Shown here: piece by piece, positions 1 to 64,000 of the stretch
Layout: every line of letters starts with the position of its first letter
How positions within the stretch are numbered: the stretch's first letter is position 1
Assembly (NCBI GenBank): GCA_037308085.1
Contig: CP147779.1
Location: forward strand, 2,528,001-2,592,000
From: Promethearchaeati archaeon SRVP18_Atabeyarchaeia-1
GTDB lineage: Archaea; Asgardarchaeota; Atabeyarchaeia; Atabeyarchaeales; Atabeyarchaeaceae
Length of the DNA stretch: 64,000 bases
Direction: 5' to 3'
Made by a program: the position numbers and the translations under genes
The notes under the pieces: model-generated
Seen by the model: only the letters and a program-made list of their open reading frames with translations
Told to the model about the DNA's origin: nothing
Database searches by the model: none

Positions 1-2
1 TC

Positions 3-359
3 GCTCTTGAACCTGACCCTGCCCGTCTTATGTCCGTTTGCCTTGAGGTGGGCTAGCCCCCTCATGTTGTCGAGAGTTCGGGTGATTATGCTCTGCCTCA
101 TCTGCGAGGACAAGTGGGCTATTCTTCGGGTTTCGAAGTGGTCCTTGACCCTCACCGGGACCTCCTGTACCTCCTTGTAGTCAAGCCAGGCTGGGCTGCC
201 TTGGGATATGATGAAGTTGTATAGCCACTTGGCTTCCAGGAAGAGCAACGCAAGGTGTTCAGTTGTTGCGCGGTTCATGTGTGAGTGGTTCAACTTCACC
301 TGGTACGACTTGCAGGTCTGGCTCCTCCGTTTCTCCCGGGTGATCTTCAGGGAGGCAGC
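3..359 (-). mobile_element. tnpB: TnpB (IS200/IS605 or IS607 OrfB) N-terminal fragment; runs off the left edge and has no start codon or left end
   Basis: My own translation of the minus strand (not in the ORF track): ASLKITREKRRSQTCKSYQVKLNHSHMNRATTEHLALLFLEAKWLYNFII...EVPVRVKDHFETRRIAHLSSQMRQSI...LKANGHKTGRVRFKS. This is the typical OrfB N-terminus (LFLEAKWxYN, LSSQMxQ, GxLxFKS). There is an in-frame TAG just upstream. Confidence 0.8.
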
Positions 360-933
360 CGAGGAACAAGGCGACAAAATCTACCGTATCCTTGATGAAG
401 CTGCGGTCAAGACGCCAGCCAGCTCAAAGGGACTTATTTTCACGCCTTGGCTAAGCGGCGAGAAAACCCCCATCGATAATGACACTATAAGGGGCGGATT
501 CCATAACCTGAGCATTGAACACACAAGGGAACACGCAGTCAGAGCGGTTATGGAGGGCGTAGCCCTCAACATCCGGTGGGCTTTCAGATGTATGGAGAAG
601 AAAATCGGGGAAGCACAGTCGGTCAACTTCGTGGGCGGCGGAGCAATGAGTGAAGCGTGGAGCCAGATAGTTGCTGATGTGCTCAACAGAGAGATAAGAC
701 AGATTGAAAACCCGAGGGAAGCTGGAGCAAGAGGCGCAACTATGATCTCAGCAGTTGCCCTGGGGATATACCGAGACTTCCCGTCAGCAGCTAGAAAGAT
801 GGGAGTGAGCAGAGTCTTCAAGCCAAACCTGAGGAATGCCAGGTTGTATGATAGGCTTTTTGTCGAGTTCAAGAAGCTATACGAAAGCCACAAGAAGATA
901 TGCAGGGACCTGAACCAGCGTATCTCTGCATAA
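351..933 (+). pseudogene. C-terminal half of an FGGY carbohydrate kinase (xylulokinase-like), 5'-truncated at the junction with the tnpB fragment
   Basis: Motifs FTPWLSGEKTP, RAVMEGVA, VGGGAMSEAWSQIVADV and EAGARGA mark the FGGY C-domain. The first ~47 aa of ORF 208..933 are antisense tnpB sequence, and the N-domain is missing. Confidence 0.8.
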
Positions 934-1002
934 ATCCTTATCTGCTTCATATGAGCTACTTGAATCGCATCCTTTCGCAAATTATGTGGAAGATGAGCTA
1001 AC

Positions 1003-1695
1003 TTGATCAAAGCTGTGGTCTTTGACCTTGATGGAACACTATTCGAGTTCGTTCTTGACTATGTGGGCATGAGAAACGCCGTTAGAGATGTCGTAGTAGC
1101 TGAGGGTGTCCCTGCCTCTCTGCTCAAGGGAGACGACAGGATCAGGGATCATGTGAATAAGATGTTAGAATATGCAAAGAGCAATGGATGGCCCGAGGCA
1201 AAGGTCAAACGCACCATGACTGATATCAATGTCGCTATGGATCGATATGAGTGGGACTCGGCTCTGAAGAACTCTCCAATGAACGGAGCGATTGAAGTTC
1301 TGCGAAGCCTAAGAAAGATGAGGTTGAAGATTGGGCTATTGACTAACAATAGCAAGAGAAGTGTCACCTACCTCCTTGAGAAGTATAGTTTCGCGAAGAT
1401 GTTTGACGCTGTCATGACACGTGACGATCTGAGGGATTTCAATGAGCTGAAGCCGAGCCCGGCAGGGCTCAGAAAGGTCCTTGTCAGGCTTCAGGTCAAC
1501 GCGAATGAGGCGTTATTTGTCGGAGACAGTGTGGTAGATGTAAAAGCAGCTGTAAGTGTCGGGGCTACACCTGTTTTCGTAACGACAGGTTACTCCAAGG
1601 AGGAGGAAGTCAAGCAGCTCCAGGCTAGGGTATTGATCATCAATGAGCTAAGCAGTCTCCTGGCTTCTATTAAGGACGTCGACCGGAGTTCTTGA
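1003..1695 (+). CDS. HAD-superfamily hydrolase (phosphoglycolate phosphatase-like)
   Basis: Motif I FDLDGTL, motif II LTNN, KPSP, motif IV VGDSVVD. Confidence 0.9.
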   Translation: MIKAVVFDLDGTLFEFVLDYVGMRNAVRDVVVAEGVPASLLKGDDRIRDHVNKMLEYAKSNGWPEAKVKRTMTDINVAMDRYEWDSALKNSPMNGAIEVLRSLRKMRLKIGLLTNNSKRSVTYLLEKYSFAKMFDAVMTRDDLRDFNELKPSPAGLRKVLVRLQVNANEALFVGDSVVDVKAAVSVGATPVFVTTGYSKEEEVKQLQARVLIINELSSLLASIKDVDRSS

Positions 1696-1802
1696 TTTCG
1701 CCTCACAGTGTCTACTCTAGTTGGCGCCTCATTTTCTTCGATTCATTCTCAGCCCGCTGAAGGCATTCAGTAACGTGATCAAAACCACTACGAAAGGAAT
1801 TG

Positions 1803-2486
1803 CTAGATCAGTTCCTTTTTATCATCAAATGACTTGCTTCTAAAAACTGATTTGATGTAGTCCATGATTACCTTTATCGAGAGCTTTGACTTACCTACTT
1901 TTCTGTTGACAAAGGTATAGTTGACGCTTGTTATCTTCCTGTACCCGTGCTCATGGGTGTAGTGCTGTAGAATCGTGAAGAGAATCTTGTAGCCACGCGG
2001 AGACACCCATCGAGAGTACCTCTCAACGACGGCTTTCCTTGCACCGAAGAATCCACTCATCGGATCGCTAACTTGCCACCTAAAATATGCAAGCTGTGCC
2101 AGTATGCCGGCGGACCTGCTCACTAGATGCCGCTGGAATCCCCATCCTATTGTGCGTTCTCTCCTTGCGACAACGATTTCGTGATCCTTGAGTGCATCTA
2201 TTATCTCGGGTATCAACTCGGGCGGGTGACTTAGATCAGCGTCCATCACTATGATATTTTTGTCTTTTGCTTCGAGGATGCCCCGAATAATCGCGCCGTT
2301 CAGCCCCATTTTGCGGGGCCTAATTATCGTCTTCACCTTTCCGCCGAATTGTTTGGCAATTAAGCCTGTTCCATCTGGGCTATTGTCGTCGACAACTACT
2401 ACTTCGTCTCCATACTTGACGAGCTGCTTCAGAAGAAAGACTATGTTTTCGCGCTCGTTGTAAGTTGCAACGACTATGCTCACCAA
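1803..2486 (-). CDS. GT2 polyprenol-phosphate glycosyltransferase (DPM1-like)
   Basis: SIVVATYNE, VVDDNSPDGT, MDADLSHPP, SDPMSGFF, R..GKSKL. Confidence 0.9.
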   Translation of the reverse strand: MVSIVVATYNERENIVFLLKQLVKYGDEVVVVDDNSPDGTGLIAKQFGGKVKTIIRPRKMGLNGAIIRGILEAKDKNIIVMDADLSHPPELIPEIIDALKDHEIVVARRERTIGWGFQRHLVSRSAGILAQLAYFRWQVSDPMSGFFGARKAVVERYSRWVSPRGYKILFTILQHYTHEHGYRKITSVNYTFVNRKVGKSKLSIKVIMDYIKSVFRSKSFDDKKELI

Positions 2487-2925
2487 TCAGAGGACCTCCG
2501 CGGCCCTCACCGCCCCACTGCGCCTGCCTGCTTCTCGAAATATTCCGGTTATTTGTAGGACATTAACGCATGTATATATAACTATTCGTTCTTAAGAGGG
2601 ACCTCCTGTCAGGTCGTGGTTAGGTAGGTGACTGTTTTCCAAGCTAGGACGATTCCTTCATGCATGCCACTGCCAAGCAAAAGGCATCATCCTTCACGGT
2701 CTGAAGAGACTACTATTCAGGGTGAAAGCGATGTTACGACCAGTCACTACTCTCTGTGGTTGCCTCCAAAAGCTTATAGGCTTATAACCGATAGGTGAGA
2801 AATGTACAGTTGTGAAGGCTCGCGAGAAGTTTTTTGATGCACAACCGGCGAATGAGATTTGAACTGCACCCGAGGAGGAGCGTTTTCTCCGTTGCTATTC
2901 ACTCGATGATCGGGGGTCAATCGGA

Positions 2926-3837
2926 ATGATGTCTGTTTCGATTGGAATTCCAGCACACAATGAGGAAAATAACATTGGGGTGCTTCTCTGCAACTTGTCG
3001 AAGCAGAAGCTTTCCGATGGTTTTTCGCTGAGCGAGATAGTCGTCGTCGCCAGCGGATGCACCGACCACACCGAGGATATCGTGAAGAAAGCAATAGAAT
3101 CCGATCCCAGAGTTAGACTCATCGTTGAAAAAGAGAGAAACGGGAAAGCCTCCGCGATCAATATACTGCTCGAGCAGTGCAAGTCTGAAGTGCTGGTTAT
3201 GGAGCCGGCGGATACTCTTCCCCACGATGGCAGTCTCTACAAGCTCGTTAAGCCCTTCAATGACAAGCATGTTGGTGCGGTCGGAGGAAGGCCCGTACCA
3301 ATCAACCCGGAGAACTCGGTGATAGGTTATATTCCACATGTAATCTGGGATCTGCACCACTACATTGCTCAATCAGAAGACAGTGCAGACAAGTACTTCC
3401 ACATCTCAGGAGAGTTCTGCGCCATAAGGACCGGGATCATTCGCAGGATTCCTACAGATATTGTGAACGATGATGCCTACATCGGGCTACAGATCTGGAA
3501 AGCCGGGTACAGAGTTGTCTATGCACCTGAGGCGACTGCAACCATGAAAGGCCCAACAAATGTCTCGGACATATTGTCTCAGAGAAGAAGAGTGATTTCC
3601 GGGCATATGCAGCTGGAGAAGGAGCATGATGCTTACATAACCTCAATCAATTCAAGCCAGATAATCAAGATCCTTCCCAAAGTGATTAGACTTCGACCGA
3701 AGAAGCTTCTTGGAACGATAGTGGGAGTGGGTCTCGAGGCGTACTCTCATGTTCTTGCTAGGCGAGATCTCTCAAACGGTAAGGCTCACCATAAATGGAG
3801 TATGGTGTCTTCAACCAAGACATTGATAGCGAGGTGA
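2926..3837 (+). CDS. GT2 family glycosyltransferase
   Basis: IGIPAHNEE, SGCTDHT, GKASAIN, xAD, NDD and QRRR (QxxRW-like) motifs. Confidence 0.88.
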   Translation: MMSVSIGIPAHNEENNIGVLLCNLSKQKLSDGFSLSEIVVVASGCTDHTEDIVKKAIESDPRVRLIVEKERNGKASAINILLEQCKSEVLVMEPADTLPHDGSLYKLVKPFNDKHVGAVGGRPVPINPENSVIGYIPHVIWDLHHYIAQSEDSADKYFHISGEFCAIRTGIIRRIPTDIVNDDAYIGLQIWKAGYRVVYAPEATATMKGPTNVSDILSQRRRVISGHMQLEKEHDAYITSINSSQIIKILPKVIRLRPKKLLGTIVGVGLEAYSHVLARRDLSNGKAHHKWSMVSSTKTLIAR

Positions 3838-3869
3838 GAGCTCTACCGCGCAACGCGGGGAAGGCTTCA

Positions 3870-6800
3870 ATGAAGAGATTCACCAAACCGTTTCTTAAGA
3901 GACTGCTGAGCTCATGGCACTTCAAAGTGTTCCTCTGCAACCTTGCTGTTCTTCTGGTGCTGAGCTCCTTTAATTACTGGATAGAGGTTGGGGCAATTCC
4001 CAACAATGATGACTCGATTCTCTACATAGTTCATGCTTTTGCGCTCAAGAACTCGCTCCTACGGTATTTGGTGTTTCCCAGCATAGACATGATGCAGTAC
4101 GCGGGAATCCCTGTTCTTGGAGTTGGACCACTCGTACCCTTTATTCCTCTTACACTAGTCGCTCTGCTTACAGGTGAAGTGTTTGCCTATAAGCTTCTGA
4201 CTATCCTCATGCTGGCAGCGGCAGGAGGAGCCATGAGCTATTACGTTTACTCTCTGGCGCACAGCCGGATAGCCAGTTTTGTTGCAGGAGCCATCTACGT
4301 CTGGAACCCTCCAATGTTCATCACCGCGGTAATCGCAGGGCACCTTGATCTTACCTGGAGCTACATGCTCATACCGCTGGTATTCCTCACGACTTCGCGA
4401 GCCCTCAGCAGAACCAGCTCCCTCAATTTGGGTATTGCTGGGGCGTTATTCGGGCTACTGCTTTTTGGAGAGGCGCAGACCCTGCTACTAGTGGGACCCT
4501 TCTACTTGATCTATGCTTTACTGATCGGAGTGATCCTTCCATCTGTAAGGGCTTCAAGTGACCCTCAGACTCTTGTTGCATTACTCGCCAAGAAACTTGG
4601 AACCCTTGCAATTATTGTGTTACTAGGTTTCGCGCTGGCGGCAATTCGCCTACTCCCACTCATCTATGAGACCACCTATCTATATTCAGATGTGTCAGCC
4701 AGTGGCGTCATCCTGCAGTTGATGCAATACAGTTCGCCGAGTGTTTTTCACGCCCTCTTGATGATCACTAGTGGGTATGAATCGCTTTCTAGTCCATTTA
4801 TGACTGTAGTCCCCATTCTGCTAGCGCTTATTGTCACAGGGTTATTCCTTGCCGCCATTATTTTCATGCAAAGTTTCCGCAGCGATTCAACAGTAGTTTG
4901 CTTCTTCCTGTGCATTTTGGCAGGATTCTTCTCTGCAGGACCGCTAGCACCTCAGTTCTTTCAGCCATTCATGTGGCTATTCTACCACGTACCTTTTTAC
5001 GGTGAGGTCAGGACGCCAGGAAGATTCGATATAATGGTCGCGTTTTTCTGGTCTATTCTTATTGGAATTGCTGCAAAGAATATCTATGGACATTTCTCAG
5101 GAACAGCGTCAAGGGCTTCGCCCGCGTCAATGTCAAAAGGAATATTCGGATCAAGAGAGAAAAGTGATTCGCCGAGAAATCGCAGCGATTGGGATCACAC
5201 TAGGATCAGGGTTGTGGGATCCTTATTCATTATCTTGATGGTCAGCACTGCTCCGCTTCTAGCCCCAAGCTTCACTACTTATTCTTTCTCGCCACAACTA
5301 GCGGGCGCTTATCAAACCATTATGGAACAACAGGGAGATTTCAGGTTTGTAGGATTCCCCATTGCAACATACTACCCAAGAGAAGTCTATGGAATGTTGA
5401 CTAATCCAGACTGCTATGCAACGATTCTGACTGGAAAAGGAAATCTGTTTGGCGATGGAAGTGGAGCCTCCAAATACCTGGTTGATTTCCTGTACTACTA
5501 CCTGAATTCACTTGTCAGCTCCAACGTCTCTTGTTCGATTGGAAAACTGCTGGGCCTATACAACGTTAAGTGGGTTATAGTACACAGACCGATGCTACAA
5601 AGCAACGCTAGCGGGAGTCTTCTATCAGATCCCACTCTCAAAGTGATCTATTCCTCACCGGACAATTCCGAAATCGTGCTTGAGAACATCGAACAACCAT
5701 ATCCGCTCGTATACGAAGCGAGCAGTATCCTATTGCTGGGGGGAGCAGATTCCCTGCCGGCCCTAGTGAGTTTAGACCAGTTCGACCTCAACTCTACGCC
5801 ACGATGGGCGTTTATCCCTGCATATCAGCTTGGCTCCTTCAGCATCACCGAGGACTTCATCTCGAAGCTTGATGCCGTTGGTTTTCGCGAGTGCGATCTT
5901 ACGAGCGTTTTTGCCCTAGATCATGGTACCCCTGCGGCTGGGCTGTTGTCGTCAACTGGAGCTGCAAACAATGGGTGGCGGAGGATGGATTTTGGAGGCC
6001 TCCTTGGAAGATTCATTCCTAGGAACTTCACTGGAATCGGAGAGGACTTGGACAGAAGCTCTAGCAGCATGACTGGGTCATATATTTCGGCAGCTGGAAA
6101 CGCCGATCTTAGCTTCAACATGAACATAGAGAATGGCGGGGAATATGAGCTCTGGGCTAGGACATGGTTCTCCAAAAATGTCGGCAACATCTCCTTGACC
6201 ATTGATGAATCCACGCCAATGGTCCGTCAGATGGCTATACCAAGCGATGCTTGGCAGTTCGGATGGCATTGGACCAATTGCGGAACCTATAACTTCAGTC
6301 TCGGGGTTCATAGTCTGATCATAAGGAATACTGGAGGAACCAGTAGTCTGGATTCCTTGATGGTTGCCCCGAGGGGTTCACTAGGCAACTTCACAGACTA
6401 CTTCGCGAGCCTTCTTGAGAGGCATCAGGTCAGTTCGATCTATGTCCTTGATGCCCACACTTCATTTGGGTCTGTGGACGACTCGTGGTCTCCTTCAATA
6501 GCATGGAGAGGCAATACGAGCACGGGAAGATGCCTATCGACTGCAATAGACGGGGCTGACGCAAGCGCCAGGATCCTTGTACCCGTGCAGGGGAACTATA
6601 CGATTGCCATACGCCTTCTTCAGCGCGAACTGAGAGGTAACATGACCATTTACTTGGATGGCCTTAAGCTGCTTGATTTTAGACCTCAGGGAGATGAAGG
6701 TTGGGTCACCCGCATTGTTAGCGTGTCAAGCTCTGTTTCCGCAGGATACCACAACCTGACCATGGCTAACAGCGGCGTATCGGGAAACGATGTAGATAAG

Positions 6801-7214
6801 ATTATTATGACCCAAGCATCCAACGGAGGCAACTTAACGAGTTTCTTCGCACGAGAACCCAGCGGAGAAGTCGTTGCGTTGAAGGAGCTGTCTCCTGGTT
6901 TGTACAATGCCTCAATTGAGCTGAAGAAGCCTTCGCTTGTGGTGATGAATGCAGCGTTCCATCCTAGCTGGCATGCCTCTGGCAACACTTCAGAATACGT
7001 GGCTGTGCCAACAAACTACTTCGTTAATGGCTTCTACATTAACAATGCTGGGAGGCTAGCATTGATCATATCATTCGGTCAAACCCCACCAAGGATCCTT
7101 GGGTTCATGCTAACCAGTTTCGCCTCAATCGTCTTGGTGGTCATGGTCGCCTATGGCAAGTTTGCGCTAAGGAAGAATGTCAGGAAGCGCTCCACGGGCA
7201 CGACGCGTCGCTAG
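3870..7214 (+). CDS. Large multi-pass GT-C/YfhO-like membrane protein with extracellular carbohydrate-binding-like beta domains and a C-terminal TM anchor (start uncertain: 3795/3834/3870)
   Basis: About 12 hydrophobic helices, DD in the first loop (NNDDS), RTPGRF, LGLYNVKWVIVH. Two CBM-like repeats (GEYELWAR...GVHSLIIRN; GNYTIAIR...GYHNLTMAN) and a YfhO-like tail (FHPSW..A...NYFVNGFYI). Confidence 0.7.
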   Translation: MKRFTKPFLKRLLSSWHFKVFLCNLAVLLVLSSFNYWIEVGAIPNNDDSILYIVHAFALKNSLLRYLVFPSIDMMQYAGIPVLGVGPLVPFIPLTLVALLTGEVFAYKLLTILMLAAAGGAMSYYVYSLAHSRIASFVAGAIYVWNPPMFITAVIAGHLDLTWSYMLIPLVFLTTSRALSRTSSLNLGIAGALFGLLLFGEAQTLLLVGPFYLIYALLIGVILPSVRASSDPQTLVALLAKKLGTLAIIVLLGFALAAIRLLPLIYETTYLYSDVSASGVILQLMQYSSPSVFHALLMITSGYESLSSPFMTVVPILLALIVTGLFLAAIIFMQSFRSDSTVVCFFLCILAGFFSAGPLAPQFFQPFMWLFYHVPFYGEVRTPGRFDIMVAFFWSILIGIAAKNIYGHFSGTASRASPASMSKGIFGSREKSDSPRNRSDWDHTRIRVVGSLFIILMVSTAPLLAPSFTTYSFSPQLAGAYQTIMEQQGDFRFVGFPIATYYPREVYGMLTNPDCYATILTGKGNLFGDGSGASKYLVDFLYYYLNSLVSSNVSCSIGKLLGLYNVKWVIVHRPMLQSNASGSLLSDPTLKVIYSSPDNSEIVLENIEQPYPLVYEASSILLLGGADSLPALVSLDQFDLNSTPRWAFIPAYQLGSFSITEDFISKLDAVGFRECDLTSVFALDHGTPAAGLLSSTGAANNGWRRMDFGGLLGRFIPRNFTGIGEDLDRSSSSMTGSYISAAGNADLSFNMNIENGGEYELWARTWFSKNVGNISLTIDESTPMVRQMAIPSDAWQFGWHWTNCGTYNFSLGVHSLIIRNTGGTSSLDSLMVAPRGSLGNFTDYFASLLERHQVSSIYVLDAHTSFGSVDDSWSPSIAWRGNTSTGRCLSTAIDGADASARILVPVQGNYTIAIRLLQRELRGNMTIYLDGLKLLDFRPQGDEGWVTRIVSVSSSVSAGYHNLTMANSGVSGNDVDKIIMTQASNGGNLTSFFAREPSGEVVALKELSPGLYNASIELKKPSLVVMNAAFHPSWHASGNTSEYVAVPTNYFVNGFYINNAGRLALIISFGQTPPRILGFMLTSFASIVLVVMVAYGKFALRKNVRKRSTGTTRR

Positions 7215-7268
7215 ACGCCTTTCACCATTTTTTTGCCGGCGCACTTTTTGGAGGACCTTTCTTCACGG

Positions 7269-8285
7269 TCACCTCTTCTTTGGTTCTGTAGAGCTGCTAA
7301 GGCTGAACGATGCGCCTGTCTTGATTGACACTGTGCCTCCTATTAGCATCGGTATCCAGAAGCTGACCACACGATCGAGCAGAACCACGGCGGCGGCAAG
7401 CGCTGGGGAGGAGATACCGACGATGTAGATGACGAACGCGGTCTGGCCAAACTCCACTGCTCCTATGCCACCAGGAGTTATCGGGACCATCCCCCAAGCG
7501 TCGGAGATGAACGTCGCAGTGGCTACTAGTGCCAAAGGGGGGTACAGCCCCATAGACATGAAGACCACGTAGAACTTTGGGAAATTGAGCAGCCAGATGA
7601 CTAAGCTCAGTAAGACTACCCCGAGGAGCACCTTCTTCCTCGAGGCGAAGTCTGTGAAGGAGGAGCCGAGGTCCTGTGCGAATCCCTTCGTCTCCTTTGC
7701 GTGTTTTGACCCAAACAGTCTGGTGAAAACCCCAGCTACAAATGATTGTTTCTTGATGCAGAGTATCGCGAACACTGCAAGTCCGTGCGCTAGGGCGACA
7801 CCCAGAATTATGGATAGGGTGACCCAATTTGCAGAAGAAACGAATCCAAGAGTCTGAGAGACCAGGAGTAGTGAAAGTATTACCAGAACGACGATGACAG
7901 TCGTGTCGAGGATTCTTTCGATGACCAGTGAGGCGAAACCTTTGCCTAGGGGGCAGTTGTTCTGTTTCCTTACGGCAAAAGCACGGACTATGTCGCCGAC
8001 CTTTGCAGGAACCAACCCATTGGCAAACCATCCCAGGTATATAAGTCCCCAGCTGTTCGCGGTACTGATTCTGTTTCCACTGGTCTCGAGTATGTACTTC
8101 CATCTCACGCCACGGAGGAGAACCGAGAAGGAGTGCATAAAAGCAGCTATGGCAAGAAGCGGAATATTGACTGACACCAAGTTGGCGACTATCTGTTCGA
8201 CTCCGATGTACCATAGCATTAGGATGAGCAGCAGAAACGCGACGATGTATAGCAGTATACTCTTCTTGTTCAACGTCTTATCCAC
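7269..8285 (-). CDS. Lysylphosphatidylglycerol synthase TM / UPF0104 flippase-like membrane protein
   Basis: RGVRW, FANGLVPAKVGDIVRA, ERILD, PITPGGIGAVE, LLDRVVSFW. Confidence 0.9.
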   Translation of the reverse strand: MDKTLNKKSILLYIVAFLLLILMLWYIGVEQIVANLVSVNIPLLAIAAFMHSFSVLLRGVRWKYILETSGNRISTANSWGLIYLGWFANGLVPAKVGDIVRAFAVRKQNNCPLGKGFASLVIERILDTTVIVVLVILSLLLVSQTLGFVSSANWVTLSIILGVALAHGLAVFAILCIKKQSFVAGVFTRLFGSKHAKETKGFAQDLGSSFTDFASRKKVLLGVVLLSLVIWLLNFPKFYVVFMSMGLYPPLALVATATFISDAWGMVPITPGGIGAVEFGQTAFVIYIVGISSPALAAAVVLLDRVVSFWIPMLIGGTVSIKTGASFSLSSSTEPKKR

Positions 8286-8297
8286 TCCAGCCTTGTT

Positions 8298-9644
8298 CTA
8301 TTCGATTGCGCTTTGCCTGCATGCCATTTCGCAGAACTTGTCTACACATCTTATGCATTTCCTAGTATCGAGTTTCACGGTGCCTTTGCTGATCGAGATA
8401 GCGCCAGCCGGACACATAGTGATGCACTCGCCACACTTCACGCAATTTTCAACTATCAGCTTTGGCGGAGACCGGAGTCTCGGTCCGAAGAACTCACGCA
8501 CGCCTTTCATCCGACTCATGCGGGTAGTGATAATTGCCTTGTCTCTGCAGACCTCCGCGCAAACCATGCACCCTATGCATTTGCTTAGGTCTATCTGCAT
8601 GGTCTTCACGTCTATGCCATTTGTAGGGCAGACCTGCACACATTCGGCGCACTTTGTGCACTTCGCCCCCAAGATCGCTGGAACGTCTCTCATCAGCCTG
8701 GCTCTAATTGGAAGAACGTCGCCCCCGAGAGTGAGCTTTGAGTAGAGAAGATAATTCATTGTGAAGATGATGCGCTCGACTAGACGGAAGATGCGCGATC
8801 TTGAAGGCAAGCTGAACTTCCTTGGTTTGAGGTTGCCGAGAACCTCAGCCTCACCTCCAGCATGCGGGAGCTGTTGCTTCGCGAGTTGGAGGTGCAGGAC
8901 CTCATTGGGGTTTACGCCCATGGCTTTGCACGCGACTTCGTCTACGTGGACTGGGTTCCGCCCAGCTATAATGATCCCAGTGTTGATTGCTGTCCCGAGC
9001 GCAGGACCGTTTCCCTCCATGGAGAGCAAGCCGTCGACCACTATCAGATCGGATCTAATCACTTTGTTTAGATCTGCGAGAGCTTGGTTAAGGTTGAATA
9101 TGTGCGCCCATTGCTTCTTGTTCCGGGGGAGGTATCCTAACACGTTTTTTAGTGATAGCGTGGTTGTGGTTAACTCGTGGGTTTTCATTTTCGGGATGTT
9201 GATTATGGCGTCAGCTTCACCTACTATCTGGGGGAGCTTGACCCTCTTCACTATGACACCTCCAGGGACTTTGCACTCCGTTAGTGGCGCCTTGTCGAAG
9301 TTTACTACTCTGGCGCCTATTTTGCTCGCTAGACGCCTGACTCCAAGAATGAAGAAGGTCAGGTCTTGGTCATAGCCTATACTTGAACTCTCTCCGATGA
9401 TGGGCTTGCCTTTCTCGGTTATTACTTCACTAACTATTTCTTCCAGGATCGTGAGGTCAGTTGTGATTCCAGAGTAGGAAGTTCTGGGTACGACGAGGTT
9501 TGGCTTGATTAGAACCAAGTCACCATTGTGGACAATAGAAGACATGCCTCCAACCCTGTCAATGGCTTTCCTAGTGGCCAGAGCTATCTCCCCCTTGTCA
9601 AAGGAGTCTGACACGTTGACAACTGAAACTCTGTTATCCGGCAA
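8298..9644 (-). CDS. DUF362 protein with C-terminal multi-[4Fe-4S] ferredoxin domains
   Basis: VLIKPNLV, INIPKMKTH, TLSLKN, VDGLLSMEGNGP, followed by repeated CxxCxxCxxxCP-type motifs. Confidence 0.9.
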   Translation of the reverse strand: MPDNRVSVVNVSDSFDKGEIALATRKAIDRVGGMSSIVHNGDLVLIKPNLVVPRTSYSGITTDLTILEEIVSEVITEKGKPIIGESSSIGYDQDLTFFILGVRRLASKIGARVVNFDKAPLTECKVPGGVIVKRVKLPQIVGEADAIINIPKMKTHELTTTTLSLKNVLGYLPRNKKQWAHIFNLNQALADLNKVIRSDLIVVDGLLSMEGNGPALGTAINTGIIIAGRNPVHVDEVACKAMGVNPNEVLHLQLAKQQLPHAGGEAEVLGNLKPRKFSLPSRSRIFRLVERIIFTMNYLLYSKLTLGGDVLPIRARLMRDVPAILGAKCTKCAECVQVCPTNGIDVKTMQIDLSKCIGCMVCAEVCRDKAIITTRMSRMKGVREFFGPRLRSPPKLIVENCVKCGECITMCPAGAISISKGTVKLDTRKCIRCVDKFCEMACRQSAIE

Positions 9645-9737
9645 TGGATCCTTCGAAATATGTGACTCCTCCTTTGATCTGTGTGAGGCGACAGCTCTCG
9701 CCCAAAAAGTGTATTGACATAGCCCCGTGTTTGTTCC

Positions 9738-11573
9738 TCAGACTCTCCACTTGTTGGATGTCAGTGATTTTCTGAGCACTTTGAAAAGACTCGGTTGTCC
9801 GTGAGCATGGATGTCCCTTGGGCACAAGAAGTTGCCTACATTGAATACCAGCATACCAATTCTGTTGAGCCTGCTGGAACGCCCGATCCGAAGACCCAGG
9901 CGCATAATCCTGTATGCCCTTGATGGTATGAAGTCGTACGGGCGTATGACCTTGTTGATATTGTCACCCACGATCTCGATATTGTCTTCATCTATCTCCC
10001 CAGCCCCTTTGTCTGACGCGTAGGTCAGTGATGAGACGATGCGGGGACAAATGCTCAGGATTCTGCTTGCTGTGCTGTCGACAGCAATAAGATCCTTTCC
10101 GAAAAGCAGAACATTTGTCTTTATAGGATGCCCGTCAACAGGTCCAACGCCACCCATGCCCACTACGCCGTCGATTATCGCGAGATCAGGGCGAATCTTC
10201 CTATTGATGTAGAATAGAACCTCGTCCTGCCATGGATGGTAGTATCTCTTTTCTATCTGGGCGATGCACCCCCACTGGTTCTTCCATGAACACGAGATAC
10301 CGTTAAAGACATGTGTCTTAAGCTTTGCAACCGAGATGAAGTAGCTGTCCTTCTTGAGGAAGATCTTTGGGAACTTGAACTTATGGTTTGCAATTCTTAC
10401 CTTGACCCTATCGCATTTCTTAAGATCAAGAAGCTCACAGCCATATTGGTTAGCAAGCCTCTCGTAACCAAGTTCCTTGAACAGTACGCCAACGTCCGCG
10501 TCGTAGTTGCCCGACTCGACGATCACGACTCTCTTACCAGCCCCCCTCAACATCCTTACTAGCGCTTCAACAATCCGAATGTCAGAAGTGCGACCTGACT
10601 CGGGAGTATCCAGAAAGCAGAGATTAGGTTTGATGAAGACGGTATCGCCCTTAACGTCCAAGCCACCAACCAAGCTTATTCCTCGCTCAGTTTCCTCTAT
10701 AACATCCCCTTTGTGTCTGACCACCGCAACCTTGGGTTTTCTTACATCACTGGGTGCTCTGACCTTCCTTGCGAGCACAAAAAAGTGATGACCGAATATG
10801 GGCTTGGCAAAACCGGGTAGCATGGGCTCGAAGCGTCCAGCTAAGGATGCGAGCATTCTCCTCATCCCGCTGCCCTCAGCGTTGCCGCTACTCGCTTTGA
10901 CAACGCGTCCTCCTTCTTCCCCGGATCGACCAGTGACAATGCCCTTCACGACCTGGCCTATTGGTATATCGAGGTCTGGCCAAGGCGGAACATCGACGTA
11001 GCCGGTCTTGACAACTTCCAAGCCGGCCTTTCGCATAATCTTCTTGACATTCGATGTCAGCATCCAACCCTTGTGGCCATGATTCCACGCGCTCTTGGTC
11101 CTGCCGTGGTATAGCTGGTGAAATGGGAAACCGAAATTCAGTGAATTGTTGCTGAACACGAGAACCAGGTTTCTTGAAACCCTTGTCAACTCCTTGAGGG
11201 CTCTCATCGGGTTTTCAAGCTTTGGAACTACCGCGAAGTTCCATACGAGATCAAAAGTGTTTGACTCGAAGGGCAGCTTCTCCACTGAGCCAACTCTGAA
11301 CTCAACTCTCTCCGTTCCCCGTTTCCTCCAATAGTCCTCAGCGAGCTTCAGAATTTTGGGGTTTGGATTGACGAGGGTTACTTTGCACCCTCTGTCAGCT
11401 AGAACTGTGCTAGCTATGCAGGGGATCCCAGAGATTCCGTTGCAGTAAGCTTCAAGAACGGACTCCGGGTGGTAACGCAGGTAAAGAGCGTTAAGAAAAC
11501 GTCTCATACTTTTTCTTTCATACATCGTTCCTGTCCCGACGTCTTTCGTCTGGAACTTCTCGTATTCTTCCAT
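9738..11573 (-). CDS. Fusion of a class I SAM-methyltransferase-like domain and a DUF362 domain
   Basis: N-half: LPFESNTFDLVWNFAVV, ALKELTRV. C-half: VFIKPNL, VAKLKTH, SWKNQWG, IIDGVVGMGGVGP. Confidence 0.8.
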   Translation of the reverse strand: MEEYEKFQTKDVGTGTMYERKSMRRFLNALYLRYHPESVLEAYCNGISGIPCIASTVLADRGCKVTLVNPNPKILKLAEDYWRKRGTERVEFRVGSVEKLPFESNTFDLVWNFAVVPKLENPMRALKELTRVSRNLVLVFSNNSLNFGFPFHQLYHGRTKSAWNHGHKGWMLTSNVKKIMRKAGLEVVKTGYVDVPPWPDLDIPIGQVVKGIVTGRSGEEGGRVVKASSGNAEGSGMRRMLASLAGRFEPMLPGFAKPIFGHHFFVLARKVRAPSDVRKPKVAVVRHKGDVIEETERGISLVGGLDVKGDTVFIKPNLCFLDTPESGRTSDIRIVEALVRMLRGAGKRVVIVESGNYDADVGVLFKELGYERLANQYGCELLDLKKCDRVKVRIANHKFKFPKIFLKKDSYFISVAKLKTHVFNGISCSWKNQWGCIAQIEKRYYHPWQDEVLFYINRKIRPDLAIIDGVVGMGGVGPVDGHPIKTNVLLFGKDLIAVDSTASRILSICPRIVSSLTYASDKGAGEIDEDNIEIVGDNINKVIRPYDFIPSRAYRIMRLGLRIGRSSRLNRIGMLVFNVGNFLCPRDIHAHGQPSLFKVLRKSLTSNKWRV

Positions 11574-11691
11574 AGCCCTGAGTCCTCAGATCTGTAAATA
11601 GAAGTAGAATCTGAGCCTAGAGGCTTTAAGCCTTTTCCCGCTTGATGTGATCAATCAGGATCCAGCCGCCTGTATCAGGCTCTAAGCATCC

Positions 11692-12819
11692 TTATGAAGT
11701 GATGAGGTTGTACCCAACTTTCGTAAGCGCGGCTGGATTGCACAGTATGTTTGTATAATGTGCGTTTGCAAGTGGGCATGCGCATTTCTTGTCGCCGATG
11801 AACTTTCTTATCTTCTGGGCGTCACTGGAGTACCAGACTTTCTTGAAATCGTAGTTCGCTTGTCTCAGGTTTCCCATGACCATCTTGTAGCCGAGGATGC
11901 AGCATGGCCAGACATCGCCATAAGGCGTAATCTGGCAAGACGTAATGCCCGCGTAGCAGGGGATAGTCTGCCGCTTGTACGCAACGTTCTGCGTCGCTAT
12001 TTGGTAGTACGCCAAGCGAAAAGCTTGAGTCACCTTTGACAGCAAACGGGTCTTTTTCTTGAGGTAGTCTTCCCTGACCCTCTTGGAAAGCGAGTTGATG
12101 AATCTCGCGTAGTCACCAGGCGAGGGTGTGATCTCCTTGTCCGTATTGAAAAGTTCTGTCCTTCTCTCCGCGATTTCAGTTATGTATGAATCTGGACCAA
12201 GCGTCTTTACAAATTCATACACGCCCATTAGCCCTTTCAGGCTGAACTTTGAAACTACGCTGTGGACTCCGACGCTCAGGTTGGGAAACTCCTTCTTGAG
12301 GTCTGACAAATAGGAGTATGCTTCCAAGAACTTCTTGAAGTTGCCCGGCACGCCTCTGATCTCGTCGTGTGCCTCCCCAACACCATCCAAGGACAGATTG
12401 ATGACAAAATCAGTGCCCTCACATAGTTCCATTATTTTCCTGGAAGTATCGCGAACGATACTTGGGAGAAGGCAGTTTGTAGGTATGTTTATCACCTTGG
12501 GGTCGCAGTATGCTTGAACTGCTTCACAGATCTGAGGGAGGTCTTTTCTGAGAAACGGCTCGCCTCCGCTCAGCGTCATCCAAACGACGCTTCTACCGAG
12601 CGACTGGAACACCCGCGCAAATTCACTCAACTCAAGTTCTCTCTGTTTCCATCCCGGTCTTTCCCGGCTGAAATCCCAGATGAAACATGTCTTGCACCGA
12701 CTATTGCATCTGTTCGTTACACTAACGGTTATGTTTGAGGGAAGCATCCTCGGGTGCCCCACGTGTTTCTGAAGAATGAAACCCGCCACCTTTGGGAGAA
12801 GCAGAATATTCGACTTCAT
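11692..12819 (-). CDS. Radical SAM protein with a SPASM/twitch domain
   Basis: CNSRCKTC, SGGEPFLR, SLDG...HDEIRG, and C-terminal CYAG...GDVWPCC...GNL...CAC. Confidence 0.9.
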   Translation of the reverse strand: MKSNILLLPKVAGFILQKHVGHPRMLPSNITVSVTNRCNSRCKTCFIWDFSRERPGWKQRELELSEFARVFQSLGRSVVWMTLSGGEPFLRKDLPQICEAVQAYCDPKVINIPTNCLLPSIVRDTSRKIMELCEGTDFVINLSLDGVGEAHDEIRGVPGNFKKFLEAYSYLSDLKKEFPNLSVGVHSVVSKFSLKGLMGVYEFVKTLGPDSYITEIAERRTELFNTDKEITPSPGDYARFINSLSKRVREDYLKKKTRLLSKVTQAFRLAYYQIATQNVAYKRQTIPCYAGITSCQITPYGDVWPCCILGYKMVMGNLRQANYDFKKVWYSSDAQKIRKFIGDKKCACPLANAHYTNILCNPAALTKVGYNLITS

Positions 12820-13081
12820 CGAGTCGACCACCTAGCAAGATCAGAATCAGAGTGGAGTTGACTACACTTATCAAGATTGCAGTCTCAGAGCCAAACCGCT
12901 TTAATAATCTTACCATGAGAGATTTGATATCGGGTGGAAGCGCGGGATCTCTCCGGAAATACCCGCATAAAGAATCGCCCAGAGGCGGATGTGCAAGAGA
13001 TCACCTACACTCGGACCGCTTCATTGGTCGAAGATGCAGAGCCCCAGCCTCATCAACCCCGACTCGTTATCGCAGAATCAC

Positions 13082-13133
13082 ATGGGCGCTGCGAGGAAGC
13101 CCACTCCCTTCAGGGGCGGGGGGAATCGCAGCG
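13082..13133 (+). mobile_element. IS200/IS605-type left end with a subterminal hairpin, preceded by the candidate target tetramer TCAC (13078-13081)
   Basis: CGCTGCGA(13087-94)...GAAGCCCACTCCCTTCAGGGGCGGG...TCGCAGCG(13126-33) forms a nested inverted repeat. It shares AAGCCCACTCCC with the second left end at ~20634-20646 (minus strand). TATA-like CTTAAATA at 13151. Confidence 0.7.
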
Positions 13134-13189
13134 AGACTCCAATTGGGAGCCTTAAATACTGTGCCCCCTAACATCCTTTGGGAGATACC

Positions 13190-14356
13190 ATGAGAAAGTG
13201 CCTACCTCTCAAATTCTTGGAACCCACGGAAGAAAAGAGGAGAATGCTCAAGCAGACCTACACCACATTCCTCGACATCGTGAAGGAGACCCTCAGCTGC
13301 CTTGGCGGCGCCAAGAGCAGAGCCCAACTCCACAGCAAAACCTACAGAGCGCTGAGAGGCAGGCATCATGTGGCATCCCAGCTCATCATCGAGGCCACAA
13401 GCTACGCGTGGAGCGCAAGGAAGACCATCCGCCGCGGCGGCAGCGGCAGCAGCTTGGAGAAGTGCGTCGTCCGCTTCGATAGACGGCTCTTCAGCTTCAA
13501 GGAGACAAAGAGGAGAAACCCCGTGCTTGTCCTGAGAGCCAGCAACAAGAGAATCGGCCTGCCTATAAACAGGGATGGAGCACACCATCGCCTCCAAGAG
13601 CACATGACCCATGGATGGCAGCTGACCAGCATCATCATGAAGAAGAGTCTGAGGCTGCTCGCCATCCTCTCCAAGGGAACGCCGGAACCTCCAGTGAGGG
13701 CTAACTGGATCGGCGTGGACGTGAACAGCCCGAGGATCGCCACCACCACAGTAGGCCCAGGCTGCGGCGTCCTGAAGCAGGCCTACTTCGGGGTGAGGGT
13801 CGCCACAAGGCAGTTCAACTTCGAGAAGAGGAGGGCAGCACTCCATCAATTCAGGGAAACCTCATCGAGAAGCAAGGCTGGACTAAAGTTGAAGCGCCTT
13901 GGCAAGAGGCAGAGAAACTATGTGCGGACAAGCATCTGGCTCATCGCCAACCTGATCGTGCAGCAGGCAGAAACACTCGGCGCAAACATCGCAGTGGAGA
14001 GGTTGGGACACCTGGGGAAGAGGCGGGGGGAGTGGAGCGCGAAGAGCCGCAGGAAGGTGAACCGCATCCCCTACGGCTTCCTGAGACATGCAGTAAGGCA
14101 CGTGGCTGCGAGGCAGGGCGTGCTGCTCCTCGACGTCGATCCCAGGTACACGTCTCAGATGTGCCCCTACTGTGGGTACACGAGTAAGGCGAACTGGGTT
14201 GGCTACTCCTACTTCAGGTGCAGGGCATGCGGCTTCGAGGCGAACCGCGACCGTGCTGCGAGCCTCAACATCGCCCTCAGGGCGGCCCACACACAGGACA
14301 CATCCTGCACATACAAGGTGGGCCAGTTTCCTGCGGGGAGCGCCTCCGTCAGTTAG
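13190..14356 (+). CDS. tnpB: RNA-guided endonuclease TnpB (IS200/IS605 family); RuvC triad and zinc finger appear intact
   Basis: RuvC-I WIGVDVN, RuvC-II IAVERL, YTSQMCPYCG...FRCRACG zinc ribbon, RuvC-III NRDRAASLNIA. High GC relative to its flanks. No tnpA nearby. Confidence 0.93.
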   Translation: MRKCLPLKFLEPTEEKRRMLKQTYTTFLDIVKETLSCLGGAKSRAQLHSKTYRALRGRHHVASQLIIEATSYAWSARKTIRRGGSGSSLEKCVVRFDRRLFSFKETKRRNPVLVLRASNKRIGLPINRDGAHHRLQEHMTHGWQLTSIIMKKSLRLLAILSKGTPEPPVRANWIGVDVNSPRIATTTVGPGCGVLKQAYFGVRVATRQFNFEKRRAALHQFRETSSRSKAGLKLKRLGKRQRNYVRTSIWLIANLIVQQAETLGANIAVERLGHLGKRRGEWSAKSRRKVNRIPYGFLRHAVRHVAARQGVLLLDVDPRYTSQMCPYCGYTSKANWVGYSYFRCRACGFEANRDRAASLNIALRAAHTQDTSCTYKVGQFPAGSASVS

Positions 14357-15273
14357 GATAGGTACATCTCTAATATCGCAATAATAGTATGCGCTCTTAT
14401 TTCACTGCTTCTTGCGTCTCATGCGCATTAGGGCTGCTACAATGACCAGAAGGGCAGCAACTGCTCCGCCGGCAATCAATACAAGTGTCAGCGGTATGCC
14501 GACCGGCTCAACAGCATACGAGCTCAGTGTGTAGTTCACTGTTAATCCGTAGGAGTCGTGGTATCTCGACATAAGTAGGATGCCTGTCGGTTTGTCCACG
14601 TATGCAACAAAGTGTCTAACATATATGGGGCTCTCCTCGACTGTTCCGTTAATGTAGTTGGCTGTCCAGTATCGCCCAGCAATATGATAGTTTGAGACCG
14701 TCGAGTTGAACTTCCAACCTGAACCAGGGTACAGTGCCTCTCCTGCCGAAATGTTCGCGGCCACGAATTGCCAAAGCGAATATTGGTACGCATTCACGTC
14801 GATAGTGTCCGTGAATTTGTATCTGACGGAGCCATCAGGGTTGTACTGGGTTATCTCTAGTATAAGTACTGAACCGCTGACGGCGATGACTTGGATCCTG
14901 ACCGCATTGATAGGATTGCCAGTCTCGGCGAAATCGTAGTAGGCATTTGTTCCCACAACTGCTCCTGGCTTAGTGTAATCTGCTGCGAGCGTTGAAGCAG
15001 TGTTTGCTGACATGACCAGGAGAATCGACAACGCCACCAATGTGCAGGCTATTTCTTTCCTCAAGTCTTGTAACTCTCCGTCTTCGACTTCAGCCAATTC
15101 ATAACGTAGGTGTGGGAAGGGTCTCCGAAGTCTACCTTTCTGACTAACCTTTCAACCTCACTAACGTCTGCCACAGAACCACACTCCTAGATTTTAGTCT
15201 CTAATTGGAGCGTGTGCCATGGGTGCAATATAAGCCTACTGCAAATACAGTAGTTTAACATACCTCCGTCAGT
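14343..15273 (+). repeat. 11-bp direct repeat CCTCCGTCAGT (14343-14353 and 15263-15273) bracketing the insert within the tnpB 3' end
   Basis: Read directly: ...gcgCCTCCGTCAGTtag and ...cataCCTCCGTCAGTaggcgcg. Confidence 0.85.
14402..15064 (-). CDS. Secreted, C-terminally membrane-anchored hypothetical protein
   Basis: N-terminal signal peptide (RKEIACTLVALSILLVMS), beta-rich body with YVDKPTGILL, and a C-terminal TM helix followed by RMRRKKQ. TTG start preceded by GGAG. Confidence 0.8.
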   Translation of the reverse strand: MRKEIACTLVALSILLVMSANTASTLAADYTKPGAVVGTNAYYDFAETGNPINAVRIQVIAVSGSVLILEITQYNPDGSVRYKFTDTIDVNAYQYSLWQFVAANISAGEALYPGSGWKFNSTVSNYHIAGRYWTANYINGTVEESPIYVRHFVAYVDKPTGILLMSRYHDSYGLTVNYTLSSYAVEPVGIPLTLVLIAGGAVAALLVIVAALMRMRRKKQ

Positions 15274-15362
15274 AGGCGCGTTTGGCAAGGTGAAATGTTT
15301 GAAAGACCGCGCCAGACAACCCCGAGTTGCAAGCCCACAAGCCTTAGCGGTGGGTAACTGAC
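15263..15362 (+). ncRNA. Detached TnpB omega-RNA scaffold / IS605 right end; predicted guide follows at 15363-~15382
   Basis: Reads in frame as a TnpB tail, SVSRRVWQGEMFERPRQTTPSCKPTSLSGG*. GGCGCG pairs with CGCGCC; terminal hairpin CCCAC..GC-CTTA-GC-GGTGGG followed by TAACTGAC, a typical right-end terminus. Confidence 0.75.
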
Positions 15363-15478
15363 TTTCGATTTACGCTGGGACTCGATAAAAGCTTAAATAG
15401 CCTAATAGCACGCTCAAAGATGATGGTCTTAGGGTTCGGCAGCTTCGAACCTGAAACAGATCGGTTTCGTGGTAGTGT

Positions 15479-17002
15479 GTGACCTTGTGGCTCCCCAGCA
15501 GAATGGCAGTCTACTTGTCTAAGAGACCGCTCTTGATGCTGCTTCTGATAATGCTCTTTGGGATAGTTTTCAGAGTGTGTATTCTTTACCCGTCATATGC
15601 AAACGGGCTTCCTTCTGGTTTCGATACTTACATTCACGCTGCTTCGGCCTACTTTATTCGCTGGGGCGGTCTTCCGGCTTCGCCCACATCGCCTATTTAT
15701 CCGCCGACATTCCTGATCTTCCTGGCTCTGCTCTACCAGATAACTGGCGTTTTTCCAGTCTACTTAATAGCCCCAGTCGGAATAGCTGTGGATGTGCTTT
15801 GTGCCCCGGCCATTTTCTACATAACACGTCGTCTATCGGGGGGCAGGAATACGGTGGGGCTGCTGGCAGCGTTGTTCCAGACGCTCAACCCGATCACCCT
15901 TGATCTTCTAATTCTTGGCACGATACCTACTATACTTGGGATACTCGAGTTGCTCACAATTATCGCTATTCTGGTGAGCGACCTCAGAAGCAGGGTCCTT
16001 GGAATAGTCTCGATGGGTTTGCTGGGAGGCTTGATCTTCCTAACCAACATTCTGGTGGGGGCTTTCTACGTCTTCTTTGTCGGTATGATCGTTTTCTATG
16101 AGATAATTCTTGGGAGAGGAAACCACTATGCTAAGCCACTATTCCTCTCTCTTCTGATCACAGCAATACCCACAGCCCTTTTCTATCTACCGAATCTGAG
16201 CTACTTCTATGTGGGCGTTCTAGGTGGATCGGAATACTTCATCTGGAATCTTGCGACTTTCATTGTTCTGCCAATTCTAATGTTGCCTATTATCTTCCTC
16301 TACAAAAGGAGTTATGCCAAGAAGTACACGTATGCTCGGAACCAGAATGCCACGCTCCTAAGGCTCTGGTATCTCACAGCCCCTGTGATGGCTCTTGTAT
16401 TCGTCTGGCAAGCTGCCGTTCTTTCGAGGATGTGGCATTTCATTTCTTTCCCGGCTGTAGTTGTCCTTGCCATGATTGTCACCGCGAAGTTCAGGCAGAT
16501 TGGGAAATCTAGGGGTCGAAGAACAGCGGCAGCGCTGACGGCAACGCTTCTCATCGCGTCGGTAGTGACAACTTTCTCTGCTAGTGTGATCATGTTCAAC
16601 ACGTTCTATGAGAACACGCCTGAGAGGATGCAACTCGTGAACTGGATAGAGACCAATACCACTCAGTCAGCGCGGTTTTGCACTGAGGAGGAGTATATCC
16701 CAACCCAGCTAGGTTGGTACGTCATGGGCTTGACAGGCAGAATTGCCTATGAGAGCCTGCCCAGCTTCTCAGAGCCTTTTGAAGTCGGAACAGATATCGC
16801 TCTGCACATGAGGTTGGCGAACAATATAACCGCTCTTACAGCAAACACAACAGATTGGATCAGTGCCGTAAGGTCGCTTCAGGTGTCATACGTAATTCTA
16901 CTGGCGAACAAGATTCACACAAACTATGCGGCGATCTCAAGCAGAATCGTTTTTGCGACATCATTGCACGCAGTGTACAACGTCACCGAGTTTCTCTCCT
17001 GA
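15479..17002 (+). CDS. GT-C-fold (PMT/GT39-like) membrane glycosyltransferase, paralog 1
   Basis: About 12 TM helices, GFDTYIH first-loop motif, YPP, and a C-terminal extracellular domain (VNWIETNT...LQVSYVIL...VYNV). Confidence 0.75.
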   Translation: MTLWLPSRMAVYLSKRPLLMLLLIMLFGIVFRVCILYPSYANGLPSGFDTYIHAASAYFIRWGGLPASPTSPIYPPTFLIFLALLYQITGVFPVYLIAPVGIAVDVLCAPAIFYITRRLSGGRNTVGLLAALFQTLNPITLDLLILGTIPTILGILELLTIIAILVSDLRSRVLGIVSMGLLGGLIFLTNILVGAFYVFFVGMIVFYEIILGRGNHYAKPLFLSLLITAIPTALFYLPNLSYFYVGVLGGSEYFIWNLATFIVLPILMLPIIFLYKRSYAKKYTYARNQNATLLRLWYLTAPVMALVFVWQAAVLSRMWHFISFPAVVVLAMIVTAKFRQIGKSRGRRTAAALTATLLIASVVTTFSASVIMFNTFYENTPERMQLVNWIETNTTQSARFCTEEEYIPTQLGWYVMGLTGRIAYESLPSFSEPFEVGTDIALHMRLANNITALTANTTDWISAVRSLQVSYVILLANKIHTNYAAISSRIVFATSLHAVYNVTEFLS

Positions 17003-17018
17003 AGACTGCACGATCCAG

Positions 17019-18632
17019 CTATGCCTTCTTCGCAAACTCCTCAAACTTTGCAATTATATAATTGATCATTTCTTCTGAGAGACCGGGATAGACGCCCACC
17101 CAGAAGGCCTTCTCCGTCACAATGTTAGTGTTCTTTAGATCATCATAGACTCTGTACTTCGCTTTCTGGAAGCTTGGGTGCCGGATTATGTTTCCTGAGA
17201 AGACGAGCCTAGTTGCGATTCCAGCTCCTTCCAGATACTTTATGATTTCATTCCTAGAGAATGGCGCCTCATCCTTGATCGTCAAGGCGAAGCCAAACCA
17301 GCTTGGATCAGATTCTTCTGTGGCCCTTGGAAGAACAAAGTACTCTTCGTGCTTCATCACTGCATCGTGAAAGCGCATCCAGTTCCTTTTCCTAGCTTCT
17401 ATGAATCTGGGTAGCTTTCTCAGTTGTGAGACGCCTACTGCTGCCTGCATATCCGTGACTTTCAGGTTGTAGCCGATATGTGAATATATGTACTTATGGT
17501 CGTACCCCAATGGCAGATCGCCAAGCTGCCATGCAAATCTCCTGCCACACGTGTCATCATGCCCCGGTTCACACCAGCAGTCTCTCCCCCAGTCTCTGAA
17601 GGATAGCACCAACTTTCTCAATTGTGCATCGCTCGTCACAAGGGCTCCTCCCTCGCCCATAGTGATATGGTGGGGAGGGTAGAAACTCAGGGTCGCTGCG
17701 TCTCCGAACGTCCCCGTGTATTTTCCCTTATATTTCGCTCCAAGTGCGTCGCAGTTGTCTTCTATCAGCCAGAGGTTGTGGTCTCTGCAGATCTTCTTGA
17801 TCTTTCCCAAGTCGAAGGGATTGCCCAGAGCATGGGCCAGGAAGATAGCCTTCGTCCTATCTGAGAGAGCATCTTCGACCTTGGCAGCTTGGATGTTGTA
17901 GGTTCCGAGTTCAATATCCACGAAGACTGGAACCAAGTTGTTCTGGATAATGGGATTCACTGTTGTCGGGAACGCGCAGGCTGCTGTTACGACTTCATCT
18001 CCAGGTTTCAGTCTACGTTCACCAAGCTCAGGGGAGGTCAAGGCGGAGACCGCCAGCAAGTTTGCTGAGGACCCTGAATTGGCTAACATGCAGTACCTTG
18101 AACCTAAGAACTCGGCTAGCTCCTCTTCAAATTGCCTAGAGAATCTGTTTGCAGCGAGGTGGAAATCCAGTGTTGCATCCAAGAGGTTCTTCATATCATC
18201 GCTATCGTAGACAGTTCCGCCATAGCGAATGTATGTCTTCCCAGGGATGAAGCGTTGGCTGTCCTTGTGGATAGCTTCATAATGTTTCTCGACCACGCCA
18301 TAGGCGAGTTGTCGCAATAGCTCGTCCATTTTTGCTCTGCTGATCGTGCCTACTCTATCAACGATTGAATCCCTCTCCATGAGCAGGACTCTGTCAACCA
18401 TTATGTAGTAATCTCTAGATAGGTTTCCCTCTGCTAGGTCCTTTTTCCCGATCCTCACCCTACGCAAGTAGTCAGGATTCTCTCGTTGCGACATGTCCAA
18501 GACGCGAACTTCACGATCTGTTGCGCCGTAGACTAGACCGATATTCTCCTCTGCATTCTTGCCACTTGAGGGGCGTTTCACCTTAACGATATCACCAAAT
18601 TGGAGTTCTGTCAACTCTCCCCGAGTCCCCAT
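17019..18632 (-). CDS. rfbH: CDP-6-deoxy-4-keto-hexose 3-dehydratase (RfbH/DdhC, E1) with an extra ~110-aa N-terminal PemK/MazF-like domain
   Basis: NSGSSANLLA, FPTTVNP, EDNCDALG, SFYPPHHITMGEGG (His in place of the aminotransferase Lys), RDWGRDCWCEPG.DDTCG Fe-S motif, GYDHKYIY. Confidence 0.92.
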   Translation of the reverse strand: MGTRGELTELQFGDIVKVKRPSSGKNAEENIGLVYGATDREVRVLDMSQRENPDYLRRVRIGKKDLAEGNLSRDYYIMVDRVLLMERDSIVDRVGTISRAKMDELLRQLAYGVVEKHYEAIHKDSQRFIPGKTYIRYGGTVYDSDDMKNLLDATLDFHLAANRFSRQFEEELAEFLGSRYCMLANSGSSANLLAVSALTSPELGERRLKPGDEVVTAACAFPTTVNPIIQNNLVPVFVDIELGTYNIQAAKVEDALSDRTKAIFLAHALGNPFDLGKIKKICRDHNLWLIEDNCDALGAKYKGKYTGTFGDAATLSFYPPHHITMGEGGALVTSDAQLRKLVLSFRDWGRDCWCEPGHDDTCGRRFAWQLGDLPLGYDHKYIYSHIGYNLKVTDMQAAVGVSQLRKLPRFIEARKRNWMRFHDAVMKHEEYFVLPRATEESDPSWFGFALTIKDEAPFSRNEIIKYLEGAGIATRLVFSGNIIRHPSFQKAKYRVYDDLKNTNIVTEKAFWVGVYPGLSEEMINYIIAKFEEFAKKA

Positions 18633-18881
18633 AGTCTCTTGTCGCGATTCCGCGCATAACGAGAACTGAACTTAGTGAACGAGATCTGCCTCGGCAAATA
18701 TTTAAGTTTTCGGTAATTCGAAGCTTCTTATAGGCTCGTGTGGACGCTTGAAGAAGCCCAGCCTGGATCGCCAGAAAACTTTAATTAAAGGAGACATGTT
18801 AAACACAAGAGTATACCTTGACGTCTCCGTCACTCGGCTGGCTCGCACCTATTTGGAGTACCGGCGACATGGTGAGTTCCT

Positions 18882-20402
18882 TTGGGGCGTATTGCAAGAG
18901 TAGTAGCTAATATGGGAAGCAAACCCATGCTGATGCTACTCTTGATCCTGCTTTTCGGACTGGTCTTCAGGGTGGTAATACTCTTCCCCAGTTGGAGGGG
19001 CGGGATTCCCTCCGGTTATGACACTTACATCCACGCTGCCACCGCCTACTTCATTGCCAAAGGTGGATTAGCAGCGTCACCTGCCTCCCCCATCTATACC
19101 CCACTTTTCTCTTTGCTCATCTCGTACATCTATCTGCTCACAGGTGTACAACCTATTTTCTTGGTCGTCCCAACGGCAGTAGTCATTGACACACTGTGCA
19201 TTCTGCCAATGTTTTACATAGCTAGAAGAATTTCTGGGGGAAATAGTACTGTGGGGTTGTTGTGCGCATTCTTTGCCGCAATAAATCCAATTAGCATAAC
19301 TCTCCTCGTCCTTGGCTCATTTCCCAGCATGTTCGCGATGCTCGGTTTTCTCACTATTCTATCCATGTCAGTGAGCGGAATCCGAGATCGACCCTTGGGC
19401 ATAATCCTCATTGGTCTGCTTGGCGCGTTTGTCGCCTTGACTAACATTCTAGTCGCCGCAACCTACGTCTTTTTCTTTGTTGTCCTCTTCTTCTACGAAA
19501 TTGTTCTTAGGAATGGAACCCATTACACGAAGCCGCTCCTCCTCTCCGCCTTCATTACGGTGCCCTTAGCGGCCGTCTTTTATGTCCCGAGGTTGAGCTA
19601 CTTCTATGTTGGAATTCTCGGAGGCGAAGAGTATATCCTGTGGGTTCTTCCGCCTCTTGTCATTACTATTATTCTTTTGCCTCCGATTTTCTTTCTGTTT
19701 AAGACAGGCCTGCAGAAAAAGTATGTTTCCGCTGGTGCCGAGCATCTAAAACTGTTGAAGGTCTGGTATCTCACGGCCCCGCTGATGGCTCTGGCATTCG
19801 TGTGGCAGGTGTCTGTTATCTCCAGGTTATGGCATTTTTTGACTTTCCCCGCAGTCGTCGTCCTGTCAATGGTTTTCGTCAGGAAATTTGCGTTGATGGG
19901 CAAAGCTAAGAGACCTAGAACTGCGAAGCTGATGGCGACGGGATTGCTGGTGTTCTGCGTTTGTGGGGCTTATGTCGGAGGGGTCTATTGCTTCAACGAA
20001 TTCTACAGTTTGACTCCGGGTAGGCTGCAACTAATCAATTGGATAGAAGCATCAACACCTATGAGTGCAGCTTTCTGCGCGGAGGAGGAGTTCCTCCCCA
20101 CGCACCTTGGTTGGTACATAATGGGACTGACTGACAGACTTTCCTATGAAAGTATCCTGAATTTCTCCGGACCTTTTGAGGTGGGAACAGATGTGAGGCT
20201 ACACATCGCGTTAGCGAACAATATTACGGTTCTTGAAGCCAACACCACATACTGGATCAAGGCTGTGAAGGACCTGGGTGTTAGTTTCGTGATACTGCTG
20301 ACGCCAAAGAACCACACAAACTATGATACTATCTCTGGCAAGAAAGTGTTCGTGAACGCAGAATACACGGTATACAATGTCACCCAGTTCGCCTTCGGAT
20401 AG
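18882..20402 (+). CDS. GT-C-fold membrane glycosyltransferase, paralog 2
   Basis: Colinear with 15479..17002 (PSGYDTYIHAA, LTNILV, LSYFYVG, WYLTAP, LGWYIMGLT, FEVGTD, LANNIT, YNVTQF). Confidence 0.75.
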   Translation: MGRIARVVANMGSKPMLMLLLILLFGLVFRVVILFPSWRGGIPSGYDTYIHAATAYFIAKGGLAASPASPIYTPLFSLLISYIYLLTGVQPIFLVVPTAVVIDTLCILPMFYIARRISGGNSTVGLLCAFFAAINPISITLLVLGSFPSMFAMLGFLTILSMSVSGIRDRPLGIILIGLLGAFVALTNILVAATYVFFFVVLFFYEIVLRNGTHYTKPLLLSAFITVPLAAVFYVPRLSYFYVGILGGEEYILWVLPPLVITIILLPPIFFLFKTGLQKKYVSAGAEHLKLLKVWYLTAPLMALAFVWQVSVISRLWHFLTFPAVVVLSMVFVRKFALMGKAKRPRTAKLMATGLLVFCVCGAYVGGVYCFNEFYSLTPGRLQLINWIEASTPMSAAFCAEEEFLPTHLGWYIMGLTDRLSYESILNFSGPFEVGTDVRLHIALANNITVLEANTTYWIKAVKDLGVSFVILLTPKNHTNYDTISGKKVFVNAEYTVYNVTQFAFG

Positions 20403-20430
20403 GGGAACCAAGTTTGGCATAGGAGAACTC

Positions 20431-20660
20431 GCGAGCCACCAACGCCTTAAGTGGTGTTGGTCTCCTGGTTCATGGAGCGAGCTTGCCTTTGCGCGTGCGG
20501 CACCGTTGACGCACCCAGGGGCGCCAAGGTAGCGGCTTCGATCTCCAAAGGCGTAGATTCGGCACGCACCGTGCCTACTGCCGAGACAGATGCAGGTTCC
20601 CCAATTTAAGCCAGCTATTCACCCCACACCCAAGGGGAGTGGGCTTTCTTACCCGCCTTT
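20431..20660 (-). mobile_element. Non-autonomous IS200/IS605-derived mini-element: left end, TATA box and omega-RNA/right end, with no ORF
   Basis: Minus strand: TTAC|AAAGGCGGGTAAGAAAGCCCACTCCCCTTGGGTGTGGGGTGAA (left-end hairpin), CTTAAAT, then GTAGGCACGGTGCGTGCCGAATCTACGCCTTTGGAGAT...GCAAGCT...ATGAACCAGGA and the terminal hairpin CCAACACC-ACTTAA-GGCGTTGG. It translates as a TnpB tail (VGTVRAESTPLEIEAAT...SMNQE). Confidence 0.78.
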
Positions 20661-20693
20661 GTAAGTTATCGGGACCTTTCCTCGGAAACTCGT

Positions 20694-21485
20694 CTATATT
20701 AGCAGCCCCACGGCTACGAGTAAAACCAATAGAACGAGTATTCTGAAGAAGAATCTCCAGCAAGAGGAGAATATCAGTTCTAATGTGCTCATCATAACTT
20801 CCAATCCATGGGCAATCGGGTTCTCGCTCCTCTTCTTGTGGTAATAACTTGCAATTATTGGCATCTCCCTGATTCTCAGGTCCAACTGCTTGGCTCTTAT
20901 AATGATCTCCGTGCTAGCTCCCATCCCTTTTATCTTGGGACATATATCCCTTATTGCCCTTCTACCATAGGCTCTGAATCCTGATTGTGCGTCAGTGATC
21001 GTATCATAAGAGGCTCTCTTGGTCAGCCTTGTTATTACGCGAATCCCAACTTTCCTGTAAGGCGGAAGCCTTTCTTCTCCAGCATTAGAAAGGAACCTTG
21101 ATCCGATGACGATATCAGACCAGCCCTTCAAAATTGGCTCGGCTAGTTTAGGAATGTCCGCCGGGTTATGCTGACCATCCGCATCCAAGGTCAACATCAC
21201 ATCTGGGCCTATTCTCCTTGCGCTTTCGAACAGCGTTGAGAGGGCTGCCCCATAACCTAGATTAGCCTCGTGTCTCACCACAATTGCGCCAGAGGCCTTC
21301 GCAATCCTTGAGGTACCATCATGAGAGCCGTCGTCACAAACAACAATCAGAGTAGCATACATCTTGCTCTTCAACAGGACGCTGGATATGCTCTTCTCCT
21401 CATTGTAGGCGGGGATGGCGACAAGTATCAGAGGTTTTGTAGTCAAACTCATACGCCCATATTCCTTTGCGGCCGAGCTGCCCAT
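20694..21485 (-). CDS. GT2 glycosyltransferase (DPM/DPG-synthase-like), possibly C-terminally shortened
   Basis: IPAYNEE, CDDGSHDGT, NLGYGAAL, LDADGQH, GSRF, TDAQSGFRAY. Confidence 0.88.
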   Translation of the reverse strand: MGSSAAKEYGRMSLTTKPLILVAIPAYNEEKSISSVLLKSKMYATLIVVCDDGSHDGTSRIAKASGAIVVRHEANLGYGAALSTLFESARRIGPDVMLTLDADGQHNPADIPKLAEPILKGWSDIVIGSRFLSNAGEERLPPYRKVGIRVITRLTKRASYDTITDAQSGFRAYGRRAIRDICPKIKGMGASTEIIIRAKQLDLRIREMPIIASYYHKKRSENPIAHGLEVMMSTLELIFSSCWRFFFRILVLLVLLVAVGLLI

Positions 21486-21496
21486 GAGGTTCGGTG

Positions 21497-22909
21497 CTAA
21501 CCTGCCCTTCTGGTAAATACATGAAAACCTTCCACAATCCTATGGAAGAATGCGCTTGGCGCTACACGTGAATTCTCGCTGGCAAGTACGTCTCTGCCGT
21601 CGATAAGCACAGCGGGACTTGACGCAAATCTGAAAAGATCCTCAGGTGTCAGTTTCTCCCTGAAAGCGGAGTGATCCGTCATGACAAGTATAAGGTTGGC
21701 ATCTCTTGTAGCCTCAGCCACGTTGCCTGCTACGCGGACTCCCTTCTGTTCAAGGAGCGCATCTCGTTTTATGAAAGGGTCATATGCAACTATTCCAGCC
21801 ACTCCTTTCATGAGTAGGAGGTCTATGACTGCGTAGCTTGGCGAGTTGCGTGTATCTGCTACGTCAGCGCGGAAAGACAGACCTAGTACCGCAACCCGCG
21901 ATCTCCTTAATCCGACTCGATTGATTTCCCTCAGTACTGAGTCGGCAACTTCGATAAGGGACTGGGTTTTTTCATCATTTATCTTCCTAGCCAAGGCAGT
22001 GAGAGGTAACTGCATGCCTTTTTGAATTGCAGCTTGGAGCACGAAGTGGGGATAGTACGGGATGCACCATCCCCCGACGAAGCCCGGAATGTGAAGATGG
22101 CAGAATGGCTGGGAGTTTGCTGCCTCTCTGACTACCTTGAAGTCCACTCCGACTGTTCCGCAGAACCTTGCTAGTTCATTTGCCAGGGCAATATTGACAT
22201 CTCTATAGATTCCTTCAAAGAGTTTTGATGTCTCGGCCGCAGTTGGGTTTGCCAACTTGATGACTCCTTTCTGAGCGATAGCTTCGTATAACGCAGCGGC
22301 AGCCTCGGCACTTCTTGGTCCTGTTCCACCCAATATCTTTGGGTATCGCTTCTCGATGTCCTCGAGAACCCGTCCCTCGTATATTCTCTCAGGGCTGTAC
22401 GCGAGACCGAAGTCTTCTTCGACTTTGAGTCTACTCGTTTTCTCAAGGATGGCTTCTGCTACTGTTTTGGTTGTGGTAGGCGGCACACTGGACTCGACGA
22501 TCACAAGATCTCCTTTTTTCATTCCTTGTCCAATGGCCTGCAAGGCGCGTTCCAAAGCAGAAAGATCGCATGACTTCTTGCTGGTGAGGGTTGTCGGAAC
22601 CGCTATGATCTTGACATCAGATTCCCTGGATCCTTTGATCCCGTCTGTCGTGGCATTGAGCTTGCCCCTTTTCACGCCGTCGCGGATAGCCTCTGGTACG
22701 CCAGGTTCATCGCTTATTGGCGAAACCCCTTCATTGATTGATTTGACGACTTCGTCTTTCACATCGATTCCGATGACTTTTGCTCCGGCTCTGAGCCACG
22801 CGGCTGCAATTCCGAGTCCTACGTGCCCCAGACCATAGACTGCAACGATGATTTTGCCTTCCCGGAGACCGGTCTTCAGCGAAGGCGGTGAACTGTAAAG
22901 GACGTTCAT
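21497..22909 (-). CDS. Nucleotide-sugar dehydrogenase (UDP-GlcNAc/ManNAc 6-dehydrogenase-like)
   Basis: GLGHVG, ESSVPP, SPER, KLFEGIYRDVNIALANEL, GFVGGWCIP, GLSFR...RNSP. Confidence 0.9.
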   Translation of the reverse strand: MNVLYSSPPSLKTGLREGKIIVAVYGLGHVGLGIAAAWLRAGAKVIGIDVKDEVVKSINEGVSPISDEPGVPEAIRDGVKRGKLNATTDGIKGSRESDVKIIAVPTTLTSKKSCDLSALERALQAIGQGMKKGDLVIVESSVPPTTTKTVAEAILEKTSRLKVEEDFGLAYSPERIYEGRVLEDIEKRYPKILGGTGPRSAEAAAALYEAIAQKGVIKLANPTAAETSKLFEGIYRDVNIALANELARFCGTVGVDFKVVREAANSQPFCHLHIPGFVGGWCIPYYPHFVLQAAIQKGMQLPLTALARKINDEKTQSLIEVADSVLREINRVGLRRSRVAVLGLSFRADVADTRNSPSYAVIDLLLMKGVAGIVAYDPFIKRDALLEQKGVRVAGNVAEATRDANLILVMTDHSAFREKLTPEDLFRFASSPAVLIDGRDVLASENSRVAPSAFFHRIVEGFHVFTRRAG

Positions 22910-23135
22910 CACGTGACCATGACTCCATGATTTTTGAATAGAGATACACTGGTCGCTATTATATACTTTGAGAATCTCGGTTTCTTCTGGATTGGCGAGC
23001 AAAAGCAACTAATATATAGCCAGATCCAAGTCTCTGTTGTTCTCTGGACTGCCCTGTTCCTGGAGATCTTTCACGGTGAAGTCACCTCGACAGTTGGGGT
23101 TGCTTGTCTGGAGGGATTAGGAGGCTTTCTGGTAA

Positions 23136-23675
23136 ATGAGTCCGAAGCTCGACCAAGGACTTGTCGAAGTGTATACTGGCAATGGAAAAGGCAAGACTAG
23201 CGCGGCTCTGGGTCTCGCTCTCAGGGCAATAGGTAGGGGCCTCAAGGTCTGCTTTGTATGCTTTTTCAAGAAGAATGTCAGCGGGGAGGCTTTGGCTGCC
23301 AAGGAGTACTTGTCTGGGAAGCTGGAGATCTACCAAGCTGGACGTCCCGGATTCATCTGGGTCGATACCAAACCTTTGCCTAGGGACTATGACCTTGCAA
23401 AAGCAGCGCTTGAGTTGGCGAGGAAGGTAATCGACGGCGGGCAGTTTGACATTGTGGTACTTGACGAAATCAATCAGGCAATGGACCTAGGGGTGGTGAG
23501 TGTCGAGGAGGTTCTAGAAATGATCAAGGAAAGACCTTCCGGCGTCGAACTTGTGCTGACTGGAAGAGGAGCGCCGAAGGAGATCATTGAAGTCGCTGAC
23601 CTCGTGACAGATTTCGTCGAGGTCAAGCATTGGTACAACAAAGGGGTATCTGGTAGACTGGGGATAGAATTCTAG
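23136..23675 (+). CDS. cobO: Cob(I)yrinic acid a,c-diamide adenosyltransferase (CobO/BtuR)
   Basis: YTGNGKGKTSAALGLALRA, VVLDEIN, ELVLTGR, ADLVT...VKH, GIEF. Confidence 0.93.
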   Translation: MSPKLDQGLVEVYTGNGKGKTSAALGLALRAIGRGLKVCFVCFFKKNVSGEALAAKEYLSGKLEIYQAGRPGFIWVDTKPLPRDYDLAKAALELARKVIDGGQFDIVVLDEINQAMDLGVVSVEEVLEMIKERPSGVELVLTGRGAPKEIIEVADLVTDFVEVKHWYNKGVSGRLGIEF

Positions 23676-23710
23676 TGACGACGGAGGGGAGAAGCCAGCC
23701 ACTTCCAGAT

Positions 23711-24766
23711 TCACGTAGCGGCGGTACTCCACTTGAACCACTCTATCGTTCTCTTCAGCCCTTCTTGAAGCCCAACTGTCGGCTTCCAATTGAGCATTCG
23801 CATTGCTTTGCTTATGTCCGGCTTCCTCCTTCTGGGGTCATCTGGCTGTGGTGGCGATTTGGTAATTATTGACTTGGCGCTTGTTAGCTCGATGATTGTC
23901 TTGGCTAGCTCGTTGATTGTCACTTCGTGCGGGTTACCTATATTCAGCACTTCCCCGCTCAGCTTCCTAGCCACCGCTAGCTTCAGTATCCCTGTGATTG
24001 TGTCGCTTACATAGCAGAAACTCCTTGTTTGGGCCCCGTCACCGAAAATCGTTATTGGCTGGTTTCTCAGCGCCTGGTTGATGAATCTTGGCAGTGCCCT
24101 CGCATAGGCTCCATCAGCGCGAATCCTTTGTCCATACGTGTTAAAAATACGCGCTACTCTGACGTCTAACCCATGTTCCTTGGAGTATGCCATGCACAGC
24201 GCTTCTCCGAATCTCTTGCCTTCGTCGTAGCACGATCTTACTCCAATGGGGTTCACATTCCCCCAGTAGGTTTCAGGCGTAGGCACAATCTGCGCATCGC
24301 CGTACACCTCGGAAGTTGAGGCGTAGACCATGACAGACTTTCCCTTCATAGCATGCTCCAGCATGTTCAAGGTTCCAAGCGAGTTCGCTTTAAGCGTCTC
24401 GATCGGATGCTGCTGGTATTCCTCTGGAGAAGCTCTACTTGCGAAATGAAATACGTAGTCATGACTATCCTTGATTCGGATGTTCTCAGCGCACGCGTTT
24501 ATGAATCTGAATGATGATTTGCAGGTCGATAAGAGGTGCTCGATGTTCTCCATTCTTCCTGTGGACATGTTGTCTACACAAGTCACTTCGGCATTCGACT
24601 TCAGGGTGGCTTCACAGAGCCATGATCCTAGGAATCCTGCGCCCCCAGTAATCAGGACTCTTTTTCCTTTGAAGTCGTCACCTATCTCGGAAACGACTTT
24701 TCTGACGTCATCCTGAACTGAGTCAATGCCTGGCTGCGAGGCTTCTTTTCGCCTATTTGCACTCAA
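23711..24766 (-). CDS. UDP-glucuronate decarboxylase (UDP-xylose synthase-like SDR)
   Basis: TGGAGFLGS, ASP..YQ.HP, STSEVYGD, YWGNVNPIGVRSCYDEGKR, DDPRRRKPDI. Confidence 0.92.
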   Translation of the reverse strand: MSANRRKEASQPGIDSVQDDVRKVVSEIGDDFKGKRVLITGGAGFLGSWLCEATLKSNAEVTCVDNMSTGRMENIEHLLSTCKSSFRFINACAENIRIKDSHDYVFHFASRASPEEYQQHPIETLKANSLGTLNMLEHAMKGKSVMVYASTSEVYGDAQIVPTPETYWGNVNPIGVRSCYDEGKRFGEALCMAYSKEHGLDVRVARIFNTYGQRIRADGAYARALPRFINQALRNQPITIFGDGAQTRSFCYVSDTITGILKLAVARKLSGEVLNIGNPHEVTINELAKTIIELTSAKSIITKSPPQPDDPRRRKPDISKAMRMLNWKPTVGLQEGLKRTIEWFKWSTAAT

Positions 24767-24775
24767 GTCGTCTAC

Positions 24776-25657
24776 TCACCGCTTATTTGGCTGTTTCAGT
24801 TGTTCAAGTGAGAGCTGGAGAGCCTCGATCAGCGTTGTCGGTGTTCCTATGTCCAGCCGTATCTCATCTTTCTTGAGTTGTGTCCCCACAACCCTGTAGC
24901 CGTTGTCCAAGAGCATCTGTATCGCGTCTGTCAGCTGGATCTCTCCGCCCTTTCCTGGCTGCACCTTCTCGAGCATCTCAAATATCTTCTCCGTAAAAAT
25001 GTAGATGGGCATTATGGCAAGGTTGCTTATGGGCTTCTCGGGTTTTTCAACGACCTTCTTAACAATCAAAGCCCCATCTGGGCTTGTTTCAGTTATTGCC
25101 ACACCGTACTGTTTTGGATCGTGAACCTCTTGGAAGAGTATCGCAGCGTCGGCCTCGTGCTCATTGAACTTGTCGACGAGCCTCTTTAGGTGCCCGCAGT
25201 TCCTCGAAATTATATAGGTATCTCCAGCGTGTACGAGCGTTACCCCGCGAACGTAGGGCTTGACTCTCAGAACAGCGTCTCCAAAACCTTTTGGTTCGGG
25301 TTGATTCACAAAGCTCATGTTGGAGGAGTCAACTTTGCGGTAGAATTCCGCTAGTTCCTTGCATGTCTTGCCTTTTCCTGAAAGCAGGCTGATGAAGCTG
25401 CTATCTGGCGTGAAATGATCCTCGATGGACCTCTTCCCCCTGCCAACTACGATTATGTAGTCTTTTAGGCCGAAATCATATAGTTGCTCGAAAATAGCTT
25501 GAAGGATGGGTTTCACGGAGATGTCGCCCAAGGAACTACCTGAGAATATGGGGGCCATCTCCTTAGGTATTTCCTTTGAGTAGGGCAACAATCTTGTCCC
25601 GAGACCTGCGGCCGTGAGCACTGCCCGCATAGTCATGCTTGCTTTGACCATATCCAA
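24776..25657 (-). CDS. galU: UTP-glucose-1-phosphate uridylyltransferase
   Basis: AAGLGTRLLP.SKEIPKEM, IEDHF, QPEPKGFGDAV, VEKP, GEIQLTDAI, DIGT. Confidence 0.88.
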   Translation of the reverse strand: MDMVKASMTMRAVLTAAGLGTRLLPYSKEIPKEMAPIFSGSSLGDISVKPILQAIFEQLYDFGLKDYIIVVGRGKRSIEDHFTPDSSFISLLSGKGKTCKELAEFYRKVDSSNMSFVNQPEPKGFGDAVLRVKPYVRGVTLVHAGDTYIISRNCGHLKRLVDKFNEHEADAAILFQEVHDPKQYGVAITETSPDGALIVKKVVEKPEKPISNLAIMPIYIFTEKIFEMLEKVQPGKGGEIQLTDAIQMLLDNGYRVVGTQLKKDEIRLDIGTPTTLIEALQLSLEQLKQPNKR

Positions 25658-25693
25658 TCACCACTTACGACGAAGCACATTGCCTAGTCATTT

Positions 25694-27049
25694 CTAGACT
25701 CTATCCAGCTCCTTCCCTAGCCCTATTGCAGTCAACTTCACTTTCTTATTGGCGAAGTCTACGACGTTGAATATCCTTCTCCCGTCAATGACTACAGGAT
25801 TCTTCATATTGTCCAAGAAATCATTAGGGGTCAACTTCCTGAACTCATCCCACTCTGTGACGATGATACAGCAGTCTGCCTCTTTGAGGCATTCCAAGGA
25901 GGACGTCGAGTATGTTATCTTGCCTCCGAATATTCTTTCTACGTTAGGCGTGCCAGTGGGGTCATAGGCCACAACCTTCGCCTCCTCATCAAGTAACTTT
26001 CTTATGATCTTGAGAGATACAGCTTCCCTAATATCATCCGTGTCAGGCTTGAACGACAGGCCCAGCAAAGCGATACGTCTGCCCCTTAGTCCCCCCAAAA
26101 TGCTCTTGGCCATGTCGACTGCATTATAGGGCTGCTTGTCATTTACCTCCAGCGTGCTATCTACTATGAGCGGCCTATATCCTATGCTTTTCGAGAAGGC
26201 TATAAGGGCTCTGACGTCTTTTGGGAAACAGGATCCTCCCCACCCAAGCCCCGCGTTGAGGAATCTCTCTCCAATCCGCCTATCCAGCCCTATTCCCTTA
26301 GCAATGACTGTGACGTCGGCACCAGGAATCTTCTGACACATGTTGGCTATTTCGTTGATGAAGCTTACCTTTGTTGCGAGGAAAGCGTTGTTTGCGTATT
26401 TGGTGAGTTCAGCATTCTCTATCGTTGTTCTTATCAGAGGAGGCATTTTTGTGGCTTCGTAGAAATCTCGGTGGAGGTCTTCCAGAATTCTTCCAGATTC
26501 TTTATCGTATTCACCTATTATGATCCGGTCAGGGTTGAATGTGTCTTCCACAGCGGAGCCTTCGCGGAGGAACTCTGGGTTGGAGCAGAAGCCGACACCT
26601 GTGCCAGCCCTCAGATCAGATGTTCGTTCGACTCTTGGTCTCACGACATTTCTCGTGGTTCCAGGTGGAACAGTACTTTTCACAACAACCAATGGATAGT
26701 TGCTGGCACTTCTCTCCCTGATCGCCTTGCCGATTTCCTCTGAGACTGACTCTACGTATGATAAGTCGACGCTACCATCTTTCTTGCTTGGCGTGCCAAC
26801 GGTTACGAAATAGACGTCTGAACCTGGAATTGTAGTCGTTGCCTTGAAACCTTTATCGAGAGCATCGACGAGAACCTCTCCTAGCCTTGGTTCGTGTATT
26901 GGCAGATGCCCGTCATTGACTGCATCCACTCTCCCCTTGTCGACATCCACGCCTGTTACGTGCATACCTTTGCTGGAGAAACAGAGTGAAGTTGTCAATC
27001 CCACATAGCCCAAGCCAATTACCGCAACTTTCTTTGATTTGCCCACCAT
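25694..27049 (-). CDS. ugd: UDP-glucose 6-dehydrogenase
   Basis: GLGYVG, KSTVPPG, NPEFLREG, KYANNAFLATKVSFINE, GWGGSCFPKD, FKPDTDDIRE. Confidence 0.92.
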   Translation of the reverse strand: MVGKSKKVAVIGLGYVGLTTSLCFSSKGMHVTGVDVDKGRVDAVNDGHLPIHEPRLGEVLVDALDKGFKATTTIPGSDVYFVTVGTPSKKDGSVDLSYVESVSEEIGKAIRERSASNYPLVVVKSTVPPGTTRNVVRPRVERTSDLRAGTGVGFCSNPEFLREGSAVEDTFNPDRIIIGEYDKESGRILEDLHRDFYEATKMPPLIRTTIENAELTKYANNAFLATKVSFINEIANMCQKIPGADVTVIAKGIGLDRRIGERFLNAGLGWGGSCFPKDVRALIAFSKSIGYRPLIVDSTLEVNDKQPYNAVDMAKSILGGLRGRRIALLGLSFKPDTDDIREAVSLKIIRKLLDEEAKVVAYDPTGTPNVERIFGGKITYSTSSLECLKEADCCIIVTEWDEFRKLTPNDFLDNMKNPVVIDGRRIFNVVDFANKKVKLTAIGLGKELDRV

Positions 27050-27083
27050 CTTCTTCGCCTCCCCTCATGACATGCCTAAAGCG

Positions 27084-28670
27084 CTACCGCTTGAGAGACG
27101 TTCCAGCTTCCTCTAACCGCATCTCTCCGCTAATCAGCTTCCCGAGGGTGGAGTGCAGACCTTCAGCTTTAGCTCGGACTTGCTTCCCTGTGTCCCTGTC
27201 TCTGATCGTCACAGTGTTATCTTCCAGTGTTGTGTAGTCAACGGTGACTGCGAAGGGGATACCGATCTCATCAGCCCTCGCGTATATCTTTCCCACGGAA
27301 CCCCTTTCATCGTACATTACATCAAATCCTTTCATCTTAAGAGTCACGTAGATCTCCCTTGCCTTCTCCGGCAAACCGTCCTTTCTTAGCAAAGGAATGA
27401 TGATTGATTGTATTGGTGCGATCTTGGGTGGGAACCTGAACCAAGTCCAGTCCCTATCTCCTTCCCTGAAGCAAAGCTCAAGCACGCAAATGGCTATCCG
27501 CTCAACCCCTACGGAAGGCTCGATTACGTGTGGGATTATCCGTTCCGCCTCACCTGGTACCGTGACAGACAGGTCTTCGCCGCTCCCTTTGCTATGGCTA
27601 GTTAGATCGTAGTCCCGTCTGTATGCATTTCCCATTATCTCCTTCCAGCCACTGCTAAGCTCGACCTCGAGGTCGAGATTGCCCCCTGAATAGTGCGGAG
27701 TCTCTTCTGGCATCATGTACCTGAATCTAAGCTTCTCAGCAGGTATTCCTATCGACGTGTAGAATAGTGTTTCCTTAGCAATGTAGTATGCAAAGCACTG
27801 ATTTGGGACGAGTCTTCTCGTAACTGCTTCCAGCGCCGTCAGGTCAACTACTTCCCCGCCACCTTCTTCCTTACTCTTCTCCTGTGATTCACGTGGTAGA
27901 ATCCTAATGTGGACATCCTTGACCTCGCCAAAATTGGGATGGTCGTCCAGTCGCCTTGGATCCACAAAGAACTCGAGCTCCATCTGAGTGAACTCTCGCA
28001 ACCTGAAGATACCCTGCCTCGGCGATATCTCATTCCTATATGTCCTCCCTACTTGGGCTAGCCCAAACGGGAGAGTTCCCCGCATTGTCGAGAAGACACG
28101 CTTGAATGCCGTAAACATGTTCTGAGCCGTTTCGGGACGGAGAAAACCTTGAACGCCTTCCGCCCCTATCTCTACTCCAAACATGAGGCGGAAGGGTTTG
28201 ACCTCGGATAGATCTCCCCCACACTTCGGGCACTTGATTTTCTCATCTTGGAGCAGCTTCGTCATTTCATCGAGGGTCAGCCTTTCAACGTTTCGGCCAG
28301 TGGCCTCTTCAATCAGGTGATCTGCCCTAAAGACCTTCCTGCACTTCGTGCACTCAACCTTTGGGTCTGTAAAGTGGTCGACGTGGCCAGAAGACTTGAG
28401 AACATTATACGGAAGAATTGTTGAGCCGTCAATCTCATACACGTTGTCTTCGGATCTAATGAAGAAATCTCTCCAAGCCTCAATTATCTTGTGTCTGAGG
28501 AGTGTACCTATAGGTCCCCAATCATAGAATCCCGCCACACCGCCATAGATCTCCGCAGTTGGGTAGAATATCCCTCTGCGGGCGGCAACGTCATTAATCT
28601 TCTCGGTGAGAGTCCAGTTTTTCTTGCTGCTTGACGCCAAAATAGAATTACCCTCCGGTGATAGAGACAA
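27084..28670 (-). CDS. glyS: Glycine--tRNA ligase (archaeal/eukaryotic alpha2 type)
   Basis: IYGGVAGFYDWGP, SGHVDHFTDP, LRPETAQ, RNEISPRQGIFRLREFTQMELEFF, PHVIEPSVGVER, YARADEIG. Confidence 0.96.
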   Translation of the reverse strand: MSLSPEGNSILASSSKKNWTLTEKINDVAARRGIFYPTAEIYGGVAGFYDWGPIGTLLRHKIIEAWRDFFIRSEDNVYEIDGSTILPYNVLKSSGHVDHFTDPKVECTKCRKVFRADHLIEEATGRNVERLTLDEMTKLLQDEKIKCPKCGGDLSEVKPFRLMFGVEIGAEGVQGFLRPETAQNMFTAFKRVFSTMRGTLPFGLAQVGRTYRNEISPRQGIFRLREFTQMELEFFVDPRRLDDHPNFGEVKDVHIRILPRESQEKSKEEGGGEVVDLTALEAVTRRLVPNQCFAYYIAKETLFYTSIGIPAEKLRFRYMMPEETPHYSGGNLDLEVELSSGWKEIMGNAYRRDYDLTSHSKGSGEDLSVTVPGEAERIIPHVIEPSVGVERIAICVLELCFREGDRDWTWFRFPPKIAPIQSIIIPLLRKDGLPEKAREIYVTLKMKGFDVMYDERGSVGKIYARADEIGIPFAVTVDYTTLEDNTVTIRDRDTGKQVRAKAEGLHSTLGKLISGEMRLEEAGTSLKR

Positions 28671-28888
28671 GGCTCATCTGGCTGTAGACCATCAATAGGT
28701 ATTCCCACGTATAATAGGTGAGCTTTCCCAGTTACCCTGTTTGGGGAATGTTTCTCAAGTTGATAGGTTTGCTATGGATTTTAACTTTTTGACAGGGTTT
28801 CTTCGTTTTGGAAGAATGGTTTATTATCTGCTACTCTCCTTATATGCGCTAGCTAAGTGTTTTTTCCTCGCCGGGAGGGTTATCAGAA

Positions 28889-29233
28889 TTGAAGCTCTGG
28901 GTGGATGGAGCGTCGAAAGGAAACCCTGGTCCAGCGAAGGCTAGCGTGGTATTCGAGGAGGGAAAATCAGTCACGATGGATCTTGGCAAGACCACTAACA
29001 ACAGGGCGGAATACGGCGCCTTGATTCTGGCTTTGAAAACGGCCTCCAGCAGGGGTCTAGACGATTTGACGGTTTTTACAGATAGCCAGTTGATAGACGG
29101 GCATCTCAACAAAGGCTGGAAAGTATATGAGAATAGAGACCTAGTCGATGAGGCCAAGGCGCTCGCAATGAAATTCAAGCGGTGCAGGATCGTATGGGTT
29201 CCGAGGGAAGAGAACAAGGCACACTTCGATTAG
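28889..29233 (+). CDS. rnhA: Ribonuclease HI (short form)
   Basis: DGASKGNPGP, TNNRAEY, TDSQL, WVPREEN. Confidence 0.9.
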   Translation: MKLWVDGASKGNPGPAKASVVFEEGKSVTMDLGKTTNNRAEYGALILALKTASSRGLDDLTVFTDSQLIDGHLNKGWKVYENRDLVDEAKALAMKFKRCRIVWVPREENKAHFD

Positions 29234-29276
29234 TTGTGGAATCACTTCGCCTATTTGGTGCGGCGAATCGCTTATG

Positions 29277-29885
29277 TCACTCAACAAGAATTAGGCCGTA
29301 GCTTGCCCAGCTCTGACCGGGATCCGTCTTGACCTCGACGCTCCAGCCAATGTTTCTCACAGTCTGGAAGACATCGATGGAAAGACTTTCGGGCATCGGT
29401 CTAACCTGCATTGGGTGTTGGCATTTCCCTGGCCGTAACGCGCACTCTGCGCACAAACTGCATCTTGAAGGAGGAAGAGCGAATGCCTTGTAGTATCCTT
29501 TCAGCAGTAGTTCTCTCTCTATCCTCGTCGTAATCTCATTGACGGTTTTCTGTCGCCCACTTAAGGCGCTGGCAAACTCTTTGCTGTTTCTTGCATGTTG
29601 TATTTGAGCTTGATCAAACCTCAGGGCTAGGATCTTGCTGTATTCTGAAAGCGCCCTTCTTACTTCGTCGGCTGGTGGAGTAAAGGGAGGACAGATGAGG
29701 GTGCTGGCAAAGCTTGGACAACCAAACTGGCATTTTAACCTCACCCAACTAGCCACGACAACCTGATCGGGAGTGATTAATCTAGCATCTGTGACTCCAA
29801 GATCTAGAGCAATCCTTACTATGGAGGCGTCTTCCTCGGGATTCGATTCTTTGATTTCGCTGTCTTTGACTTTTCCTGGGTGCAA
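29277..29885 (-). CDS. DUF2284 predicted metal-binding protein
   Basis: WVRLKCQFGC, CPP, CSLCAEC...C, RPMPESLSIDV, YGLILVE. Confidence 0.88.
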   Translation of the reverse strand: MHPGKVKDSEIKESNPEEDASIVRIALDLGVTDARLITPDQVVVASWVRLKCQFGCPSFASTLICPPFTPPADEVRRALSEYSKILALRFDQAQIQHARNSKEFASALSGRQKTVNEITTRIERELLLKGYYKAFALPPSRCSLCAECALRPGKCQHPMQVRPMPESLSIDVFQTVRNIGWSVEVKTDPGQSWASYGLILVE

Positions 29886-29991
29886 GCTGGGTTCGACCCC
29901 ACAGGCTCTGGATTATGGGCGCGACGATGAATCTTCTAACTCTTTGTCTCAGAAGCCTCATCTGCAGGCAAGACTCGCTTCGGCAAAGGAG

Positions 29992-30954
29992 TCAGAGTCC
30001 TCCTATGGCACCCTCGTACAATGAGACTTCTCTCGGAATTACCTTTTTGTTGGTAAGAGCATCAGCTTTGTCTTTTGCGGCTTGATTGCCAGACTGGGCA
30101 GCCTTACTATAGCAGTACAGCGCATAGGTCTCCCTGTTTTGTTCCATGTAGACATCTCCAAGCATGTACCAAAGCGCCGGACTGTTGATCTTAGACAGAC
30201 CCTTTTGAAGGATCCTTACAGCGTCATTATATTTCTTGCCCGCTACCGCGACCTCCGCGAGATCTTCCCATCTGCTGAGGTCACCTTGATCAGCTTGTAG
30301 AAGCTTGATCCCCGATCTCAGAGCTCCGTCGTAGTCTCCAGTTTTGGCGTACAGGATGGAGAGGCGCTCGAGCGCACGTTTAGATTCAGTCTTGAGCTGT
30401 GCAGCTCTCTCTGCCGCGGAAACGGCATTACCCAGTTGACCAAGCTTCTCGCAGAAGAATGAGTAGTCATAGAAGAGAGCTGCGTCGTCTTTGTTCATTC
30501 TGATTGCCCGCGTATAGTAGAGTACCGCTTCCTGAATCTTGCCGAACCTCTCGTAGGCTCGTGCAGCCCTTCCCCAAATGGATGGCTCTGAAGGCGATTT
30601 CTTCAACAGAATGTTGTAGCACTCCACTTCCTTTTCGAAGATTCCCCCTTTGGCGTAAGCGCTTGCGAGGTTTGCCAAGATGGAGGATTCCTGTTTTCCC
30701 TCTGGCTTCAGCATCAAGGCCTTGTCGAAGCACTTTACGGCCTTATCATATTCGCCCGCGGAACTGTAGAATTCACCCAGCTTCGACCATATATCGGCTC
30801 CGGTCTCACCAGACTTGACAGCCGATTCGTATTTCTCGATCATTGCGGCGAGTTCTTTCTGCCTTATCTTCTCTTCCTCTTCCTTGCTGTGCGAATCCAC
30901 TGGCTGCGGTCGCTTTGCGGTTGGCCCCTTCTTGCCTTTGCTCAAAACACTCAC
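29992..30954 (-). CDS. Tetratricopeptide repeat protein
   Basis: Repeated W..LG..Y...G.Y..A...F.KA units at 34-aa spacing. Confidence 0.88.
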   Translation of the reverse strand: MSVLSKGKKGPTAKRPQPVDSHSKEEEEKIRQKELAAMIEKYESAVKSGETGADIWSKLGEFYSSAGEYDKAVKCFDKALMLKPEGKQESSILANLASAYAKGGIFEKEVECYNILLKKSPSEPSIWGRAARAYERFGKIQEAVLYYTRAIRMNKDDAALFYDYSFFCEKLGQLGNAVSAAERAAQLKTESKRALERLSILYAKTGDYDGALRSGIKLLQADQGDLSRWEDLAEVAVAGKKYNDAVRILQKGLSKINSPALWYMLGDVYMEQNRETYALYCYSKAAQSGNQAAKDKADALTNKKVIPREVSLYEGAIGGL

Positions 30955-31076
30955 TCCTTCTGCTAGACAAGGGAGGACTCGACCGATAAATGTTGGCTTG
31001 GCGATCCCTAGGATTCACTAGAAAACAATGTAGCTATACTAAAAAAAAGGAGGTAAATGAGGGTTGTGCTTCTTCA

Positions 31077-31970
31077 CTACTTAGGTCCTTTGGCCATTCC
31101 ATAGAATCCGAATGTTAGGGACAGGTACGCAAAGGCCGCCATGATTGGGATGGTTATCAGCTTGAGGAAGACGCCTAACCCAAAGGCGACTACTGTCGGC
31201 AGAAGAGTCGTAATGTCAGGTAGTGCCAGTGAGCCGCCTCCACCCAATGAGGCGAGCACGCCTTCAAGTACGGTTCTCAGGGCCGAGGTTGCATAGTATA
31301 GCGCTGCCATTGACACGAGATTCATTATTGAAACTGTCAGGATTAGCCTACCGCCACGCGTCATCTTTCCGTATGTCCTATTCAGGTTGTTAACGACGCC
31401 CCGCATGAAGATGCCGAATGCAAAGAACACAATCCCCTGAACTAGGAAGATTGTCGTGAAGTTCATGGCCTGCAGAACAACTGAGCCGAGGAGTATCAAA
31501 CTGGTTGTTGACAAACCTGAAACCGCGACCTGGTCTAGTGTTGACATTATCGGAGGTAAGAGGGTGAACCGTACATAGTACGCCACTCCTGCAAAAGCAA
31601 AGGCTGCGATCGCACCGATTATGGCGCTAATACCAGCTTCCTTCATCTTGACTCTCACAAGGATCAGTGCTACTCCAATGAAGGCGAAGGCTACCACGTC
31701 CAAGTAGAGCATCAGGCTGATGCTCGACGCTGCACTGCCTACCCGTGATACGATTTCGCCCAAGACTGGGAGCGCCGCACTGAAGTTTAGTCCCGTAGAT
31801 GAGACAATCGAGAAGATGCTCCAGATGCCTGACACTATCAGGAAGGCAGTGAACGCATTGATTATGAAGAGAATTGAAGCTGCAGCAACCCCAAGACCGC
31901 CAAGTGCTCCGACGCCTGCTCCCGATCCTCCTATTGCCACTACTTTCACTGGTTTGGATTTTTCGCCCAT
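31077..31970 (-). CDS. Multi-pass membrane protein of unknown function
   Basis: Long ORF with about 6 hydrophobic helices; lies 7 bp from the upstream gene. Confidence 0.8.
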   Translation of the reverse strand: MGEKSKPVKVVAIGGSGAGVGALGGLGVAAASILFIINAFTAFLIVSGIWSIFSIVSSTGLNFSAALPVLGEIVSRVGSAASSISLMLYLDVVAFAFIGVALILVRVKMKEAGISAIIGAIAAFAFAGVAYYVRFTLLPPIMSTLDQVAVSGLSTTSLILLGSVVLQAMNFTTIFLVQGIVFFAFGIFMRGVVNNLNRTYGKMTRGGRLILTVSIMNLVSMAALYYATSALRTVLEGVLASLGGGGSLALPDITTLLPTVVAFGLGVFLKLITIPIMAAFAYLSLTFGFYGMAKGPK

Positions 31971-31977
31971 TTTCGAC

Positions 31978-32793
31978 TCACCTTTTCCTCACGTAGATCA
32001 CGACTCCGAAGAGCGCTGAGACTCCAAGCAAAACTCCAACGGCAATGAGCCAGTATGTCAGGTCGCCGCCCATGTTCCAAGCAAAGGGTATGACGTTTGT
32101 GCTAGTCATAACTATTGGGAATGTGAAGGGAAGGCTTCCCAGTGCACCGAGTCCACCCATTCCGCCAAAGATCTTCGTAAGGTTCAGAATAATATTCAGC
32201 GCCATGAGCACGCCCGAGCCACTGTCGTAGTATTTGATGACCGGCACGCCTGAGGAATTCAACGGGGGCGGCAAGGGTAGCGACGCGATGACGTCAGAGA
32301 CCATAGAGCATGACCGACCGCCTATCGAAGCATTCGCAGGTGGCAGGGCGCCAATGTCGTCAGCCCATAGAACTGTTGGTGATCCGAAGTGTTCCAAGCC
32401 AAAGAGATCGTAACCGCCTGCACCATCGATATGGCTGTCGGATAGCCTTATCGTCTCGGTGCCTTTCGTGCCCCCACTGCCGGCGCCCAGCACAGTGTTG
32501 TTGAAATTGATGTACACGCTGATGTTCCAGCCTCCACTTATCGTAACGTGGGTGAGTGTGGTGCCTGACATGCTCCAATTGAATGCCATAAGTGCTGTTA
32601 CTCTAAAGTATCCAGGCTGACCTGCCGTTATCCCCCAAGATGATGAATCTATGTTGAACCCTCCGAGATAGGTCGCGTATTTTCCGTCGCCGACCCAAGA
32701 CTGGGCTGTCGCGGTTGCGGGAGTCGCCACAACCAATCCCAGAAATGTGCAGAGAAGTAGAATCCCGATGAGTCTAGACTTGACTTTGTTCAA
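31978..32793 (-). CDS. Secreted, C-terminally membrane-anchored hypothetical protein
   Basis: Signal peptide, YYDSGSGVLM motif, N-x-S/T sequons, and a C-terminal TM followed by RKR. Confidence 0.8.
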   Translation of the reverse strand: MNKVKSRLIGILLLCTFLGLVVATPATATAQSWVGDGKYATYLGGFNIDSSSWGITAGQPGYFRVTALMAFNWSMSGTTLTHVTISGGWNISVYINFNNTVLGAGSGGTKGTETIRLSDSHIDGAGGYDLFGLEHFGSPTVLWADDIGALPPANASIGGRSCSMVSDVIASLPLPPPLNSSGVPVIKYYDSGSGVLMALNIILNLTKIFGGMGGLGALGSLPFTFPIVMTSTNVIPFAWNMGGDLTYWLIAVGVLLGVSALFGVVIYVRKR

Positions 32794-32960
32794 CTGGTGA
32801 TTTCACTCTCTATTAGAAGTAGTTCTCATTGATGACTAGTCGGCAATCGGGCAATTTAAGCTTTACCAGAGAAGAAGCCGATTCAAAAAGGTGTAAGAGA
32901 GAATCGCAGTGTGCAGGTTGGAGAAATAGGGGACAACGTATAAATGAAGTGAGGGGTAGG

Positions 32961-33476
32961 CTACGCCTTGCCCTCTTCAGTAACTGGAAGCTCTCTGATG
33001 CACCTTATCTCAGTGACGCACGATTGCCCCCCCGATGTTCTGCACTGAATCTCTCTTCCAATTCCTTCGAATCCCCTGAGAGTAAGAACCTCGAGGAATA
33101 CTCCAGCTATTGAATTACAGTACTTTAGATCCTTGTACTCGGGTGCCAACGTCACTCCCCGGCACATGGGACAGTCCTTGTCCTCGAAGATAATTCGTTC
33201 TCCTTCTGCGTCATTTATGTAAGTGACTTTGTCGAACTCCTTGCCGAAATTGTACTTGTAGGCAAGGTTCAAGGTGTCCTTAAATTCCTTGAAGGAGGCT
33301 GCGTGTTTCGCAACGGAGTCATGGAATCTGGCAAGGAGTTTTGGTGCCATCGCTCTTCCTTTTGCCAGGATGTCTTCATTTGTCTTCGGCACGTTTCCAT
33401 CGTTGACTTGAAGCAGAAGCTCGACCAATGTTCCATACAGAGCCTGCAGTAAGGTCAGGTTAGTTTTCTCGGCCAT
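32961..33476 (-). CDS. V4R (4-vinyl reductase / Bet3-TRAPP-related fold) domain protein
   Basis: G...A..L helix, then CPMC...YC..IAGVF...EIQCR..G...C. GGAGGT Shine-Dalgarno before the ATG at 33476. Confidence 0.82.
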   Translation of the reverse strand: MAEKTNLTLLQALYGTLVELLLQVNDGNVPKTNEDILAKGRAMAPKLLARFHDSVAKHAASFKEFKDTLNLAYKYNFGKEFDKVTYINDAEGERIIFEDKDCPMCRGVTLAPEYKDLKYCNSIAGVFLEVLTLRGFEGIGREIQCRTSGGQSCVTEIRCIRELPVTEEGKA

Positions 33477-33518
33477 GAACCTCCATGCGATTCTGCCCCT
33501 CATTCCCAATTGAATTCT

Positions 33519-34274
33519 CTACCCCCTGATTATTTCTTTCAAATCTACTTTGCCTTGGTTCTTGTACTTGTTTGCGATCTGCAGGGCATCAAAGAAGGGA
33601 ACCCTAAGTCTCTTAGCGATATCATTCAGACTCAGTTTACCGTCAAACAGCTCGAGGAATTTCCGGTCCTTTTCCGGGCACCTCTCCAAGATCTTAAAGT
33701 CCGTCAAGACTGGAACCATGACTCGCTCAGTTAATTTGCCCTTGGCTGGTACCGACGCTGCCACCGGAGCAACTTGAGGCGCGTTGACTACACTCGCGGT
33801 CGGCTGAGGAGGAGGTGCTGGAGTCTCAGGCTCCTCAATTGTGTTTTCCGCAGGCAGAGGAGGGCTTGACTCAGTTTCAACTACTGCTTCCTTGGAAGCC
33901 TGCTCGCCACCTGGCTTCGCTTCCTCAAGCAGGATAAGCTCATCTAGAAGCTTTCCGAATTTGTCTCTCAGCGAGCTCATCTTAGTGAGTACGATTCCTA
34001 TTTTCTTGTCTGTTATAACTATTAAGATCGCTTTGTTGGAGACCCTTGAGGCTATGATCGTCTTTGAGGCATCCAATGCCAGGGACAAGTTGTCTCCCTG
34101 CCCCATCATAAGTAGGCTGTCGTAGAATGGCGAGATCTTGGCCATTGCAGTCTTGCTTAGATCAGTGTAGAGCACTCTGCCCGAAGTTGAGACCACAGCC
34201 ATTTCAAGGACCGTAGGTATACCTAGGGTCGTCAGTTCTTTTCTGATAGCTTCGGAAAGGCTAGCTAGGCTCAA
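33519..34274 (-). CDS. Roadblock/longin-like N-terminal domain, Pro-rich linker and C-terminal winged helix
   Basis: AVVSTSGRVLYT...AILIVITDKKIGIVL alpha/beta pattern, PEST-like linker, and LELFDGKLSLNDIAKRL helix-turn-helix. Confidence 0.62.
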   Translation of the reverse strand: MSLASLSEAIRKELTTLGIPTVLEMAVVSTSGRVLYTDLSKTAMAKISPFYDSLLMMGQGDNLSLALDASKTIIASRVSNKAILIVITDKKIGIVLTKMSSLRDKFGKLLDELILLEEAKPGGEQASKEAVVETESSPPLPAENTIEEPETPAPPPQPTASVVNAPQVAPVAASVPAKGKLTERVMVPVLTDFKILERCPEKDRKFLELFDGKLSLNDIAKRLRVPFFDALQIANKYKNQGKVDLKEIIRG

Positions 34275-34482
34275 AGGTGATGCCCCACAGCTCCTGAAAG
34301 CACATCTACATTCAAAATAGGTTGAATTGTTCAGCCTTATTGATTTTTCCCTAGATGCGATCGATCTGTCCTTCCACTTCACGCTCATCGCAAGAAGAAA
34401 GAGGCGTCACCAGAAATTCAACTGCATCCTTTCCCATGATTGTTTGCCAACCTATCCATTACGCTTAAATAACTGATGCGAT

Positions 34483-34498
34483 ATGTCGTATTCGATAT
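34483..34498 (+). promoter_or_regulatory. Putative PadR operator ATGTCGTATTCGATAT downstream of TATA (CTTAAATA, 34464)
   Basis: Imperfect palindrome matching two copies upstream of the ABC ATPase. Confidence 0.65.
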
Positions 34499-34525
34499 TT
34501 GCGCGTGCCGCATGGGGTGTTCTCG

Positions 34526-35092
34526 ATGAGCTCGCGAGTACCACACACAGTGCCGCGAGGGCTTCTAAGATTCTACATACTCTCGCTTCTGACAAAGAAA
34601 CCCATGAAGGGCTATGAAATAATCAGGGACATAGAGGACAGAACATCTGGCGTTTGGAAACCCGGGCCAGGCTCAATATATCCAATGCTCGAATCTATGA
34701 AGAAGGAAGGCATGGTACAGGCAAGTCCCTCCCCGAAGGGTGGGATGAGGCCAAGAAGGGGAACAAGCCTCCAAATCACTGAAAAGGGGAAAGGAGAGCT
34801 AAGCCGGTTCAGGGAAAACCTCAAGCATGGAATGCCTGCCCGGGCCAGGAGCCTCTACCTCGTGTTTGCGGACATAGCCTACCCCGGGCTCGAGTTTGAC
34901 GAGGTGATGCTTGCTGAGCGCAAGAGAGAGGTTGAGAGACTTCAAACGGTCTTCGGCGACGAGTATTGGGGCACTGTTTCAGCGGAAAAGAAGAGGCGGT
35001 TCATTGAGAGATACGCGAAAATTCTTCAAGAAGAGCTGGAACTAGTGAAAACCAAGCTAGGTTCTGCTCATGAAGATAATGGCAAAGCTTAA
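34526..35092 (+). CDS. PadR-family transcriptional regulator
   Basis: RGLLRFYILSLL..KPMKGYEI, WKPGPGSIYPML, ITEKG. Confidence 0.92.
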   Translation: MSSRVPHTVPRGLLRFYILSLLTKKPMKGYEIIRDIEDRTSGVWKPGPGSIYPMLESMKKEGMVQASPSPKGGMRPRRGTSLQITEKGKGELSRFRENLKHGMPARARSLYLVFADIAYPGLEFDEVMLAERKREVERLQTVFGDEYWGTVSAEKKRRFIERYAKILQEELELVKTKLGSAHEDNGKA

Positions 35093-35120
35093 ATATCTAA
35101 TACGATATCTAACACGACAT
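35093..35120 (-). promoter_or_regulatory. Two overlapping putative PadR operators (ATATCGTATTAGATAT, ATGTCGTGTTAGATAT) at the ABC promoter
   Basis: 35093-35108 and 35105-35120, 12 bp apart, overlapping the TATA-like CTTAAATA. Each is 14/16 identical to the site at 34483. Confidence 0.68.
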
Positions 35121-35161
35121 TACTAACAGGTAACAAACAAACAAACTTTCCACAGGATGGA

Positions 35162-36331
35162 ATGGAAATGGCTAACGCAATAGAAGTAGCAAAACTCACA
35201 AAAATCTATCCCGGAGGACTCAAGGCAGTCGACGAAGTCTCCTTCAACATAGAAGAAGGGGAGATATTCGGTTTCCTAGGTCCCAACGGAGCAGGGAAAA
35301 CAACCACCATCATGATGCTGATCACACTAACAAATCCCACTAGCGGGACTGCGAAGATCCGCGGACATGACATCCAAACTGAGAGAGACGCAGTTAGAAA
35401 TTGCATTGGATACGTTAGTCAGGATGTCGCAGTGGACGACCAGCTCACAGGACGAGAGAACATATTGCTTCAAGGAAAATTCTACCACCTGCCCAAAGAT
35501 ACGCTCAAGCAACGCAGCGATGAGGTTCTTGAGATGCTCGATTTGACGGATAGAGCAAAGGACAAAGTTGAAACGTACTCTGGTGGCATGCGAAAACGCC
35601 TAGACATAGCTGAAGGGCTGATTCACAGGCCGGAAGTCTTGTTCCTGGACGAGCCAACACTTGGGCTGGACATTCAGACAAGGGAGAGGATCCACGAATA
35701 CATCAGACGTCTACAAAAAGAGAAGAATATGACGATATTTATTACGACGCACTATATGGAGGAAGCCGACCAGCTATGCGACAGGGTCGCTATAATAGAT
35801 CATGGACAAATAAAAGCCATGGGCGACCCGGAGACACTCAAGGGTGGTGTCGGCGGCGATGTGGTCACCTTGAAGATCGCACCTGAATCCAAAGACAAGA
35901 TACAGGAAACGCTAGCCGAGATCAAGAAACAGCCATTCTTTGAGAATATAATAGAGGTAAAGACAGGACCACCCGAAATACCGCCTCAAGTTGCTGAGAT
36001 GATGAAGAAAACGGCGGGTAAGGGTGGCGGTCTCGCAGCGATGGCTGGAAAAATCGACCCAGAGATTTTGAAGTCCATGCAGGCAACCAGGAAGTCAGGG
36101 ATCAACGGAGACAACGTCTTTAACATCATCGTAAAGGATGGCGCAACAGCCCTTCCTCAGATATTCAAAGTAGCGGAGAATATGGGAGCTATAATAGCTA
36201 GCATATCGGTGAAAAGGCCATCTCTCGATGATGTGTTCCTTGCGTATACTGGAAGAGCACTACGTGAAGAGGAAGGCAGCAGGATGGAACATATGATGCA
36301 AGCATTCAGAATGAGGAGAGCGAGACAATAA
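35162..36331 (+). CDS. ABC exporter ATP-binding subunit (DrrA-like)
   Basis: GPNGAGKTT, YSGGMRKRL, LFLDEPT, TTHYMEEAD, PSLDDVFL. Confidence 0.95.
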   Translation: MEMANAIEVAKLTKIYPGGLKAVDEVSFNIEEGEIFGFLGPNGAGKTTTIMMLITLTNPTSGTAKIRGHDIQTERDAVRNCIGYVSQDVAVDDQLTGRENILLQGKFYHLPKDTLKQRSDEVLEMLDLTDRAKDKVETYSGGMRKRLDIAEGLIHRPEVLFLDEPTLGLDIQTRERIHEYIRRLQKEKNMTIFITTHYMEEADQLCDRVAIIDHGQIKAMGDPETLKGGVGGDVVTLKIAPESKDKIQETLAEIKKQPFFENIIEVKTGPPEIPPQVAEMMKKTAGKGGGLAAMAGKIDPEILKSMQATRKSGINGDNVFNIIVKDGATALPQIFKVAENMGAIIASISVKRPSLDDVFLAYTGRALREEEGSRMEHMMQAFRMRRARQ

Positions 36332-37149
36332 TGGTATCACGAGCACTTCAAGACACATGGTATGTGTGCTGGAGAGAGCTTAAGCACTTCGTCAGATCAA
36401 GGGCACTGGTACTAACAACCCTAATCACGCCTTTCATATGGCTGGCATTCATGGGTAACATGTTCAATTTCGGCAGTCTTAACCTTGGATTCCCGCTACC
36501 ACCCGGCTTCAATCTCACACAGCTAATCTTCGGCGCAGCAAGCTACTTGGCGTTCTTCACACCAGGCATAATAACGATGACTACACTCATGGGCGGGATA
36601 ATGGGAGGGAACACAATAGTCTGGGATCGCCGACTCGGGTTTCTCAACAAGATGCTAGCGGCACCCATTTCGAGGACATCCATAGCCACAGGCAAGATAA
36701 TCGCGTCGAGTATCAGGACAGGTATGCAAGCAGGGATAATAGGCTTGATAGCCGTTTTTGCGCTGGGCGTGCCAGTGGCGACTGGTCCGATAGGATTTGT
36801 CCTAGCAATACTGATAGGCATGTTGCTGGGTTTGGGTTTCGCAAGTCTGTCTATGGCAATAGCGGCTACACTCAAGAACATGGAAACCATGTTTGCTGTA
36901 ATGCAATTGCTCATGTTTCCACTTCTATTCATGAGTCCTGCGATGTTCCCATTGAGTATGATGCCATCATGGCTAAACACGGCGGCGAGCTTCAATCCGG
37001 TGACCTACGGAGTACTTCCAATAAGAGCACTGTTCATAAATGACTGGGGCACCTTCTTTGGTCTTCTGCCAGATCTCGCCGTAATAGGAGTATTCTCTTT
37101 GGTCATGATAACCATCGCGACCGCCCTCTTCAGGAGAAGCGTTTCCTAA
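36331..37149 (+). CDS. ABC-2 type permease
   Basis: WRELK, YLAFFTPG, DRRLGFLNKMLAAP, FNPVTY; six TM helices. Confidence 0.92.
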   Translation: MVSRALQDTWYVCWRELKHFVRSRALVLTTLITPFIWLAFMGNMFNFGSLNLGFPLPPGFNLTQLIFGAASYLAFFTPGIITMTTLMGGIMGGNTIVWDRRLGFLNKMLAAPISRTSIATGKIIASSIRTGMQAGIIGLIAVFALGVPVATGPIGFVLAILIGMLLGLGFASLSMAIAATLKNMETMFAVMQLLMFPLLFMSPAMFPLSMMPSWLNTAASFNPVTYGVLPIRALFINDWGTFFGLLPDLAVIGVFSLVMITIATALFRRSVS

Positions 37150-37336
37150 GGTAAACCCCTATTCCTTCCTTTTTCTTTGAAAGCCTTTTTTTGGAGTTCG
37201 CCCCAGTAGCCCGCCTTCCGCCAGCGTCTCTCGCACAGAACAATCATGGTTCCGCAACCTATATTGTCGGGTTTGATCACCATATGAAACGTGTCGCGCT
37301 GATCAAAAGCAGAATTGTGATGTGGTGTTTTAGACA

Positions 37337-38116
37337 ATGGTCGTCCGATTTCTTAATGACACTTGGAACGTCTGTTGGAGGGAGTTGATATATTTCCGAA
37401 GGTCGAGGAGCGCGATGTTTTCAACCTTGATCCAGCCTATCGCGTGGCTTGCATTCATGGGAAACATCTTCCAGTTACCGGAAAACATCATGCAGGGATA
37501 TTTTGGCACGGCAACATATCTTCAGTTCTTTACCCCAACCGTCGTGGTAATGGTCGCGGTTTTGGGGGGGATTCTTGGAGGCTATTCAATAATTACCGAT
37601 GTCCAGAAAGGGTTTTTCCGCAAGATGCTTGTTGCTCCAATTGCTAGAGGAGGTATAGCGGCAGGCAAGACACTCTCCTTCAGTCTGAAGGTCGGCGCAC
37701 AAGCACTAATAATCTGTGGGATAGCACTCTTTATGGGCGTGACAGTATCTAGTAGTCTCCCTGGCATCGTAGCCGTGATTTTGATCGCGATGCTCCTTAG
37801 TTTCGCGTTTGGTGGTTTGTCCCTCGCGGTCGCAATCTCAGCGAAGAACATCGAGGCTCACCAAGCGATCCTGAACATGCTCGCCCTGCCCTTGGTTTTT
37901 CTGAGCCCGTCCATATCGTCCTTCCAGTCCATGCCGTCTTGGTTTGCCACCATAGCCAGGTTTAATCCAGTGACTTATGCCATAGAGCCGATTCGGACAA
38001 TCATGACCAGTGGATGGGATTTGGCTATCATTCTGCCAGATCTTCTCGTTGTCGGAGCCTTTTCAGCGGTAATGATATCCCTCGCGACCATGCTCTTCAG
38101 AAGATGGAGGATCTAG
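37337..38116 (+). CDS. ABC-2 type permease (second paralog)
   Basis: DTWNVCWREL, YLQFFTP, GFFRKMLVAP, FNPVTYA. Confidence 0.92.
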   Translation: MVVRFLNDTWNVCWRELIYFRRSRSAMFSTLIQPIAWLAFMGNIFQLPENIMQGYFGTATYLQFFTPTVVVMVAVLGGILGGYSIITDVQKGFFRKMLVAPIARGGIAAGKTLSFSLKVGAQALIICGIALFMGVTVSSSLPGIVAVILIAMLLSFAFGGLSLAVAISAKNIEAHQAILNMLALPLVFLSPSISSFQSMPSWFATIARFNPVTYAIEPIRTIMTSGWDLAIILPDLLVVGAFSAVMISLATMLFRRWRI

Positions 38117-38128
38117 GGAACCCGTCTC

Positions 38129-48099: not shown

Positions 48100-49158
48100 T
48101 CAAGCGGCTTTTGGCGTAAGGGAAGACCCACCACCCTTTCTGGAGTCAAAATCCGTTCCATAATTGCTCTCGGAAGATCTGGTTGAGCGCCCATCTTCAG
48201 CCTCTGGTGCATCACGGCGTTCTTTGGGCTCCTCCTTCTGAGGTTTCTCTTCAAGGATCATGTGGTCTATGGCGGTCACACAGGGAAGACCTTGGACGAA
48301 CGATCGTCCTCTCGTGTTCACCACCATAACGACCCTTGGATCCAGAAGACACTGGCTCGGGACATCTTGAGACAAGTACGGGCACGCTCCCTCCTGTGCC
48401 GTGTAATTATTCGCAAAGGCAATATCGCGGTGCGCGATGTTAAGTGGGTCGCGAGGAAGTATGTCTCCGATAGCGTCGGTGCAAGGCGCTAGAAATGTAG
48501 CCGACTTGGTCACCGGGTTAATGAAGAGTATTCCTTCATCCTGCACAAGTATCTCAGCTGCGCCATCGGTGTTCTTGCTTCTTTCGCGCATGTCCTGCTT
48601 CAGTGATTGAAGGCTGGCTACGCTCTCTGAATCAGTAGGTTTCCCGTGGAATTTCAGTAGCTTGGACATGAGGTTGTCGCTTAGGAAATCGATGTTGTAC
48701 ATGAGTACTCCCGTTGCCCCATCGATGGACTTGATCAGATCGACCAGCTCTTTGTGAAAGGAAAGCGCGCCATTTGCTAGGGGTTCCTGCACATCTGCTG
48801 AGATCTGCGAGCAATCCACAACAATAATGATCCGGCTCAACTCACCGTGGGTGTCCGCGTACTCCCTGATATTCCTCCGGATGACATTCAGGCAAAATGA
48901 TTCTGGAGATTCATCCACGTGCTTCCCACTCAGCCCGCTTACAATAATACAACCATCCGAAGCCAGTCCAGATGCATACTGCCCTAGATCAAAATCAACA
49001 AGCAGTCTGACAGAATCGTCTTTTGGCCTACGGAATAGCGAAGATAGAAAGGAGAGTTTCTCAACTGAACCCGAGTAGATCAATAGATAGCAGCCGTTAG
49101 ACTCCGCTACCCTCTTGAATATGACCTCTCGAAGCGAGAGAGCGATGCTCTCAGACAT
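48100..49158 (-). CDS. Hypothetical protein with a possible MEDS-like sensory N-domain and a Cys-containing C-domain
   Basis: YLLIYS...KLSFL and LMYNI..L...LLKFH resemble the MEDS pattern; CPYL...QCLL...LPC; acidic/low-complexity tail. Confidence 0.55.
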   Translation of the reverse strand: MSESIALSLREVIFKRVAESNGCYLLIYSGSVEKLSFLSSLFRRPKDDSVRLLVDFDLGQYASGLASDGCIIVSGLSGKHVDESPESFCLNVIRRNIREYADTHGELSRIIIVVDCSQISADVQEPLANGALSFHKELVDLIKSIDGATGVLMYNIDFLSDNLMSKLLKFHGKPTDSESVASLQSLKQDMRERSKNTDGAAEILVQDEGILFINPVTKSATFLAPCTDAIGDILPRDPLNIAHRDIAFANNYTAQEGACPYLSQDVPSQCLLDPRVVMVVNTRGRSFVQGLPCVTAIDHMILEEKPQKEEPKERRDAPEAEDGRSTRSSESNYGTDFDSRKGGGSSLTPKAA

Positions 49159-49466
49159 TGATATAACCCCCCGTTTTGCCTCAGTTTTGGGTGTCCTCTT
49201 TACGTGCCAGACGTGTGGTGGCTCCTTGTGACATGAACCAGGACGACGATTCGTGTCTCAACTACTGCCCGTTCCGCATGGTAGCCCTTTCCAGCAAGTT
49301 TTCTAGGGCAAAGACGAAACTTGGAAAACACTCTTAAAGGCTTATTGGCGTCTGTTGTGTGTATCGCATTATCTACTTGTTGATTCTGCGATTATCGCAT
49401 TCAGCAATACAAGAGTCGCAACACAATACCGGGTCTTTTGTTTAGGCGTGCAAATCCCAGTATAAG

Positions 49467-50279
49467 TTACTCACTTATGTCGCCGCCAAGCACTTTCGCC
49501 CCCTCGATTATCATTTTGGACGCTTCTCTGACCTTTCTTTTTGCTACCTCCTCCTCTGCTGCCGTTGTAGCGATGCAGACTTCTGATCTTCCAGCGCCTT
49601 TTACGCAACTCTTTATCCAGATGTCGCCGATCCTGTTCATTGCCTCCTCTATTATCGGACCCAGGCGAGACTCACCCACTCCCGTCACGAGTATTCGCTT
49701 CTCCGCGTGAAAGACGCTCCCGAGATGCTCCTTCAGCCACGGAACCATGCTGTAGTTAAGTATTGCTTTCATCTCCACTGGAACCCCGGGCAGCGCAAAG
49801 ATAGTGGTCATACCTAGCTCAGCCATGACTCCTGGCGCTGTTCCGACCGGGTTAGGCAGTGGCAGCGCATCGGATGGCAAGCTTGCCATTTTCATAATTA
49901 GCCTCTCTGACTCCGCCACCTTAACGAGCCCTGCCTTCTCAGCCAAGATGTAGCGGTCTCTAACCATTTTCAATGCCGTGGGGTTGACCTCAAGGTGCCT
50001 GCCAAGCGCTTTTGCCACGCCCTCCAAGGTAACGTCATCGTAAGTTGGTCCCAACCCGCCAGACATGACAATGTAATCGGGTTTCCTACCAATTGATTCA
50101 TTCACCGATCGAGCAATAACGTCGGCATTGTCTTCGATGACATCCATTCTCTTGATCTGGATGCCGATGGATGTGAGAACCTGAGCGATCCACTGCGAAT
50201 TAGTGTTAAGGATACTTCCGTTCAGGATCTCATTTCCCGCAAAGATTAGTTCGGCTGTCTTCAACTTCGTGTTGTTCAT
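49467..50279 (-). CDS. CinA-like / molybdopterin-binding domain protein
   Basis: GNEILNG...NTN, SGGLGPTYDDVT, NPVGTAPG, LPGVPVEM, GESRL. Confidence 0.92.
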   Translation of the reverse strand: MNNTKLKTAELIFAGNEILNGSILNTNSQWIAQVLTSIGIQIKRMDVIEDNADVIARSVNESIGRKPDYIVMSGGLGPTYDDVTLEGVAKALGRHLEVNPTALKMVRDRYILAEKAGLVKVAESERLIMKMASLPSDALPLPNPVGTAPGVMAELGMTTIFALPGVPVEMKAILNYSMVPWLKEHLGSVFHAEKRILVTGVGESRLGPIIEEAMNRIGDIWIKSCVKGAGRSEVCIATTAAEEEVAKRKVREASKMIIEGAKVLGGDISE

Positions 50280-50336
50280 GCTACCACCCGGGGAAACCGG
50301 CGCTGAATGAGGTCTTGAGTCCGCCGACCCGTAGCC

Positions 50337-51278
50337 TCATTTCTTAAGCCTGCATTGAATATCAAAACCGTTAATTGAGTATTCCACCCTGCCTTCACTC
50401 TTCAGTTTACTGAGATATGCCAGCACGCAGGATGAATAGAAGTAGACATCACCTGGAGCACAGTTGTAGACTTCTCTTGTCAAGGACCAGATACTCTTCA
50501 CGCGTCCATCTGCTAAGGATTCAATTATCGCCCTTTCCCGCCTGAGCTTTCTTTCTATTGTCTCATCTATTCTCTTGTAAGGTTCTGTGACCACCGGTCC
50601 GTGGCTGGGCAACATAAGTTGCATGTCGAGTTCCTTCAGTTTCTTGAGGGAATCGATGTAGTCGACCATGTCCCCATTTGAACCGTCTGGCCATTTGCCG
50701 ACGTAGGGCGTGCCAGAGCCGAGAACTTGGTCGCCGGAAAAGAGGGCCTTTCTTCTCTCATCATAAAGGCAGATGTGTCCTTTTGCGTGACCTGGGGTAT
50801 GAACCACTCTTAATCTCGTCCCATCAACTTCGATCATGTCCCCATCTTTGACTCTTCTATGCACTTTCGTCGGCTTTATCGACTTGTAGAACTCACTCCA
50901 TTTCCTAAGCTGACGGGCTGCCTCTTCGGGCAAAGCATCCCAGGTCTCTTGCTCTGCAAGCTGTCTTGTGGGCCACTCGATGTACTCAGCCGCGATTGAA
51001 TGCGCGATTATGCGCGCTCCTGTCGCCTCTGTCAAGGCGTAGTTCCCTGAAAAATGTTCTATGTGTTCGTGTGTGTTAATTATGTATGAAATGGCTTTCC
51101 TTCGTATGCCGAGCTTCTCGATTTCTCTTATCAGGAATTGGTTAGATACGGCATCACCCATCCCGGTGTCAATGACGATAGAGCATGATCCGCCGTCGAT
51201 GACGTAAACGTTGAGTATGGGGGTGTCCTGGAAAGGCAGCTTCAGCTCAATGTCGTATACTGATTCGGAAACTTGCAT
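50337..51278 (-). CDS. Metallo-beta-lactamase fold hydrolase with a C-terminal winged helix
   Basis: IDTG, THEHIEHF (HxHxDH variant), TPGHAKGH, SGD, PSHG. Confidence 0.9.
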   Translation of the reverse strand: MQVSESVYDIELKLPFQDTPILNVYVIDGGSCSIVIDTGMGDAVSNQFLIREIEKLGIRRKAISYIINTHEHIEHFSGNYALTEATGARIIAHSIAAEYIEWPTRQLAEQETWDALPEEAARQLRKWSEFYKSIKPTKVHRRVKDGDMIEVDGTRLRVVHTPGHAKGHICLYDERRKALFSGDQVLGSGTPYVGKWPDGSNGDMVDYIDSLKKLKELDMQLMLPSHGPVVTEPYKRIDETIERKLRRERAIIESLADGRVKSIWSLTREVYNCAPGDVYFYSSCVLAYLSKLKSEGRVEYSINGFDIQCRLKK

Positions 51279-51449
51279 TTCGGGGGATCCTCTCCCACAA
51301 GAGCTTCTATGAATGTCGCCCAAGTTAGCATATAATGGTTGCTAGCTGAGAAAAGCAGATCAGGTGGAGGTAGGGTGTCTCCTCTGCAATATGCCAGTTT
51401 GTTTGATTGGGGAAGAACACTTCCGTAGCCAAATAACTGAAAAGGATGG

Positions 51450-51983
51450 TCAGTAGAGTCTTCGTTTGAGGCTCAGCTCTCTAGTGTTCTCGTTGTAGTT
51501 AAGTAGATCAGCATTTGCCAAGTCATATATGCTTTTCAACACGACGGCTGGCTGGAATCCTGAACTCTTGTTTATTTCATCTCTAGTCAGAACCGCCTTC
51601 TTGCCGTGAAGGAGCCAAAGAATCTTAGCATGAGGTCTACCTTCAAAGACTTCCTCTAACAGCGTCACATAGATGGTCAGAAGCTCCCTGACGTCGACAG
51701 CTTCCGTCTGTTTTCCCGCAAGCTCCTGATAGGTCTTCGAAACCCTCTGAAGCTGATCTTCTATGTCCTTGAGTTGGGAACTCATACCCGCATTATCTTT
51801 TCTGAGCTTGCCTATCTCATCGTCTTTAATCCCGATCTCACTCTGGCTGTCTTCCCCCGACCTTTTCACTATATCAATAGCTTCTCCAACCTTGGTTCGG
51901 AGATCATTGAAGTTCCCCTCGAACTTAGAGAGCAGATCGAGAACGCTCTCCAAAACCGAGGATGCATCGGCACGCGAACTCAT
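51450..51983 (-). CDS. Coiled-coil protein with a C-terminal winged-helix-like domain
   Basis: Heptad-rich N-half, then HAKILWLLHG...TRDEI..SSG...L...DLL.Y. Confidence 0.75.
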   Translation of the reverse strand: MSSRADASSVLESVLDLLSKFEGNFNDLRTKVGEAIDIVKRSGEDSQSEIGIKDDEIGKLRKDNAGMSSQLKDIEDQLQRVSKTYQELAGKQTEAVDVRELLTIYVTLLEEVFEGRPHAKILWLLHGKKAVLTRDEINKSSGFQPAVVLKSIYDLANADLLNYNENTRELSLKRRLY

Positions 51984-52408
51984 TCTTGCTAGACACCCCT
52001 CTCAGTCGATAATACATGATCACTTCTCCGTTCGACTTAAAATCATTTTGGTAGTACCGGAAAAAGGGTATTCCGAGTGTTGCCAGTTTGGCGAGGTGAG
52101 ACCAACGTTTAACTTTTATTGAGGAGTCCAAGAGATTATGAGGTGGCACAACGTAGGTGTCTGGAGGCAGGCATAATCCGTCTCGATTTGTTGCCAAGTG
52201 CGAGCTGCACACTAGTAGTTCAGCGTGCAAGTGCATGATAGCAAATTCTTAAGAATCATTCCCCTCAATAGATCTATGGACTGGGGCCACCGTTCGAACA
52301 TTTAGTGTCTGCGTAGGGAAGAGCCAATATGGACGCTAGTCTTCTGGTTGTCATACTTCTCCCGAGGTGCCAAGTCTGCTCCGATTGCTGATGACTGTGA
52401 GTAGCTAG

Positions 52409-54841
52409 GTGGTTGGACGCTTGTTTGCAGATTTCTTGATTGGCATTGCTCAGCTACTGGAGGGAAAGGACAGAGTCAAGTTACTGAGACTGGCCTTCAG
52501 ATTGCCGAACGATGGTTCCGTTGATTCTGCTCGGGCTTTGTTCGAACTTATTCCCTATCTTAATGTTGATGAGAAGAAAGCTTACTGCACCGAGGTGACA
52601 AAGACTAGCGATTCCGCTTCCCCTTCAAACCTTGTGGCTCTCTTGGGCTGCTATGACTATCTTCCAAGAGATGAGACTACGATAAGAATCAGGACTCAGG
52701 TGGATGTTTGGAGAGAGGGGTTCTCTTCCGTCGACCGGGATGCGTCACAATTCGTCAAGGGTTTTCTATTGTATGGGCTTCAGCAGGGCCTGGCAGCATT
52801 GTTCGATCTTGAGAGAGACTCTATCTCGGCAATTGCGAATCTGGCTCAGCAAGAAGAGCTACTGAATAGGGCACTGTCGCTCTACGAGGGTTCCCGGATC
52901 TGGTCGGCAAGAGTAAGGTTAGCCCGGGCATGGCTACTTTACTATCGCGCACAACGGACTTCCTCGGAGAGATGGTTGCAGTTGCTTGACGAATCCCGAG
53001 AAGAAGCAACCGCGTCTATGAAGGCCCTTCGAGATGTAGCCGATCATGCCTTCATTTACTCTGGGCTCAGGTTGTTGTACTGGATCGATCATTGGAGGCT
53101 CCTATCACTTGAGCCTAAGGAGCAGAGCAAGACTAATCTGATAAGGGAGATGAGACGCATTGCCGAGCAGGCAGTGAGAATTGCTGGAACTTCTTTAGTG
53201 GATCCCGCCAAACTCGCAGCTGCGTATAATAACCTCGGAGGAGCGATCAGATACCAGGCCCAATTCGAGCGTAATCCGATGAGGAGGAGGAAATTGCTTG
53301 TGACTGCGAGAGATATTCACAGCAAGGGAGTCTCAGCCGTTAGAGGGATCAACGATGATTTGCTGCCTCCTCACCTGCACAATGCTGCCTGCAGCTTGAT
53401 CATCTTGTCAAGAACTGAAATGGACGTAGGCAAGATCAGTGAGATGCTCGAAAAAGCTTTGAAAGAGATGGATGAAGTAATCAATCTCCCATCGAGCGCG
53501 GCCTACCCAGAGACACGAGCCTCGGCAATATCACTAAAGGTCAGCTGCATGGACGAGCTCTCCGCCATCAACCCTATTACAGTCACCGATAAGGTTCTCG
53601 CCGAGTTGGATGATCTCAGCAAGGAACTTGACGGGCTTGAAACAAAGGCGAAGGACAAGCATCCCTTAATCTATTCCTACTACAACGTGGCAAGTCATTG
53701 CCTCCTGCTAGCAAGAGCCGGCGGAACGAGCCAGAAGCAACTGGTCGAAAGGGCTGAAATCAATGCGCGGAAGGCCTACAAGATCGCGCTGGAGACAGAA
53801 AGCTATGGTATGATAGGGCTGATCCTCTGGAATATTGCGAGTATCCTCATGGCAAAAGGGATTCTGAACCACGATCCAAGCACTCTTGATCAGGCAATCT
53901 CCACAGTTGAGAAATCCTGTGGAGTACTAGCTGGGACTAGTGGGCTAGCTCTTCCGGAGTCCCAGTCGCTAGCCGCGGAGATCCATATCGTGAAGTACGG
54001 CTATACCGGCGAAGAGGAGGAACTGAAAGCAGCGATCGCAATTTCACGCAACTCGATATCGTACTTGGTGACCCAAAAACGCTTCCAAAGGGCCGCGGAA
54101 GAATCCTTCAAACTGGCCACAATACATATGCTGACTGACGATAACAAGAAAGCGGAAAGCGCTCTGACCGAGGCAGCCATACTATTCAGACGGGCTGGAA
54201 AGAAGGAACCGAGGTTCAAGAATCTGTACGGTAATTTCTCAGTAACTTGTAAGGCCGTTAAGAGATTGGTTCAAGCTCAGACCGCCTACAGATCCGGGCG
54301 GCAACTAGCCGCTAAGCTTCTCGCGGAACATGCTGAGCGAGAGATGATCAAGGCAAATGCCAGGTGGAGGGAAGTCTGGCTTGTTAGAGGATTCAAAGAG
54401 CTAGTGGCAGGAAACTTTGAGGAGGCAAAGAGAAACCTTACTAGAGTCATCAAGGGCTCACTCGGTTCTCTTGATGATCAGAACCCCACAACGACCGGCT
54501 ACACAGCCAAGAAGCTCGTGGACTTCATCGAGCAAGACACAGATAAAAAGAAGTTTCCGCCAACCATAATCGACTTGCCCCTCAGGGCCGATGTCGTATT
54601 CACAGCCTTCAAATTGAGTAGGATAAGCCAGCAGCTCTCGTCGGTACCAAGCCTCGCAACGTATTCGGAGCAGGAAGAACTTGGTATAGAAGAGATACGT
54701 GAGCTGATTAGCAGGCTAGTTCAAACCGAGGGCAAGGAAGAAAGCGCAGGTAACTCAGTCAGCGCTCAGTCTAATAAGCGGGAACGTAAGAACAGGCTCC
54801 ATCCAGAAGCAGAGAAGACCTCAAGAGGTTCCAACCCATGA
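52409..54841 (+). CDS. Large alpha-helical (TPR-like) repeat protein
   Basis: 810-aa helical ORF with AAAYNNLG, LHNAA, SYYNVA and LWNIA repeats. Confidence 0.75.
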   Translation: MVGRLFADFLIGIAQLLEGKDRVKLLRLAFRLPNDGSVDSARALFELIPYLNVDEKKAYCTEVTKTSDSASPSNLVALLGCYDYLPRDETTIRIRTQVDVWREGFSSVDRDASQFVKGFLLYGLQQGLAALFDLERDSISAIANLAQQEELLNRALSLYEGSRIWSARVRLARAWLLYYRAQRTSSERWLQLLDESREEATASMKALRDVADHAFIYSGLRLLYWIDHWRLLSLEPKEQSKTNLIREMRRIAEQAVRIAGTSLVDPAKLAAAYNNLGGAIRYQAQFERNPMRRRKLLVTARDIHSKGVSAVRGINDDLLPPHLHNAACSLIILSRTEMDVGKISEMLEKALKEMDEVINLPSSAAYPETRASAISLKVSCMDELSAINPITVTDKVLAELDDLSKELDGLETKAKDKHPLIYSYYNVASHCLLLARAGGTSQKQLVERAEINARKAYKIALETESYGMIGLILWNIASILMAKGILNHDPSTLDQAISTVEKSCGVLAGTSGLALPESQSLAAEIHIVKYGYTGEEEELKAAIAISRNSISYLVTQKRFQRAAEESFKLATIHMLTDDNKKAESALTEAAILFRRAGKKEPRFKNLYGNFSVTCKAVKRLVQAQTAYRSGRQLAAKLLAEHAEREMIKANARWREVWLVRGFKELVAGNFEEAKRNLTRVIKGSLGSLDDQNPTTTGYTAKKLVDFIEQDTDKKKFPPTIIDLPLRADVVFTAFKLSRISQQLSSVPSLATYSEQEELGIEEIRELISRLVQTEGKEESAGNSVSAQSNKRERKNRLHPEAEKTSRGSNP

Positions 54842-55305
54842 GCGCAAACAAGGCATACATAGTGATCAGATGCCCGAACTGTGGGTTTTATAGCCTTGCT
54901 TCCCCTGGGCAGAAGACGCGGCTATGTGTAAGGTGCGGCAAAACGGCCAAGTTGGGAGACTCTTATGCCCGCAGAGCGGAGAACTTCAAGGAAGCGCAGA
55001 AGCTTATGGGGGAACTAAACCGCAAAAGAGAATCTGAAACAATTTGTGAGACCAGTGGACTCCAGACCATGCCTTACAAGAGTGACCCGATTTTGGACCA
55101 AGCCAAGACGAGTAACAGAGGCCTTCTCAGAACTTTCCGGGAGGTTCTCCTAAGGTATGCGGATAAGGAAGCAGAGATGACGGAGTTTCTTGAGGAATGC
55201 GAACAGCATGGCATACCTAGAGAGTACGCCCAGAAGTTAATCAGAGAGTTAGAGAACAGTGGTCAGGCTTACAGACCTGAGAAAGACAAGATAAGATTCA
55301 TCTGA
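54838..55305 (+). CDS. Zn-ribbon (DUF1922-like) protein with an MCM-type C-terminal winged helix
   Basis: RCPNCG...LCVRCG; GIPREYAQKLIRELENSGQAYRPEKDKIRFI. Overlaps the upstream gene at ATGA. Confidence 0.8.
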   Translation: MSANKAYIVIRCPNCGFYSLASPGQKTRLCVRCGKTAKLGDSYARRAENFKEAQKLMGELNRKRESETICETSGLQTMPYKSDPILDQAKTSNRGLLRTFREVLLRYADKEAEMTEFLEECEQHGIPREYAQKLIRELENSGQAYRPEKDKIRFI

Positions 55306-55414
55306 GAGCCGAGTTCGCGTCGCACGGACAGCGAGTTTCCGAGATGTTGCCTATTCGTCGTTGCTCCATCCTTTTGCAGCCCGACTACTTCTTCAGGCTC
55401 CTACGATGAAGCTT

Positions 55415-58400
55415 TCATGAACTCTCCCTCGTTCGCGCATCATTTGACGCTCGGCGCTCGTTGTTCTGAGTATCCGAGGATTCCAAATTTCTCCGCTTTG
55501 TCCTCAGTAGGTAAGCTGTCGTGATCAGCCCTCCTGAGGAGGTTATAAGCCCTATTCCGAGTGGGGTTGAGAGGGCGCCCAGCAAGGAATTGATCCAGGT
55601 CACTCCTTGGTCGTCACCGGTCGGACCGCCTCCTCCATCGTGAGGTGAACTTGAACCCACCTTAAGCACTATCTCATTCGAGGTGCACCCCAAGTAGAAG
55701 TTGGTTGAACCAAACACTGTGTGAACCGAATAGCTCCCATTTTCTTTGACAGTGAAAAGTACCAGCGCTTCCCCATCTACGCTCGTAGTGGCTGGTACGT
55801 CGATTATCGTTCCTAAGGGATCAAATACAACGAAGTCTACGCTTGCATTCGCCACCTGTTTCCCGCAAGATACTTCAGTCAATCGTGTGCTAAACTGCAC
55901 CGTATGACCGGTGTCAACCCGCTCTAGGGCAGTGCAGTTCGAGTATACTGACAGCTGAGTTGGCGTCTTGTCGACCGTAATTGCCTTTTCTGCCTCCGAG
56001 GAATCGAGTCCACTTGAACCTTCGAAGACGGCTTTCAAGATGTATACGCCCGACGAGTGGGGCCTCCAGCTAAAAGTCGCCAGACCCCGCGAATCCGATG
56101 CAGAGTTTTCGACAAATGAATTATTGGCGCAGAAAGCGATCTGCAACCCCTGGATCGGCGTCTCGCTCTTATTCAGTGCACATATCAACACTGCCACAGA
56201 GGTATTTGATGTCGTTAAGTATTCGCCGTCTGCCGGCTGGGTAAATGATATTTGCGTATGGGTATTATTGGCACCCCCTTCTCCCAGCAGTACTTCGACA
56301 CGCGTCTGGGCGAAGCTGGTCTGATATGTTCCTTCTGAGCACTTGATGACAAGGTTCTGTGTTCCAAGAATCTCTACGTCCCTGGCGACTGCGACTCTCG
56401 CGGAGTAGTGACCAGCTCCCAATGTTGTCTCAATGGCTGAGTACTCATATGTTCCCAGCCTAAGCATTAGTGTAGCATACGCAACCGGAAGCATGAAGTG
56501 GTCATCCAAAACCGTGCAGTTCACTGAATAACTGGATCCCTGATGCATTGTTGCTGGAGCCTCGAGGTTGCTTGCGACGAGTCTAATCGGTCTGGCAGTG
56601 ATCCAAGTGCTGTTGTAGTGGCTGAGGATCTCGATAGCCATTCTGGTCGTGTCTAGCTCATACAAGGCAGATCCGTCAGACTTGAATGCTCCGTTCGGCT
56701 TCTGAGAGCTCCTGATGAACTCAACTAGCCTAGTGGCATTTATGGTAGACAGTTTGTTGAGGGCTTCAAGGCCCTTGAATGAGTAATACGTGTCAACCAG
56801 ATTCGAGTATAGATACGATTGCAGGAACTCTGTTGTCCTACCGTAATCTACACCGGACAACCCATTCAGCAGTTTGAGGGTCATCAGAGCGATTGAGGTG
56901 GTCTCAGTGGCTGAGTATGGTCCGAGGATATAGCTGTCGCCTGCGAATGAGCCCACTGAGGGTTTGTATAGGTTCATTATTTTGTTGACCGTCATAGTCG
57001 CGTTGGGCAAATGGCTTGGAAAGCTGTTAGAATAACCCAGAAAGCCAGCTAGCTCAAAGAGACAGTTGAGAGCATGGTACGTGTACTGCAAACCTGCCGT
57101 GAGGTTGCTGACTGAGTCGCTTGGCATATCCTTGTAGTAGCCTGCGGCAGACCCCGTGATTATCTCGCAAAGCGTGATTTGGTTCCAAAGTTCTTGTGCA
57201 TGTATGTTAAGCCAAGTCTTGGCGTCTAGGTCCATGAGAGATTGGAGAGCCAGATCATCTATTATCACTCCTCGTTTTCCCCTTTGGAGGGATGTGAACT
57301 CGTATGGCGGGTCAAGATTCTCATACCCATAGAGATCTGAGCTCTGAGGGTAGGAATATCTTGACCATTCGAATGTTACATGTGCCGAATCGTATGTGGA
57401 GATAATGAAGGCAGTTAGGGAACTTGAACTGGATGGCTCAATCGCGCCCAAGTTGTTGAGTATGCTTGTTGCGTCGCAAGTATGCCAGATGTTCGAGAGA
57501 GTATGAGGAACGTTCGCGAAACCGTAGGTCGGTGCTGGGCATAGGCATCTTGTGATGAATCCGACAAATCCGTCGAGACTCCGTATTGCAGCTATCTGAT
57601 CCAGCCGTTGTAGCCCTAGTATGACAGGGTAACAATCCACGACCTCATCTATGGGCTCGTCCGTGCAGTTAGCTCCAGACCATCCTCCGTCCCCAAACTG
57701 AGCCGACAAGAGGTAACGCGCGACACGGGACTCATCGATGTCTGCGAGTTTACCGATCATCGACAAGCTCGCAACCGAATAGCCTGTCCCATAATTAACT
57801 GAATAGCGTTCGTTGAAAAGATGATCATCATAGAACACCCCCCTCAAGGGATCATATCCCTTCATCAACCACTGCTCCGTGAGGTTCAGATCTGCTGATC
57901 CCGCCCCGTTTAGGAGCTCGAGGCATGCCAGTGCCATGAATGTGCACATGGCTGAGGACACCGCCCCTGGATGATTGGCGAATCCACCGTAGTTCGCCGT
58001 GTCCAGCGGGTTCAAGTTCTGGCATGAGAGAACGTAGTCGACCGCCTTCGCGGTGTCGATACGCGTAAACGCACCTGTAGCATTTAGCCCCATGAGAGCC
58101 CAGTATGTATTTGTGAGGCTTTTCGCCGAGTCTCCAGGATACCGGACGAATCCGTCTGTTAGTTGGCACGACCCAATGTAGATTGAGGTTTTCGATGAGT
58201 TGACCTGGTTCATCCTTCCGAGCTCGGAGAGGATCTTGATGGACATTCCCGTCTCTGCTATGCCGGACCACTGGATGGGTGACAAGTACATGTTTGGAGA
58301 GTGGAAGAAACCTTGTGATGGGGAGTAGCAGTATGCCGTGAGCCAATCAGCCAAAGCGGATGAGTTTATCGCGCTGATCCTTCCTGCTAGTCTGAGCGAT

Positions 58401-59377
58401 TCATAGGCGTAGTACGTTGGTGCCACTTGCGGCTCGAAGTAGTCGGCGTAGCCGGCTGTCCAGTAAGTCGACTTTGATGGATCGAGGCTCTCGTCTCCCG
58501 CAAGGAAGTTTAGGATCAGCCTTAGATCTGTCAGTCCGCCCATCCACTCTACGGTATTGATGAAGAGGTGGCAGCCATTCGCGTTCAACATGCTGGGATC
58601 TTTGAAGGCCCACCAAAGGATCCGCCCACCTATCCCTTGAGCACTGTAAAGGGCCCCGATGACAGGTCTTGCGCAGCCCTCCATGCAACTCAGCGAGTAT
58701 AGGCAATTGATCGTGTGGTCGGGGTAGGATTCAAGGCTGACGACATGCGAGAATATTTCGATAGAACCCGGCACGCCGAACCCGGCTTCGGAGATAAGGT
58801 AAGGAGACGAGTAGATCGGATGGTCAAACATGCCGCTAGCTTTCTGAACGATGCTGGAGGCACTTATCTGACCCATCCCTCCAGTATAGTTTGCAAGTCC
58901 ATCGATGACTCCATGCGCCTCGCCAAACAGGATTAGAGGCCTTCCAAGGCTGGCGAGTGCCACAGCCTCTCCTCTGCTTATTGCGCTCCCATTGTTACCT
59001 CCACAAGAGTGATCAACGAGAATCAGGTCGTAGTCCTGCATTAGATCAGTATTCCCTAAGGCTTCCTGAAGAGAGAGCAGATAGACATGATAGCCCACGT
59101 CGGTGAGAAGAGAACTCCAGCCGTCTGCAAATACCTGCAAGCCAGTTGACAAGTCATAAAGGATGAGGATGCTAATGCTGGATGTAGGATAGTAGAAGTA
59201 TTGTGAAGGAGACCGATACGAATAGGGGGTTGGTTGACCACTGACCTGCGTCGGCTTGCCTGCGGTGGGAGAGGATAAGGCAGCTGGCTGAGTTCCTGTA
59301 AGAGTTGCTAGGAGGACCATGATTATGGTTGCACCAGCCATCGAGCTCGTTCGGCAGCTGCTGTGGTTGCGATGCAT
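55415..59377 (-). CDS. Secreted, membrane-anchored protein with prenyltransferase/squalene-cyclase-type repeats and Ig-like domains
   Basis: Signal peptide; repeats such as YIGSCQLTDGF, YVLSCQ...GGF, YLLSAQFGDGGW and FIRSSQKPNGAF; two to three beta-sandwich repeats; C-terminal TM followed by RTKRR. Confidence 0.8.
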   Translation of the reverse strand: MHRNHSSCRTSSMAGATIIMVLLATLTGTQPAALSSPTAGKPTQVSGQPTPYSYRSPSQYFYYPTSSISILILYDLSTGLQVFADGWSSLLTDVGYHVYLLSLQEALGNTDLMQDYDLILVDHSCGGNNGSAISRGEAVALASLGRPLILFGEAHGVIDGLANYTGGMGQISASSIVQKASGMFDHPIYSSPYLISEAGFGVPGSIEIFSHVVSLESYPDHTINCLYSLSCMEGCARPVIGALYSAQGIGGRILWWAFKDPSMLNANGCHLFINTVEWMGGLTDLRLILNFLAGDESLDPSKSTYWTAGYADYFEPQVAPTYYAYESLRLAGRISAINSSALADWLTAYCYSPSQGFFHSPNMYLSPIQWSGIAETGMSIKILSELGRMNQVNSSKTSIYIGSCQLTDGFVRYPGDSAKSLTNTYWALMGLNATGAFTRIDTAKAVDYVLSCQNLNPLDTANYGGFANHPGAVSSAMCTFMALACLELLNGAGSADLNLTEQWLMKGYDPLRGVFYDDHLFNERYSVNYGTGYSVASLSMIGKLADIDESRVARYLLSAQFGDGGWSGANCTDEPIDEVVDCYPVILGLQRLDQIAAIRSLDGFVGFITRCLCPAPTYGFANVPHTLSNIWHTCDATSILNNLGAIEPSSSSSLTAFIISTYDSAHVTFEWSRYSYPQSSDLYGYENLDPPYEFTSLQRGKRGVIIDDLALQSLMDLDAKTWLNIHAQELWNQITLCEIITGSAAGYYKDMPSDSVSNLTAGLQYTYHALNCLFELAGFLGYSNSFPSHLPNATMTVNKIMNLYKPSVGSFAGDSYILGPYSATETTSIALMTLKLLNGLSGVDYGRTTEFLQSYLYSNLVDTYYSFKGLEALNKLSTINATRLVEFIRSSQKPNGAFKSDGSALYELDTTRMAIEILSHYNSTWITARPIRLVASNLEAPATMHQGSSYSVNCTVLDDHFMLPVAYATLMLRLGTYEYSAIETTLGAGHYSARVAVARDVEILGTQNLVIKCSEGTYQTSFAQTRVEVLLGEGGANNTHTQISFTQPADGEYLTTSNTSVAVLICALNKSETPIQGLQIAFCANNSFVENSASDSRGLATFSWRPHSSGVYILKAVFEGSSGLDSSEAEKAITVDKTPTQLSVYSNCTALERVDTGHTVQFSTRLTEVSCGKQVANASVDFVVFDPLGTIIDVPATTSVDGEALVLFTVKENGSYSVHTVFGSTNFYLGCTSNEIVLKVGSSSPHDGGGGPTGDDQGVTWINSLLGALSTPLGIGLITSSGGLITTAYLLRTKRRNLESSDTQNNERRASNDARTRESS

Positions 59378-59470
59378 TTTACTTAGAACCTCCCTTGGGC
59401 ATGCTAAAAATGCGTCAGGCGCCGGTAGTATTTAAGACTAAAACAAGCAAGCGAGACTACTCATAATCGC

Positions 59471-61069
59471 CTAATGCGATTGAGTCTCGTCGGCGAGACA
59501 TGCATCCAACGAGTCTGCTGGGGTATCTTCTTTGGGAGCTTGATGCATAGGTCCTTCTCCAAATGGGGTCAATATCGAAATCATTCGCCGACCATTCAAT
59601 CTGCCAGAAGGAATTGGGCATTCTCTTCTGACTACCGATCTCAGCATCTCTGGCGGAAGACGATCTATGCGTAGCACAGAATTGCGCGCGGTTCCCGATA
59701 TCTTGACTCTGAGTAGTCTCGCAATGTTCTCCACAGTGACCGGATCACCTATGAGAGTTATGCTTGCCTCAAAGTAACCCGAATTCTCTGCGTCCCTCAG
59801 CTGCCGAAGTTTGGCCCTGATCTCATTAACGATATTGGCGGCTTGCTGCGTCTTCTCGCGCCTGAAAAACATATCCTTCGTCAAGCCTTCATTAAAATTT
59901 GCCCCGCTGTTGATCCCATCCATGAACCGTGCCATCGTAGCCTGATAGGCTTCTCCAAGTCTTCTCATTTCCTGCCCCAAGGTTGCGTCCGACAGCGGTC
60001 TCACCTGGATGACGAAGGCGAAATCGCAGGGCTGACCATGCGCCAGCGCTTCCTCAATAAATCCATCCAGCAAGCTGGCTTCATTACTACCTTCAGTCAT
60101 TGGCAAATCTGATAAATGCATTATACGAAGTTTTCTCGTGCAATCAGGTCCCCTGCTTAAGGTCAATTTTGCATTACGACCATCACTTTCAATTTCACTC
60201 AGATTTTCAATTGCGACGAAAAGAGGCATCATCAGAACTCTCTCAGCGTCACCGATGCTATCAACTTCGGTAACAAAATGTGATGCAGATCGATTCAGTC
60301 TCAGATGCTTTGACAAGTTACTTGTGAACTCGTCCAAGATGGATCTGCATCTGCGGTAGTCTCTTCCCTCGCACGCTGCAGCTATTATTGCCCGCGGCTT
60401 CTGGTCTTGGCAGTGAAGCTCGTAACTGATCTCTATACCAAGTTTCCGAGCCTCGGTTAGTTGACCGGACAGGATCTTGGCCGCCTCGTTGTGAAGGCTC
60501 CTCAGTTGAGCCTGGCAGTTATCCGGGTGAACACTCTGTTCCTCCATTTCAATGAATTTCATGACTCTGAATCCTCTTCTGCCGGCATTGAAGACCACAT
60601 GTCCCGACTCGACTCCCTTTGGAGTTAGATTGTCTTTCGATAGCCGGCAGTAACGTATTCGAGTCGCGTAAGGGGACGACGCATCTGCCGATGCCCAGAG
60701 CCTCCTCCAGAAGGCAAGATAGGCGAGGCAAGGAAGAAGCGGAGCCGTGAATTCCAGAATCGCACTTGAGGGAGTTGAAATCTGGATTGAGGAAATAGCT
60801 CCGAATATGAATGCCGACGGAATGATGACGAAGCATAGTAACTTCTTCAGACCGGAAAGAAATCCCGATCGTCTAGACTCCATTGTGAGAGTGGCGAAGA
60901 CCGATAGCAGGAGCAAGGTGAGGGCCGCAAGAAAGATAGGACTGAGCCCAGATGCAAACGAAAGGATCCTTGCCACGATCTGAAGCGCGAGAAAGAATCC
61001 CACAATAGCAAACACTAATTTAAGGAACGATTTGTTGAAGAATAGACCTATCAACCCCATCGCTAGCAC
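59471..61069 (-). CDS. Hypothetical protein with about 4 N-terminal TM helices and a large soluble domain
   Basis: 532-aa ORF; hydrophobic N-terminal ~120 aa; no recognisable catalytic motif. Confidence 0.7.
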   Translation of the reverse strand: MLAMGLIGLFFNKSFLKLVFAIVGFFLALQIVARILSFASGLSPIFLAALTLLLLSVFATLTMESRRSGFLSGLKKLLCFVIIPSAFIFGAISSIQISTPSSAILEFTAPLLPCLAYLAFWRRLWASADASSPYATRIRYCRLSKDNLTPKGVESGHVVFNAGRRGFRVMKFIEMEEQSVHPDNCQAQLRSLHNEAAKILSGQLTEARKLGIEISYELHCQDQKPRAIIAAACEGRDYRRCRSILDEFTSNLSKHLRLNRSASHFVTEVDSIGDAERVLMMPLFVAIENLSEIESDGRNAKLTLSRGPDCTRKLRIMHLSDLPMTEGSNEASLLDGFIEEALAHGQPCDFAFVIQVRPLSDATLGQEMRRLGEAYQATMARFMDGINSGANFNEGLTKDMFFRREKTQQAANIVNEIRAKLRQLRDAENSGYFEASITLIGDPVTVENIARLLRVKISGTARNSVLRIDRLPPEMLRSVVRRECPIPSGRLNGRRMISILTPFGEGPMHQAPKEDTPADSLDACLADETQSH

Positions 61070-61546
61070 CAGACCACTAATCTACCTAAGGGAACTGGAC
61101 GTTCATCAAGCCAGGCGGAAGTCTTCATCATCGCAGATCGGCTCAGCGAGTAATCCCTTATAAGACTAAGAAAGCTGGTGTCTACCCTCCAAGACAGGGC
61201 GATTTCTCCTACCCCCAGAGGGCGTTGTCTTCCTTCCAACGAGCATTTGATGATGGCAAGGGACGGGGCTGAATGAGGAGTCTTTTTGTCATAGTCTATC
61301 AACATGCCTGGCCCTGGTTCACGCCCAACTCAGAAGACGGCGCAATTTGCCCAACTGCATAGGCAATGAGAACAGCTTTCTGGATTCCGTACTTGGAGCG
61401 GTAGCGAAAAACTTGGCCTGCTGCTCAGAAGACGACGTGCAGGTCGTTTTCTTGCATCGCCTAAGCGCTACCCGCCTGTCTCGGTGCAAAGGTGCTTGGT
61501 CAAACTGGATTTAGTTTGGTCTGAACTTGGTTAGACAGGTCCCATT

Positions 61547-62356
61547 TCAGATCAGAACTTCTGAGATTTCCTTGATGCATCTCGTGTAGGTGTGATTCGG
61601 GTTGTTCAGGATGAACAATGAGCTCAGCTTGCTCAGCATGACGTCACACAGGCATGGAATAATTGTTGCGACGGGGTACTTCAGTCTCTTCTCGAGACCC
61701 CGCTTCATTTTTTCTTTGTCTTCATCCTTTGACATCGCGCTAGGGTATGCAAAATTCACTACTATGTGGGGGTCAAGGGGCTGCAACTGGCGGTAGAAGC
61801 CTTTGATGAGTTTTTCTGTCCCAATGAGGTCGGGAGTGTCCATTCTCGTGAGCAGGAGCAACTTGTCACTTGAAACCATTGCGTTCACTGAGGAGTGGGC
61901 AACGCCGGGGCTCGTATCGAATATGACGTAGTCGTATTTTAGTTCGTCCAATGCAGTTCCTTTGAGTTTGCTGACTTTCATTAGAGCACTCATTTGCCAT
62001 TGCTCGGCAAGAAGCTTCAGCGTGATCAGATCTATGGATTGGGGGGAGGAGTCAGCCAAGATGACATCCATCGGCAGATCTAGTTTAGGTGGGTGGATTA
62101 TGACCTGTTTAAGGTCAATCTTGCCAAAAAGGTAGTCATTCACGTAGGCTGCAACTTCATCGTCACCTATTCCGAACAAAGCTTGAATGCTTGGCGCCCT
62201 GAAATCCATGTCAACAAGAAGCACCCTTTTTCCGAGTTGCCCAAGGTATATAGACAGATTAGACGCAACCGAGGTCTTCCCTGTACCTCCTTTATAGCTG
62301 TGAACGGAGACCGCCATTTTTCCGTGACCATCACCCTTCTTGTTGCTACTCATCAT
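61547..62356 (-). CDS. MinD/ParA-family ATPase
   Basis: HSYKGGTGKTS deviant Walker A, LVDMDFRAP, YDYVIFDTSPG. Confidence 0.92.
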   Translation of the reverse strand: MMSSNKKGDGHGKMAVSVHSYKGGTGKTSVASNLSIYLGQLGKRVLLVDMDFRAPSIQALFGIGDDEVAAYVNDYLFGKIDLKQVIIHPPKLDLPMDVILADSSPQSIDLITLKLLAEQWQMSALMKVSKLKGTALDELKYDYVIFDTSPGVAHSSVNAMVSSDKLLLLTRMDTPDLIGTEKLIKGFYRQLQPLDPHIVVNFAYPSAMSKDEDKEKMKRGLEKRLKYPVATIIPCLCDVMLSKLSSLFILNNPNHTYTRCIKEISEVLI

Positions 62357-62493
62357 TACGACACCTCTATGGTCGATTCCATGTCGCCTCAGTTAAACTG
62401 CTTATGTGTAGGACACAATTAACTTATGAAACGAACAAAAAGAGACACAATCTATATATGGTTCCCAGGCGGATCATGCCTGAGGTGATAGGC

Positions 62494-63669
62494 TTGGAGT
62501 TAGAACCAATTCTGCAACGCTGGTTTGACGCTCTCTCTGTTCGGTCTGTTGGAACTGCCAATAACTATGTCCTGAATATAAACTATTTCCTGAGAGATCT
62601 AAACATTGAATCCGCTCAGTCCCTATTGGACAAGTTGCGAAGCGGAGAACTTGACGCTTATGCGATAATGAATCAATATGTTAGCCTCTTGAGCAAAGAA
62701 GGAAAAGCGCCGAACACGATAAGCAATAACCTCAATGCTCTGAAAAGATTCCTAAGATTCAATCGCGTCAAATTTGACCGAGACATGATAAAGGATCAGG
62801 TCATTACGCCAAAGCTATATTCAGTATTCGAGGATAGAATTCCCACGAACGAAGAACTCGTTACTATGTTCAATTCCGCAACACAAAGAGGCAGGGTCAT
62901 TATAATTCTCGGAATTCATGGGCTCAGGGTTGGGGAGATCGGCTCACTCAAGATAAGTGATCTTGTGCTTGACGATAAGATACCGCACCTCAAGATTAGG
63001 AATGAGGTTGCGAAAGAGAAGAAAGGCAGACTTGTCCCGCTGACCCCGCAGGCTGTTGAGGTCTTGAAATCATACTTAGTGATCAGACACGATGACAGCG
63101 ATAAGCTGATGGATATAACGACGGACCGAATCAGAAAGTTCATAATGAGGCTTCTCAAGAAGTGCAAACTTGATGAGCACACCGACAAAGGAATGGACAA
63201 AAGCGTTAAACCGCGTACGATAAGGCGATATAAGCTTCACCCTCACTCACTGAGAAAGTTCTTTGACACGTATCTCAGCGTCGCTGGTGTTGAGCAATCA
63301 TTCAAAGCAAAGCTAATGGGACACAAGAACTACCTGGACGATAGTTACTTCAGAGCTAATGAAGAAATGATTGCAAGGGAATTCGAGAAAGTGATCCCAT
63401 ATCTAACGATGGGGAAAGGAATCAAAATTGAAGACAAGAGGGTCGGGCAACTGGAGAATCAAATGAAGGAAATGCGGAAGATGATTGAGACATTCTCAGA
63501 GATCAAGATAGAGCGCCTCCAGCAGATATATCAGAAAATCCTTGAGGAAGAAGCACTACCCGAACCGAGCAACCCGTCAAAGACAGAGCTTGTGCCGATT
63601 AAAGTGCCGGGCGATCTGATCCAGGAGAAAGCAAAGGGAAAGAAGAGCAAGAAGCCCCCTAGCCCTTAG
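62494..63669 (+). CDS. Tyrosine recombinase/integrase (ORF open from 62404; TTG at 62494 follows a GAGGTGAT SD)
   Basis: GLRVGE (R), KEKKGR (K), HSLRK (HxxR), LMGH, DSYF (Y); N-terminal SAM-like domain (GKAPNTI). Confidence 0.92.
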   Translation: MELEPILQRWFDALSVRSVGTANNYVLNINYFLRDLNIESAQSLLDKLRSGELDAYAIMNQYVSLLSKEGKAPNTISNNLNALKRFLRFNRVKFDRDMIKDQVITPKLYSVFEDRIPTNEELVTMFNSATQRGRVIIILGIHGLRVGEIGSLKISDLVLDDKIPHLKIRNEVAKEKKGRLVPLTPQAVEVLKSYLVIRHDDSDKLMDITTDRIRKFIMRLLKKCKLDEHTDKGMDKSVKPRTIRRYKLHPHSLRKFFDTYLSVAGVEQSFKAKLMGHKNYLDDSYFRANEEMIAREFEKVIPYLTMGKGIKIEDKRVGQLENQMKEMRKMIETFSEIKIERLQQIYQKILEEEALPEPSNPSKTELVPIKVPGDLIQEKAKGKKSKKPPSP

Positions 63670-63670
63670 T

Positions 63671-64000
63671 CTATTTTTGAAATGGCAATGAAAAGGTTTC
63701 TGGTTCGTCCTTCGCAACGTCCACGATCCGATCCTCTTCATAGCCGCGCAAGTGCTCTCTGAAGAACAAGTGCAGTTTAGCCTTCTTGCCGGCATTCACC
63801 AGCTTGGTGGTTCCGGCGATCTCTGGGCGAAGCTCTTTGCGAGAAATGGTTACCGAGTTTCGGCTCTCTCGGTAACACTTGAGCGAAACTATTTCGATCT
63901 CTCCGTTCTCAAGTTCTCCTATTCCGTCTGGTTCTCCGTTCCCGCCGAGCTTTCTATACGACTTGAACAGCATGGGCGCTCTGACCCGAGCGAAGAAATC
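63671..64000 (-). CDS. Partial PD-(D/E)XK-like nuclease (5' end outside the window)
   Basis: The frame is open to the window edge; GGNGEPDG....EIEIVSLKC resembles a PD...(S/E)xK motif. Confidence 0.5.
   Translation of the reverse strand, partial: DFFARVRAPMLFKSYRKLGGNGEPDGIGELENGEIEIVSLKCYRESRNSVTISRKELRPEIAGTTKLVNAGKKAKLHLFFREHLRGYEEDRIVDVAKDEPETFSLPFQK

What the first reader, a model, noticed from the sequence alone, without database searches (positions are those of the whole stretch)
13078..15382. tnpB split from its omega-RNA by a cargo gene between 11-bp direct repeats
Seen: left-end hairpin (13082-13133), then a tnpB with intact RuvC D/E/D residues that stops abruptly at ...TCC GTC AGT TAG. 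The same CCTCCGTCAGT recurs 920 bp later and continues as a right-end/omega-RNA (15263-15362). Removing 14354-15273 restores one continuous ORF ending SASVSRRVWQGEMFERPRQTTPSCKPTSLSGG*. The intervening DNA holds one intact antisense gene for a cell-surface protein. Known: in IS200/IS605 elements the omega-RNA normally overlaps the tnpB 3' end. Inference: either a cargo-carrying IS605 element (LE-tnpB-cargo-RE), or a step towards domestication in which nuclease and guide RNA are separately encoded, as in the TnpB-to-Cas12/TldR transitions.
Basis: partly seen in the sequence, partly recalled or inferred. Interest (0 to 1): 0.78.

Follow-up and report, generated by a model that had tools for sequence, protein, structure and literature searches.

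The report
Gene cassette docked in TnpB guide-RNA hairpin
A small transposon of an Asgard archaeon is cut in two by a 909-base piece of DNA carrying one surface-protein gene, which was almost certainly inserted by a site-specific integrase into a hairpin of the transposon's guide-RNA gene, a spot used as a docking site by many other mobile pieces in this genome.

Summary
A tnpB-only IS200/IS605 element (13082-15362) is interrupted after CCTCCGTCAGT. The same 11 bases recur 920 bp later, and three uninterrupted copies in this genome carry them once.

The break lies in the 8-nt loop of a palindrome, GCGCCT-CCGTCAGT-AGGCGC. At least 8 left and 8 right junctions in this genome, and more in Atabeyarchaeia-2, break at this same point. 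Two of the inserts (26.4 and 18.7 kb) carry a tyrosine integrase beside the right end. The window insert shares their right-arm motif, so it is an integrase-less mini-cassette or a decayed remnant of that family.

Covariation across 21 archaeal tnpB tails shows that the palindrome is stem 1 of the omega-RNA. Its loop pairs with the last six bases before the guide, as in ISDra2. The insertion therefore splits the guide RNA itself:
- TnpB keeps its catalytic D/E/D residues.
- The detached RNA keeps the pseudoknot strand but loses half of stem 1.

I found no paper describing it.

Interest is moderate to high: a new target class for a known mechanism.

The parts
13078..13081 (+). TCAC target / TAM-like tetranucleotide flanking the left end
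   Evidence: 9 of 11 aligned LE flanks end in TCAC just before the element, and one ends in CCAC.
13082..13189 (+). Left end (LE) with subterminal hairpin (stem 13087-13094 / 13126-13133)
   Evidence: Conserved in 11 copies. The DNA fold gives an 8-bp stem.
13190..14356 (+). tnpB, 388 aa, clipped by 27 codons of its usual tail. The stop codon TAG is supplied by the insert.
   Evidence: PF07282 at E = 6e-17. D177, E270, D354 and CPYC/CRAC are present. Full copies are 410 aa and read on to the RE end.
14340..14345 (+). 5' arm (GCGCCT) of omega-RNA stem 1, which is the left half-site of attB. It is left behind on the tnpB side.
   Evidence: Pairs with AGGCGC. 5 of 6 pairs show compensatory changes in 21 homologues.
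14343..14353 (+). attL core: first copy of CCTCCGTCAGT
14354..15262 (.). 909-bp insert (integrase-less cassette or remnant), GC 0.48 against 0.59 for tnpB
   Evidence: Unique in the genome apart from a 76%-identical paralogous coding region. GC values.
14402..15064 (-). Cargo gene: 220-aa membrane-anchored surface protein (231 aa if read from the TTG at 15097)
   Evidence: ORF. The public gene call is 220 aa. The model shows an N-terminal TM helix, a beta half-barrel and a C-terminal TM helix, pLDDT 73. There are weak LolA/LppX/RseB-like fold hits. Ten paralogues in the genome.
15227..15262 (+). Right arm of the cassette: AT-rich box AATATAAG (15227-15234), GCCTACTG (15234-15241, an inverted copy of CAGTAGGC) and CAGTAG (15248-15253)
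   Evidence: The motif is shared with the arms next to the two integrase genes, with four other junctions in G000 and with two in Atabeyarchaeia-2.
15263..15273 (+). attR core: second copy of CCTCCGTCAGT. It contains the stem-1 loop and the pseudoknot strand GTCAGT (15268-15273).
15274..15362 (+). Rest of the omega-RNA scaffold / right end: stem-1 3' arm AGGCGC (15274-15279), internal helices, RE hairpin CCCAC/GTGGG (15334-15338 / 15350-15354) and pseudoknot strand ACTGAC (15357-15362)
   Evidence: 93-95% identical to other copies. Helices are supported by covariation. The covariance model scores 64.8 bits here, against 88-115 bits for intact copies.
15363..15378 (+). Predicted guide segment (flank TTTCGATTTACGCTGG). 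The length is inferred from ISDra2.
   Evidence: Position is inferred from the RE boundary and the ISDra2 layout (PMC10097598). Not tested.

Best explanation
**What the element is.** The window holds a tnpB-only IS200/IS605-family element at 13082-15362. It inserted 3' of TCAC.

**What happened to it.** A tyrosine-recombinase reaction later placed a 909-bp circular cassette into the element. The cassette carried one surface-protein gene and a short attP. The attB is a palindrome at the tnpB 3' end, GCGCCT-CCGTCAGT-AGGCGC. Strand exchange falls in the 8-nt spacer. The identity segment shared by attP and attB (here 11 bp, CCTCCGTCAGT) therefore ends up on both sides of the insert.

**Why that site matters.** This palindrome is the DNA of omega-RNA stem 1. 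Its loop forms the pseudoknot with the six bases just before the guide. A family of integrative elements uses the hairpin in the way other integrases use tRNA stem-loops, so the multicopy transposon serves as a set of docking sites.

**Where the enzyme comes from.** The window cassette has no integrase. It was either mobilised in trans by the 429/447-aa integrases encoded on the 26.4- and 18.7-kb relatives, or it is what internal deletion left of a larger element.

**Consequences here.**
- TnpB loses only a dispensable tail.
- The omega-RNA is cut in the stem-1 loop, and its 3' part now lies 920 bp away.
- TnpB guidance at this copy is probably impaired.
- LE and RE stay intact.

**Shown:** the anatomy, the recurrence of the site, the integrases at two inserts, the shared arm motif and the RNA structure.

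**Inferred:** that the integrase catalysed this particular insertion, trans-mobilisation versus decay, and the functional state of TnpB and the RNA.
For: 1. Three intact copies carry the 11-mer once and are colinear across it.
2. The same base-exact breakpoint is seen at 8 attL-type junctions (831976, 1529215, 1642481, 1644629, 1709099, 2213719, 2232336 and the window). It is also seen at 8 attR-type junctions (714461, 1555627, 1663348, 1711379, 1936886, 2213086, 2768499 and the window). The foreign sequences differ between junctions.
3. Two junction pairs bracket elements of 26.4 kb (1529215-1555627) and 18.7 kb (1644629-1663348). In each, a PF00589 integrase (E = 2e-18 and 2e-17; the two are 91% identical) starts about 80 nt from the core. 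These are the only two copies of this integrase in the genome. The cargo is a Dcm methylase, a HEPN protein and a Schlafen/AlbA_2 protein.
4. The site is a 6-8-6 palindrome, the usual layout of a tyrosine-recombinase core.
5. The window's right arm (GCCTACTG-N6-CAGTAG-N9-core) is shared with the integrase-proximal arms and with arms in Atabeyarchaeia-2.
6. Other small single-gene inserts sit at the same site. A VOC-family gene lies there in both Atabeyarchaeia-1 and -2. It is 91% identical in nucleotides although the flanks are unrelated and a flanking orthologue is only 47% identical in protein.
7. The cargo gene is not next to the right-flank orthologue in Atabeyarchaeia-2.
8. Stem 1 and the pseudoknot are supported by covariation: 90% of cells are paired against 68% in shuffles, and 22 of 31 pairs show double changes. 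The layout matches ISDra2 stem 1/PK.
9. The published study of this organism reports small integrase-less 'mini' elements that circularise at a larger element's att motif (PMC11529989).
Against: - No integrase lies in or next to the window insert.
- Its left arm (14354-14401) matches no other arm by BLAST.
- No excised circle or empty-site allele was found. The predicted attP junctions are absent from IMG/VR.
- The integrase-bearing elements share only CGTCAGTA between their two junctions, whereas the window shares 11 bp.
- Integrase activity on this site has never been assayed.
- The cargo belongs to a host-like multigene family. A second family member sits in another IS shell in the opposite orientation. 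That leaves room for a different capture route.
Confidence: 0.8

Rival explanations
1. Cargo-carrying IS605. LE-tnpB-cargo-RE is a functional transposon that moves as one unit by a Y1 TnpA supplied in trans. The cargo position between tnpB and the RE is a designed feature.
For: - LE and RE are intact.
- The genome has three Y1 TnpA genes.
- Several LE-...-gene-RE composites exist: VOC in G000 and in Atabeyarchaeia-2 at unrelated loci, an S9 peptidase in Atabeyarchaeia-2, and a second surface-protein paralogue at 2125535-2124326.
Against: - The window insert is single-copy.
- No composite is seen twice in one genome.
- The inserts differ but always break at the same recombination core. Two are 18-26-kb islands with their own integrase.
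- The TnpA genes are not linked to this IS family, and their ends show no similarity to it.
- This reading does not explain the direct repeat.
Confidence: 0.1
2. Domestication in progress. The nuclease and the guide RNA have become separate genes, as in the TnpB-to-Cas12 or TldR transitions, and the detached RNA is transcribed from its own promoter.
For: - TnpB keeps D/E/D.
- Its lost tail is dispensable in ISDra2, and a Promethearchaeati LC30 copy ends naturally before stem 1.
- The detached RNA keeps the pseudoknot strand.
- An AT-rich box lies about 30 nt upstream of 15263. It was noted in e1-5499826, and the sequence is confirmed.
Against: - The split is one of many by-products of integration at the same site.
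- The arrangement is not conserved in any relative.
- Stem 1 loses its 5' arm.
- The guide still matches only the element's own flank, as in ordinary transposon retention.
- There is no expression evidence.
Confidence: 0.04
3. Two independent IS remnants flank an ancestral host gene, or an ordinary DDE transposon insertion produced an 11-bp target duplication.
For: The cargo is a host-type family member. 11 bp is within the range of target-site duplications.
Against: - The left and right parts join without gap or overlap into a complete element, apart from the repeat.
- The insert has no terminal inverted repeats and no transposase.
- The same breakpoint is reused by unrelated inserts.
- The gene is absent beside the right-flank orthologue in Atabeyarchaeia-2.
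Confidence: 0.03

Closest known systems
Tyrosine-integrase genomic islands and proviruses that integrate into tRNA genes
   Same: - A site-specific recombinase crosses over in the loop of an RNA-gene stem-loop, with the two stem halves as inverted half-sites.
- A short core is duplicated at both junctions.
- The integrase gene lies next to one junction.
- The cargo includes defence genes.
   Different: - The target is the guide-RNA (omega-RNA) stem 1 of a multicopy selfish transposon, not a single-copy essential tRNA.
- The attP identity covers only 8-11 nt, so the target RNA gene is not rebuilt.
- More than half of the sites in this genome are occupied or scarred.
ISDra2 TnpB-omegaRNA (IS200/IS605; Nakagawa et al. 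2023, PMC10097598)
   Same: - The tnpB tail overlaps the omega-RNA.
- Stem 1 is the 5'-most helix of the scaffold.
- The stem-1 loop pairs with the bases just 5' of the guide to form the pseudoknot.
- The C-terminal tail of TnpB is dispensable.
   Different: - Here the scaffold is about 103 nt.
- The element has no tnpA.
- This copy is interrupted inside the stem-1 loop.
- The target motif is TCAC rather than TTGAT.
mini-Yucahu-i and other integrated MGEs of Atabeyarchaeia (Valentin-Alvarado et al. 2024, PMC11529989)
   Same: Same organism. Small integrase-less elements use the att motif of a larger integrase-bearing element and circularise.
   Different: That paper's main text names AATTAACTTAT as the att motif and does not mention tnpB.
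Integron gene cassettes and res-site hunters (Tn5053 family)
   Same: Single-gene cassettes without their own recombinase, or mobile elements that target a recombination-prone site on another mobile element.
   Different: There is no attC/attI or IntI. Here the cassette arm seems to carry its own promoter. The target is an RNA-gene hairpin, not a res site.

Membership tests
IS200/IS605 family, tnpB-only (IS1341-like) element | TnpB with RuvC D/E/D and a zinc finger | tested here: met
   PF07282. D177/E270/D354 and CPYC/CRAC are present. The RuvC-III region aligns with Cas12f/TnpB structures.
IS200/IS605 family, tnpB-only (IS1341-like) element | Subterminal hairpins at LE and RE, no terminal inverted repeats, insertion 3' of a fixed tetranucleotide without duplication | tested here: met
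   LE alignment with TCAC flanks. RE ends at GTAACTGAC with unrelated flanks. Hairpins.
IS200/IS605 family, tnpB-only (IS1341-like) element | omega-RNA overlapping the tnpB 3' end and running to the RE | tested here: met
   Met in intact paralogues and in 21 homologues by covariation. In the window copy it is split in the stem-1 loop.
IS200/IS605 family, tnpB-only (IS1341-like) element | Y1 TnpA transposase in the element | tested here: not met
   None lies in the element. Three PF01797 genes lie elsewhere in the genome. This absence is what defines the tnpB-only group.
Tyrosine-recombinase integrative element | Encodes its own integrase | tested here: not met
   The window insert has one ORF with no Pfam hit. 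The 26.4- and 18.7-kb relatives at the same site do encode PF00589 integrases.
Tyrosine-recombinase integrative element | Identical core at both junctions, inside a palindromic attB that is reused | tested here: met
   An 11-bp repeat in the window. A 6-8-6 palindrome. More than 15 junctions at the same base.
Tyrosine-recombinase integrative element | Arm sequences shared with integrase-bearing relatives | tested here: inconclusive
   The right arm is shared over about 30-50 nt. The left arm has only a short AGTAGG/TAGGTAC-like motif.
Tyrosine-recombinase integrative element | Excision to a circle / an empty site in the population | not testable with these tools
   attP patterns are absent from IMG/VR. 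No read data were available.
Cargo-carrying transposon (tIS / composite IS605) | The whole unit, with the same cargo, found at more than one site | tested here: not met
   The insert is single-copy in the genome.
Domesticated TnpB (TldR / Cas12-like) | Conserved syntenic locus with a separate guide gene and loss of transposon ends or of nuclease residues | tested here: not met
   The ends and D/E/D are intact. The locus is not conserved in relatives.

The most novel reading that the evidence does not exclude
The stem-1 docking site may make multicopy TnpB elements a two-tier cassette system. In this reading, integrases load single-gene cassettes (surface protein, VOC enzyme, peptidase) into the omega-RNA hairpin. 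The resulting LE-cargo-RE shells are then spread by a Y1 TnpA supplied in trans. Meanwhile the cassette arm's AT-rich box transcribes the detached omega-RNA, which still guides the tail-clipped TnpB. That would be a natural trans-encoded TnpB guide.
Probability: 0.12. Interest if true: 0.85.

Novelty: new variant of a known kind. Interest (0 to 1): 0.6.

Why it matters
- **New target class.** This adds the guide-RNA gene of TnpB transposons to the classic targets of integrases (tRNA and tmRNA genes). One selfish element can serve as a harmless, multicopy landing pad for others in Asgard archaea.
- **Annotation.** It explains many 'orphan' omega-RNA ends and truncated tnpB genes in this genome. 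It also warns annotators that a detached omega-RNA need not mean domestication.
- **Tools and test cases.**
  - A covariation-backed omega-RNA model for a widespread archaeal TnpB clade that is absent from Rfam.
  - A small natural attB/attP pair plus integrase that could be tested as a recombination tool.
  - Natural stem-1-truncated omega-RNAs for testing what TnpB tolerates.

Tried and rejected
- **Rfam** search of an intact copy and the window copy: no family matched.
- **Empty site in relatives.**
  - The same-genus genome (Promethearchaeati LC30) has a contig that ends inside the left-flank radical-SAM gene.
  - Atabeyarchaeia-2 lacks that gene, and only its right flank is comparable.
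  - No orthologous empty site could therefore be read.
- **Metagenome scan** with the cargo protein gave one chromosomal homologue with no IS parts nearby.
- **attP and integrase in IMG/VR.** The predicted attP junctions of three element types and relatives of the integrase were sought there. Nothing was found.
- **Second integrase.** A 39%-identical integrase in Atabeyarchaeia-2 is not next to an RE.
- **Duplicated flanks.** An apparent similarity between the flanks of the window copy and the 1709-1711 kb copy covers only about 10 nt, so it is not a duplication.
- **TnpA pseudo-end.** I rejected the idea that TnpA cleaves at the palindrome as a pseudo-end. The breaks are in the loop with a duplicated core, and integrases sit beside them.
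- **Single-sequence folds** of the RE were ambiguous. Only the 21-sequence alignment resolved the structure.
Full report
**1. Observation**

The window is G000:C1:2528001-2592000 of a closed 2.81-Mb genome. Earlier notes of this scan identify it as the Asgard archaeon Atabeyarchaeia-1. The record titles returned for its relatives agree with that (Atabeyarchaeia-2 CP147780.1; Promethearchaeati LC30).

The sequence and the ORF list show the following.
- TCAC lies at 13078-13081, followed by a left end with an 8-bp hairpin stem.
- A tnpB ORF runs 13190-14356. It matches PF07282 and carries D177, E270, D354 and two CxxC pairs.
- The ORF stops at a TAG directly after CCTCCGTCAGT (14343-14353).
- The same 11-mer recurs at 15263-15273 and runs on into 100 nt that are 93-95% identical to the right ends of other copies.
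- Three full copies in the same genome (308673-310037, 1948237-1949582, 1958700-1960044) carry the 11-mer once.
- Joining the two window halves gives a 415-codon frame ending ...SLSGG.
- The 909-bp insert has the host's GC content (0.48, against 0.59 for tnpB). It encodes one antisense protein.

**2. The breakpoint is a reused site**

Listing every CCTCCGTCAGT in the genome and every right-end module changed the picture.

At exactly this point the tnpB 3' end continues into at least five unrelated sequences:
- type B at 831976, 1644629 and 1709099;
- type C at 1529215 and 2232336, with a C-like sequence at 1642481;
- type D at 2213719;
- the window sequence.

Right-end modules are preceded by foreign DNA at 714461, 1555627, 1663348, 1711379, 1936886, 2213086, 2768499 and in the window.

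A covariance-model census gives five modules with the upstream part intact (88-115 bits). Eight modules have a foreign left side (46-73 bits; the window scores 64.8).

**3. Integrases**

Two junction pairs bracket large inserts.
- 1529215 to 1555627 is 26.4 kb.
- 1644629 to 1663348 is 18.7 kb.

In both, an antisense ORF of 429 or 447 aa starts about 80 nt from the core. It is a Phage_integrase-family tyrosine recombinase (PF00589, E = 2e-18 and 2e-17). The two proteins are 91% identical and are the only copies in the genome. Each island has exactly one CGTCAGT at each end. The islands carry a Dcm methylase, a HEPN protein and a Schlafen/AlbA_2 protein.

The target reads GCGCCT-CCGTCAGT-AGGCGC. 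That is a 6-8-6 palindrome, the usual layout of a tyrosine-recombinase core, with the crossover in the spacer.

The window's right arm (GCCTACTG-N6-CAGTAG-N9-core; GCCTACTG is the inverted copy of the CAGTAGGC half-site) is shared with several other junctions:
- the integrase-proximal arms;
- 714461, 2213086 and 2768499;
- two loci of Atabeyarchaeia-2.

The 11-bp repeat is therefore best read as the duplicated attP/attB identity segment.

**4. Other small inserts and decay**

- A 623-bp insert with a VOC-family gene sits at the same site at 2213086-2213719.
  - The same gene (91% nucleotide identity) sits between an LE fragment and an RE in Atabeyarchaeia-2, at an unrelated locus.
  - There the left junction has been deleted.
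  - For scale, the orthologue of the window's right-flank gene is only 47% identical in protein between these genomes.
- Atabeyarchaeia-2 also has an S9 peptidase gene in an IS shell.
- At 2768499 only about 60 nt of a right arm remain.

Inserts at this site therefore decay by deletion. The window insert, with both junctions intact, is either a mini-element mobilised in trans or an internally deleted remnant. The published study of this organism describes such a 'mini' element for another integrase (PMC11529989). Its main text does not mention tnpB as a target.

**5. What the palindrome is**

I collected tnpB tails from Bathyarchaeia, Hadarchaeota, Jordarchaeia, Aenigmatarchaeota, Methanomethylicota and others and aligned 21 of them.

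Counting pairs for a structure I wrote from the alignment gave these whole-structure figures:
- 90% of cells are paired, against 68% in shuffles and 33-48% for slid partners;
- 22 of 31 pairs show changes on both sides.

By helix:
- The palindrome is a hairpin, with 5 of 6 pairs compensatory.
- Its loop hexamer pairs with the last six bases before the element end. The pair types are GUCAGU/ACUGAC, GUCAAC/GUUGAC, GUAAAC/GUUUAC and GUCAGC/GCUGAC.

Caveat: I extracted the tails by requiring a perfect loop/3'-end match. 20 of the 22 tails long enough to test had one, at homologous columns, so the pseudoknot's 100% pairing is partly by construction.

This layout equals ISDra2 stem 1 plus pseudoknot. 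There the 116-nt scaffold starts with stem 1, and a TnpB lacking its C-terminal domain still cleaves (PMC10097598). No Rfam family matches.

**6. Consequences for this copy**

- The crossover lies in the stem-1 loop.
- tnpB keeps the stem's 5' arm and loses only a tail. A Promethearchaeati LC30 copy ends naturally before stem 1.
- The detached RNA part keeps the loop (the pseudoknot strand), the 3' arm and everything downstream. Only 3 of the 6 stem-1 pairs are rebuilt by the repeat.
- It would need a promoter. An AT-rich box lies at 15227-15234 (sequence; noted in e1-5499826), but it is untested.

I infer impaired, though not necessarily abolished, RNA guidance. LE and RE are intact, and three Y1 TnpA genes exist elsewhere in the genome. 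Mobilisation of the composite is therefore conceivable but unsupported: the insert is single-copy.

**7. The cargo**

The 220-aa protein has only seven database homologues and about ten paralogues in this genome. The nearest paralogue is 68% identical at 2700957. The DNA similarity to it is confined to the coding region. A metagenomic homologue is chromosomal, with no IS parts nearby.

The model (pLDDT 73) shows an N-terminal TM helix, a beta half-barrel and a C-terminal TM anchor. There are weak LolA/LppX/RseB-like fold matches.

A second, 35%-identical family member lies in another, more divergent IS shell at 2125535-2124326, in the opposite orientation.

**8. Distribution and literature**

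Among 400 Asgard genomes, CCGTCAGTAGGCGCG occurs repeatedly only in the three Atabeyarchaeia-family genomes.

A full-text search for tnpB, attB and integrase together found no description of this target.

An earlier follow-up of this scan (e1-5499556) reached the same attB reading from the 18.7-kb island. I arrived at it independently before seeing that note.

**9. Verdict**

The best explanation is integrase-mediated docking of a small cassette in omega-RNA stem 1 (confidence 0.8). This is a new variant of a known kind. Interest is 0.6.

Noticed in passing
G000:C1:2125535-2124326 (minus strand; outside the window): A second IS shell has a divergent LE, the first 25 or so degenerate tnpB codons and an RE ending in GCTGAC. 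It encloses a 225-aa paralogue (35% identity) of the window's surface protein, this time in the sense orientation. An inverted near-copy of the core (CCTCCGTCATT) lies on its LE side. Two of about ten family members sit inside IS shells, which looks non-random.
   Followed up: partly
G000:C1:2212986-2214016 and L032 (Atabeyarchaeia-2, G002:C1:2629501-2634000): A VOC/glyoxalase-like gene cassette is 91% identical in nucleotides between two genomes whose orthologues are about 50% identical in protein. In both it lies between an IS left-end fragment and the RE, at unrelated loci. This indicates recent horizontal movement of the cassette or of the composite.
   Followed up: partly
Alignment A3 / model R1 (21 archaeal tnpB tails, loci L047-L077): A covariation-supported omega-RNA model (stem 1, pseudoknot, two internal helices, RE hairpin; about 103-118 nt) for an archaeal TnpB clade found in Asgard, Bathyarchaeia, Hadarchaeota, Aenigmatarchaeota and Methanomethylicota. 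Rfam 15 has no matching family.
   Followed up: yes
G000:C1:1528977-1529225 and 2605489-2606094: MITE-like internal-deletion derivatives of the IS. In the first, 18 nt of LE are fused at a GCTGCGAGG microhomology to tnpB position about 1028. In the second, LE plus 518 nt are fused to stem 1. The first of these carries the 26.4-kb island.
   Followed up: partly
G000:C1:308673-310037: This otherwise full-length copy (86% identical) has a broken tnpB frame (longest open stretch 273 aa), so it is a pseudogene.
   Followed up: no
window 15479-17002 (+): A 507-aa polytopic membrane protein with no Pfam hit starts about 115 nt after the RE. Its Atabeyarchaeia-2 orthologue (47% identity) follows an acyl-CoA-synthetase-like gene instead. 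The predicted TnpB guide abuts its upstream region.
   Followed up: no
L030/L035 (G001:C126, Promethearchaeati LC30): The contig with the orthologue of the left-flank radical-SAM/SPASM gene ends inside that gene. The orthologous site in the closest relative therefore cannot be read, possibly because of a repeat-induced assembly break.
   Followed up: no
G000:C1:1574951-1575063 and 1956883-1957004: Weak matches to the omega-RNA model lie within about 1-2 kb of two of the three Y1 TnpA genes (1573364-1573714 and 1955413-1769). These may be the guide RNAs of the tnpA-bearing IS605 elements.
   Followed up: no
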